Program-made: the position numbers and the translations under genes | Notes under the pieces: model-generated | Databases searched by the model: none | What the model saw: the letters and a program-made list of their open reading frames with translations, nothing else | What the model was told of the DNA's origin: nothing | Source: a virus | Strand: one strand, 5' to 3' | Virus genome (UHGV): UHGV-0097017 | DNA: 13,822 nucleotides | Shown here: positions 1-13,822 of the stretch, in pieces | Layout of the letters: each line of letters opens with the position of its first letter | How positions within the stretch are numbered: position 1 is the stretch's first letter

Positions 1-171
1 CAGGAACTACGCCAGAAGGCATTAGAAGCGTTCTATGACGCATTTGAACTTAGCCGCATTGAACCAGGCACAACAGCCAGAATAGCGATAAAAGGCGACC
101 TGATGATAGTGATGTTCAGACAGGAGAAACCAAATGACAGAACAGACGATGACAAATCGCGAACTTGTTGA
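1..171 (+). CDS. Possible 3' end of an upstream gene (5'-partial); frame 1 is open from the window edge to TGA at 169-171
   Basis: Only frame open from position 1; the other two forward frames hit stops within 40 nt. It overlaps the next start by 38 nt, which is long, so coding status is uncertain. Confidence 0.25.
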   Translation, partial: QELRQKALEAFYDAFELSRIEPGTTARIAIKGDLMIVMFRQEKPNDRTDDDKSRTC

Positions 172-358
172 TGCCGCGATTGAACTTGCTGGCGATTTTT
201 ATTCCATGATGGGTTACGAGCATCGACCTGGTTTTAAGTATTGGGAGTCACCGCATCCGCAAGAACAACAGGTGTTTGAAATGGCCTGCCGTGCTTTTGA
301 GGTTATTCGCGGTTCTGATGTGATGGAGGCCGTTGCCGACTTGGAGGATGAAGAGTGA
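134..358 (+). CDS. Small acidic hypothetical phage protein (74 aa)
   Basis: ORF with AGGAG Shine-Dalgarno at 122-126 placed 7 nt before ATG 134. Its stop overlaps the next start (GTGA at 355-358). No motif recognised. Confidence 0.6.
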   Translation: MTEQTMTNRELVDAAIELAGDFYSMMGYEHRPGFKYWESPHPQEQQVFEMACRAFEVIRGSDVMEAVADLEDEE

Positions 359-666
359 GCATCATTAAAGAAATGCCGGTAGAACGTGATGAATATGGCT
401 GCTGGACACATCCGGAGTATGAGAAGTTTTGCGCAGGTCGTGAATATATTTCCACTGAGGAATTTGACGCCTGGATGAAGGAAAATAATCTTCAGTGGAC
501 TATTCGCAGTATGGATGAAGATGATTTTGATCTGGACGCAGCTGGTCCCGATATTGCCGCCTGGGAACCGGAGCGACCAGAGGGTGAAGGCTGGTTTGTT
601 GGCTCTATTCATGACACTGAAGATGGTCCAGTTTGTATCTGGCTGCGGGAGAAGGTTGCCGCATGA
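355..666 (+). CDS. Hypothetical phage protein (103 aa, acidic)
   Basis: GTG start overlapping the upstream stop, with GGAGG at 342-346. An alternative ATG lies at 373. Its stop overlaps the phosphatase start (ATGA at 663-666). No motif recognised. Confidence 0.55.
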
Positions 667-1355
667 TCCAGACTATGCATGAAGTGAATTTATATAGCCG
701 TATTGATGGTTCTGGCTACAGAAACATATGGGTTGTTGGTGATCTGCATGGTTGCTACACCAGACTGATGTCCGAACTCCATCGTGTGGATTTTGACCCG
801 GCGCAGGATTTACTGATATCGGTTGGCGACCTTATCGATCGCGGTACTGAAAATGTCGAATGTCTGGAACTATTGCAGATGCCCTGGTTCAGGGCAGTAA
901 TGGGGAACCATGAGCGGTTGATGCTTGATGCGTTAAGTCCTGATGGCAACGTGAATAACTGGCTAATTAATGGCGGACAATGGTTCTTCATGCTGGGCAC
1001 TGATCAGGAAATATTAGCCAAGGCGCTGGTGGAGCTGGTAAAGCGTCTGCCATATATCATTGAGTTGAACACCGGGCATGAAACTATCGTTATAGCCCAT
1101 GCCGACTATCCAGGTGGAGAGTACCAGTTCGGTAAGGATGTGTCGTTTTTTGATGTTGTCTGGTCGCGCAGTCGCGTCGGTGATTCGATAGATGGCATTG
1201 GTGGAGAAATCACAGGCGCAGATCGCTTTATCTTTGGGCACACACCGGTACGAAGACCAAAAGCATACTGGAATCAGCACTACATAGACACGGGCGCGGT
1301 TTTTTGCGGAAATCTGACGCTAATGCAGGTGAAGGGAGGGCAGCTTAAAGTCTGA
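663..1355 (+). CDS. Serine/threonine protein phosphatase, lambda PPase / PrpA-like metallophosphatase
   Basis: Translation carries the calcineurin-like phosphoesterase signature GDLHG ... GDLIDRG ... GNHE and a later GHT motif. ATG 663 is preferred over the TTG at 633 in the ORF track because of the ATGA overlap and the GAGAAGG Shine-Dalgarno 7 nt upstream. Confidence 0.9.
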
Positions 1356-1381
1356 TCAAATCATTTACGCACTCAAATCAC

Positions 1382-1446
1382 GTTAGAACATTGATTTTAG
1401 TTTTCTAACATATTATTTTACCGATCGGAACAAAACAGAGTCGGTA
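1382..1446 (+). promoter_or_regulatory. Intergenic region with two inverted repeats and sigma70-like hexamers upstream of the DUF968-like gene
   Basis: GTTAGAA (1382-1388) pairs with TTCTAAC (1403-1409); TACCGA (1419-1424) pairs with TCGGTA (1441-1446). TTGATT at 1391-1396 and TATTTT at 1413-1418 are separated by 16 nt. Confidence 0.3.
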
Positions 1447-1452
1447 TGCATT

Positions 1453-2448
1453 ATGAGTGCAATAATCACCCCATATGTCGTAAATGAAACTGGTGTGGCT
1501 GTCTTTCCTGTAGATAAGCCCACCAGCAATTACATCGGCGCAGGACGCCGTTTTCTTATATCCCCATTGCCGCGTGAACAGGCTGAAAACACCCCTGATG
1601 GTGTCGTTGACCTGAATTATTCACTGGTTGCCAACCAGTCACTGGCACCCTTTTTTCAAAGTGAGCGTGTATTTAACGCGTTAGGTGGTGAGGATTCTCT
1701 CGTTCACTGGGTTAGCACCAACATTCACGATTGCCAGGCGCATGATAAGCGCGATTGCAGCCACCAGCTAACCACCCATTTCTATAACGGTTCTGCCGTT
1801 CGCCTGTGCTGGAAGCATGATGCGGAATACATGATGAAGGGATACGGCAAGCTGGAAGACCAACTGTCACGGAATCGCGCCAACTGGATTATGAACTGGG
1901 CTGCCAGCGAGTTAAAACTTCCGCCAGATCGCGATCTGAGCATGGTTGAACTCACCTTTTGGGCCATTCGCCGGAATCTTAAAGACGAACTGCCTGATGA
2001 AGCTGGTCGCATTGCATTTTGTCAGCCAAAAACTGAAATCCCTACCGGTACGCTGAAAGAATCAGATATCACCTGGGAGCACAGTACCCGCGAGCTGGTG
2101 GACATAACCGCAGAGCAGATCGTCAACCTGTCTGTAGATGAGGATTCCGGCCTGCTTTATATGCGCCGACCAAAAGCGGTCCTCGGTAAAAGCCCGGCTT
2201 ATCTCCGGTTTGTGGTTTCTCGTCCGTGCATCGGATGCGGTGGCAAAGTTAACCACCCGTTCATGTACCGCGCCCGCTCGTTAAACGAACACGACCGCTG
2301 GGCTGTTCCTCTTTGCGATGACTGCGCCAGAAGCGCAGAAAACGATGTTCGGGCATGGGAAAAAGCACATGGCATACGCCTTTACGTAGCCGCTAACCAG
2401 CTTTTTGACTTCGCCATCGAGCGCGGAGTGATCACGTTCAATAACTGA
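1453..2448 (+). CDS. DUF968-like phage protein with C-terminal Cys cluster (331 aa)
   Basis: Long ORF following a 97-bp intergenic gap. C-terminal CIGCGG ... PLCDDC arrangement suggests a zinc-binding module. Family assignment is from recalled resemblance to enterobacterial prophage DUF968 proteins, not a search. Confidence 0.6.
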   Translation: MSAIITPYVVNETGVAVFPVDKPTSNYIGAGRRFLISPLPREQAENTPDGVVDLNYSLVANQSLAPFFQSERVFNALGGEDSLVHWVSTNIHDCQAHDKRDCSHQLTTHFYNGSAVRLCWKHDAEYMMKGYGKLEDQLSRNRANWIMNWAASELKLPPDRDLSMVELTFWAIRRNLKDELPDEAGRIAFCQPKTEIPTGTLKESDITWEHSTRELVDITAEQIVNLSVDEDSGLLYMRRPKAVLGKSPAYLRFVVSRPCIGCGGKVNHPFMYRARSLNEHDRWAVPLCDDCARSAENDVRAWEKAHGIRLYVAANQLFDFAIERGVITFNN

Positions 2449-2464
2449 TGAGGTGGATCAAAAA

Positions 2465-3187
2465 ATGAAAGAACGTGGGATGATTTTTAACGATGAGATG
2501 GTCAGGGCCATCCTCGAAGGAAGGAAGACGCAGACTCGCCGACCTGTAAAAAATGTCAGGGCCGATAACTGCCTAGTTATCCGTAAACCGACAAAGAAAC
2601 GCAATGGTGTCTATACCCACGTTATGGATGCACCTGAACATGGTTTATGCCCGTTCGGTAACGTTGGTGATCGCATATGGGTCCGTGAGGCGTGGGCGAT
2701 ATTAGGCAATGAGGATGGTTGCAGTGTGGACTGGAACGACAACCTTTGTCGTGGCGATGAGAAGAACGCAGCAAGGATTTATCGGGCCAGTTGTGAGCAA
2801 AAGCCTGGTGATTACGGTTTGTGGTCGATATCCGATGATGCCGACTGGAAACCTCACACTGTGAATGAAAAGTTTGATGGCGGGTGGCGTCCATCAATTC
2901 ACATGCCGCGATGGGCATCACGCATCCTGTTGGAAATTACCAACGTGCGCGTTGAGCGGTTGAACGATATCAGCGAATGCGATGCAAGGGATGAGGGCGT
3001 TCAGCCTGCTGGAAGTTTGCTTCCTGATCACCCGGGAACATTCCTAACTCCCAAGGGAGATTTCGCAATGGCCAAGGTTGCGTTCCAGCGCCTGTGGGAA
3101 TCCATCTATGGTGAAGAATGCTGGAACGCTAATCCCTGGGTGTGGGTAATCGAGTTTGAGCGTATTCAGGGGGCAACCAGTGAGTGA
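2465..3187 (+). CDS. ASCH-like (PUA-fold) domain protein, ~240 aa
   Basis: N-terminal MIFNDEMVRAILEGRKTQTRR matches the GxKTxTxR signature of ASCH domains such as E. coli YqfB. ATG 2465 has GAGGTGG 9 nt upstream; the ORF track GTG at 2453 is an alternative. Stop overlaps the next start. Confidence 0.6.
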   Translation: MKERGMIFNDEMVRAILEGRKTQTRRPVKNVRADNCLVIRKPTKKRNGVYTHVMDAPEHGLCPFGNVGDRIWVREAWAILGNEDGCSVDWNDNLCRGDEKNAARIYRASCEQKPGDYGLWSISDDADWKPHTVNEKFDGGWRPSIHMPRWASRILLEITNVRVERLNDISECDARDEGVQPAGSLLPDHPGTFLTPKGDFAMAKVAFQRLWESIYGEECWNANPWVWVIEFERIQGATSE

Positions 3188-3440
3188 GTCAAAATGCCAA
3201 ATTAATGGCAACAAGATAGAACCGTGCGCGGCGTTGACGCAATCCCTGGAGCATGACGCTGAATACACGACGCGAAAAGGTCTGCTGAAATACAAAATCT
3301 ATAACCATGCATTAATTCATTCACAAGACCTGATCATGCTGCGGTCTGGTGAATTTTCTAAATCGCCTATTCGAGTTTCATTTTGCCCGTTCTGTGGTGA
3401 AAGTCTGAAAACGTGGGAAGCGGAGGCAACCAGTGAATAA
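3180..3440 (+). CDS. Small Cys-containing (zinc-ribbon-like) hypothetical protein, ~86 aa
   Basis: GTG start at 3180 in a GTGAGTGA overlap with the upstream stop; the ORF track's earlier start at 3156 would overlap by 32 nt. C-terminal CPFCG motif plus two upstream Cys. Confidence 0.45.
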   Translation: MSESKCQINGNKIEPCAALTQSLEHDAEYTTRKGLLKYKIYNHALIHSQDLIMLRSGEFSKSPIRVSFCPFCGESLKTWEAEATSE

Positions 3441-4077
3441 CCGCTTTTACCTGATGTGCTTGCGTGAAACTGTGGGTAATAACGCCTCATTCCATTGCCA
3501 TAACGGCAATGGTTACAGTTCTGATATCGATCGCGCTCATGTTTACACGCTGGAAGAAGCCCAAAAAGCCTGGAATTGTGGGCGAGATATCGATCAGCCT
3601 GTTTGCGCGGATAGCGTGGATGCAATGGCAGTGTGGCACGTTGATTGCCAGTACATCCCTACAGAAAGCCTGATTGAGTCAGATTGCACTGCGTATGTGG
3701 CCTACAAAAAAGGTAGCTGGAACGGCAACGATGTTTACTGGCTTCAACACGGTGGATTGCCAACAGATGACTTCAGTAAAGCGACCATCTTTAGCGTCGC
3801 CAACAAAAACGAACCAGGAATAGTTTGGTTGCCATTTTCCATTGCTGATGCAGCAAAGCGCCGGACGTTCAATATCAATAAATTTAACCGCAGAACAATG
3901 GTTCAGGGCGCAGGTTTGGTCATGCCTGACTGGTTGAAAAAGCAGAACAGAAGAAAGAAGTCGCGAAGCGGGAAGGTGCGTTGGAATTGTCCGCATTGCG
4001 GAAAAATCACCTGGCAGTACAGCCCATATGATTTTGAAGGCTGTCGTGATTACAACTGTGAAGGATGGCGAGAATGA
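3433..4077 (+). CDS. Hypothetical protein with C-terminal CxxC...CxxxxC zinc-ribbon (214 aa)
   Basis: GTG start 3433 overlapping the previous stop. C-terminus carries CPHCGK followed by CRDYNCEG, preceded by a basic KKQNRRKKSRSGK stretch. Confidence 0.6.
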   Translation: MNNRFYLMCLRETVGNNASFHCHNGNGYSSDIDRAHVYTLEEAQKAWNCGRDIDQPVCADSVDAMAVWHVDCQYIPTESLIESDCTAYVAYKKGSWNGNDVYWLQHGGLPTDDFSKATIFSVANKNEPGIVWLPFSIADAAKRRTFNINKFNRRTMVQGAGLVMPDWLKKQNRRKKSRSGKVRWNCPHCGKITWQYSPYDFEGCRDYNCEGWRE

Positions 4078-4643
4078 CAATTGACTATCAGGTACTGCGT
4101 GAGGCGGCAGAAAAGGCAACACCAGACGAATGGGTCGCATTTATTTCGACGGATACTGGTACTTATGCGGTGCACACGCCCGGTGATGAACGATGTGAAG
4201 ACGTTATCAAATGGACCGGCTTTGATGGACAGAAAAATGCAGAGAACAACGCTCGTTATGTTGCCGCGTTCAACCCAAAGGTTGCTTTGGCACTACTGGA
4301 TGAACGGGAAAGAAACCAGCAATACATCAAACGCCGCGACCAGGAGAACGAGGATATTGCGCTTACGGTTGGGAAGCTGCGCGTTGAGCTTGAGGAGACA
4401 AAATCAAAACTCAACGAGCAGCGCGAGTATTACGAGGGAGTTATCTCTGATGGGTGCAAGCGTATTGCTGAACTGGAAGCGCGGGAAGTTCAATTACCGA
4501 CTCGCTACGACCTTCGATATGGACACCCGATAAATGCAGATGAGCGACAAGTCATGATACCTAAAGAAAATGGCAGTTGGCTTTACCTGATTGACCTAGA
4601 ACACGCATTACGCGTCGCTGACATTCGTATCAAAGGAGAGTGA
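4074..4643 (+). CDS. Ead/Ea22-like coiled-coil phage protein (tentative)
   Basis: ATG 4074 in an ATGA overlap with the upstream stop. N-terminal motif TIDYQVLREAAEKATPDEW and a central coiled-coil-like stretch resemble lambdoid Ea22-family proteins, from memory only. Confidence 0.5.
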   Translation: MTIDYQVLREAAEKATPDEWVAFISTDTGTYAVHTPGDERCEDVIKWTGFDGQKNAENNARYVAAFNPKVALALLDERERNQQYIKRRDQENEDIALTVGKLRVELEETKSKLNEQREYYEGVISDGCKRIAELEAREVQLPTRYDLRYGHPINADERQVMIPKENGSWLYLIDLEHALRVADIRIKGE

Positions 4644-4644
4644 T

Positions 4645-4908
4645 ATGGCCACTTTAACAAAAAAAGAACGGGCATGGTTGAATGAATTACAGGACGTTCT
4701 TGATCGCTGTCCATCACCAAAAAAAATTGGTTTTTACACCATTGGCGATAAAACCATTTACCTGTATGACCTACGCCGCATGGATGAAATCATGGAGGCT
4801 CTTGATAATCGTTCGTCGATGGATTGGTGTGTTGCTGTCCATGATATGAATGCAGGGTTTGATGAAAAGATTTTGTTCCCCTCATCAGTTGAAAGCACTG
4901 CGGGTTAA
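4645..4908 (+). CDS. Hypothetical protein (87 aa)
   Basis: Strong Shine-Dalgarno AAAGGAGAG directly upstream of ATG 4645. Lower GC than neighbours by eye. Confidence 0.6.
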   Translation: MATLTKKERAWLNELQDVLDRCPSPKKIGFYTIGDKTIYLYDLRRMDEIMEALDNRSSMDWCVAVHDMNAGFDEKILFPSSVESTAG

Positions 4909-4918
4909 GGAGTAACAC

Positions 4919-6463
4919 ATGACCACTATAACCAAAGAGCGACTGCTGACAATCAAGCAGTGGCGCGAAACATACGGACCGGGTAGCAACGTTGTACTGC
5001 CAGCAGAAGAAGCGGAAGAACTGGCACGGATTGCACTGGCATCATTGGAAGCAGATCCAGTTAAACGAGTTAACTCAGATCAGATGCACCGAGTCTGCTT
5101 AGAAGCTAATCGCTATTTAGATAAATATGACGCGATGGCGAAAGAGGTAAATAAGTTGCTTGGACGCATCGCCCCGCCAGCGCCAGTATTTAACGGCGAA
5201 TACGGTGACGCATATCAGGGCGCTCGTGAAGACCTGTCCATCTGGAAACGGCGAGCGCTTGAAGCTGATGAGCACGTTCGGCGACTGGAGCAAATCAATG
5301 ACCACATGGTGAAAGAGGCGCAGGGAGAATCACGCATGGGCGAGCCTGTAATACGTGAGCCAGCACCGGTAGTGCCTGAAGAAGCAACTCCGGAAAACGT
5401 AGAAATGCTCTCTGGCTATGTTTCAACGTACAAATTAACCGATAGCGAGCGCGATATTGCTGCCGAAATATGGAACGCCTGCCGCGCCGCCATGCTTCAG
5501 TCCGGAAACTTTCGGGAAAACAAGAATTCGTCAACCAATAATTTTCGGGAAATCGCGGAAACGTCAACCAACTATCCGGCAATTCCTAGTGAGGTGTTGT
5601 CCGCAATCCTGAAGGTTGCCAGGATTCGTGCCGATTTCGATGATTTTGACGGTGACAGGCGAGGTATCGGTGATTGTCTGGATGAGGCCGAGCAAGAGCT
5701 TATCGTTACCATTAACAAATATGCCAGTCAGTTGGCAGCAGAACCGATAGCGACTAATGACGTTCGAGAGCAAACAGCCGTTCCGCCAATACAGGCTGAT
5801 GTCGCGCAAGCAATTGAAAATCTCAAGCAGAAGTTAGTGGAATGCAATCGCTATAACTACTGCGCAGATGCAGTGAAGAACGTAGAGGATGCCTGCCGTG
5901 CTGTTAGCTATAGCCAAGCCGACAATCAGCCAGCATCTGGCAACCAGGCTGCCGAATCCAATCGCGGTAATGAGTGGACTGGCAATCCTGATATTGATAA
6001 CGCCATCATCATGCTCGACCGCATAGATACGCTGGAAAATTGCGATGATGACCGTATTGAGGCTGTTAAGGCTGTTTTGCGTAGACTGGCAGGCAACTAT
6101 CCGGATATTCCGGATAGTTCGGTGCCAGCACCAGGAAAGGGCGTCACCGGTGAACGTATCCGAATTAAGCCGCATGTTTATCGCGAACTGGTTAACCGTC
6201 TCCACGATACAGCGATCAAGTGTGCTGGCACCCAGCAATTACGAGAAAGAATTAGCCGTGTTTTGGGCGACGTTATTACACCAGATCATCATAAACAAGC
6301 CGAGAAAAGTGGCCTGGAAAGGTGTCACCTTGAGGCGGCATTAAACATTAAGCCGGGGCATACGCTTGGCATTATTGATGCACTATTGGTTCATAAGATG
6401 GCCAGGGCTTTATTGCCGCTGGTGGCTGAAAAGCATGAGGCGGACCATGCCAACGAAAGCTGA
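4919..6463 (+). CDS. Large acidic hypothetical phage protein (514 aa)
   Basis: Strong Shine-Dalgarno TAAGGAG 6 nt before ATG 4919; long uninterrupted ORF. Contains an internal ~33-bp imperfect tandem repeat (NFRENKNSSTN / NFREIAETSTN). Confidence 0.75.
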   Translation: MTTITKERLLTIKQWRETYGPGSNVVLPAEEAEELARIALASLEADPVKRVNSDQMHRVCLEANRYLDKYDAMAKEVNKLLGRIAPPAPVFNGEYGDAYQGAREDLSIWKRRALEADEHVRRLEQINDHMVKEAQGESRMGEPVIREPAPVVPEEATPENVEMLSGYVSTYKLTDSERDIAAEIWNACRAAMLQSGNFRENKNSSTNNFREIAETSTNYPAIPSEVLSAILKVARIRADFDDFDGDRRGIGDCLDEAEQELIVTINKYASQLAAEPIATNDVREQTAVPPIQADVAQAIENLKQKLVECNRYNYCADAVKNVEDACRAVSYSQADNQPASGNQAAESNRGNEWTGNPDIDNAIIMLDRIDTLENCDDDRIEAVKAVLRRLAGNYPDIPDSSVPAPGKGVTGERIRIKPHVYRELVNRLHDTAIKCAGTQQLRERISRVLGDVITPDHHKQAEKSGLERCHLEAALNIKPGHTLGIIDALLVHKMARALLPLVAEKHEADHANES

Positions 6464-6731
6464 ATTACAGGTGCGCGTAGATGAGCTTGAAAAAGAGAAC
6501 GCGAGCCTCAAAAAAATGCTGTCGCGGGCGGAAAGGGAATTATCAGGCAAATTATTGCCAGAAGAACTGCCACCAGCAGATATACCTGATCGAGTGTCCT
6601 GGTGGATGAAGTATTTCCGTGCACCGTGGGAGGCGTTTTGGTGCTACGACCATCGCAGATGGTGTGATGAACTTGATAGCAGTTTTCCCTACTTTGCGGA
6701 AGGGAACACCTGCCCTCAATGCAGGGGATAG
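6447..6731 (+). CDS. Hypothetical coiled-coil protein with C-terminal CPQC motif (~94 aa)
   Basis: ATG 6447 is preferred over the ORF-track start at 6366 because it limits overlap with the 514-aa gene to 17 nt. N-terminal ELQVRVDELEKENASLKKML heptad-like segment. Confidence 0.5.
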   Translation: MPTKAELQVRVDELEKENASLKKMLSRAERELSGKLLPEELPPADIPDRVSWWMKYFRAPWEAFWCYDHRRWCDELDSSFPYFAEGNTCPQCRG

Positions 6732-7192
6732 CATTTGACGAAATCGATCACCCTATCCTGAACTTCAGAAAGAAGGTCTTTTTCACGCGCCAGGACGTCA
6801 GGATATTGACGTTCTGGCCTTATCAGATGCCGGAGCTTCCCATTAAGCAGAATGGCCTCAGAAAACACTTTTACGCTGTGCTTTATCCCCTCTGTTTCAC
6901 TTTTCAGCGTCAAAATAAAGCGCAATTGCTTATTAGCCTGATTCGGATTCAATACACGAATTTGCAGTTCGTCTATGCTGTTTCGCAATGGGATTGATGC
7001 CACCACACTGGTGCAGTCTCTGATTGTCTGAATTGAACGGCTAACATTGAGAACGTTATTGTGCATGTGCCTGATCCACTAACTCCTGGAGGTTTCTTGT
7101 GTCAGATCGAAATATAGCAGCTAAAAGCCAGGAAGAGCGAGACAAGGTGAACGTAGACCTTGCCGCCAGCGGCGTTGCTTACAAACCCCGCT

Positions 7193-7222
7193 TTCACAAA
7201 CTATGCCTTTTCAATGTATACT
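7193..7222 (+). promoter_or_regulatory. Putative sigma70 promoter of the humD-like gene
   Basis: TTCACA (7193-7198), 18-nt spacer, TATACT (7217-7222); the -10 element overlaps the LexA box. Confidence 0.45.
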
Positions 7223-7238
7223 GTGTGAATAAACAGTA
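7219..7238 (+). promoter_or_regulatory. LexA (SOS) operator
   Basis: TACTGTGTGAATAAACAGTA fits the E. coli SOS box consensus TACTGT-N8-ACAGTA with both CTGT/ACAG arms intact; it sits 18 bp upstream of the humD-like start. Confidence 0.8.
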
Positions 7239-7256
7239 TCATTAAGGTAAAACGCT

Positions 7257-7646
7257 ATGGGCTTCCCTTCTCCTGCGGCGGATTATGTTGAAAGCCGTAT
7301 TTCTCTTGATCAGCAACTAATCAGACATCCTTCAGCGACCTACTTCATGCGGGCGGCAGACAGCCATCACCGTGAGGGAATATTGCAAGGTGCTTTGCTG
7401 GTGGTTGATTCCTCACTTACTCCGGTTGATGGCTCACTGCTTATATGCGCTATGGAGGGAGAATATCGCGTAAAAAGATACCGGAAGTATCCGCGCCAGC
7501 ACCTGGAGGATTTAAGCACCGGGAAGAAAGAGGCGTTACCAGTAGATGACGATGGTTACACGGGTAGTAATGCTGTTTTTGGTGTGATCACCCACATTAT
7601 CAATGACGCCAGGGGCGGTGAATTTGATGATAGTCCTGCTATATGA
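7257..7646 (+). CDS. humD: UmuD'-like S24 peptidase-fold protein (HumD-like), lacking the N-terminal arm
   Basis: Translation starts directly at the GFPSPAADYVE motif that follows the cleavage site in UmuD. Retains the Ser-containing ADSH segment, the LLVVD segment and the Lys-containing GEYRVKRY segment. 129 aa, the size recalled for phage P1 HumD. Confidence 0.85.
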   Translation: MGFPSPAADYVESRISLDQQLIRHPSATYFMRAADSHHREGILQGALLVVDSSLTPVDGSLLICAMEGEYRVKRYRKYPRQHLEDLSTGKKEALPVDDDGYTGSNAVFGVITHIINDARGGEFDDSPAI

Positions 7647-7780
7647 TTTGTTTTCAGAGAAACCATAGAGAGGCATGACTGGATCTATATCGCCCTGGCC
7701 ATTTAAATGATTCCTCCCATTAGACGCGGTTACTCACTTGAAGATAAGATGAGGTTATAATTCTCTTTTTAGGTACGCGA

Positions 7781-8203
7781 ATGAGTTCGTCTGCTTTTGT
7801 CACTGTTGTCACTGGAGTAAGCGTTTTTGTCCTAGGTCGACTCATCATCAAGGGGGTTGAGTCTTACATTTCATTCAAGGAACAGTTGGGGGAAATATCG
7901 CATCTGTTATTGTCTAACCAAGCAAAGCTATCGAATCCCCGCTCTGACTTAAAACAAGAAATCATCCATGATTTGAAAGATGCGGCAGCACAGTTACGGG
8001 TGAAGTACGAACTATTACCTTTCTATATCAAAATGTTACACATCGGTTTTCGCCTTGTTCCATCAGAAACTGAAATTCGTAAAGCGGCGCAAGAATTGAA
8101 TCTGATAGCCTCGATACATGATGGTAAAACCGGAGAGCTGCCATATGAGCACATAGCCAAGATTGGATTACTGCTCAGAATTCCAACCACTTATTCTGCT
8201 TAA
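7781..8203 (+). CDS. Hypothetical single-pass membrane protein (140 aa), low-GC moron-like gene
   Basis: N-terminal hydrophobic helix AFVTVVTGVSVFVLGRLII followed by a charged helical domain. A consensus TATAAT lies at 7756-7761. GC is visibly lower than the flanking humD and phd-doc genes. Confidence 0.6.
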   Translation: MSSSAFVTVVTGVSVFVLGRLIIKGVESYISFKEQLGEISHLLLSNQAKLSNPRSDLKQEIIHDLKDAAAQLRVKYELLPFYIKMLHIGFRLVPSETEIRKAAQELNLIASIHDGKTGELPYEHIAKIGLLLRIPTTYSA

Positions 8204-8274
8204 TCCCAGCAATTGCAAGACTGCATCTCGAGGATTTAAGGCACCAAGAAGTGGTATTCAGCATCATTAAAACC

Positions 8275-8305
8275 TATAATTGCGTACACATAACGAGCAC
8301 ACGAG
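8275..8305 (+). promoter_or_regulatory. Candidate phd-doc promoter -10 and operator region
   Basis: Consensus TATAAT at 8275-8280, immediately followed by two related elements CGTACACA (8283-8290) and GAGCACAC (8295-8302) before the GAGG Shine-Dalgarno. This is the position where an autorepressor would occlude RNA polymerase. Confidence 0.45.
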
Positions 8306-8311
8306 GTGTTT

Positions 8312-8533
8312 ATGCAATCCATTAACTTCCGTACCGCGCGCGGCAACCTTTCTGAAGTGCTCAACAATGTTGAAGCCGGGGAAGAGGTTGAAATCACCCG
8401 CAGAGGCCGTGAGCCAGCAGTAATTGTTAGCAAGGCTACTTTTGAAGCCTACAAAAAAGCGGCGCTGGATGCCGAATTTGCATCCCTGTTTGACACCCTG
8501 GACTCCACCAACAAGGAACTGGTTAACCGATAA
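8312..8533 (+). CDS. phd: Phd antitoxin (prevent-host-death), Phd/YefM family
   Basis: Translation [41 protein letters not shown]... matches my recollection of phage P1 Phd over its full 73 aa. Stop and doc start overlap by 1 nt (TAATG). Confidence 0.9.
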
Positions 8534-8913
8534 TGAGGCATATATCACCGGAAGAACTTATTGCGCTTCATGATGCGAATATAAGCCGCTACGGCGGCCT
8601 GCCGGGAATGTCAGATCCGGGTAGGGCAGAGGCCATTATCGGGAGAGTTCAGGCCAGAGTTGCCTACGAAGAGATCACCGACCTTTTCGAAGTCTCCGCC
8701 ACCTACCTGGTGGCTACGGCGAGAGGGCATATATTCAATGATGCCAATAAGCGTACCGCGCTAAACAGTGCGCTGCTATTTCTACGCCGTAACGGTATAC
8801 AGGTATATGATGATCCCGTGCTGGTGGAGCTTGCAGTGGGGGCTGCAACTGGTGAAATCCCCGTATCTTCAGTAGCGAAAAAACTACGTGAACTATATGG
8901 TTCCAATATTTGA
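8533..8913 (+). CDS. doc: Doc toxin (death-on-curing), Fic-fold kinase
   Basis: 126 aa with the Fic/Doc motif [11 protein letters not shown]; translationally coupled to phd. Confidence 0.9.
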
Positions 8914-8914
8914 A

Positions 8915-8944
8915 AAGAAGCCCGCTCAACCAGGCGGGCTTCTT
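8915..8944. terminator. Bidirectional intrinsic terminator hairpin between convergent doc and the minus-strand operon
   Basis: AAGAAGCCCGC (8915-8925), 8-nt loop, GCGGGCTTCTT (8934-8944): a perfect 11-bp GC-rich stem. The minus-strand reading ends in a TTTTC run; no T-run follows on the plus strand. Confidence 0.6.
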
Positions 8945-8948
8945 ACTA

Positions 8949-10043
8949 TCATTCAATGATTTTTTCGGCTGTCAGCCAGCTAATTTCGTGCCTGTCTTTC
9001 GGCGGTTTTAGCATGTGAGCATATTCAGCGACATGCTCCCACGGAATTGTTTTTGCCCACTCAACGATAGCATTGTGATCTGCAGTGAAGAGTGGAATAG
9101 TGTGCGATTTCAACCATTCTAATGTTGTGACGCCATGTTTTTTGGCGTGGTGCTGCGCATGATGCCGGGCTATCACTCGTAATGGCATTGTCCATTCACT
9201 ACCATCAGGCATCGAAAAGCGCATTGTCTTCGGCATATCTGATTCAAGAACAGCCTCCCTAATACCAGGGAACTCACCAAGAATCATACGACGATAGTCA
9301 TCACTATTTCGCCCGCCATACCTTTCGGCAAAATGATCAAGATATTCTTGGGTAATAAATGGTGAATCCTCCGCACTCAGCTTAATGGCTTTATATACAC
9401 CACTCGGATTATCTTCAGCTAAAGCACGTCCATGATGTGAATCATAAAAAAAGCCTATTTCCTCTGGTGACGGAATTGAAGTGAGCAATATGCGTGAATC
9501 ACCACTAGTCATGCTTGCCCACACAATGCTGTATGCCCGATCGCTGATATGTGCGGAATCCACAATAATGAATAAAAGATGGTCGGCGTAGTGACCTGCA
9601 ATGCTATCTTCATAGTTAAGGCGGTAGTTACAAAAGCACATTCCCCAAAATTCATTGAACATCAGACCGCTATCACCGACCTTAAAATACTCAATGATAA
9701 AAGGTTGTTTTTTCAGCAATGCCTCCCAACATTGCCACACATATGCAACAATTCCTCTTTTGCAAACATTTGATTTTGGATAAACAATTACTGTCCGGGA
9801 ATCAGGATACATAATCGTATAAAGGGTACTAATAACAGCAAGCACTTGCGGTCGTCCGATCCCATACGGAGTGGTGACAGTAGCTTTTGCATTATTGGGC
9901 TGTATAGCTTCAACAATTTGTTGTTGCTGGTGGCTTAAATCAATATCAAACAATTCTTTTGCTGCCAGTACCCAATTGTCTTTATATTTCTCCACCAGCG
10001 ACAGCCAGCGCGGATCTTTATAAATATTGCTCTTAGTCGCCAT
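8949..10043 (-). CDS. Hypothetical protein (364 aa), last gene of the minus-strand operon
   Basis: ATG at 10043 (translation MATKSNIYKD...) overlaps the upstream gene's stop by 11 nt; the ORF-track start at 10334 is an in-frame upstream extension. Segments LLFIIVDSAH, ILLTSIPSP and RRMILGEF loosely recall a P-loop/terminase-ATPase-like core, but no canonical Walker A (GxxxxGK[ST]) is present, so no function is assigned. Confidence 0.65.
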   Translation of the reverse strand: MATKSNIYKDPRWLSLVEKYKDNWVLAAKELFDIDLSHQQQQIVEAIQPNNAKATVTTPYGIGRPQVLAVISTLYTIMYPDSRTVIVYPKSNVCKRGIVAYVWQCWEALLKKQPFIIEYFKVGDSGLMFNEFWGMCFCNYRLNYEDSIAGHYADHLLFIIVDSAHISDRAYSIVWASMTSGDSRILLTSIPSPEEIGFFYDSHHGRALAEDNPSGVYKAIKLSAEDSPFITQEYLDHFAERYGGRNSDDYRRMILGEFPGIREAVLESDMPKTMRFSMPDGSEWTMPLRVIARHHAQHHAKKHGVTTLEWLKSHTIPLFTADHNAIVEWAKTIPWEHVAEYAHMLKPPKDRHEISWLTAEKIIE

Positions 10044-10800
10044 CTGCCACTTCCTTAACTTCTTCTTTGGCCTGTTCTGCAATCGCCGCACGGCATTTCG
10101 CCCTGGCTGTAGCGATTGCTTCAGCTCGCACATCGTCTGGAATCGTTGACGTGATATACATATCCAGTTCTTCGGCACGGAATACTGTTTGGTCCAGATA
10201 TTCGCGTAGCATCCAGGTAAATTCGAAATCACACGCGATAATCTCTGCGCTACCTTCTGCACCATTTGGGAAATGAATAAATGCCTGTTTAGCCAAACCG
10301 ATAACACGACATGCGGTTGCCAAAACAGCGACAACCAGGTTTACATTTTCACACGCTACGGGCTGATTAACGCCGGAGATTACTCCATTTAACTGTCGGT
10401 TATATGGAAGGTAGTTTGAGATGCGTTCTACGCGCCATGTGCCAGTCAGGCTGCCATTTTTAAAGATAATTGGTGTAACGGATAGCCCAAACTCGCGTAT
10501 AAGTCGTTGCGCTATAGCAGGATCATTAAACAGGTCTAATGCTACACATTCGAAAGACTGTGCAAGGGTAAACAGTTCTTCAAGAGAGTAGTCTTTGCCC
10601 CTGGCGGTGATGTAACGATGAACGCCGCTTTCTGCATCACTCCATATAGCTACGCCATGCTCTTCATTCAGCTCTTCATTAAAGCCGAGATACGTCATGA
10701 TAGTGCGTTCAATCGTGTCAAACGGCAGTGACATGTCGGCGTTAACAGCCACCAGCAGGCCATTACGCAAGCGGTATTGAATTGTTTTAGTGCTTTCCAT
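10033..10800 (-). CDS. Hypothetical protein (255 aa) with acidic Ala-rich C-terminal tail
   Basis: ATG at 10800 lies 6 nt after the upstream gene's stop, with GGAG upstream. No motif recognised. Confidence 0.65.
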   Translation of the reverse strand: MESTKTIQYRLRNGLLVAVNADMSLPFDTIERTIMTYLGFNEELNEEHGVAIWSDAESGVHRYITARGKDYSLEELFTLAQSFECVALDLFNDPAIAQRLIREFGLSVTPIIFKNGSLTGTWRVERISNYLPYNRQLNGVISGVNQPVACENVNLVVAVLATACRVIGLAKQAFIHFPNGAEGSAEIIACDFEFTWMLREYLDQTVFRAEELDMYITSTIPDDVRAEAIATARAKCRAAIAEQAKEEVKEVADGD

Positions 10801-10806
10801 GTCAAA

Positions 10807-11247
10807 TCACTCCACAACAAACCAGTCACAGGCCAGCAGGTCGCCAACTGAAGGCACCCACGGAACAACTACACCTTGTGCATTTTTTAAGGCGAAATAA
10901 GCACCATACGGAACGAGGTCGCCGGGGAAATATCCCTTAATGGCTTCCATTCGTGCCGGGTACTGTCCTTCAGGAACCAGCCAGCAGAATTGGTTTTCGC
11001 CGTTCCACCCGCGTCGAGCAACTTTCTTGCCTTCCTTCAGCCACATCAGCGCGTCTGAAAAGTCGGCTGCTTCAAGGTCGATTTCTTCTTGCTGGGTGGT
11101 GATGCCACCAGCAGAAATAGTTACGCTCCCGGTAAGATTAATCATCACGCCGTTGTCATCCGTAATGATGACCGTGGTTCCATTTTTTTTGTGAGCTTTG
11201 TATTTGGGACGGAACTTAAAAAGCTCTTTCGTTGCCATGTTATTCAT
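10807..11247 (-). CDS. DUF2829-like domain protein with ~60-aa N-terminal extension (146 aa)
   Basis: C-terminal FSDALMWLKEGKKVARRGWNG ... PYGAYFALKNAQGVVVPWVPSVGDLLACDWFVVE matches the recalled DUF2829 pattern (ALxxLKxGxKVxRxGWNG ... PWxxSxxDLLAxDW). Starts 14 nt after the dut stop. Confidence 0.65.
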   Translation of the reverse strand: MNNMATKELFKFRPKYKAHKKNGTTVIITDDNGVMINLTGSVTISAGGITTQQEEIDLEAADFSDALMWLKEGKKVARRGWNGENQFCWLVPEGQYPARMEAIKGYFPGDLVPYGAYFALKNAQGVVVPWVPSVGDLLACDWFVVE

Positions 11248-11261
11248 AGTCTTTTCTCTGC

Positions 11262-11756
11262 TTATAACTTTTCGTACTGAAGCGGTGAACGCTTAATTTC
11301 AAAGTGGCCTTCCGATGTGCTACCAAAGCCACCAGCACCACGCTCCGTTTCGTTGAGTTCCTCAACCTCGACTAGTGAGACTTGTTCAACACGCTCAAAA
11401 ATTCCTTGCATGACAGCCATTCCAGGCTTGAGACAAACGCCTTCCCCGCCGGGATCAGTAATCAGTTTTGCCATGATTTCGCCGCGATAATCGGAGTCGA
11501 TAATTCCTACGCAGTTAGCCAGGCGAGTATGTTTTTTGCAGCCCAATCCTGATCGCGGATAGAGTTTCAGACACCAGCCGGGCGGGATCTCCATAGCCAG
11601 TCCGGTATACACCCACCAGCTTGAGGAAATTGCACCATTGCTATCGACGCATGGTTTTATTTCAACAGCCTCAAAATCCATCGCCGCCGATCCGGAGGTG
11701 GCATAAGCTGGAAGTTTTGCTGCCGGATGTAGGCGTTTCACTTTTACGTAAATCAT
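11262..11756 (-). CDS. dut: dUTP diphosphatase (trimeric dUTPase) with short C-terminal extension
   Basis: Conserved dUTPase motifs AYATSGSA, PRSGLG, GIIDSDYRGE and RGAGGFGST. About 14 extra residues follow motif V compared with E. coli Dut. Confidence 0.85.
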   Translation of the reverse strand: MIYVKVKRLHPAAKLPAYATSGSAAMDFEAVEIKPCVDSNGAISSSWWVYTGLAMEIPPGWCLKLYPRSGLGCKKHTRLANCVGIIDSDYRGEIMAKLITDPGGEGVCLKPGMAVMQGIFERVEQVSLVEVEELNETERGAGGFGSTSEGHFEIKRSPLQYEKL

Positions 11757-12235
11757 TGTTTTTTAGCTCTCTGCGTGAAGGTGTAAACCCGACGTTTGAT
11801 ATGTGGAACGGTAGGAACAGGAAGACAGGAACTTTCAATAACTCCTTGCTCATCCAGCGATCGCACCGCCCGCAAGAACTGCGACGTGTCGCCGCCAAAC
11901 TGGCGGGCATAGGTGCTGCCGTTATGAAGTATTTGAGCTATTACCCGAGTTTTTGTCTGGCTGTCACGATATGCGAATAGCCGCACGGCCTCTTCTGGCG
12001 CAATCGCTAACTGATAGCCTTTCCCGGCACGGTGTCGAATGAATCCATGCGCCAGTAGGTTTTTGAGTTCGTTACGAGTGCGAACAGATCCGTAACCCAG
12101 GAAGTGTGGATTGATAACGACTGGCTTAAACCATTCCGTAGGTGCTTTAGCTAATAGAGCTAACAGCTTCCCGGATAATTCTGGATAGGAAGACGGGTAA
12201 CAATTCAGAGATGGGTAATAAGTTTTCACCGACAC
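11753..12235 (-). CDS. Hypothetical protein (160 aa), possible winged-helix DNA-binding segment
   Basis: GTG start at 12235; stop overlaps the dut start (ATGA, 4 nt). The C-terminal segment SQFLRAVRSLDEQGVIE resembles a wHTH recognition helix; this is inference. Confidence 0.5.
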   Translation of the reverse strand: MSVKTYYPSLNCYPSSYPELSGKLLALLAKAPTEWFKPVVINPHFLGYGSVRTRNELKNLLAHGFIRHRAGKGYQLAIAPEEAVRLFAYRDSQTKTRVIAQILHNGSTYARQFGGDTSQFLRAVRSLDEQGVIESSCLPVPTVPHIKRRVYTFTQRAKKQ

Positions 12236-12570
12236 CCCCTTGCAGGATATCGACCGGCATTAGTATCCGGTGCAATAAAGCCGGTAGTGGGGCGAGTGAA
12301 AGCGAGATTAATCTTCTCGACCATAGTGCGATAATTTTCCTGATAGTGGGCCAGGAGTTTTTCGGCGGCAATGATGGTTACTTTCCGGACGTAGCTTTCT
12401 GCTTCCTCCAGATTTCGCCAGTTTTTTTCGAGGGTAAACACAGGGACGGCCTCAAGCCCGGTCATGATGCCGAACACAACGACAGCATGACTGTTCTTAA
12501 CACCAGCGGCGAAGGTTACGGTGTAACCATCCACCTTGAAGCGTCTTGATTCCGTGATTTGACTCTGCAA
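12226..12570 (-). CDS. Hypothetical protein (114 aa)
   Basis: Strong Shine-Dalgarno AGGAGGG 5 nt upstream of a TTG start at 12570. The overlapping plus-strand ORF 12211-12549 is less protein-like. Confidence 0.5.
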   Translation of the reverse strand: MQSQITESRRFKVDGYTVTFAAGVKNSHAVVVFGIMTGLEAVPVFTLEKNWRNLEEAESYVRKVTIIAAEKLLAHYQENYRTMVEKINLAFTRPTTGFIAPDTNAGRYPARGCR

Positions 12571-12643
12571 AGCACCCTCCTAAATAGGCGAGGGTACTTT
12601 ACAGCAAAGGCGTTAATCTAAAAAGATGTGTTAGAAATTTAAT

Positions 12644-13672
12644 TTACGAATCCATCAGGCGGCTATTAGCCCCCACAGACACGCCGCCACGGCGAAGATA
12701 CCGCATAAGTGTTTCCGGTTTCTTCCAGGTTCCTTCCTGCATGATCTCCACCATAGACACCTGCTTTTCAGCCATATCAATAGCGGCCCCGACGCGTGCA
12801 CTATGCCCGGTCCACGTCCGGTATCTTCCTTTGTTTGGCGTAGCATCTCTTTTATTCAGCAACACCCAGGCGTCGCTGAATATTTTCTCCATTGCAGGTG
12901 CAGTAAGGGGCGTTGTCGTGATCCTGGCCTTATTGCTACGGTGTATCGGCGGGAACAGCACTGCGTCAGGATGTTCGCGAAGCCCGGAAACATCCAGCCA
13001 GTCATTCAGCACAGCGGTAGTGCGACGGGAAAGCACCTTATCAAGCCCGGCGGCGGTCGTTATTGTCTTCGTGTGTGAAATATGTAGCGTGACAGTGTCA
13101 CCTGTTTGATCCAGATCTCCTACACGAATACGCGAGATTTCCGACATACGCATCAGCGTATTGTATGCAACAAAGAGAAAAGCCCGGTTGCGCAGGTCCA
13201 CCAGCCGTTCTGACCTGGACAACAGGACGTCGAGCAGTTTCAGATCGTCCCACCGCAGCGGTATAGCCTGGCCTGTTCGTTCGCCTTTTTCAGTTGCCGC
13301 TTCACGCCGGATGCGCCGCATAGCCAGAGAAACACTTTTATCATCCGAAAGTGGCGGAAGGCCACAATGCGAAAGCAGCATGTTAAGCATGGCGTAGTGC
13401 TTATCAATGGTGGTCGAAGCCAGATCAGCATCATGCAGCTGAAGAAAATACTCGCGGGCCATCTCTGGTGAGATCGGGAACCAGGCGAGCTGGCGAGCGT
13501 GACACCATCTCGCCCAGGAGTGAAACACTAACCGGAGATCGCGCAAAGTATTCGGCGCGTAAGCCCCCTGGTCATTCATGAACCGCATAAAGTTTTCTGC
13601 GGCCTCCTGGTACTCTTTGCCAATGTTGCGCAGAAAACCACCGGAGCTGCCAGAGATAATTAATTCACTCAT
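12644..13672 (-). CDS. Cre-family tyrosine site-specific recombinase (Cre/Dre-like), divergent from P1 Cre
   Basis: 342 aa, colinear with P1 Cre (343 aa). Shared blocks include VSLAMRRIRRE, NRAFLFVAYNTLMRMSEISRIRV, WTGHSARVGAA and IMQEGTW. Catalytic R (SRIR), K (HTKT), H-x-x-R (HSAR), W (GTW) and Y (RYLR) are all present. Overall identity to Cre is clearly partial, by eye about 40-50%. Confidence 0.9.
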   Translation of the reverse strand: MSELIISGSSGGFLRNIGKEYQEAAENFMRFMNDQGAYAPNTLRDLRLVFHSWARWCHARQLAWFPISPEMAREYFLQLHDADLASTTIDKHYAMLNMLLSHCGLPPLSDDKSVSLAMRRIRREAATEKGERTGQAIPLRWDDLKLLDVLLSRSERLVDLRNRAFLFVAYNTLMRMSEISRIRVGDLDQTGDTVTLHISHTKTITTAAGLDKVLSRRTTAVLNDWLDVSGLREHPDAVLFPPIHRSNKARITTTPLTAPAMEKIFSDAWVLLNKRDATPNKGRYRTWTGHSARVGAAIDMAEKQVSMVEIMQEGTWKKPETLMRYLRRGGVSVGANSRLMDS

Positions 13673-13822
13673 GAAACTATTTAACCTCTATATACAGATG
13701 ACGCTACGCGAAAAATATAAAAATGACAGGGTAGCTATAAGTTAATTTTCAAGATTCAAGCCTTTGATTCGAGGCACGTATTTTCAGTGATGTCAATACT
13801 GATCATCTACCCATAATTATAG

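Follow-up and report, generated by a model that had tools for sequence, protein, structure and literature searches.

Overlapping early genes of a D6-like phage-plasmid: probably swappable cassettes as opposed to a four-gene module

Four consecutive genes (g1–g4) of the viral genome UHGV-0097017, analysed here as a single stretch of 13,822 nucleotides (the window), are probably independent, swappable cassettes of a D6-like Escherichia coli phage-plasmid, lying in its hypervariable operon of early accessory genes. They do not appear to constitute a fixed four-gene machine, and their products most likely act separately, presumably on nucleic acids or nucleotides. The operon is probably the counterpart of both the early-left ‘exo-xis/ea’ region of lambdoid phages and the P1 pmgT-humD variable region.

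Gene organisation of the accessory operon

The ORF list contains g1–g4 as four co-directional reading frames, and PHROG matches with E-values from 2e-43 to 1e-118 show that all are genuine genes. The features of the region are as follows.

134–6731, + strand: accessory operon of at least 11 co-directional genes in which g1–g4 are embedded (ORF list, junction table and D6/P7/P1 annotation)
1356–1452, no strand: 97-nt spacer separating the ppp phosphatase gene from g1, the sole sizeable spacer in the operon
1453–2448, + strand: g1, 331 aa, PdcB-type DUF968 protein (Pfam PF06147, phrog_96, family alignment)
2465–3187, + strand (alternative GTG start at 2453): g2, 240 aa, protein of predicted ASCH fold, homologue of PmgT and Upf86.8 (fold, motif)
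3180–3440, + strand: g3, 86 aa, homologue of P7 Upf87.4 and D6 orf99 (phrog_4030)
3433–4077, + strand: g4, 214 aa, homologue of P7 Upf87.6 and lambdoid ‘HkaG’
4065–4643, + strand: g5, Ead/Ea22-like, its start overlapping the g4 stop (Pfam PF13935, E 4e-40)

A first-pass annotation of this DNA had described g1–g4 as a chain of overlapping genes in a P1-like element. Two of the junctions do overlap, by 8 nt each: GTGAGTGA at 3180–3187 contains the GTG start of g3 (3180) as well as the TGA stop of g2 (3185–3187), and the GTG start of g4 (3433) overlaps the TAA stop of g3 (3438–3440). Both GTG starts are preceded by a Shine-Dalgarno sequence (GGGGG for g3, GGAGG for g4) and are kept in related loci, with an ATG at the same position in one locus each. 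The chain does not include the g1/g2 junction, which lacks an overlap and has a spacer of either 16 nt to ATG 2465 or 4 nt to GTG 2453; we prefer ATG 2465 as the g2 start because of its Shine-Dalgarno spacing (GAGGTGG 8 nt upstream). Neither does the chain end at g4, as g4 and g5 overlap too (ATGA at 4074–4077). Tight packing in fact takes in 11 genes, between positions 134 and 6731, and the four-gene ‘block’ is therefore without a natural boundary. Gaps in the operon range from −17 to +16 nt with the exception of the 97-nt spacer, and 8 of the 10 junctions measure 16 nt or less.

The spacer itself contains two copies of the direct repeat TCAAATCA together with the inverted repeats GTTAGAA/TTCTAAC, and the ppp–g1 spacing is constant across 35 D6-like loci. 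No sigma-70 consensus promoter was detected between 1356 and 1452, and a search of the whole window for the P1 C1 operator consensus found no match within three mismatches. The element is D6-like as opposed to P1 proper. Its operon is the counterpart of D6 orf95–orf105 and of the variable P1 pmgT-humD region, with P1 ‘variable region 8’ covering the matching variable region (PMC9603915). In D6-like plasmids, ref is the gene that lies divergently next to the operon.

The four genes assort independently

Co-occurrence of the four genes was determined in the best-scoring 80 + 35 IMG/VR loci, a redundant sample of 115 that is uncorrected for kinship. Many partial combinations were observed, and none of the 76 and none of the 29 informative viral loci carried all four genes. 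At a coverage of at least 80%, the block was present in none of 50,697 phages and 72,556 plasmids, and in 2 of 5,426 E. coli genomes. Outside this window, the full four-gene arrangement is essentially absent. g4 occurs without g1–g3 in 34 of 76 loci. g2–g3–g4 are kept together in 17 of 76, corresponding to P7-like elements, and in some plasmids a PAPS-reductase-family cassette takes the same slot. The pairs g2–g3, g3–g4 and g4–Ea22 recur, so that functional links within each pair are conceivable. It is the independent assortment, combined with the rarity of the full set, on which the reading of the four genes as a single module fails.

A comparison with P7 (upf86.8-upf87.4-upf87.6-upf88.3) and D6 (orf98-orf99-orf100) reveals the same families, order, orientation and overlapping junctions as seen in the window. 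P7 shares a g2-like gene (48%), g3 (97%), g4 (98%) and Ea22, while D6 shares ppp (98%), g1 (96%), g3 (92%) and Ea22 and lacks both g2 and g4; neither carries all four genes. The window combines a D6-type left end (ppp–g1), a P1-type g2 allele (83–85% identical to PmgT) and P7-type g3–g4. Small overlapping ORFs of mosaic content are likewise found in the lambdoid early-left (exo-xis/ea) region, where homologues of g4, Ea22 and g2 lie between the recombination genes and xis/int. The array in the window differs from these by virtue of its plasmid-prophage setting beside ppp. Lambda's choice between lysis and lysogeny is influenced by its ea22 gene and exo-xis region.

A portable boundary sequence accompanies the downstream gene

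Inspection of the two 8-nt overlaps shows that each forms part of a longer boundary.

3169–3187, + strand: boundary 1, GGGGGCAACCA-GTG-AGTGA, comprising Shine-Dalgarno sequence, g3 start and g2 stop
3422–3440, + strand: boundary 2, GGAGGCAACCA-GTG-AATAA, comprising Shine-Dalgarno sequence, g4 start and g3 stop

The common layout consists of a Shine-Dalgarno AGGAGG, CAnCCA, the GTG start and the overlapping stop (motif AGGAGGCAnCCAGTGA). The conserved stretch of approximately 15 nt (AGGAGGCAnCCA-GTG-A) moves together with the downstream cassette, and in the case of g4 it follows upstream genes with 12 or more distinct 3′ ends. The start/stop overlaps are thus a property of the downstream cassette, regardless of the upstream gene. 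Such a boundary would couple translation to any gene placed upstream, and may in addition supply microhomology for cassette exchange. Its presence behind unrelated upstream genes provides a concrete case of how cassettes could be swapped with translational coupling kept. No relevant open-access publication on hkaG, HK620 or the boundary sequences turned up in a literature search.

g1 is a DUF968 protein with a degenerate His-Me finger

The DUF968-like assignment initially made for g1 is upheld by a Pfam DUF968 (PF06147) match well above the gathering score (153.7 bits, cut-off 27.8, E 6.4e-45), spanning residues 161–325 and the full 171-position profile. The protein is assigned to phrog_96 and is 96% identical to D6 orf98 and 38% to P1 PdcB. 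It contains an N-terminal Cys/His domain (C94...C119-W-x-H) and a C-terminal His-Me finger, in which the zinc motif CxxC...CxxC (RPCIGCG...PLCDDC), kept across the family alignment, is present and the catalytic HH is missing. HPFMYR replaces DPHHIIGHG, CARSAEN replaces CHxELH, and a 7-residue Gly-rich loop is absent. The catalytic motif is kept in 23 of 27 family representatives and is missing from g1, P1 PdcB and two other representatives. g1 resembles P1 PdcB, YdfU of the E. coli Qin prophage and YbcO of DLP12 (DUF968/DUF1364, His-Me finger group 7) in its strong DUF968 match, its CxxC...CxxC zinc site and its prophage or early-region location. Most family representatives possess the HH dyad, the Gly-rich loop and the histidines of the CH..LH helix, all of which g1 and PdcB lack.

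With the zinc cysteines kept and the catalytic His-His lost, g1 is probably nuclease-dead; the missing dyad makes nuclease activity unlikely, although it falls short of proof. The absence of dyad, loop and helix histidines means that the ‘HNH endonuclease’ label given to PdcB/D6 orf98-type DUF968 proteins (phrog_96, RefSeq D6) is probably wrong as to catalysis. g1 may bind DNA or aid recombination without cleavage. DUF968 has been proposed to be related to the lambda Orf/NinB-like ssDNA-binding domain (PDB 1PC6) (PMC4118853), which in g1 would concern the middle region. Searching PDB sequences with a profile of the 27 family members yielded nothing at E ≤ 10 for g1, and single-sequence searches with g1 likewise returned nothing significant.

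g2 resembles an ASCH enzyme of the YqfB type

An ASCH/PUA-like N-terminus had been proposed for g2. The predicted structure, covering all but residues 77–151 (one third of the protein), bears this out in revealing an ASCH β-barrel, though the Pfam ASCH model (PF04266) gave no match at E ≤ 0.1. A 45-sequence profile likewise found no match among PDB sequences, and because neither sequence nor profile searches of the PDB returned anything significant, the ASCH relation is seen by fold alone. RefSeq labels some g2 homologues ‘ASCH domain-containing protein’.

The octapeptide G19-R-K21-T-Q-T24-R-R26 fits the ASCH motif GxKxx[E/T]xR (bioRxiv 10.64898/2026.02.27.708502); across 45 g2 homologues T24 is invariant, and G19, K21 and R26 are found in at least 90%. 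In a MAFFT alignment based on sequence only, g2 K21, T24, R26 and E177 align with Lys21, Thr24, Arg26 and Glu74 of YqfB (reference sequence identical to 1te7/9kyf), for which the roles of the catalytic residues have been described (PMC6972931). In place of YqfB His70, Tyr89 and Asp27, g2 has Asp, His and Pro, respectively. With the catalytic Lys, Thr, Arg and Glu of YqfB all present, the protein looks like an ASCH enzyme of the same (GKTR) type, and this conserved site favours an enzyme (a putative amidohydrolase) over a protein that passively reads modified bases.

E. coli YqfB and other ASCH N4-acetylcytidine amidohydrolases are ‘erasers’ of tRNA ac4C, and g2 might by analogy be an N4-acyl-cytidine amidohydrolase. 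Unlike the 103-aa YqfB, the 240-aa putative enzyme is phage-borne, has no Pfam ASCH match and possesses a helical C-terminal extension as well as a conserved 75-aa insertion (residues 77–151, with C86, C110 and H146 invariant). This Cys/His-rich insertion may fit g2 to a macromolecular substrate, such as tRNA. Taken further, g2 and its PmgT-family relatives in prophages and phage-plasmids, which number roughly 8,000 or more, could be active YqfB-type amidohydrolases, expressed early by temperate enterobacterial phages and stripping N4-acetyl/N4-acyl groups from macromolecular cytidine (one conceivable target being host elongator tRNA-Met with its ac4C34, another an acylated cytosine in a nucleic acid), with the insertion giving substrate recognition; we consider this extended proposal rather doubtful. 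The P1 pmgT gene is a truncated deletion remnant in which the last ASCH strand is missing. In Klebsiella prophages, homologues of g2 directly adjoin genes for Dam or C5+Dam methyltransferases. Their neighbours in Serratia prophages are a ParB-HTH gene and a member of the Lar (restriction alleviation) family.

g3 and g4 carry conserved cysteine clusters

The Cys clusters noted earlier for three of the four proteins are conserved in each, namely in g1 (CxxC...CxxC, C94/C119), g3 and g4. In g3, residues C6, C16, C69 and C72 are invariant among 21 sequences with identities down to 49%, and this set is a probable zinc site. The family is narrow, with 67 clusters from Enterobacteriaceae. DUF6980 (PF22400) scored 16.5 bits on g3, below the gathering score (cut-off 27); in the g3 family, DUF6980/DUF7835 matches are sub-threshold, with 16 of 21 homologues showing only sub-threshold DUF6980 matches (best E 0.0048). 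Membership of the Lar family (PF14354) was considered and rejected, as there is no Pfam match and hhalign aligned only the 8 columns of a CPFCG knuckle at a probability of 44%.

In g4, an N-terminal α/β domain of approximately 145 aa is followed by a basic helix (KKQNRRKKSRSGK) and, at the C-terminus, by a C4 zinc ribbon. The N-terminal domain is a confidently predicted fold for which no structural neighbour was found in the PDB. Across 58 sequences, ribbon residues C186, C189 and C204 never vary, and at least 90% of the sequences also have C209; strands 182–185 and 192–195 frame the first zinc knuckle, and eL43-type zinc-ribbon profiles match weakly (E 0.035–0.2). g4 is evolutionarily linked to the next gene: in 67 of 78 loci, no more than 20 nt separate the g4 stop from the start of an Ea22-like N-terminus. 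g5 (Ead/Ea22) is the only neighbour consistently tied to any of g1–g4. P1-like, D6-like, lambdoid and Lederbergvirus phages all contain g4, and this spread over quite different kinds of phage argues against a virion role.

Alternative explanations

The first-pass annotation had suggested that g1–g4 encode one coupled four-protein module sensing or countering nucleic-acid modification, for example an anti-restriction device. The real overlaps at two junctions, nucleic-acid-type features in all four proteins and the joint occurrence of g2–g3–g4 in P7-like elements are in line with such a module. It is nevertheless very improbable and already largely refuted, given that the complete set is missing from all 115 related viral loci and, at the 80% threshold, from every phage and plasmid record, that g4 is frequently found without the other three and D6 lacks two of them, and that the overlaps belong to the downstream cassette whichever gene lies upstream. 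Nothing ties the genes to the proposed modification-sensing or anti-restriction role: no PADLOC family matched any of the eight operon proteins at E ≤ 0.1, and the methyltransferase and Lar neighbours of g2 homologues are circumstantial. An NCBIfam scan of eight operon proteins returned nothing above threshold. We regard as unlikely the related view that the genes are separate counter-defence or host-takeover cassettes, whereby a base modification would be taken off or hidden by g2, and host systems that target nucleic acids would be bound or inhibited by g1, g3 and g4. The genes are early, dispensable and hypervariable, as is typical of anti-defence islands, and the Klebsiella and Serratia neighbours of g2 homologues, the PAPS-reductase-family cassette in the same slot and ref as divergent neighbour all fit this view. 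These are cases of guilt by association, however, and no homology to characterised anti-defence proteins emerged from the family libraries searched; g3 is not Lar, sharing with it the 8-residue knuckle alone, and pdcB belongs to the conserved rather than the variable genes of P1-like plasmids (PMC9603915).

A morphogenetic role in virion assembly, as the P1 names pmgT and pmgU imply, derives from the historical P1/D6 annotation ‘putative morphogenetic function’ only, and is extremely unlikely. P1 pmgT, pmgU, pmgV and pdcB were found by CRISPRi to be non-essential for plaque formation (PMC10695390), and P1 pmgT is itself truncated. Furthermore, g4 and g2 occur in early-left operons of lambdoid/P22-like prophages with unrelated virions, and the folds match an enzyme and zinc fingers as opposed to structural proteins. 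In view of this dispensability, the pmgT truncation and the spread of g4 across unlike phages, the morphogenetic reading was rejected. The earlier view of g1–g4 as non-morphogenetic, nucleic-acid-related candidates stands, on the basis of DUF968 in g1, the ASCH/PUA-like g2, the Cys4 sites and the dispensable P1 homologues. Independent, swappable cassettes remain the reading that we favour.

Implications

The main value of these results is negative, in that tight overlaps in phage accessory operons are not evidence of joint function. The region is an ordinary mosaic with a few testable leads. A secondary lead is the position of g4 beside Ea22 across lambdoid, P22-like, P1-like and D6-like phages. 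More directly, PmgT-family ‘putative morphogenetic’ proteins emerge as candidate ASCH enzymes with a seemingly intact YqfB-type site, offering a direct assay for a large family. The g2 reading may link phages to ac4C turnover and, if true, the PmgT family would represent a phage-encoded ‘eraser’ of RNA or DNA modification.

Gene order and element identity

The genes g1 to g4 (1453-4077) had been read in the first-pass annotation as a translationally coupled set with overlaps at their junctions. The open reading frames and the 8-nt overlaps at g2/g3 and g3/g4 proved exact, but g1 and g2 do not overlap, being separated by a 16-nt spacer with GAGGTGG ahead of ATG 2465, a codon preferred as the g2 start on the basis of Shine-Dalgarno spacing.

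Features of the window
1356-1452, spacer between ppp and g1 (97 nt)
1453-2448, + strand, g1, DUF968 protein, 331 aa
2465-3187, + strand, g2, PmgT family, 240 aa
3169-3187, boundary sequence copy, g2/g3
3180-3440, + strand, g3, 86 aa
3422-3440, boundary sequence copy, g3/g4
3433-4077, + strand, g4, 214 aa
4065-4643, + strand, g5, Ead/Ea22-like
4919-6463, g7, 514 aa
7257-8913, humD (UmuD-like) and phd/doc addiction pair
12644-13672, minus strand, Cre-family tyrosine recombinase gene

The g2 TGA (3185-3187) lies in GTGAGTGA, which also holds the in-frame g3 GTG at 3180, and the g4 GTG at 3433 precedes the g3 TAA at 3438-3440. Each GTG follows a G-rich Shine-Dalgarno sequence at 6-7 nt. Both start assignments are supported because the GTG codons are kept in related loci, with ATG in the same place in one locus each. 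All four genes match PHROG families (phrog_96, 874, 4030 and 2457, respectively; E 2e-43 to 1e-118) strongly and are real genes. A further overlap joins g4 to g5 (ATGA at 4074). Eleven genes are equally tightly packed from 134 to 6731, and singling out four of them as a 'block' is arbitrary within this longer operon.

Among the genes of the window are ppp, humD, phd/doc and one for a Cre-family recombinase, which presumably resembles D6 Dre. The sequence finds matches in Escherichia phage D6 and in non-mobilisable plasmids of ~90 kb from E. coli and Salmonella. Since these contents and matches are joined by 98% identity of ppp to D6 orf97 and 96% identity of g1 to D6 orf98, sequence comparison identifies the element as a phage-plasmid of the D6 type, related to P1 but distinct from it. 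The g7 protein, homologous to P7 Upf89.5 and D6 orf104, appears internally mosaic, with PHROG matches to phrog_60/3323 at its N-terminus, phrog_14306 in the middle and phrog_21459 at the C-terminus.

Variable association of g1 to g4

When 1453-4077 was used as a megablast query, no record among 50,697 phages or 72,556 plasmids reached 80% coverage, and 2 of 5,426 complete E. coli genomes did so. In one of these (H86) an additional DUF1382 gene interrupts the block and the ORF at the g3 position is shorter. Some part of the block is carried by 831 genomes. Operon proteins were placed by tblastn in the best-scoring IMG/VR loci, 80 taken around homologues of g4 and 35 around those of g1. Although the resulting counts are raw, over a redundant sample and ignoring kinship, the variety of arrangements is unambiguous.

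Arrangements in informative loci
Upstream of g4 (76 loci): none of g1-g3, 34; g2 only, 21; g2+g3, 17; g1+g3, 2; g1, 1; g3, 1; all three, 0
Downstream of g1 (29 loci): g2, 8; g3, 8; g2+g3, 6; none, 5; g4, 1; g3+g4, 1; all three, 0

All four genes thus occur together in none of these loci, and the proposal of a modification-sensing or anti-restriction module does not hold as a module. P7 has a g2'-g3-g4-Ea22 array and D6 a g1-g3-Ea22 array, whereas P1 keeps only a g2 remnant, plus pdcB (a g1 paralogue, 38% identical) elsewhere. The one strong linkage is an Ead/Ea22-like gene directly after g4 in 67 of 78 loci (L004-L083). This pairing spans lambdoid, P22-like, P1-like and D6-like elements, and the Ea22 sequences behind g4 are themselves diverse (30-93% identity to g5). 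A PAPS-reductase-family gene, a further cassette of the same array, fills the slot directly after g1 in the D6-like plasmids H57 (CP088573.1) and H100 (NZ_JBYRJZ010000003.1).

A boundary sequence shared by cassettes

The 36 nt 5' of g4 belong to at least 12 unrelated classes, all ending in the same ~15 nt, AGGAGGCA(A/G/T)CCA-GTG-A(A/G)TAA, a sequence also found before g3 (5' flanks of both genes in L004-L117). Unrelated upstream ORFs therefore share an ...EA(A/T)SE* tail. With up to 3 mismatches allowed, the window contains 3 matches, including both junctions, against 0.38 expected. In two loci (L070, L075) g2 is joined directly to g4 without g3. The start/stop overlaps belong to the downstream cassette. 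The boundary would allow ribosome loading and coupling behind whatever gene lies upstream, could supply microhomology for cassette exchange, and may be a portable linker for translational coupling and recombination.

Individual proteins

Three of the four domain guesses in the first-pass annotation, like its sequence-level observations, were right. The g1 protein matches Pfam DUF968 (153.7 bits), a family grouped with DUF1364/YbcO in His-Me finger group 7 (PMC5714182) and described as a fusion of an Orf/NinB-like domain with a zinc-finger HNH motif (PMC4118853). Among 1.84 billion representative proteins, searched exhaustively, 99 relatives were found. The motif (P/A)HH...KAHD...PLCxxCHxxLH occurs in 23 of 27 aligned full-length members. 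As g1, P1 PdcB and two close representatives retain CxxC...CxxC but have lost the HH dyad, a 7-residue loop and the two histidines of the helix, g1 is probably a zinc-stabilised, nuclease-dead His-Me finger, and the 'HNH endonuclease' label (phrog_96, RefSeq D6) calls for caution. A putative second metal site is suggested by an N-terminal family motif, CQ...(C/H)...LCW(H)HD(N), in which C94 and C119 are invariant.

Pfam scanning of g2 gave no ASCH match. An AlphaFold2 model from 45 homologues is confident for residues 1-76 and 152-236, and the barrel is broken by a highly conserved 75-residue insertion (77-151; pLDDT <50) with invariant C86, C110, W120, H146, R149 and W150; in the P7 allele Upf86.8 this insertion is shorter. 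C62 is present in at least 90% of sequences, and C86, C110 and H146, plus C62, may form a further metal site. In the N-terminal G19-R-K21-T-Q-T24-R-R26 the ASCH octapeptide takes its threonine ('GKTR') form, by which YqfB-type enzymes are defined (bioRxiv 10.64898/2026.02.27.708502). K21, T24, R26 and E177 align (MAFFT) with K21, T24, R26 and E74 of YqfB, whose sequence was confirmed identical to 1te7/9kyf, and are invariant or at least 90% conserved across the g2 family. In YqfB, Lys21Ala, Thr24Ala and Arg26Ala are inactive and Glu74Ala lowers activity 100- to 1000-fold (PMC6972931). Because these catalytic residues align and are conserved, g2 is more likely to act as an enzyme than to read modified bases passively; that it is specifically a phage-encoded N4-acylcytidine 'eraser' we consider rather unlikely.

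The g3 family, with 67 clusters, is narrow and essentially confined to Escherichia, Salmonella and Citrobacter; its C6, C16, C69 and C72 are invariant down to 49% identity. Matches to DUF6980 and DUF7835 were sub-threshold only, and comparison with the Lar family led us to reject g3 as a Lar homologue. The g4 family (140 clusters) extends from Enterobacterales to Acinetobacter, most E. coli copies being 95-100% identical across lambdoid, P1-like and D6-like elements. Its AlphaFold2 model is confident (pLDDT 93.5, pTM 0.81). The last 60 residues form a basic helix and C4 zinc ribbon, and the family profile matches, weakly but consistently, the zinc ribbon with which ribosomal protein eL43 binds rRNA (E 0.035-0.2), hinting that g4 may bind nucleic acid. 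This zinc-ribbon protein, whose gene is linked to Ea22, has no structural match in the PDB.

Operon context and possible roles

In D6-like plasmids the operon is divergent from ref. The ppp-g1 spacer, the sole long one in the operon, yielded no P1 C1 operator or consensus promoter on scanning. It contains two direct copies of TCAAATCA at 17-nt spacing and the inverted repeats GTTAGAA/TTCTAAC and ACTCAAATCA/TGATTTTAGT, lies at a constant distance from g1 in 35 D6-like loci, and could serve as an operator or regulatory site. P1-like plasmids have eight hypervariable regions, of which the pmgT-humD interval is one (PMC9603915). Positions 4810-5494 and 5500-5840 of the P1 locus L003 correspond to window 2463-3141 and 6088-6428: P1 DNA follows g2 to residue ~226 and, 5 nt on, switches to the 3' portion of g7 (95% identity). 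This makes PmgT an ASCH protein without its last strand, joined to an out-of-frame g7 stretch, and PmgU the C-terminal remainder of g7. The two P1 genes look like what a ~2.9-kb deletion left behind.

A virion role for g1 to g4 is unlikely, given that CRISPRi found P1 pmgT, pmgU, pmgV and pdcB to be dispensable (PMC10695390), that g4 lies between RecT and xis in the early-left operon of a P22-like phage, and that P1 PmgT lacks the last ASCH strand. Support for a counter-defence setting of g2-type genes is circumstantial. In Klebsiella and Serratia prophages (L120-L126), g2 homologues lie in early-left operons, between RecT/YqaJ/Gam or Rad52 and int. In 3 of 4 Klebsiella places they adjoin Dam or a 667-aa C5-methylase+Dam fusion; DUF1382 and zf-DksA/TraR genes also flank them in Klebsiella, and the Serratia neighbours are ParB-HTH and Lar restriction-alleviation family genes. 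No PADLOC model matches any of eight operon proteins.

The g1-g4 stretch is an ordinary mosaic part of a phage-plasmid accessory operon, and its novelty is a new combination of known cassette families. Three leads arise from it: the apparent YqfB-type active site in the PmgT family, the probably nuclease-dead PdcB subgroup, and the structurally unmatched Ea22-linked zinc-ribbon protein.

Follow-up and report, generated by a model that had tools for sequence, protein, structure and literature searches.

This locus raises the question of how a short reading frame that opens like hot, a homologue of the small, epsilon-binding DNA polymerase III subunit theta, comes to close in the regulatory DNA of humD, and whether anything can still be expected of its product. 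The window, by which we mean the whole 13,822-nucleotide stretch of UHGV virus genome UHGV-0097017 that was analyzed, does carry such a frame on its + strand, as an earlier sequence-only reading had stated (7099 to 7245, encoding 48 amino acids); it is called hot' here. The features to which the text refers are listed below by window coordinates, strand, and content.

6716-7066, − strand, divergent neighbor of 116 amino acids (phrog_2594), with 32 bp between its start and that of hot'
7088-7092, + strand, Shine-Dalgarno-like motif GGAGG, 6 nt ahead of the GTG and kept in RCS47 and CP104667
7099-7245, + strand, hot' remnant open reading frame (ORF) of 48 codons, from GTG to a TAA stop at 7243-7245
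7099-7185, + strand, hot-derived segment, codons 1 to 29, its protein identical to residues 1 to 29 of the Hot proteins of RCS47 and CP104667 (alignment and translations)
7180-7185, no strand, deletion junction with the single remaining TACAAA, a hexamer found at both ends of the block in intact relatives
7186-7245, + strand, non-Hot tail of 19 codons plus stop, humD regulatory DNA in translation
7193-7222, + strand, humD promoter-like site, TTCACA (7193-7198), an 18-nt spacer, and TATACT (7217-7222), with 10 of 12 consensus matches
7219-7238, no strand, LexA box TACTGTGTGAATAAACAGTA, overlapping the −10 element; the sole CTGT-N8-ACAG site of the window
7257-7646, + strand, humD, intact, UmuD'-like, S24 peptidase family (Pfam Peptidase_S24, E value of 9e-9), annotated in D6, P1, and RCS47

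Theta homology of hot' and the humD signals at its end

The hot' product, MSDRNIAAKSQEERDKVNVDLAASGVAYKPRFHKLCLFNVYCVNKQYH, was compared with family profiles and solved structures. It belongs to the theta/Hot profile PF06440 (DNA_pol3_theta) in Pfam, with an E value of 8.1e-11 and 42 bits against a curated cut-off of 34.6; the match spans only profile positions 3 to 31 of 70, and the complete three-helix theta domain of about 70 positions is not present. The solved P1 HOT (1SE7/2IDO) matched with an E value of 1.8e-11, with agreement at 27 of the first 29 residues, and E. coli theta (1DU2) matched with an E value of 3e-6 over residues 4 to 34. In PHROGs, the 48-amino-acid profile phrog_27764 matched hot' from end to end (E value of 2.4e-39). 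The similarity to HolE/Hot proposed from the letters is therefore significant in both the Pfam and the solved-structure searches. It had been placed at about 27 N-terminal residues followed by divergence; the divergence was borne out, but identity with full-length Hot continues to residue 29.

Residues 30 to 48 are encoded by the humD −35 element, spacer, −10 element, and LexA operator. The frame had been described as ending inside the LexA box. It instead crosses the whole box (7219 to 7238) and stops 5 nt past it, on the humD ribosome-binding site (AAGG motif) and 11 nt ahead of the humD ATG at 7257.

The humD promoter-like site is identical in relatives with an intact hot, and P1 records annotate a LexA binding site for lxr and humD at the homologous position. 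A palindrome overlapping a sigma-70 −10 element marks this as a putative LexA-regulated promoter. Because the promoter, LexA box, ribosome-binding site, and coding sequence are all intact, humD should be under normal SOS control, as far as sequence can indicate.

Two positions set the window apart from D6, RCS47, CP104667, and CP066033. Position 7225, within the LexA box, is G in the window and A in the others (TACTGTGTGAAT versus TACTGTATGAAT; the A form of the box is TACTGTATGAATAAACAGTA, for comparison with TACTGTGTGAATAAACAGTA), and position 7244 gives a TAA stop in the window versus TGA in the others. No exact match to window positions 7196 to 7262 was found among 195 PLSDB records (0 of 195 at 100%). 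The G at 7225 departs from the usual TACTGTAT half-site, and LexA repression of humD might be weaker as predicted from this change.

The deletion junction and its parental forms

Alignment to related phage-plasmids had been proposed as the way to define the endpoints of a deletion. In RCS47, the same upstream neighbor is followed by an 83-amino-acid hot, a 123-bp spacer, and humD; CP104667 has this order plus a 116-amino-acid ORF on the + strand between hot and humD. A four-way alignment of the window, D6, RCS47, and CP104667 was collinear and nearly identical, with one block absent from the window and D6, and both breakpoints could be placed by reference to RCS47 and CP104667. The left breakpoint lies at hot codons 28 to 30, between ...GGCGTTGCT and TACAAAGAACG, and the right one lies 13 bp ahead of the humD −35 element, between ...GGCGCGC(C/G) and TACAAACCCCGC. 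The locus is thus a deletion scar that fuses the 5' part of hot to the SOS-regulated humD promoter, as the sequence-only reading had supposed.

The absent block measures 217 bp against RCS47 and 569 bp against CP104667, which are also the spacings of the two TACAAA copies in these relatives, where the hexamer sits in an imperfect repeat of about 20 nt starting with CCAGCG. A repeat at both parental ends and one copy in the window is the signature of short-homology deletion.

The identity of the lost DNA was also considered. The earlier reading had pointed to an lxr gene at that position in P1, between hot and humD. This holds for P1, but RCS47 and CP104667 have either nothing or the 116-amino-acid ORF at that place, and lxr, judging from these alignments, is not the material deleted here. 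P1 was rejected as a reference for the lost DNA, as the DNA on its lxr side shows no relationship to window sequence upstream of about 7204. A 569-bp loss would also have taken a 116-amino-acid ORF of the CP104667 type. RCS47 is the nearest match to the left flank (99.5%), and D6 (99.1%) and CP104667 (98.5%) are nearest to the right flank, where RCS47 reaches 92%. These identities mildly favor a CP104667-type parent, although mosaicism prevents a firm choice between 217 and 569 bp; what was lost would be the 3' part of hot and possibly the phrog_2594 ORF of 116 amino acids.

Very probably, then, hot' is an inactive remnant of hot left by a short-repeat deletion beside an intact humD promoter. 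In a D6-type ancestor, illegitimate recombination at short homology or replication slippage would have joined two TACAAA copies, one at hot codons 28 and 29 and the other 13 bp upstream of the humD −35 element, presumably in a single event. Hot codons 30 to 83 and all DNA as far as the humD promoter would have been removed, amounting to 217 bp from an RCS47-like parent or to 569 bp, including the 116-amino-acid phrog_2594 gene, from a CP104667-like one. The frame would then have run for 19 codons through the humD −35 element, −10 element, and LexA operator to a chance stop.

The surroundings of the junction vary among P1-like elements. Phage-plasmid D6 and a set of ~90-kb plasmids of E. coli and Salmonella share the region at 98.8% identity. 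Taken whole, the window is mosaic, and no PLSDB record matches it exactly (best record, 84% coverage at 98% identity). Variation is seen in the slot just upstream of the humD promoter (window positions ~7067 to 7190), with the promoter, LexA box, and humD conserved. The slot holds lxr (− strand) in P1, hot in RCS47, and hot plus the 116-amino-acid ORF in CP104667; in CP117014, the closest overall relative of the window, the arrangement is different, with a toprim-domain ORF and P1-type intergenic DNA. The 116-amino-acid ORF in the deleted block of CP104667 (L004 2161-2511, + strand) likewise belongs to phrog_2594 and is 33% identical to the ORF at 6716-7066, such that two distant, inverted paralogues flank hot in CP104667, of which the window keeps one.

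Differences were also noted at both sides of the locus. Between humD and phd, the window has a 140-amino-acid ORF (7781-8203, + strand; phrog_7512) with no Pfam match, which occurs in D6-type plasmids and CP104667 and is absent from P1 and RCS47, where phd follows humD almost directly. Upstream, D6 is without 10 bp (CGGAAAGGGA) at window positions 6529 to 6538, within the ORF at 6447-6731 (+ strand, phrog_3797); the window and CP066033 have them. The phrog_3797 locus is annotated as a 50-amino-acid ORF in D6 versus 94 amino acids in CP066033, and with the same query the closest D6-type plasmids match over a span 10 bp shorter than CP066033-type plasmids. Since the window keeps 6529 to 6538, it shares the D6 deletion in hot and not the 10-bp lesion of D6.

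Consequences for Hot and for humD expression

A structural model of full-length Hot was generated with AlphaFold2 and placed helices at residues 11 to 31, 38 to 44, and 47 to 66 (mean pLDDT of 83.8). The model of the 48-residue product reached a pLDDT of 62.3 and a pTM of 0.28, with no residue at 90 or above, and in the predicted fold hot' keeps only helix 1 of the three. As only this helix is left, the product is most likely unfolded and functionless. Shorter than its functional homologues and with a new tail drawn from non-coding DNA, the frame has the features of a pseudogene. Among 27 aligned full-length homologues, the part missing from hot' contains invariant E30, R31, N33, V36, E39, V41, R43, Q45, E47, R50, R56, and R61.

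Translation is nonetheless possible, since the GTG start and a good GGAGG motif are kept and no disabling mutation is seen in the 29 Hot codons. A simple sequence scan of the + strand upstream of hot' found no sigma-70-like promoter. The P1 late promoter LPhot was not found there either, the region being non-homologous with no matching −22 element nearby, and Rfam and tRNA scans of the window gave no matches.

Theta stabilizes epsilon, the proofreading subunit of DNA polymerase III (review, PMC11253446), and an expressed 48-residue micro-protein might dock helix 1 on epsilon, partly stabilizing it or competing with host theta, and so alter fidelity. The intact GTG and GGAGG would allow its synthesis, the most conserved theta motif (DKVNVDLAASGVAYK) is kept, and 26 plasmids maintain the allele stably. 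Against this, helices 2 and 3, the core of the three-helix fold, are gone, the product is modeled at low confidence, no promoter was found upstream in the sequence scans, and the NCBI pipeline PGAP calls the locus a pseudogene. The tail, moreover, is translated promoter and operator DNA and varies with the operator (V or M at residue 43, V or A at residue 40). We consider such a micro-protein decidedly unlikely.

The deletion could also have been selected because it rewired humD, with upstream transcripts entering humD and ribosomes re-initiating there, to give HumD outside the SOS response. The overlap of the hot' stop (7243-7245) with the AAGG motif ahead of the humD ATG would suit re-initiation, and no terminator-like site was found between hot' and humD. 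The intervals between hot and humD in RCS47 and CP104667, however, are equally without a terminator-like site, and the intergenic RNA of RCS47 folds no better than shuffled sequence (z of −0.14); the deletion thus removed no recognizable regulatory barrier. With no promoter identified upstream, and with operator-bound LexA still expected to lie in the way of transcription, selection for rewiring is very unlikely.

In broader terms, there is a small chance that the remnant is not inert, whether through a helix-1 peptide that titrates or modulates epsilon or through a hot'-humD transcription and translation unit producing some HumD, a mimic of UmuD', without SOS induction. If so, plasmids of the D6 clade would mildly alter the mutation rate of their hosts. 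No result of the analysis speaks for a peptide that touches epsilon or for read-through into humD. Persistence of the allele in at least 26 plasmids from two host genera means that it does no harm at the least, and it may even confer a benefit.

An inactive remnant of hot accords better with the standing of the gene itself. In a CRISPRi map of P1, hot, lxr, and humD are all non-essential (PMC10695390). Among public assemblies, other truncated or frameshifted Hot variants were found, namely, P0010 (62 amino acids, 16 contigs), P0072 (43 amino acids, 5 contigs), and P0005 (38 amino acids), with tails that differ from that of hot'. These separate variants suggest that hot decays repeatedly in P1-like elements, and together with its non-essentiality in P1 they fit a dispensable, decaying gene.

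Distribution of the junction and comparison with known systems

A search of a collection of 5.8 billion proteins returned 263 significant matches to Hot. Among the best 120 of the 263, nearly all complete proteins had 79 to 84 residues, and only one 90% cluster (P0001, 48 amino acids, 19 members) had the C-terminus of hot'. The possibility that Hot homologues of this lineage are naturally about 48 residues long, raised beforehand as one that would undo the deletion, was not upheld; nor was the second such condition, a HolE similarity short of significance.

The junction was then traced in public records. A 56-mer search identified it in 26 PLSDB plasmids (15 from E. coli and 11 from Salmonella); an initial count of 9 plasmids obtained with a 40-mer was an undercount, as a synonymous GGC>GGT change at 7173 broke the 28-base seed. 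This change is the sole difference noted among carriers in the 29 Hot codons. The junction was also present in 11 of 5,426 complete E. coli genomes, plasmid-borne every time, and in phage D6. By comparison, the deleted 3' part of hot was found in 341 PLSDB plasmids, 18 of which have the arrangement of hot plus the 116-amino-acid ORF. Occurrence in 26 independently assembled plasmids and D6 establishes the junction as an inherited allele of a clade, not an artifact. Two plasmids of Salmonella sp. Sa1423 (NZ_MK356558 and NZ_MK356557) have the same junction in a region that is about 90% identical and rich in small indels, which has the appearance of long-read error left uncorrected, not of genuine divergence.

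The tblastn search that had been suggested for an intact hot elsewhere in the element recovered none in the window or in D6. Queried with full-length Hot, P1 Hot, and HolE, the window matched at 7099 to 7197 only, the C-terminal half of Hot gave nothing better than an E value of 0.47 in the window, and the 91-kb D6 genome yielded a single Hot match, to residues 1 to 33.

That this lineage naturally has a 48-residue Hot, or that the short form is an assembly or sequencing artifact, is extremely unlikely and was rejected: GenBank and RefSeq records of D6 call it a theta subunit without comment and PHROGs has a 48-amino-acid family, but the tail shares no homology with Hot and aligns collinearly with humD promoter DNA in intact relatives, a single protein cluster has this form among the best 120 of 263 matches, and the same junction recurs in the 26 independently assembled plasmids and D6.

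The truncation of hot is itself already known and on public record, in RefSeq PGAP annotation and as phrog_27764 in PHROGs. PGAP describes the locus in D6-like plasmids as a pseudogene, 'DNA polymerase III subunit theta; incomplete; partial in the middle of a contig; missing C-terminus', whereas the D6 phage records label the 48-residue product 'DNA polymerase III theta subunit' with the truncation unmentioned. The paper on pYU39_89, a D6-like Salmonella plasmid, reported that no pseudogenes were identified (PMC6799933); this plasmid (NZ_CP011430) has the identical junction at 5757-5812. Added here are the exact endpoints, the 6-bp microhomology, the distribution of the allele, and the absence of a second copy. 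As ordinary gene decay the event is of little consequence, and it offers a clear, datable case of accessory-gene loss in a phage-plasmid by deletion at a 6-bp repeat, in which the D6 clade lost Hot and kept SOS-controlled humD. The practical value lies in the annotation of D6-type records, and the junction sequence could serve to mark the D6-type phage-plasmid clade in E. coli and Salmonella.

In comparison with known systems, hot' has in common with E. coli HolE (1DU2, 2AE9) the motif DKVNVDLAA-GVA-K; HolE is a chromosomal protein of 76 amino acids, whereas hot' corresponds to an N-terminal third only and lies on a phage-plasmid. Relative to the Hot of P1 (YP_006567; 1SE7, 2IDO) and the 83-residue Hot of RCS47 and many P1-like plasmids, hot' is without residues 30 to 83, which include helices 2 and 3 of the model and are replaced by 19 unrelated residues. 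Neither the P1 late promoter LPhot nor the DNA upstream of it is conserved in this lineage. The divergent lxr-humD SOS unit of P1 is shared in part: its LexA box and humD have homologues here (91% identity to P1 over window positions 7204 to 7636), whereas the window has no lxr and, upstream of about 7204, bears no relation to P1 DNA on the lxr side. With RCS47, hot' shares not only the first 29 residues of Hot but also the start codon, ribosome-binding site, and upstream neighbor. The hot' of phage D6 (orf107, YP_009914784) and the PGAP pseudogene I6I16_RS26010 of NZ_CP066033 have the same locus, junction, and length as the frame described here, with D6 differing in residue 43 (M in D6, V in the window) and in its stop codon (TGA in D6, TAA in the window).

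What the first reader, a model, noticed from the sequence alone, without database searches (positions are those of the whole stretch)
7193..7646. Consensus LexA box controlling an N-terminally truncated UmuD' homolog
TACTGTGTGAATAAACAGTA at 7219-7238 is a near-perfect SOS box overlapping a TTCACA-18-TATACT promoter. The downstream protein begins exactly where processed UmuD' begins, so it would be constitutively in the activated form once induced. No umuC partner is present in the window. A mobile element carrying an SOS-induced, pre-activated mutagenesis accessory subunit is a known P1 feature, but it matters for host mutability.
Basis: partly seen in the sequence, partly recalled or inferred. 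Interest (0 to 1): 0.5.

Follow-up and report, generated by a model that had tools for sequence, protein, structure and literature searches.

The report
LexA-controlled phage humD gene (known)

Summary
TACTGTGTGAATAAACAGTA lies at 7219-7238. It is the only CTGT-N8-ACAG in the window and scores about 22.6 bits on a LexA matrix, in the class of the recA and sulA operators (shuffle maximum 17.8). It overlaps the -10 of a TTCACA-18-TATACT promoter-like site (10 of 12). The ORF at 7257-7646 (129 aa) is 100% identical to phage D6 HumD and 95% to P1 HumD. It passes NCBIfam's HumD equivalog model (213.5 bits against a cutoff of 120). It starts at Met plus the Gly25 equivalent of E. coli UmuD, with an in-frame stop three codons upstream. 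No umuC exists in the window in any frame, and no P1-family phage record holds one. A LexA box sits 18-19 nt upstream of humD in 82 of 82 related loci. A 20-27 bit box also lies upstream in 10 of 10 distant phage homologs with unrelated flanks, within 44 nt in nine. The P1 and phiKO2 records already annotate the site, and the literature calls HumD a pre-activated UmuD. Verdict: confirmed and already known. Local details: a 217-bp deletion shared with D6 truncates the neighbouring hot gene, lxr is absent, and a private A-to-G change weakens the box slightly. One side observation is unexplained: a conserved C-terminal tail found only in HumD-type proteins.

The parts
7193..7198 (+). -35-like hexamer TTCACA of the predicted humD promoter
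   Evidence: Scan result: TTCACA-18-TATACT, 10 of 12 matches. The same hexamer and spacing occur in RCS47. TTCACA -35-like hexamers also occur in the unrelated flanks of the Aeromonas pAEv1818 (18-nt spacer) and Hafnia yong1 (17-nt spacer) homologs.
7217..7222 (+). -10-like hexamer TATACT, whose last four bases are the first four bases of the LexA box
   Evidence: The same geometry, NATACT starting 2 nt before the box, is the best promoter match in 7 of 13 loci compared.
7219..7238 (.). LexA (SOS) box TACTGTGTGAATAAACAGTA, with a private G at 7225
   Evidence: The orthologous site is annotated as a LexA binding site in P1. A box is present 18-19 nt before the ATG in 82 of 82 related loci and upstream of 10 of 10 distant homologs.
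7244..7247 (+). Shine-Dalgarno-like AAGG, 9 nt before the humD ATG
   Evidence: Read directly from the sequence; inference.
7257..7646 (+). humD coding sequence: 129 aa, a UmuD'-length S24-fold protein with a C-terminal EFDDSPAI tail
   Evidence: 100% identical to D6 HumD, 95% to P1 HumD and 46% to E. coli UmuD. Matches 1UMU UmuD' at E = 1.7e-23. Pfam PF00717. NCBIfam NF051876 HumD equivalog, 213.5 bits against a cutoff of 120. PHROG 811.
7099..7245 (+). hot' remnant of the Pol III theta homolog gene (48 aa). Only the first ~28-31 residues are theta-like; the rest is read from the humD promoter and operator DNA.
   Evidence: The Pfam DNA_pol3_theta match covers profile positions 3-31 of 70 only. 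The alignment with RCS47 shows a 217-bp deletion. The same junction covers at least 80% of a 211-bp query in 105 plasmid records.
7180..7185 (.). Deletion junction: a TACAAA microhomology at which 217 bp were lost (the 3' part of hot and most of the hot-humD spacer)
   Evidence: Alignment of the window, D6 and RCS47.
7200..7229 (-). Weak minus-strand promoter-like site TTCACA-18-CATAGT, whose -35 lies inside the LexA box. It points towards orf106 (7066 to 6716).
   Evidence: 9 of 12 matches. The private G at 7225 is what makes this hexamer TTCACA instead of TTCATA. There is no further support, and it is listed only as a possibility.

Best explanation
The segment 7193-7646 is the humD cassette of a D6-like, P1-family phage-plasmid. 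A sigma-70 promoter has its -10 and predicted start site covered by a single LexA operator. It is followed 18 nt later by a gene for an orphan UmuD'-type protein.

In an undamaged lysogen, host LexA would sit on 7219-7238 and block RNA polymerase. After DNA damage, RecA-stimulated LexA self-cleavage would free the promoter and HumD would be made. HumD lacks the 24-residue N-terminal arm of UmuD, so it needs no RecA-mediated processing. It would dimerise and combine with the host's own SOS-induced UmuC to give a Pol V-like translesion polymerase. This skips the slow UmuD-to-UmuD' step that normally delays mutagenic synthesis.

Shown here:
- the sequence features and their statistical strength;
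- family membership;
- the exact N-terminal register;
- the absence of umuC;
- conservation of the box-gene unit across unrelated phages.

Taken from the literature: the 95%-identical P1 HumD substitutes for UmuD'.

Inferred:
- LexA binding to this particular variant;
- the transcription start;
- the benefit to the phage.
For: - **Operator strength and uniqueness:**
- **Promoter overlap:**
- **Protein identity and register:**. An in-frame stop lies at 7248-7250.
- **Conservation in close relatives:** 82 of 82 IMG/VR humD loci keep CTGT-N8-ACAG 18-19 nt before the ATG. The inner 8 nt vary, and the upstream flanks fall into at least four unrelated types.
- **Conservation in distant relatives:** 10 of 10 distant homologs (45-91% amino-acid identity among the nine intact or nearly full-length genes; from N15, phiKO2, HK639, HK140, BTP1, Huey and phages of Aeromonas, Hafnia and Enterobacter) carry a 20-27 bit box upstream in otherwise unalignable DNA.
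- **Cassette boundaries:** P1-to-window nucleotide homology spans only 7209-7636, which is the -10, the box and the gene.
- **Database annotation:** LexA sites are annotated in P1 and phiKO2.
[quoted passage not shown] It is called a LexA-regulated gene (PMC9603915). The title of McLenigan et al. 1999 is cited.
- **No umuC:** absent from the window and from P1-family phage records.
Against: - No binding or expression data exist for this sequence.
- The private G at 7225 removes the conserved A after CTGT in the left half-site and lowers the matrix score by about 2.5 bits. Repression may therefore be leakier than in D6.
- The matrix was built from operators recalled from memory.
- The 18-nt spacer and the TATACT -10 are sub-optimal.
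- As I recall the abstract of McLenigan et al. 1999, which is not held in the library, HumD is poorly expressed from P1.
- Read-through from the truncated hot' gene upstream could give LexA-independent transcription. No terminator separates the two genes.
- CRISPRi shows that humD is dispensable for P1 lytic growth (PMC10695390). Its benefit to the element is unknown.
Confidence: 0.85

Rival explanations
1. HumD's main role is not to build a polymerase but to modulate host UmuD. It might form heterodimers with full-length UmuD, cleaving it in trans with its retained Ser/Lys dyad or titrating it. That would cancel the UmuD2C damage checkpoint or alter UmuD turnover, to the phage's benefit.
For: The P1/D6-type proteins keep the Ser and Lys equivalents (S36, K73) although they have nothing of their own to cleave. 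All HumD-type proteins are orphans. From general knowledge, UmuD cleavage can be intermolecular and UmuD/UmuD' heterodimers form preferentially.
Against: The Ser is replaced by Thr, Tyr or Gln and the Lys by Met or Arg in other family members that keep the same LexA-box cassette. Catalysis therefore cannot be the family's conserved function. P1 HumD is reported to complement UmuD' in mutagenesis (title of McLenigan 1999).
Confidence: 0.08
2. The LexA box mainly serves a leftward transcript, as it does for lxr in P1 or the dinI-like gp22 in phiKO2; here that transcript would be towards orf106. On this view humD is transcribed chiefly by read-through from the hot' promoter, so its SOS control is weak or incidental.
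For: P1 annotates the site as regulating both lxr and humD, and places PhumD elsewhere. phiKO2 has divergent promoters around its box. A minus-strand promoter-like site has its -35 inside the box. The hot' stop lies 11 nt before the humD ATG, with no terminator between them. The title of Chikova and Schaaper 2007, cited, says P1 hot is expressed in lysogens.
Against: lxr is absent here, and orf106 is unrelated to it. The minus-strand site has 9 of 12 matches, in a region where 3.6 such sites are expected by chance. The feature conserved across unrelated phages is the short, fixed distance from the box to the humD start (14-21 nt in 11 of the 13 loci compared), and most of those phages have no divergent gene. 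A LexA dimer bound downstream of an upstream promoter would also hinder read-through.
Confidence: 0.06
3. The palindrome is a chance inverted repeat, or an RNA hairpin or terminator for the hot' remnant, and not a protein-binding site.
For: It can form a 6-7 bp hairpin (seen in the fold of the RCS47 spacer).
Against: The stem is AT-rich and has no T-run, and it was not called as a terminator. It scores 22.6 bits against a shuffle maximum of 17.8. The invariant positions across 92 loci are exactly the LexA-contacted CTGT and ACAG, while the loop bases vary. There is no Rfam match.
Confidence: 0.01

Closest known systems
HumD of bacteriophage P1 (McLenigan et al. 1999, J Bacteriol 181:7005; P1 genome record NC_005856, gene humD, with annotated LexA site 87545-87564)
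   Same: 95% amino-acid identity, the same 129-aa length and the same M-G-F-P start. The LexA box is at the same distance from the ATG. There is no umuC. phd-doc lies downstream.
   Different: The box sequence differs (P1 has TACTGTATAAATGAACAGTA). P1 has lxr divergently upstream and an intact hot gene. P1's -10 is TGTACT and its -35 region is unrelated. P1 has no ORF between humD and phd.
orf108 (UmuD-like protein) of Escherichia phage D6 (NC_050154 / MF356679), a P1-related plasmid prophage
   Same: The protein is 100% identical and the DNA is 99.1% identical over 1.6 kb. D6 has the same 217-bp hot truncation, the same promoter and the same downstream orf109.
   Different: Two single-base differences lie in the control region: G instead of A at 7225 inside the box, and A instead of G at 7243. 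The window also differs from D6 further away, with about 0.9 kb extra DNA between doc and the DUF2829 gene and a longer ORF at 4919-6463.
E. coli umuDC operon and UmuD' (PDB 1UMU, 1I4V, 8GMT)
   Same: The same S24 fold family, at 46% identity. The protein aligns from Gly25 to the end of UmuD'. It has a single strong LexA operator at the promoter, and the umuDC box TACTGTATATAAAAACAGTA is of similar type (operator recalled from memory).
   Different: There is no N-terminal arm or Cys24-Gly25 cleavage site, so no RecA-dependent activation step. There is no umuC in the operon. It has about 10 extra C-terminal residues (GGEFDDSPAI) that UmuD lacks.
gp26 of phage N15 and Gp23 of phage phiKO2 (linear plasmid prophages)
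   Same: Orphan HumD-type proteins, 66-69% identical, with the same start, the same C-terminal tail and a LexA box upstream. The box is annotated in phiKO2.
   Different: They sit in a different genomic context, next to sopB. The Ser60 equivalent is Thr.

Membership tests
HumD family (NCBIfam NF051876, equivalog) | Whole-protein score above the curated cutoff of the family model | tested here: met
   213.5 bits against a cutoff of 120, covering residues 1-128 of the 129-position profile. PHROG 811 'UmuD-like', E = 8.5e-55.
HumD family (NCBIfam NF051876, equivalog) | The gene encodes a protein of UmuD' length that starts at the Gly25 equivalent, with no N-terminal arm or cleavage site | tested here: met
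   Alignment with E. coli UmuD and with the 1UMU chain. An in-frame TAA at 7248-7250 lies three codons before the ATG.
HumD family (NCBIfam NF051876, equivalog) | Orphan gene: no cognate umuC in an operon with it | tested here: met
   No IMS-family hit in 25 of the longer ORFs scanned. Six-frame tblastn with a phage UmuC gives a best E-value of 0.075. Only one Escherichia phage record (PHB10, not a P1-family phage) appears among the 60 UmuC-positive records listed, out of 91.
HumD family (NCBIfam NF051876, equivalog) | Functional replacement of UmuD': dimer formation, binding to UmuC and RecA filaments, and restoration of SOS mutagenesis | not testable with these tools
   Reported for P1 HumD, which is 95% identical (McLenigan et al. 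1999; title seen; the details are from my memory of the abstract, and the paper is not held).
LexA (SOS) operator of Enterobacteria | 16-bp palindromic core CTGT-N8-ACAG, ideally TACTGT-N8-ACAGTA | tested here: met
   Exact match at 7219-7238. It is the only one in the window, against 0.11 expected.
LexA (SOS) operator of Enterobacteria | Matrix score within the range of experimentally validated operators | tested here: met
   22.6 bits and an HI-like value of 4.8, comparable with recA (22.7) and sulA (23.0). The training range is 12.7-26.3 bits and the shuffle maximum is 17.8. The matrix was built from operators recalled from memory and is therefore approximate.
LexA (SOS) operator of Enterobacteria | Position overlapping promoter elements or the transcription start | tested here: met
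   The box overlaps the last 4 nt of the predicted -10 and would cover the predicted start. The promoter itself is only predicted.
LexA (SOS) operator of Enterobacteria | Conservation of the site upstream of homologous genes in diverged genomes | tested here: met
   Present in 82 of 82 close loci and 10 of 10 distant phage homologs.
LexA (SOS) operator of Enterobacteria | LexA binding in vitro and damage-inducible, lexA-dependent expression in vivo | not testable with these tools
   No data for this sequence. PMC9603915 states that humD is LexA-regulated, citing earlier work.
Full-length autoproteolytic UmuD / MucA / RumA (Pol V accessory subunit precursors) | N-terminal arm with a Cys/Ala-Gly cleavage site that is removed by RecA-stimulated self-cleavage | tested here: not met
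   Absent. Five phage UmuD homologs linked to umuC all have it.
Full-length autoproteolytic UmuD / MucA / RumA (Pol V accessory subunit precursors) | Ser-Lys catalytic dyad | tested here: met
   S36 and K73 align with Ser60 and Lys97. The dyad is not conserved across the HumD family.
Full-length autoproteolytic UmuD / MucA / RumA (Pol V accessory subunit precursors) | Operon with a umuC-type Y-family polymerase gene | tested here: not met

The most novel reading that the evidence does not exclude
HumD-type proteins may be more than N-terminally shortened UmuD. They may form a distinct orphan class defined by four linked traits:

- a start at the Gly25 equivalent;
- their own LexA box;
- no umuC;
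- a conserved extra C-terminal tail, [ED][FW]DDxP[VAL]x-COOH (EFDDSPAI here).

The tail is absent from all five umuC-linked phage UmuD homologs examined and from E. coli UmuD. It could be a docking peptide. By eye it resembles the acidic SSB C-terminal tip DFDDDIPF. Such a peptide could let the phage protein capture host UmuC, RecA filaments or SSB-binding pockets, and so outcompete or bypass host UmuD'.

I found no discussion of this tail in the papers I could search. The key papers were not available, so it may already have been described.
Probability: 0.15. Interest if true: 0.4.

Novelty: already known. Interest (0 to 1): 0.1.

Why it matters
This adds nothing new in kind. HumD, its UmuD'-like length, its lack of a umuC partner and its LexA site have been described for P1 since 1999-2004. 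The identical protein is annotated in phage D6, and NCBI has a dedicated HumD family model.

The cassette is common, which gives it practical relevance. humD-like DNA is present in 806 of 5426 complete E. coli genomes, mostly on phage-plasmids. These elements also carry resistance genes. A damage-induced supply of pre-activated Pol V accessory subunit could raise mutation rates under antibiotics that trigger SOS.

The window-specific details are small variations and do not add a new mechanism. They are a slightly weakened operator, the hot gene reduced to a remnant that runs through the operator, and the absence of lxr.

Tried and rejected
- **Papers not held.** I tried to read McLenigan et al. 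1999 (PMC94175), Lobocka et al. 2004 (PMC523184) and Chikova and Schaaper 2007 (PMC2072811). None is held. Statements about HumD biochemistry rest on titles, on citing papers and on my memory of the abstract.
- **Terminator lost in the deletion?** I looked for a terminator between hot and humD in RCS47 that the D6-type deletion might have removed. The scan found none, and the fold shows only a weak GGGGG/CCCCC stem with no T-run.
- **Terminator after humD in the window.** None was found.
- **Known RNA families in the window.** None.
- **Is orf106 a substitute for lxr?** There is no similarity.
- **Regex error.** My first pattern for LexA boxes in distant homologs used CTG-N9-CAG by mistake and found nothing relevant. 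The matrix scan corrected this.
- **Exact source of the window.** No exact source was found. The best matches are D6 at 99.1%, plasmids at 98.0-99.0% and E. coli complete genomes at 98.7%. The exact box variant with G at 7225 was not seen in the 82 related humD loci examined.
- **Large searches not run.** I did not run the large protein-database searches or a structure prediction, because they could not change the verdict.

Full report
**What is in the sequence.** The finding's coordinates are exact.

- TTCACA lies at 7193-7198, followed by 18 nt and then TATACT at 7217-7222.
- The 20-mer TACTGTGTGAATAAACAGTA lies at 7219-7238.
- An AAGG ribosome-binding motif lies at 7244-7247.
- An ATG-initiated ORF of 129 codons runs from 7257 to 7646.
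- An in-frame TAA at 7248-7250 means the ORF cannot be extended upstream.

**Is it more than chance?** Yes, on several counts.

- CTGT-N8-ACAG occurs once in the 13.8-kb window on either strand, against 0.11 expected from shuffles.
- Both outer arms, TACTGT and ACAGTA, are perfect.
- I built a symmetrised position weight matrix from 26 E. coli LexA operators. I recalled these from Lewis et al. 1994 and Fernandez de Henestrosa et al. 2000, so the matrix is approximate.
- On it the site scores 22.6 bits, level with the recA (22.7) and sulA (23.0) operators.
- The second-best site in the window scores 9.3 bits. In 200 shuffles the best site averaged 9.4 bits and never exceeded 17.8.
- The promoter scan reports TTCACA-18-TATACT as a 10-of-12 match. 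That scan is weak by itself, with 2 hits against 3.6 expected in 2 kb.

**Where the window comes from.**

- Positions 6700-8300 are 99.1% identical to Escherichia phage D6, a P1-related plasmid prophage. They are about 91% identical to P1 and P7, but only across 7209-7636.
- That shared block is exactly the -10, the box and the gene. The unit therefore behaves as a cassette bounded by recombination breakpoints.
- Around it the window carries typical P1/D6 cargo:
  - phd-doc at 8306-8913;
  - a Cre-like recombinase at 12644-13672 on the minus strand;
  - a dUTPase;
  - a Tad2-like domain protein;
  - a DUF968 / pdcB-like protein;
  - a metallophosphatase.
- Related plasmids are abundant in E. 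coli and Salmonella.
- humD-like DNA occurs in 806 of 5426 complete E. coli genomes. It is found at 714 places on plasmids and 141 on chromosomes.

**The protein.**

- The ORF product is 100% identical to D6 orf108, 95% to P1 HumD, 93% to RCS47 HumD and 46% to E. coli UmuD.
- It matches the UmuD' crystal chain 1UMU at E = 1.7e-23, with residue 2 aligned to residue 1 of that chain. It also matches full-length UmuD (8GMT) from residue 25.
- It passes Pfam Peptidase_S24, PHROG 811 and NCBIfam's equivalog model NF051876, 'HumD family translesion DNA polymerase'. The NCBIfam score is 213.5 bits against a cutoff of 120.
- The equivalents of the catalytic Ser60 and Lys97 are present (S36, K73).

**No polymerase partner.**

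- Pfam scans of 25 of the longer ORFs gave no IMS/UmuC-family hit.
- A six-frame tblastn with a phage UmuC gives nothing better than E = 0.075 over 32 residues.
- Among 50,697 phage records, 91 encode a UmuC relative at E <= 1e-10. The only Escherichia phage among the 60 listed is PHB10, which is not a P1-family phage. On the organism counts, P1, P7, D6, RCS47 and N15 have none.

**Conservation of the operator-gene unit.**

- Eighty IMG/VR loci encode close HumD relatives. With D6, P1 and RCS47 that makes 83 loci, and 82 of them have a recognisable start.
- All 82 have CTGT-N8-ACAG 18-19 nt upstream of the ATG. The CTGT and ACAG tetramers never change, although twelve different 20-mers occur. 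The DNA further upstream falls into at least four unrelated types.
- I then fetched ten distant homologs. The nine intact or nearly full-length genes are 45-91% identical in protein, and the BTP1 copy has an internal stop. They come from other phage lineages: phiKO2, N15, HK639, HK140, Enterobacter vB_Ecl_MII_003, Huey, Aeromonas pAEv1818, Hafnia yong1, BTP1 and Cyrano.
- Every one has a single 20-27 bit LexA box upstream. It lies 14-44 nt before the start in nine, and ahead of a small intervening ORF in HK140. The flanks are otherwise unalignable.
- In 7 of the 13 loci compared, the best promoter match places an NATACT -10 two bases before the box, as it is here. Part of that is built in, because the box itself supplies TACT. 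The -35 matches are independent of the box.
- This is strong comparative evidence that the box is a functional operator for humD.

**Already described.**

- The P1 reference record annotates the orthologous 20-mer as 'LexA binding site in the regulatory region of lxr and humD'. It also notes that HumD 'functionally complements E. coli UmuD''.
- The phiKO2 record annotates a lexA site between a dinI-like gene and its humD homolog.
- PMC9603915 calls humD a LexA-regulated SOS gene and treats humD-phd-doc as a shared module of P1-like phage-plasmids.
- PMC10695390 finds that hot, lxr and humD are non-essential for P1 lytic growth.
- The primary paper is McLenigan et al. 1999. It could not be read here, and only its title was visible. 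As I recall its abstract, HumD restored mutagenesis in recA430 lexA(Def) cells, formed dimers, bound UmuC and RecA filaments, and was poorly expressed.

**Most likely mechanism.**

- LexA occupies 7219-7238 and occludes the -10 and the start site.
- SOS induction removes LexA, and HumD is made in a form that needs no RecA-mediated cleavage.
- HumD then pairs with host UmuC, which is induced at the same time, to form a Pol V-like enzyme earlier than the host pathway would allow.
- The sequence-level steps are shown here and the biochemical ones are borrowed from P1 HumD.
- LexA binding to this particular variant, the transcription start and the selective advantage are inferred.
- My confidence in this explanation is about 0.85.

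**What is particular to this window.**

1. **Truncated hot gene.** Relative to RCS47, the window and D6 lack 217 bp between two TACAAA microhomologies (junction at 7180-7185). The deletion removes the 3' two-thirds of hot, the Pol III theta homolog, and most of the hot-humD spacer.
   - The remnant ORF at 7099-7245 has 48 codons and keeps only theta-profile positions 3-31 of 70.
   - It then reads through the humD promoter and operator and stops 11 nt before the humD ATG.
   - It is probably non-functional, yet it is annotated as 'DNA polymerase III theta subunit' in D6 and has its own 48-residue PHROG.
   - The same junction is present in 105 plasmid records.
2. **No lxr.** The gene that lies divergently upstream of the LexA box in P1 is absent, and orf106 on the minus strand is unrelated to it.
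3. **Private base change in the box.** The box carries a G at 7225 where D6 and RCS47 have A. This lowers the score from 25.2 to 22.6 bits. It also turns a minus-strand hexamer into TTCACA. The exact 20-mer was not seen in the other 82 loci.
4. **Extra ORF.** A 140-codon ORF of unknown function (7781-8203, PHROG 7512, with a hydrophobic N-terminus) sits between humD and phd, as in D6.

**Rivals considered.**

- **Modulator or trans-protease of host UmuD.** This is weakened by the finding that the Ser and Lys equivalents are not conserved across HumD-type proteins that keep the same cassette. The Ser becomes Thr in N15, phiKO2, HK639, HK140, the Enterobacter phage and Huey, Tyr in the Hafnia phage and Gln in the Aeromonas phage. 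The Lys becomes Met or Arg in three.
- **The box chiefly serves a leftward transcript, with humD read through from hot'.** This cannot be excluded. It fits poorly with the conserved short box-to-ATG distance in phages that lack any divergent gene.
- **A chance palindrome or hairpin.** This is excluded by the statistics and by the pattern of conservation.

**An unexplained side observation.** All HumD-type proteins carry about ten extra C-terminal residues ending in [ED][FW]DDxP[VAL]x.

- The tail is EFDDSPAI here and EFDDCPVI in 75 of 79 intact close relatives.
- It is conserved even at 45% overall identity, while the loop before it varies.
- Five phage UmuD homologs that keep the N-terminal arm and cleavage site are each followed by umuC, and none has the tail.
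- In this small sample (11 against 5 loci) the traits separate cleanly into two classes.
- The tail's function is unknown. Its resemblance to the acidic SSB C-terminal tip is only an impression.

**Verdict.** The feature is already known, and the window is a close variant of an annotated phage genome. Interest is low.

Noticed in passing
window 7099-7245 (+), junction 7180-7185: The hot gene (Pol III theta homolog) is reduced to a 48-codon remnant by a 217-bp deletion between TACAAA microhomologies. Only theta-profile positions 3-31 of 70 remain, and the ORF then runs through the humD promoter and LexA box. D6 and RefSeq plasmids still annotate it as 'DNA polymerase III subunit theta'. The junction is shared by 105 plasmid records.
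   Followed up: yes
window 7614-7643 (HumD C-terminus); alignment A3: HumD-type proteins share a conserved extra C-terminal tail, [ED][FW]DDxP[VAL]x. E. coli UmuD and five umuC-linked phage UmuD homologs lack it. By eye it resembles the acidic SSB C-terminal tip. Its function is unknown.
   Followed up: partly
alignment A3 (loci L084-L091): The catalytic Ser60 equivalent is Ser only in P1-like HumD. It is Thr in six homologs (N15, phiKO2, HK639, HK140, Enterobacter vB_Ecl_MII_003, Huey), Tyr in the Hafnia phage and Gln in the Aeromonas phage. The Lys97 equivalent is Met or Arg in three. This fits relaxed selection on self-cleavage chemistry in the orphan class.
   Followed up: partly
window 7225 and 7200-7229 (-): The private A-to-G change in the LexA box also converts a minus-strand hexamer from TTCATA to TTCACA. 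That gives a 9-of-12 promoter-like site pointing towards orf106 (7066 to 6716, PHROG 2594, unknown function, unrelated to P1 Lxr).
   Followed up: partly
window 7781-8203 (+): A 140-codon ORF of unknown function with a hydrophobic N-terminus lies between humD and phd (D6 orf109, PHROG 7512). It has no Pfam or NCBIfam hit, and it is absent from P1 and RCS47 at this position.
   Followed up: partly
window 10807-11247 (-): This ORF carries a Tad2-like (Thoeris anti-defence 2) domain, Pfam PF11195 at E = 5.9e-23. It lies next to a dUTPase gene (11262-11756, minus strand) and could be an anti-defence gene on the phage-plasmid.
   Followed up: no
window 8949-10334 (-) and 4919-6463 (+): The window differs from D6 outside the humD region. 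About 0.9 kb of extra DNA lies between doc and the DUF2829/Tad2-like gene, with a 461-codon ORF (PHROG 5902, unknown function). A 514-codon mosaic ORF occupies the place where D6 has a 360-codon pmgU-like gene.
   Followed up: no
locus L092 (Salmonella phage BTP1), 401-764: The BTP1 humD homolog has an in-frame stop after about 28 codons (…RPAAT*FMR…) and is unannotated in the record. It is apparently a pseudogene that still keeps a 27-bit LexA box 17 nt upstream.
   Followed up: no
locus L002 (P1), 2045-2071 versus 2510-2529: The P1 record places the predicted PhumD promoter about 440 nt upstream of the LexA box, inside lxr. P1's own -10 next to the box is TGTACT, whereas nearly all other P1-like loci have TATACT. 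The P1 laboratory strain may therefore have an atypically weak box-overlapping promoter.
   Followed up: partly

Follow-up and report, generated by a model that had tools for sequence, protein, structure and literature searches.

Lysogenic-conversion and exclusion genes are found in the accessory slots of prophages, with fun(Z), old and tin of P2, rexAB of lambda, and sieA and sieB of P22 as examples. The Sie2009-type proteins of lactococcal P335 prophages and AbiP are proteins of about 15-30 kDa with a single N-terminal anchor and no enzymatic motifs, encoded by lone prophage or plasmid genes that are expressed in the carrier state. As these proteins are described, their architecture is like that of the family we examine here, although the two come from different phyla. 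Like the P2, lambda, and P22 genes named above, the gene under study is dispensable, variably present, and low in GC, but its family has no sequence or domain similarity to them, and Fun(Z) is about 528 aa long. The classic exclusion factors face the periplasm or are lipoproteins, whereas the domain encoded by this family is predicted to be cytoplasmic.

The gene lies in the window, by which we mean the whole 13,822-nucleotide stretch of UHGV virus genome UHGV-0097017 that was analyzed, and every feature described below is on its plus strand. The element is a D6-like P1-family phage-plasmid. Our preferred reading, which we hold with somewhat less than even confidence, is that the segment between humD and phd-doc is a horizontally acquired single-gene accessory cassette, and that its product is an exclusion protein of the carrier state.

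An insertion between humD and phd-doc

To the left of the segment is humD (7257..7646), which encodes a UmuD'-like S24 peptidase, corresponds to D6 orf108, and is homologous to P1 humD. To the right is the phd-doc toxin-antitoxin (addiction) operon (8312..8913), with phd at 8312-8533 and doc at 8533-8913. The spacer between humD and phd is 665 bp long here (7647-8311), as is the gap in D6, but only 72 bp long in P1, P7, RCS47, and SJ46. By megablast and by alignment with P1, RCS47, and D6, we delimited a low-GC insert of about 590 bp that is specific to the D6 lineage (7647..8236). When the window is compared to P1-family phages by megablast, the match stops at the end of humD and picks up again before phd, and at the humD-phd junction the insert is missing from P1, P7, RCS47, SJ46, and the other P1-like phages compared. 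Among 50,697 phage records, D6 was the sole match to the segment, with 99.8% nucleotide identity over all 659 bp; when two distant relatives of the protein were searched against all phage records with tblastn, D6 was again the sole match.

The sequence-only reading had described a low-GC segment separating humD from phd-doc, and had proposed comparison with P1-family genomes as a way of learning whether it is a variable insertion. The segment is there, and it is a variable insertion. P1-like genomes do not hold a conserved gene of known function at this position, and in D6 the corresponding gene, orf109, is annotated "hypothetical protein". The right edge needs to be moved, as the boundary placed at 8305/8306 corresponds to an in-frame GTG upstream of the phd ATG, which is at 8312. 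Variable region 8 of the P1 family ends at humD, and phd and doc are highly conserved (PMC9603915). The insertion site is the edge of this published variable region.

The base composition of the segment is foreign. Its GC content (7647-8305) is 41.7%, compared to 48.1% for the whole window, 49.2% for humD, and 50.9% for phd-doc. Sliding windows of 659 bp have a mean GC content of 48.2% (SD 2.7%), and just 1.9% of them are as low as the segment, so the lower GC remarked on earlier falls in the lowest 2% of windows.

The phd-doc promoter, Pphd, is retained on the far side of the insert (8252..8280), as judged by its sequence and by positional alignment with the annotated P1 Pphd; it consists of a -35 TGGTAT (8252-8257), a 17-bp spacer, and a -10 TATAAT (8275-8280). 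This bears on the possibility that the inserted gene serves plasmid maintenance, either by modulating phd-doc or joining it as a third component, or as a post-segregational toxin itself. Such a role would fit the location of the gene directly 5' of phd-doc with no terminator between them, and toxin-antitoxin genes (RelE/ParE, CcdAB, HicAB) are also found within about 5 kb of relatives in several other contexts. We nevertheless regard it as very improbable. P1 phd-doc works without the gene, the toxin-antitoxin families found near relatives differ from one context to another and are absent from many, and phd-doc adjoins the family gene only in the D6 lineage. Moreover, type I toxins are hydrophobic, shorter than 60 aa, and overlapped by an antisense RNA, whereas the protein encoded here has 140 aa and a folded domain, and Rfam identified no RNA family in the window.

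An imperfect direct repeat of 17 nt (7500-7516 and 8224-8240, 15/17 identical) was the only flanking repeat found. We considered it as an insertion scar and rejected it as probably due to chance: the homology between humD and its P1 counterpart continues through the humD stop codon, and the repeat therefore does not mark the junction.

The gene and the architecture of its product

The insert contains a single ORF, which encodes 140 aa (7781..8203) and had been called from the sequence alone. It corresponds to D6 orf109 (YP_009914786; WP_000098854.1), whose protein is identical to that of the window over tblastn-aligned residues 18-140. The protein is a member of PHROG 7512, a family of unknown function, which it matches over its full length (E 1.2e-77, residues 1-140 against profile positions 1-141 of 141). 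A profile search at E<=1e-3 returned at least 1,007 clusters, of which 225 reach E<=1e-10; their lengths are almost always 135-155 aa. The dN/dS ratio is 0.20-0.45 against five homologues, with the value of 0.20 obtained for the nearest, and 0.08-0.53 across all pairs. The ORF is a genuine gene under purifying selection; because of this selection and because it has hundreds of homologues, it is more than a chance reading frame. Literature searches by family protein accessions and by PHROG id found no papers.

The D6-lineage allele departs from its family at two of the most conserved positions, with Q20 changed to R inside the transmembrane helix (Q in 93% of relatives) and P28 changed to S (P in 97%), and it has a 1-residue deletion between residues 20 and 28. 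These changes may alter the function of the protein. Together with a weak -35 element, they are what one would expect if the D6-lineage copy were a decaying or neutral passenger with an inactive allele, in a family that is perhaps functional elsewhere. We think this improbable: the ORF is intact, it recurs in identical or nearly identical form in over 30 D6-like plasmids from Salmonella and E. coli as well as on at least 1,000 contigs, and both the dN/dS against the nearest homologue and the confident AlphaFold fold argue against decay.

Hydropathy places an N-terminal transmembrane helix at residues 5-24 (7793..7852), with a Kyte-Doolittle 19-mer peak of 2.19 at residues 5-23. A hydrophobic segment is kept across 58 diverse relatives (mean 2.18, minimum 1.55 on the same scale), in agreement with the helix that had been proposed from this single sequence. 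The helix is also the best-conserved segment of the family, with a mean majority frequency of 0.57 compared to about 0.40 in the other helices, which suggests that it is a functional interface and more than an anchor. The remainder of the protein, residues 25-140 (7853..8200), forms a four-helix-bundle domain in the AlphaFold2 model (pLDDT 83.2, pTM 0.75; helices 3-45, 59-77, 96-113, and 122-132). The earlier description of a charged helical domain of about 115 aa is therefore right as to the helices, but the charge is just moderate, with 16 K+R and 14 D+E in the protein (pI 8.9). The N-terminal tail consists of 4 uncharged residues, and when K/R are counted over 58 members according to the positive-inside rule, there are on average 0.09 before the helix and 2.4 after it. 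The predicted topology is thus N-out/C-in, which would leave the bundle in the cytoplasm. The most conserved positions are Q20, K24, E27, P28, S40, Q47, Y82, P94, N107, L132, and Y138. Because these are mainly hydrophobic or structural, and because no His or Cys is found among the most conserved positions of the family, there is no obvious catalytic set.

HMM searches against Pfam and PADLOC, combined with structure prediction and fold search, had been suggested as the way to place the protein, and they led to no family and to a generic four-helix bundle. Neither Pfam nor PADLOC-DB 2.0 yielded a match to the protein even at E<=10, and NCBIfam likewise gave none; with the 58 diverse relatives as queries, Pfam and PADLOC returned only scattered single-member matches with E-values of 0.0045 or weaker. 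The Pfam library includes models for SieB, RexA/RexB, Imm, and Abi_*. The failure to recognize a family from the sequence alone therefore extends to the curated families of Pfam, NCBIfam, and PADLOC, and PHROG 7512 is the one that matches. Fold searches retrieved only generic helical bundles, and the BFVD viral structures gave no match at E<=0.001. The bundles retrieved (cytochrome b562, de novo designed proteins, and Listeria Lin2004/PDB 2huj) share 5-17% identity with the protein and no ligand-binding residues; matches of so generic a kind imply neither homology nor function. Sequence-profile searches of the PDB gave nothing meaningful; the best match, to a C-type lectin (E 0.0018 over 46 residues), was judged to be chance.

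Genomic contexts of the family and candidate functions

To compare neighborhoods, we used 16 family subgroups, each consisting of relatives that share at least 85% identity, and recorded the neighbors within 3 kb. No neighbor was common to more than three of the 16 subgroups, and those three represent one type of P2-like prophage. In P2-like prophages, the family gene is situated between the tail-fibre assembly and sheath FI genes, on the strand opposite to the tail operons; at that position P2 itself holds fun(Z), a lysogenic-conversion gene that blocks T5. In lambdoid prophages, the family gene stands alone and inverted, with the replication genes (P or DnaB) on one side and the nin region on the other, and in a Shewanella prophage the gene is part of an inverted block beside a cI-type repressor. 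Relatives are also encoded by IncF plasmids, including ColV-type virulence plasmids where they adjoin sitABCD, by other phage-plasmids, and in chromosomal islands with no recognizable phage or plasmid genes nearby. Among complete E. coli genomes, 334 of 5,426 (about 6%) carry a relative, and 336 of the 341 places are on plasmids. In 15 of the 16 loci that we compared, the family gene has a lower GC content than its ±4-kb flanks, the difference reaching 21 points.

The gene is thus one of a large, as yet unnamed family whose recurring locations are the accessory slots of prophages and plasmids. A prophage accessory gene of this kind is a moron in the sense of Juhala and Hendrix. This had been the interpretation of the sequence-only reading, and it is well supported by the insertion polymorphism in the P1 family, the classic accessory slots, the low GC in 15 of 16 loci, and the lack of a conserved neighbor.

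From architecture and position, an exclusion, abortive-infection, or toxin function had been suggested, and we find this plausible, although the searches above gave no homology to a known exclusion, abortive-infection, or defense protein. The family turns up repeatedly where phages are known to keep exclusion genes, as at the fun(Z) position of P2, and this favors a part in inter-phage conflict. We picture the product as a small protein of the inner membrane with a single membrane span, a strongly conserved helix, a bundle of about 115 residues facing the cytoplasm, and no enzymatic signature. It would be made in the prophage or plasmid state and would protect the carrier cell from other incoming phages or mobile DNA. 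The mechanism we prefer is a non-lethal exclusion at the inner membrane, in which the conserved helix would dock to, or oligomerize within, the membrane, while the bundle on the cytoplasmic side would act on DNA entry or early infection by blocking or sequestering one of the steps. It is possible, if doubtful, that the gene is the founding member of a large family of single-gene, non-enzymatic exclusion factors acting against phages or mobile DNA through helix and bundle at the cytoplasmic face of the inner membrane. The minimal cassette would then move between prophages of the P1-like, lambdoid, and P2-like types, IncF plasmids, and islands in the chromosomes of Gammaproteobacteria and beyond. 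As to association with known defense genes, a PADLOC search with ten neighbor proteins, taken from five loci, produced a single marginal match (E 3.9e-4); this small sample does not amount to a statistical test, and it offers no guilt by association.

The same contexts could equally be cited for a single-gene abortive-infection or toxic membrane effector. Such a protein would do no harm at rest, but once its cytoplasmic bundle sensed infection, its conserved helices would oligomerize and depolarize the membrane, so that the cell is killed or arrested before phage release. Transmembrane proteins are often the suicide effectors of known defense systems (PMC9122126). This mechanism is consistent with the conservation of the protein, which is highest in the transmembrane helix and there takes in small and polar residues (T8, G12, Q20) compatible with helix-helix packing; a cytoplasmic, sensor-like bundle would fit as well. 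On the other hand, one helix and a 115-residue bundle would have to both sense and kill, whereas in known membrane effectors sensing is usually left to a separate partner, and no conserved partner appears among the 16 subgroups. PADLOC offers no match, and the gene is found on many stably maintained plasmids with no antitoxin-like gene adjoining it. We therefore judge a lethal effector to be rather unlikely.

A function outside of defense is also unlikely in our estimation, though a contender: the protein could be a lysogenic-conversion or fitness factor, serving as a membrane-tethered adaptor that tunes a host envelope or stress process such as division, transport, or membrane homeostasis. 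Many accessory genes have non-defense functions, the relatives in chromosomal islands and beside sitABCD would be at home in such a role, the generic four-helix bundle is similar to domains of adaptors and sensors, and SOS-linked read-through from humD is possible. Against this, the protein has no similarity to characterized host-physiology families, and the family recurs in phage slots for exclusion genes.

We also weighed a role in the phage's own lytic cycle, as a holin, an antiholin, an inner-membrane spanin-like part, or an accessory of injection or assembly. The small size of the protein and the order of its parts, an N-terminal transmembrane helix and then a helical domain about as long as theirs, do give it a superficial likeness to the spanin Rz and to class III holins. 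However, the inner-membrane spanin is N-in/C-out, with a periplasmic coiled coil and an adjacent or embedded o-spanin gene, whereas the family protein has the reverse predicted topology. No plus-strand ORF of at least 40 aa is found inside the gene or between its stop codon and phd, which leaves no candidate of such length for an outer-membrane spanin partner. Holin genes adjoin an endolysin gene and are essential for lysis timing; the gene here is flanked by humD and phd-doc, away from any lysis cassette, and P1, P7, and the rest of the P1-family phages lack it yet are fully viable. The protein matches none of the Pfam holin, Rz, or Phage_lysis models, its relatives in lambdoid and P2-like prophages are transcribed against the lytic operons, and most of the E. 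coli relatives are on non-phage IncF plasmids. Taken together, these findings make a lytic role highly unlikely.

If exclusion of phages or plasmids is indeed the function, the family would constitute a non-enzymatic system made up of one very small gene and missed by current defense databases, with a reach of about 6% of complete E. coli genomes, mostly through plasmids that include ColV-type IncF, and of at least 1,000 clusters across bacteria. D6-like phage-plasmids are common in E. coli and Salmonella, and one of their lineage-specific genes would thereby gain a function. If there is no such function, the gene would be an ordinary uncharacterized accessory gene at the edge of a known P1-family variable region. 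We regard it as a moderately interesting candidate and not as a demonstrated new system. It is a tractable one, since D6 is a cultured phage with a cultivable E. coli host, which makes the family accessible to experiment.

Transcription and translation signals

The TATAAT that had been noted at 7756-7761 is present, and it provides a perfect -10 element. The claim that the gene has its own promoter holds up only in part, as the best -35 at 17-bp spacing, CTCACT (7733-7738), matches at 3 of 6 positions, a consensus promoter scan called no promoter in 7500-8400, and no terminator-like site was found between 7500 and 8400. An alternative source of transcription may lie upstream of humD, where the sole CTGT-N8-ACAG match in the window forms a LexA (SOS) box, CTGTGTGAATAAACAG (7221..7236); P1 carries an annotated LexA site at the equivalent place before humD. 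Transcription under LexA control could read through humD into the inserted gene. Expression would then come from a sigma-70 promoter that is weak despite its perfect -10, from SOS-inducible read-through from the LexA-controlled humD promoter, or from both.

Phage-specific signals were also sought. The P1 C1 operator consensus has no match at three or fewer mismatches anywhere in the window. Motifs resembling GTTACT upstream of the gene were considered as the -22 box of a P1 late promoter and rejected, being at the wrong distance from the -10 compared to P1 LPhot and LPpac.

A DNA alignment of six contexts shows that the region upstream of the gene (7717..7780) is kept in homologous cassettes, with ATTAGAC, CTCACT, TATAAT, and AGGT as its recognizable elements. 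The -10 position is retained in part across five homologous cassettes, where it reads TATAAT, AACAAT, TATGGT, or CATGAT. The prophage copies of the gene run opposite to the operons that flank them, an orientation that implies a promoter of their own. The Shine-Dalgarno AGGT (7771-7774), located 6 nt 5' of the ATG, is found in five of the six aligned contexts and is replaced by TGGT in Serratia; its conservation supports the start at MSSS.

The insert between humD and phd-doc

Over 2 kb round the ORF, the window shares 98% identity with D6, an Escherichia phage-plasmid of the P1 family. The ORF itself, confirmed at 7781-8203 and 140 aa, is D6 orf109, a member of PHROG 7512. Locally, a 48-aa form of hot is followed by humD (7257-7646), the ORF, phd (8312-8533) and doc (8533-8913). 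The humD and phd-doc genes are shared at ~93% identity with P1, P7, RCS47, SJ46 and others; the 659-bp segment between them matches E. coli plasmid p95_MLI121 at 100% and D6 at 99.8% identity. From the humD stop to the phd start there are 72 bp in P1, holding the phd promoter only, versus 665 bp in the window, and the layout of RCS47 is identical to that of P1. Among 50,697 phage records, D6 alone matched the segment at the DNA or protein level, and it was again the sole match when two distant family members served as queries. The segment, absent from P1 and RCS47, behaves as the variable insertion that a sequence-only reading had suspected, and these comparisons indicate that it is a lineage-specific one. 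To its right the phd promoter has been kept (TGGTAT 8252-8257, 17-bp spacer, TATAAT 8275-8280). In a comparison of 77 P1-like phage-plasmids, "highly variable region 8" closes with humD, phd and doc are among the most conserved genes, and variable regions tend to be low in GC (PMC9603915), so the insert falls at a point where variable sequence was already known to give way to conserved sequence. Its low GC, noted in the sequence-only reading, is real: 7647-8305 has 41.7%, while the window as a whole has 48.1%, humD 49.2% and phd-doc 50.9%, and only 1.9% of equally sized windows are this low. The phd gene starts at ATG 8312, not at 8306.

Several features lie near the junctions. Downstream of the ORF stop, 8204-8274 (…GAGGATTTAAGGCACCAAGAAGTGGTATTC…) aligns loosely to the 3' end of P1 humD and the -35 of the phd promoter (…GTCATTTAAGCTGCAAAGTGCTGGTGCTT…), which may mean that the stretch is what remains, diverged, of a second humD end and that the right junction lies close to the phd promoter -10. 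An imperfect 17-nt direct repeat (CACCTGGAGGATTTAAG at 7500-7516, inside humD, and CATCTCGAGGATTTAAG at 8224-8240, just past the inserted ORF) is identical at 15/17 positions; humD homology to P1 extends beyond the left copy, so the repeat is unlikely to be a scar of the insertion. At 8281-8305, in the stretch from the phd promoter -10 to the start of phd that contains the Phd/Doc operator palindromes, there are two base differences from P1 (TGTGTACACA to TGCGTACACA and GAGTACAC to GAGCACAC), both of them also present in D6.

The promoter proposed for the segment looks weaker than first stated. The TATAAT is present at 7756-7761; the -35 at 17-bp spacing matches at only 3/6 positions, and a consensus scan of 7500-8400 calls neither promoter nor terminator. 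Ahead of humD, as in P1, lies a consensus LexA box (CTGTGTGAATAAACAG, 7221-7236), the single match to CTGT-N8-ACAG in the window. Because 7500-8400 holds no terminator-like site, transcription induced by the SOS response could continue across the inserted gene and into phd-doc.

The window differs from its relatives elsewhere as well. At 6716-7245, lxr is missing relative to P1 and hot has its 48-aa form; upstream of hot is a different 116-aa ORF (6716-7066, minus strand, PHROG 2594) that is also found in RCS47 and D6. Past doc, from ~8871, the window departs from D6, which there encodes pdcA and an isaA-like gene. The window instead has a long ORF on the minus strand (8949-10334) that starts at a TTG and encodes 461 aa; the annotation of p95_MLI121 gives two hypothetical proteins in its place. 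This ORF had no Pfam match, matched PHROG 5902 (function not assigned) at E 2.6e-164, and includes a weak terminase-large-subunit-like stretch.

Gene family and protein architecture

Pairwise dN/dS between the ORF and five homologues from other replicons was 0.20-0.45, and 0.08-0.53 across all pairs. A word-indexed search returned just 18 close clusters, all enterobacterial and all labelled "hypothetical", while a profile run exhaustively against 1.84 billion representatives gave 1,007 clusters with an E of 1e-3 or below, 225 of them at 1e-10 or below, nearly all of 135-155 aa and matching end to end. The exact protein, WP_000098854.1, is found on at least 1,000 contigs, and PHROG 7512 (function not assigned) matches it over its full length (E 1.2e-77). 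In line with the sequence-only reading, which recognised no family for it, the protein had no match in Pfam, NCBIfam or PADLOC; Pfam and PADLOC likewise failed to recognise 58 diverse relatives, and a literature search by family accessions found no mention. These sequence data indicate that the ORF is a genuine gene and belongs to a large family that has yet to be named. One metagenomic relative (P0014) is fused at its C-terminus to unrelated sequence resembling a group II intron reverse transcriptase/maturase, which suggests intron insertion into the gene.

The proposed architecture, an N-terminal transmembrane helix followed by a helical domain, was recovered. The transmembrane helix spans residues 5-23 (Kyte-Doolittle 2.19), and an AlphaFold2 model built from a 12-sequence alignment (pLDDT 83, pTM 0.75) has a long helix at 3-45 followed by helices at 59-77, 96-113 and 122-132. 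All of the 58 relatives have the N-terminal hydrophobic helix (mean hydropathy 2.18). Their N-tails average 4.4 residues with 0.09 K/R, and the 15 residues past the helix contain 2.4 K/R; by the well-established positive-inside rule, this scarcity and enrichment predict an N-out/C-in topology, which would place the helical domain in the cytoplasm. No part of the protein is better conserved than the transmembrane segment, with the motif T-x-x-T-G-V-x-V-F-V-x-G-Q-x-x-x-K-x-x-E-P, where the majority residue has a mean frequency of 0.57 versus ~0.40 in the other helices. Such conservation exceeds what a passive anchor needs, and we infer that the helix is an interaction or oligomerisation surface. 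The D6-lineage protein departs from its relatives here: Q20 (93% of the 58) is R, P28 (97%) is S, and one residue is deleted between them, all within residues 5-29 (7793-7867). Its closest homologues, carried by a 47-kb phage-plasmid and by IncF plasmids, retain Q20 and P28.

Occurrence on plasmids and prophages

The settings in which the family occurs are the most telling evidence. Using tblastn, we found the family on 346 plasmids, 264 of them predicted to be conjugative. About 32 are D6-like, and 240 carry relatives at 60-80% identity to the window protein. Relatives occur in 334 of 5,426 complete E. coli genomes, where 336 of the 341 places are plasmid-borne. The six plasmid contexts that we inspected all differ: between humD and phd (D6-type), beside an HTH gene and a RelE module (the 47-kb phage-plasmid), between sitABCD and IS1/sopAB (ColV-type IncF), on pETEC_35, adjoining IS3 and IS26 (an IncF resistance plasmid), and following tail genes (a Serratia phage-plasmid). 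In two IncF cassettes (L005 and L006, ~4830-4900) inverted repeats lie in a conserved stretch upstream of the gene (…CAGACTGGAC…GTCCAGTAGACAGACTG…) that the window cassette lacks and that could be an operator; these plasmids also have an in-frame ATG 8 codons upstream, at the window's -10 position.

The gene sits, in Atlantibacter and related lambdoid prophages, with replication genes (lambda P or DnaB) on one side and the nin region on the other, and is oriented against the entire early-right operon. In P2-like prophages (L041, L021 and L044) it lies between tail fibre/tail-fibre-assembly genes and sheath FI/tube FII, again opposite to the flanking tail genes. In a Shewanella prophage (L009) it heads an inverted block beside a cI-type repressor. 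This four-gene block (8519-11657), whose other members encode a PIN_12/PIN_8 protein, a pentapeptide-repeat protein and a 228-aa protein, had zero PADLOC matches and may represent an accessory or defence cluster not yet characterised. Other members are in chromosomal islands, adjoining IS elements or integrase fragments. Such ordinary islands fit a fitness role outside defence, as does the lack of any credible link to known defence genes among ten neighbouring proteins compared with PADLOC (one marginal match, E 3.9e-4); we rate such a role as possible but unlikely.

When relatives were grouped at >=85% identity into 16 subgroups and neighbours within 3 kb were clustered, no shared partner gene emerged beyond the three P2-like loci. 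A lytic-cycle role (spanin or holin) and a role in phd-doc maintenance are both disfavoured by this want of conserved linkage, together with the wrong context, dispensability in sister phages and the predicted topology. Among cassettes, DNA is conserved from ~60 bp upstream of the ATG to the stop codon, and the GC of the gene falls 2 to 21 points below that of its ±4-kb flanks in 15 of 16 loci. Taken together, the varied contexts, lack of a common partner, conservation bounds and low GC point to a minimal gene, complete in itself, that moves horizontally and has entered accessory slots of temperate elements time and again. By presence or absence and by composition it appears to be a moron in kind, and on this point the comparative evidence supports the sequence-only reading well.

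Proposed role

This is a single self-contained gene for a predicted membrane-anchored, non-enzymatic protein, and it recurs at positions that temperate phages and plasmids reserve for genes active in the carrier state. We propose that the protein would be made in the lysogen, from a weak promoter of its own or from transcripts that read through from humD, whose promoter LexA controls, and would act in conflict with other mobile elements. That it acts against incoming phages or mobile DNA is a possible but tentative reading, for which non-lethal exclusion at the inner membrane would be the favoured mode. A single-gene abortive-infection effector ranks next after exclusion, and we judge it quite unlikely; both weightings reflect the lack of a partner or sensor gene and stable carriage with no antitoxin-like neighbour. 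Every HMM-based test of membership in known exclusion, abortive-infection and defence families failed, so the gene should not be filed under any of them, though it may work like one of them. The functional half of the earlier interpretation is best treated as a hypothesis, and the product as an uncharacterised prophage and plasmid accessory membrane protein, not a demonstrably new system. The family is nonetheless large, missing from Pfam and the defence databases, and common on E. coli plasmids, and its presence in a cultured phage, D6, makes it directly testable. The closest counterparts in architecture would be AbiP, which is anchored in the membrane, and the small Sie proteins of lactococcal prophages, anchored at their N-terminus. 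In P2 itself, the slot that P2-like prophages give to a family member is filled by fun(Z), annotated as non-essential, as acting in lysogenic conversion and as blocking T5 when cloned.

Follow-up and report, generated by a model that had tools for sequence, protein, structure and literature searches.

The locus studied here raises the question of what is encoded by three tightly packed minus-strand genes, for proteins of 146, 255 and 364 amino acids (aa), that follow a dUTPase gene (dut), and whether they act as one system. The window, that is, the whole stretch of 13,822 nucleotides that was analysed, derives from an E. coli phage-plasmid of the P1 type that resembles phage D6: it is matched at 99.3% identity by ~90-kb E. 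coli plasmids, and phage D6 is 98% identical to it across dut, Tad2 (the 146-aa gene) and isaA (the 255-aa gene). An earlier note on this DNA had treated the trio as one block, had taken its linkage to dut as a functional hint, and had proposed a nucleotide- or DNA-modification function or an anti-defence or defence function.

Layout of the block and its terminator

The features to which the analysis refers are the following.

8306-8913, plus strand: phd-doc toxin-antitoxin pair (Pfam PhdYeFM_antitox, Fic/DOC), convergent with the block and bounding it
8915-8944, both strands: bidirectional intrinsic terminator, a hairpin lying between doc and the 364-aa gene, which converge on it
8949-10043, minus strand: 364-aa gene (putative pseudo-terminase, pTerL)
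8949-9257, minus strand: pTerL residues 263-364 and stop codon, C-terminal domain in place of a nuclease domain
9258-10043, minus strand: pTerL residues 1-262, degenerate PacB/TerL-type ATPase domain
10033-10800, minus strand: 255-aa gene (IsaA homologue), the constant member of the locus
10807-11247, minus strand: 146-aa gene (predicted Tad2-family sponge protein; Tad2 domain, residues 58-146, at 10810-11076)
11262-11756, minus strand: dut, 164 aa, upstream neighbour (Pfam dUTPase E 1.7e-14; PHROG 135)
11753-12235, minus strand: 160-aa gene upstream in the same leftward gene string (PHROG 6669)
12226-12570, minus strand: 114-aa gene upstream in the same string (PHROG 1968)
12644-13672, minus strand: Cre-like recombinase gene upstream in the same string (Phage_integrase)

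Direct reading and folding confirmed the layout given in the earlier note, namely the coordinates, the 14-nt gap between dut and the 146-aa gene, the 6-nt gap between the 146-aa and 255-aa genes, the 11-nt overlap of the 255-aa and 364-aa genes (ATGGCGACTAA), and the strong bidirectional terminator. A Shine-Dalgarno sequence, AAGGAAG, lies 6 nt 5' of the ATG of the 364-aa gene. The mechanical list of open reading frames (ORFs) gives a longer, 461-aa ORF with a TTG start here; the ATG is the start in all homologues and in the RefSeq annotation. Upstream, the 160-aa, 114-aa and Cre-like genes lie on one strand, overlapping or closely spaced, and even distant P1-type phage-plasmids preserve the order of cre, small genes and isaA. 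The block would represent the distal end of this cre-proximal accessory gene string and consist of three separable modules rather than one machine. The phd-doc pair is likewise annotated in D6 and in plasmid NZ_CP074704.

The terminator scan placed a G+C-rich hairpin of 12 bp inside the 35-nt gap between doc and the 364-aa gene. The predicted fold reaches -21.6 kcal/mol (z -6.4) on the plus strand and -20.2 kcal/mol (z -4.0) on the minus strand, and none of the shuffled sequences folded as well; on the minus strand, the hairpin is followed by UUCUUUUC. Searches of the window with the P1-type C1 operator consensus and with Rfam gave no match. Pfam hits to DUF5076, EFP and RasGEF each fell short of the threshold and were disregarded.

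Identity of the three proteins

The 146-aa protein is assigned, on sequence similarity, to a known anti-defence family as a new member of the Tad2 signal sponges, in the ModTad2 clade. Pfam PF11195, formerly DUF2829 and now called Tad2-like, matched residues 62-145 at profile positions 2-73 of 73 (81.6 bits, cutoff 25; E 5.9e-23), so that the DUF2829-type domain recognised earlier holds. Matches in the PDB were 9eib (ModTad2, E 8e-21) and 8v3e (Tad2, E 1e-20), with a weaker match of SPO1 Tad2 (E 1.4e-9), and alignment with ModTad2 gives 46% identity across all 88 residues, interrupted by one gap of 1 residue. The extra N-terminal segment that had been noticed is also real: residues 1-57 form a 57-aa extension left over from a longer N-terminal part that sister Tad2 alleles of 216-281 aa retain. 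Because a related locus (L003) has a 225-aa allele, the form in the window represents an in-frame 79-codon deletion. The Tad2 slot is polymorphic, with the 146-aa form, forms of 216-235 aa or no gene, and the dN/dS of Tad2 (0.3-0.67) is higher than that of dut or cre (0.01-0.2).

Published work shows that His-ADPR and cUMP/cCMP are sequestered by ModTad2 and proteins closely homologous to it, and that Tad2 proteins work alone as sponges (bioRxiv 10.1101/2024.01.03.573942; 10.1101/2025.08.24.671296). By homology, the 146-aa protein would form tetramers that sequester immune signals made by TIR proteins or cyclases. Clade similarity suggests His-ADPR (type II Thoeris) as the likeliest ligand, possibly together with cUMP/cCMP (Pycsar), and the protein would shield the element at infection or induction. 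The anti-defence part of the earlier proposal is therefore upheld by the family membership of this protein; as for the defence part, the trio and four neighbouring proteins had no match in PADLOC-DB at E <= 0.01.

The 255-aa protein, which the earlier note could not relate to any family, is evidently a homologue of P1 IsaA, an orphan family. IsaA of P1-like phages is 47% identical to it over the full length, and PHROG 2326 matched it with E 6.5e-133. The family comprises only 40 representative clusters among 1.84 billion proteins; Pfam and PDB sequence searches with the protein gave no match, and a scan of genome contigs for IsaA found nothing. The dN/dS of isaA is 0.1-0.5, and the gene is non-essential in P1, being dispensable for lytic growth and plaque formation (PMC10695390). 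The AF2 models of IsaA and pTerL, built from shallow alignments (6 and 14 sequences), were of low confidence, with pLDDT of only 57.5 and 65.9; therefore, the fold searches made with them are weak evidence.

The 364-aa protein, likewise left unassigned before, is a previously undescribed paralogue of the element's own PacB that, judging from its motifs, is catalytically dead. BLASTP aligned pTerL with residues 10-264 of the 502-aa PacB (37% identity, E 4e-56), and hhalign gave a probability of 100%, limited to pTerL residues 5-262. The protein belongs to PHROG 5902, with an additional weak match to TerL phrog_2; the top Foldseek matches of its low-confidence model were the TerL ATPase domains of HK97, P74-26 and T4; and in a tree, the pTerL proteins were monophyletic and branched as sister to PacB of P1/D6. 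The real pacA-pacB genes lie elsewhere, beyond cre in the best-matching plasmid, and the 364-aa gene is a second, accessory copy. The earlier note had named homology to a packaging protein as evidence against its proposal; such homology was found for the 364-aa protein, but in the form of a degenerate paralogue.

The degeneration concerns the catalytic motifs. Alignment confirmed the earlier statement that canonical Walker A is absent: SGxGxGK[ST] of real terminases corresponds to TPYGIGRP in pTerL, and across five pTerL lineages, G-K-[ST] is changed to GRP, GQK, GHK, GRA and GET, with the preceding SG changed to TP in all five. Walker B, hhhDEA in real terminases, reads IIVDSA in pTerL; in place of its aspartate, the five lineages have V, T, M, V or I, and the catalytic glutamate is kept in only one of them. 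Of 38 ATPase positions that are invariant in TerL, all five lineages keep 17 and all five have lost 10, among them S61, G62, K67 and D167. The Q motif (adenine recognition), two P-loop glycines and an invariant G-x-FYDSH patch are retained, and residual nucleotide binding may be possible because the Q motif and the two glycines persist.

Both domains of pTerL have a dN/dS of 0.06-0.31, indicating purifying selection; compared with the allele of locus L028, the N-terminal domain differs by 3 non-synonymous and 13 synonymous changes. Three deeply diverged full-length lineages (the window/P0007, P0004-P0006 and P1-like types) agree in length and in the 17 invariant positions. The N-terminal domain alleles are only ~55% identical among themselves, whereas the partner PacB proteins are 92-100% identical; therefore, pTerL does not co-vary with the packaging machinery.

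The C-terminal domain of pTerL (~100 aa) did not align to the PacB nuclease domain in hhalign. A MAFFT hint that it is a shrunken nuclease was not supported by profile-profile alignment, and the domain belongs instead to a separate widespread family without a Pfam domain, whose stand-alone members of ~100 aa make up at least 943 clusters. Its stand-alone relatives occur beside DnaB in phage JK004 and in the nin and recombination regions of prophages, and in Xanthomonas CP2-like phages, a relative is fused to the C-terminal end of a 471-aa protein. The dN/dS of this domain is 0.06-0.17. The replication, recombination and nin setting of the relatives could point to a role in DNA metabolism instead.

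Assortment across D6- and P1-type elements

The comparison of 36 related D6-like loci demonstrated that the three genes are not an obligate or co-inherited unit but independently swapped accessory genes. In these loci, isaA is constant, the 364-aa gene follows it in about half, the Tad2 gene is missing from two and has several alleles, and all combinations of Tad2 and pseudo-terminase presence occur. Phage D6 itself is without the 364-aa gene. Plasmid records contain a full-length pseudo-terminase in 163 cases and a full-length IsaA in 453; the pseudo-terminase is missing from about two thirds of related elements, and intact full-length pTerL ORFs are also present in several phages. IsaA is the conserved gene of this locus in all P1/D6-type elements.

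Neither the P1-lineage locus (ssb-isaA-...-hxr) nor distant relatives with isaA have the dUTPase gene. Its linkage to the trio is lineage-specific and provides no functional evidence, and dUTPase is context only, outside any functional unit with the three genes. Nothing points to an enzyme of nucleotide or DNA modification, and no such domain is present in the three proteins; this part of the earlier proposal is not supported.

In P1-like phages, a 52%-identical copy of pTerL follows isaA at a second locus, between ssb and hxr, with an 8-nt overlap, and this isaA and pTerL pair adjoins the Dar anti-restriction operon. Overlapping stop and start codons of the two genes thus recur at two loci, and the translational coupling and the Shine-Dalgarno sequence of pTerL are conserved. 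The corresponding operon in P1 is C1-controlled and early. Presence/absence polymorphism and allele swapping support the view that the block behaves as an accessory region of the conflict type.

Function of the block and comparison with known systems

The large terminase is among the phage proteins most widely sensed by bacterial innate immunity (Avs1-3, Upx). To our knowledge, there is no phage countermeasure aimed at terminase recognition by host sensors. A conserved and selected but catalytically dead paralogue of the terminase ATPase is encoded close to a Tad2 sponge and, in P1 relatives, close to the Dar genes, which makes it a candidate countermeasure to terminase sensing or a candidate for packaging interference between phages. 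The analysis also gives an entry point to isaA, which has stood for 20 years as an orphan gene of the model phage P1. P1/D6 phage-plasmids occur commonly in E. coli and Salmonella from clinical and livestock sources; they exchange Tad2 alleles at a fixed slot, which bears on the question of which host immune systems they overcome.

The gene identities, the motif loss, the purifying selection, the independent assortment and the recurrence of isaA with the pseudo-terminase at two loci are best explained, in our judgement probably correctly, by a counter-defence or conflict cluster of a Tad2 sponge, IsaA and a binding-only pseudo-terminase mimic, for which ligands, binding partners and expression timing are inferred. 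The pseudo-terminase would have its origin in an ancient duplication of the ATPase domain of PacB and would have kept the fold, swapped the nuclease domain for a widespread small early-phage-protein domain, and become translationally coupled to isaA. Since the catalytic motifs and the nuclease domain are lost, pTerL would most likely act by binding, mimicking the terminase ATPase domain. We tentatively prefer, at less than an even chance, the reading that it titrates or poisons host sensors of that domain (Avs1-3, Upx). Interference with PacA/PacB-type packaging of competing relatives is nearly as likely. We consider it rather unlikely that pTerL is an early-expressed, ATP-blind viral mimic of a pathogen-associated molecular pattern, which binds Avs1-3/Upx without licensing their oligomerisation; under such mimicry, detection of the real PacB made later would be blunted, IsaA would be a partner translated together with pTerL, and the small-protein domain fused to pTerL would confer localisation or engage a second target. 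If so, pTerL would be the first anti-defence protein to act by imitating the phage protein that the host senses.

The fold is relevant to immunity, since EcAvs2 and Upx sense the TerL ATPase domain and EcAvs2 is reported to recognise T4 vs.8, a stand-alone TerL-ATPase paralogue (PMC13601566). Any decoy reading has to reckon with the possibility that a protein resembling TerL activates Avs, as T4 vs.8 does, instead of inhibiting it. Moreover, competition by a decoy is a poor tactic against sensors that act by abortive infection, none of the known anti-Avs proteins (two reported) is terminase-like, and the P1/D6 papers searched describe neither a terminase-like decoy nor a pTerL gene. The pseudo-terminase may instead be a dominant-negative or regulatory subunit of P1-type packaging, joining PacA, pac-site or portal complexes without ATP hydrolysis or DNA cutting and either restraining premature pac cleavage of the plasmid prophage or blocking the packaging of superinfecting P1/D6 relatives. 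The homology, which begins at residue 5-7 and spans the PacB N-terminal helices and the G-x-FYDSH patch, the lost nuclease domain, the early C1-controlled P1 operon, which is on before the late pacAB genes, and an accessory distribution like that of exclusion genes are all in keeping with such a subunit. However, a shared interface must then tolerate the large divergence of ~55%-identical pTerL alleles paired with 92-100% identical PacB, the two thirds of elements without the gene do not require it to control their own packaging, and C1 repression would silence it in P1-like lysogens, which argues against superinfection exclusion; we regard this role as improbable.

Two further explanations are far less probable. 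It is hard to maintain that the trio is one dUTPase-coupled system for nucleotide or DNA modification or defence, as the earlier note had it, despite the tight or overlapping spacing on one strand, the strong terminator at the end and the pair of isaA and pseudo-terminase found at two loci with stop and start codons overlapping: the presence of Tad2 and that of the pseudo-terminase vary independently around a constant isaA, dut is missing from P1-lineage and distant loci, none of the three proteins has a modification-enzyme domain or a PADLOC match, and Tad2 proteins act alone. Nor is the 364-aa gene at all likely to be a functionless decaying pacB duplicate, with isaA likewise selfish filler. 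The lost catalytic motifs, the absence from about two thirds of related elements and the dispensability of isaA for P1 plaque formation (PMC10695390) would fit decay, but the ORFs are intact and full-length in 163 plasmid records and several phages, both domains have a dN/dS of 0.06-0.31, synonymous changes being numerous and non-synonymous ones few, the protein length and the 17 invariant positions are the same in three full-length lineages despite their deep divergence, and the translational coupling and Shine-Dalgarno sequence are conserved.

The counter-defence or conflict cluster that we favour can be compared with known systems gene by gene. ModTad2, from a Myroides odoratus prophage (PDB 9EIB, 8V3E), matches the 146-aa protein over the whole domain, and both come from temperate phage elements. 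They have in common a segment after strand beta2 that sets ModTad2 apart from SPO1 Tad2, and the ModTad2-type insertion is missing in other Tad2 alleles at the same locus; unlike ModTad2, the 146-aa protein has the 57-aa N-terminal extension. P1 IsaA (gp017, 'IS1 insertion-associated', of the ssb operon) and the 255-aa protein are of the same family, PHROG 2326, and in IS1-free P1 relatives, isaA also sits directly upstream of the pseudo-terminase, as in the window. The isaA gene of the window lies downstream of cre, dut and Tad2, whereas that of P1 lies downstream of ssb instead, and in P1 itself, IS1 and an unrelated isaB are found 3' of isaA. The idea that P1 isaB is an IS1-split remnant of the pseudo-terminase was ruled out, as there is no similarity.

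PacB of P1 and D6, a TerL-family protein, has an N-terminal ASCE ATPase domain homologous to pTerL (32-37% identity), and the two share the Q motif, two P-loop glycines, the G-x-FYDSH patch and the domain boundary ...LGxFP. Unlike PacB, pTerL has lost both the lysine and the serine of Walker A, the aspartate of Walker B and, in most lineages, the catalytic glutamate; it is without the RNase H-like nuclease domain and is encoded away from pacA and the portal genes; and it is accessory rather than universal and evolves faster. Compared by description, T4 vs.8 and pTerL are both stand-alone phage-encoded paralogues of the phage's own TerL ATPase domain; T4 vs.8 keeps Walker A and B, whereas pTerL has lost both and gained an unrelated C-terminal domain.

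Gene layout on a P1-type element

The window segment 8900-11800 was 99.3% identical to E. coli plasmids of about 90 kb that are non-mobilizable (e.g., NZ_CP074704), and 98% identity to phage D6, a P1-type phage whose lysogenic state is a plasmid, spanned dut, the 146-aa gene, and most of the 255-aa gene. Record annotation together with Pfam and PHROG scans gave the minus-strand order as a cre-like recombinase, a 114-aa gene, a 160-aa gene, dut, and the 146-, 255-, and 364-aa genes, while phd-doc lies on the plus strand, convergent with this string. The features are as follows:

633-1355, 1453-2448, 4065-4643 and 7257-7646, plus strand: accessory genes of early type, of lambdoid and P1-like phages
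8915-8944, folding on both strands: G+C-rich hairpin of 12 bp in the 35 nt that separate the doc stop codon from that of the 364-aa gene
8949-10043, minus strand: 364-aa gene, here called pTerL (pseudo-terminase)
10033-10800, minus strand: 255-aa gene, isaA
10807-11247, minus strand: 146-aa gene, Tad2 family

The coordinates of the last three genes, the gaps of 14 nt and 6 nt, and the 11-nt overlap agreed with the earlier note, and the hairpin that it had placed as a terminator at the block end was indeed present between the convergent doc and 364-aa genes, folding at -21.6 kcal/mol on the plus strand and -20.2 kcal/mol on the minus strand (0 of 200 shuffles folded as well). As the Shine-Dalgarno sequence AAGGAAG of the 364-aa gene lies inside the 3' end of the 255-aa gene, the arrangement fits translational coupling of the two.

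A 461-aa ORF started by TTG (8949-10334) is the 364-aa gene prolonged upstream through isaA in a different frame, and the public protein record P0002 (438 aa, labelled 'Terminase large subunit') appears to be the same over-extended call. The plus-strand genes of the left part encode a calcineurin-like (lambda PP-type) phosphatase, a DUF968 protein (pdcB-like in D6), an Ead/Ea22-like protein, and a UmuD'-like HumD; ORFs without a family there include 2453-3187, 3433-4077, and 4919-6463. In the 160-aa gene (11753-12235, PHROG 6669), non-synonymous changes exceeded synonymous ones among close relatives (e.g., 5-7 vs. 0-3; nominal dN/dS of 1 or above), small counts that may represent noise or recent diversifying selection; distant comparisons gave a dN/dS of 0.06-0.1.

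Constant isaA and its variable neighbours

All window genes were compared by tblastn with 38 related loci, 36 of them on viral contigs. isaA was present at every locus, whereas pTerL followed it in approximately 17 of the 36 viral-contig loci and was absent from the rest, and the Tad2 slot held one of three sizes or was empty, every combination with pTerL being found. The plasmid collection had 163 records with full-length pTerL vs. 453 with IsaA, about one third as many. Therefore, the three genes do not form the single system proposed in the earlier note, and its coupling of the trio to dUTPase is not supported either, since dut is limited to the D6 lineage. isaA and pTerL are nevertheless a recurrent pair: among the 20 pTerL-bearing loci of the ortholog search, pTerL came directly after isaA wherever its position was read out. 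The IS1-free P1 relatives MH422554, MH445380, and vB_EcoM-813R1 carry a 52%-identical pTerL after isaA with an 8-nt overlap, lying between ssb and hxr and adjoining the anti-restriction genes ddrB-ddrA-darA. The P1 gene isaB, downstream of IS1, was considered as a pTerL relative and rejected, being unrelated to the pTerL that occupies that position in these relatives.

SJ46 has the order ssb, long Tad2, isaA, hxr, and D6 lacks pTerL, with a pdcA-like gene instead. The varying neighbours of isaA in D6-like and P1-like loci thus mark the slots on both sides as accessory-gene insertion points in two genomic contexts, and the supposed three-gene system is a mosaic of independent accessory modules. 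The small pdcA-like gene of D6 (L001:5735-5932) stands after doc, where the window (8913-8949 boundary) has pTerL, so that the doc-proximal edge of the variable slot also differs among relatives.

Along its whole length, the 255-aa protein shared 47% identity with IsaA of P1-like phages. P1 has its isaA after ssb; the promoters of this operon overlap the C1 operator Ossb, and a genome-wide CRISPRi screen of P1 scored isaA as non-essential (PMC10695390). When 1.84 billion representatives were searched exhaustively with a profile, only 40 IsaA clusters emerged; those examined belong to P1-type phage-plasmids of about 90-100 kb, where they are syntenic, downstream of cre. Neither Pfam nor the PDB gave a sequence match, even with a 24-member profile, and the family-wide conserved positions (NGxLxGxW[RK]VE, GxG[KR]xA[YF], PELDxY) contain no recognisable catalytic signature. 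IsaA is a known orphan and the constant element of the locus. Distant homologues (22-25% identity) occupy the same place downstream of cre in other P1-type phage-plasmids of about 91-101 kb (L049, L050, and L051: 6001-7900; L048: 6001-7700). The cargo downstream of them differs, with a DUF4406 protein first and a ParD/ParE toxin-antitoxin pair next, and this confirms the slot after isaA as a cargo insertion point. P1 isaA is annotated with 320 aa (L041:1070-2032), and homology to the IsaA of relatives (255-264 aa) begins about 59 codons in; its start may be mis-set.

Residues 62-145 of the 146-aa protein matched PF11195 (Tad2-like, formerly DUF2829) with 81.6 bits. Its top solved-structure matches were ModTad2 (9eib, E 8e-21) and 8v3e, those to AcrIIA7/HgmTad2 and SPO1 Tad2 being far weaker, and identity to ModTad2 was 46% over all 88 residues with one 1-residue gap. 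ModTad2 and close homologues, one from an enterobacterial prophage, bind up His-ADPR, the type II Thoeris signal, and a second ModTad2 pocket takes the Pycsar signals cUMP/cCMP (bioRxiv 10.1101/2024.01.03.573942; 10.1101/2025.08.24.671296). Judged from its sequence, the 146-aa protein adds a new member to a known anti-defence family and sits in an allele-swapping slot; by homology it would sequester TIR- or cyclase-derived signals. Its extra N-terminal segment is the remnant of an in-frame 79-codon deletion; sister alleles of 216-235 aa have an additional N-terminal domain of about 80 aa without known family, the SJ46 form has 281 aa, the L005/L010 allele has a shorter core without the ModTad2-type insertion, and the gene is missing at two loci. 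Tad2 dN/dS against the window allele was 0.3-0.67, above the dut and cre values. The dut-isaA interval (L003:7317-7994, L005:7344-7994, L028, L030) is a hotspot of allele swapping between backbones otherwise 95-100% identical.

A terminase derivative without intact Walker motifs or nuclease domain

Residues 7-259 of pTerL aligned with residues 10-264 of the 502-aa PacB, the large terminase (TerL) of the same element type, at 37% identity (E 4e-56), and with P1/P7 PacB at 33-35%. Profile-profile alignment with PacB covered residues 5-262 at 100% probability, and the top Foldseek matches of the AF2 model, itself of low confidence (pLDDT 57.5), were the TerL ATPase domains of HK97, P74-26, T4, and Sf6. 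In an alignment of nine sequences (four real terminases and five pTerL lineages), Walker A was S-G-x-G-x-G-K-[ST] in the real terminases vs. T-P-x-G-I-G-(R/Q/H/R/E)-x in the pTerL lineages, and the aspartate of Walker B (h-h-h-D-E-A) was replaced by V/T/M/V/I; the catalytic glutamate was kept in one lineage of five. Of 38 positions invariant in the real terminases, 17 were kept in all five lineages, including the Q motif, two P-loop glycines, G-x-FYDSH, and ...G-x-F, and 10 were lost in all five. The nuclease domain is absent. Lacking three defining features, Walker A, Walker B, and the nuclease domain, pTerL is not a terminase but a new, undescribed derivative of one; no description was found in the literature searched. 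Sequence evidence for a functional gene comes from a dN/dS of 0.06-0.31 in both domains, from intact copies in 163 plasmid records, and from the grouping of the pTerL lineages as a monophyletic sister clade of P1/D6 PacB.

Residues 263-364 (window 8952-9257) are part of a family without a Pfam domain, in which stand-alone proteins of about 100 aa make up at least 943 clusters. Relatives lie beside DnaB in phage JK004 and, in lambdoid and Acinetobacter prophages, within accessory regions of nin or recombination type; in Xanthomonas CP2-like phages, the domain is the C-end of a 471-aa protein adjoining recombinase/exonuclease/SSB genes. This genomic company could also point to a role in DNA replication or recombination. 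The family (L046:4001-4297; L047:1888-3303; L052-L057) conserves MxDxSxW, PLF, W-A, and W, and consists of early phage/prophage proteins, typically flanked by replication genes and ninB or placed in recombination modules, with occasional fusions to larger proteins.

Possible binding partners of pTerL

That pTerL has lost phosphate-binding and catalytic residues yet keeps its fold and surface motifs under purifying selection argues for a pseudoenzyme with a binding role. Its partners would be either host receptors sensing the TerL ATPase domain or, as we rank slightly lower, the PacA/PacB/portal machinery, whether the element's own or that of competitors; we infer both. The packaging machinery fits less well because pTerL N-domain alleles only about 55% identical to one another are paired with PacB that is 92-100% identical, indicating that pTerL diversifies independently of packaging, and because two thirds of the elements do without pTerL. 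As for the receptors, EcAvs2 and Upx recognise exactly the TerL ATPase domain, and Avs2 and Avs3 read bound ATP and active-site residues (PMC13601566). However, a TerL look-alike might activate such sensors instead of blocking them, and none of the anti-Avs proteins known from the literature searched is terminase-like. As a candidate terminase mimic, pTerL can be put to the test; its nearest precedent is T4 vs.8, a stand-alone TerL-ATPase paralogue recognised by EcAvs2 (PMC13601566), although vs.8 keeps the Walker motifs that pTerL lacks.
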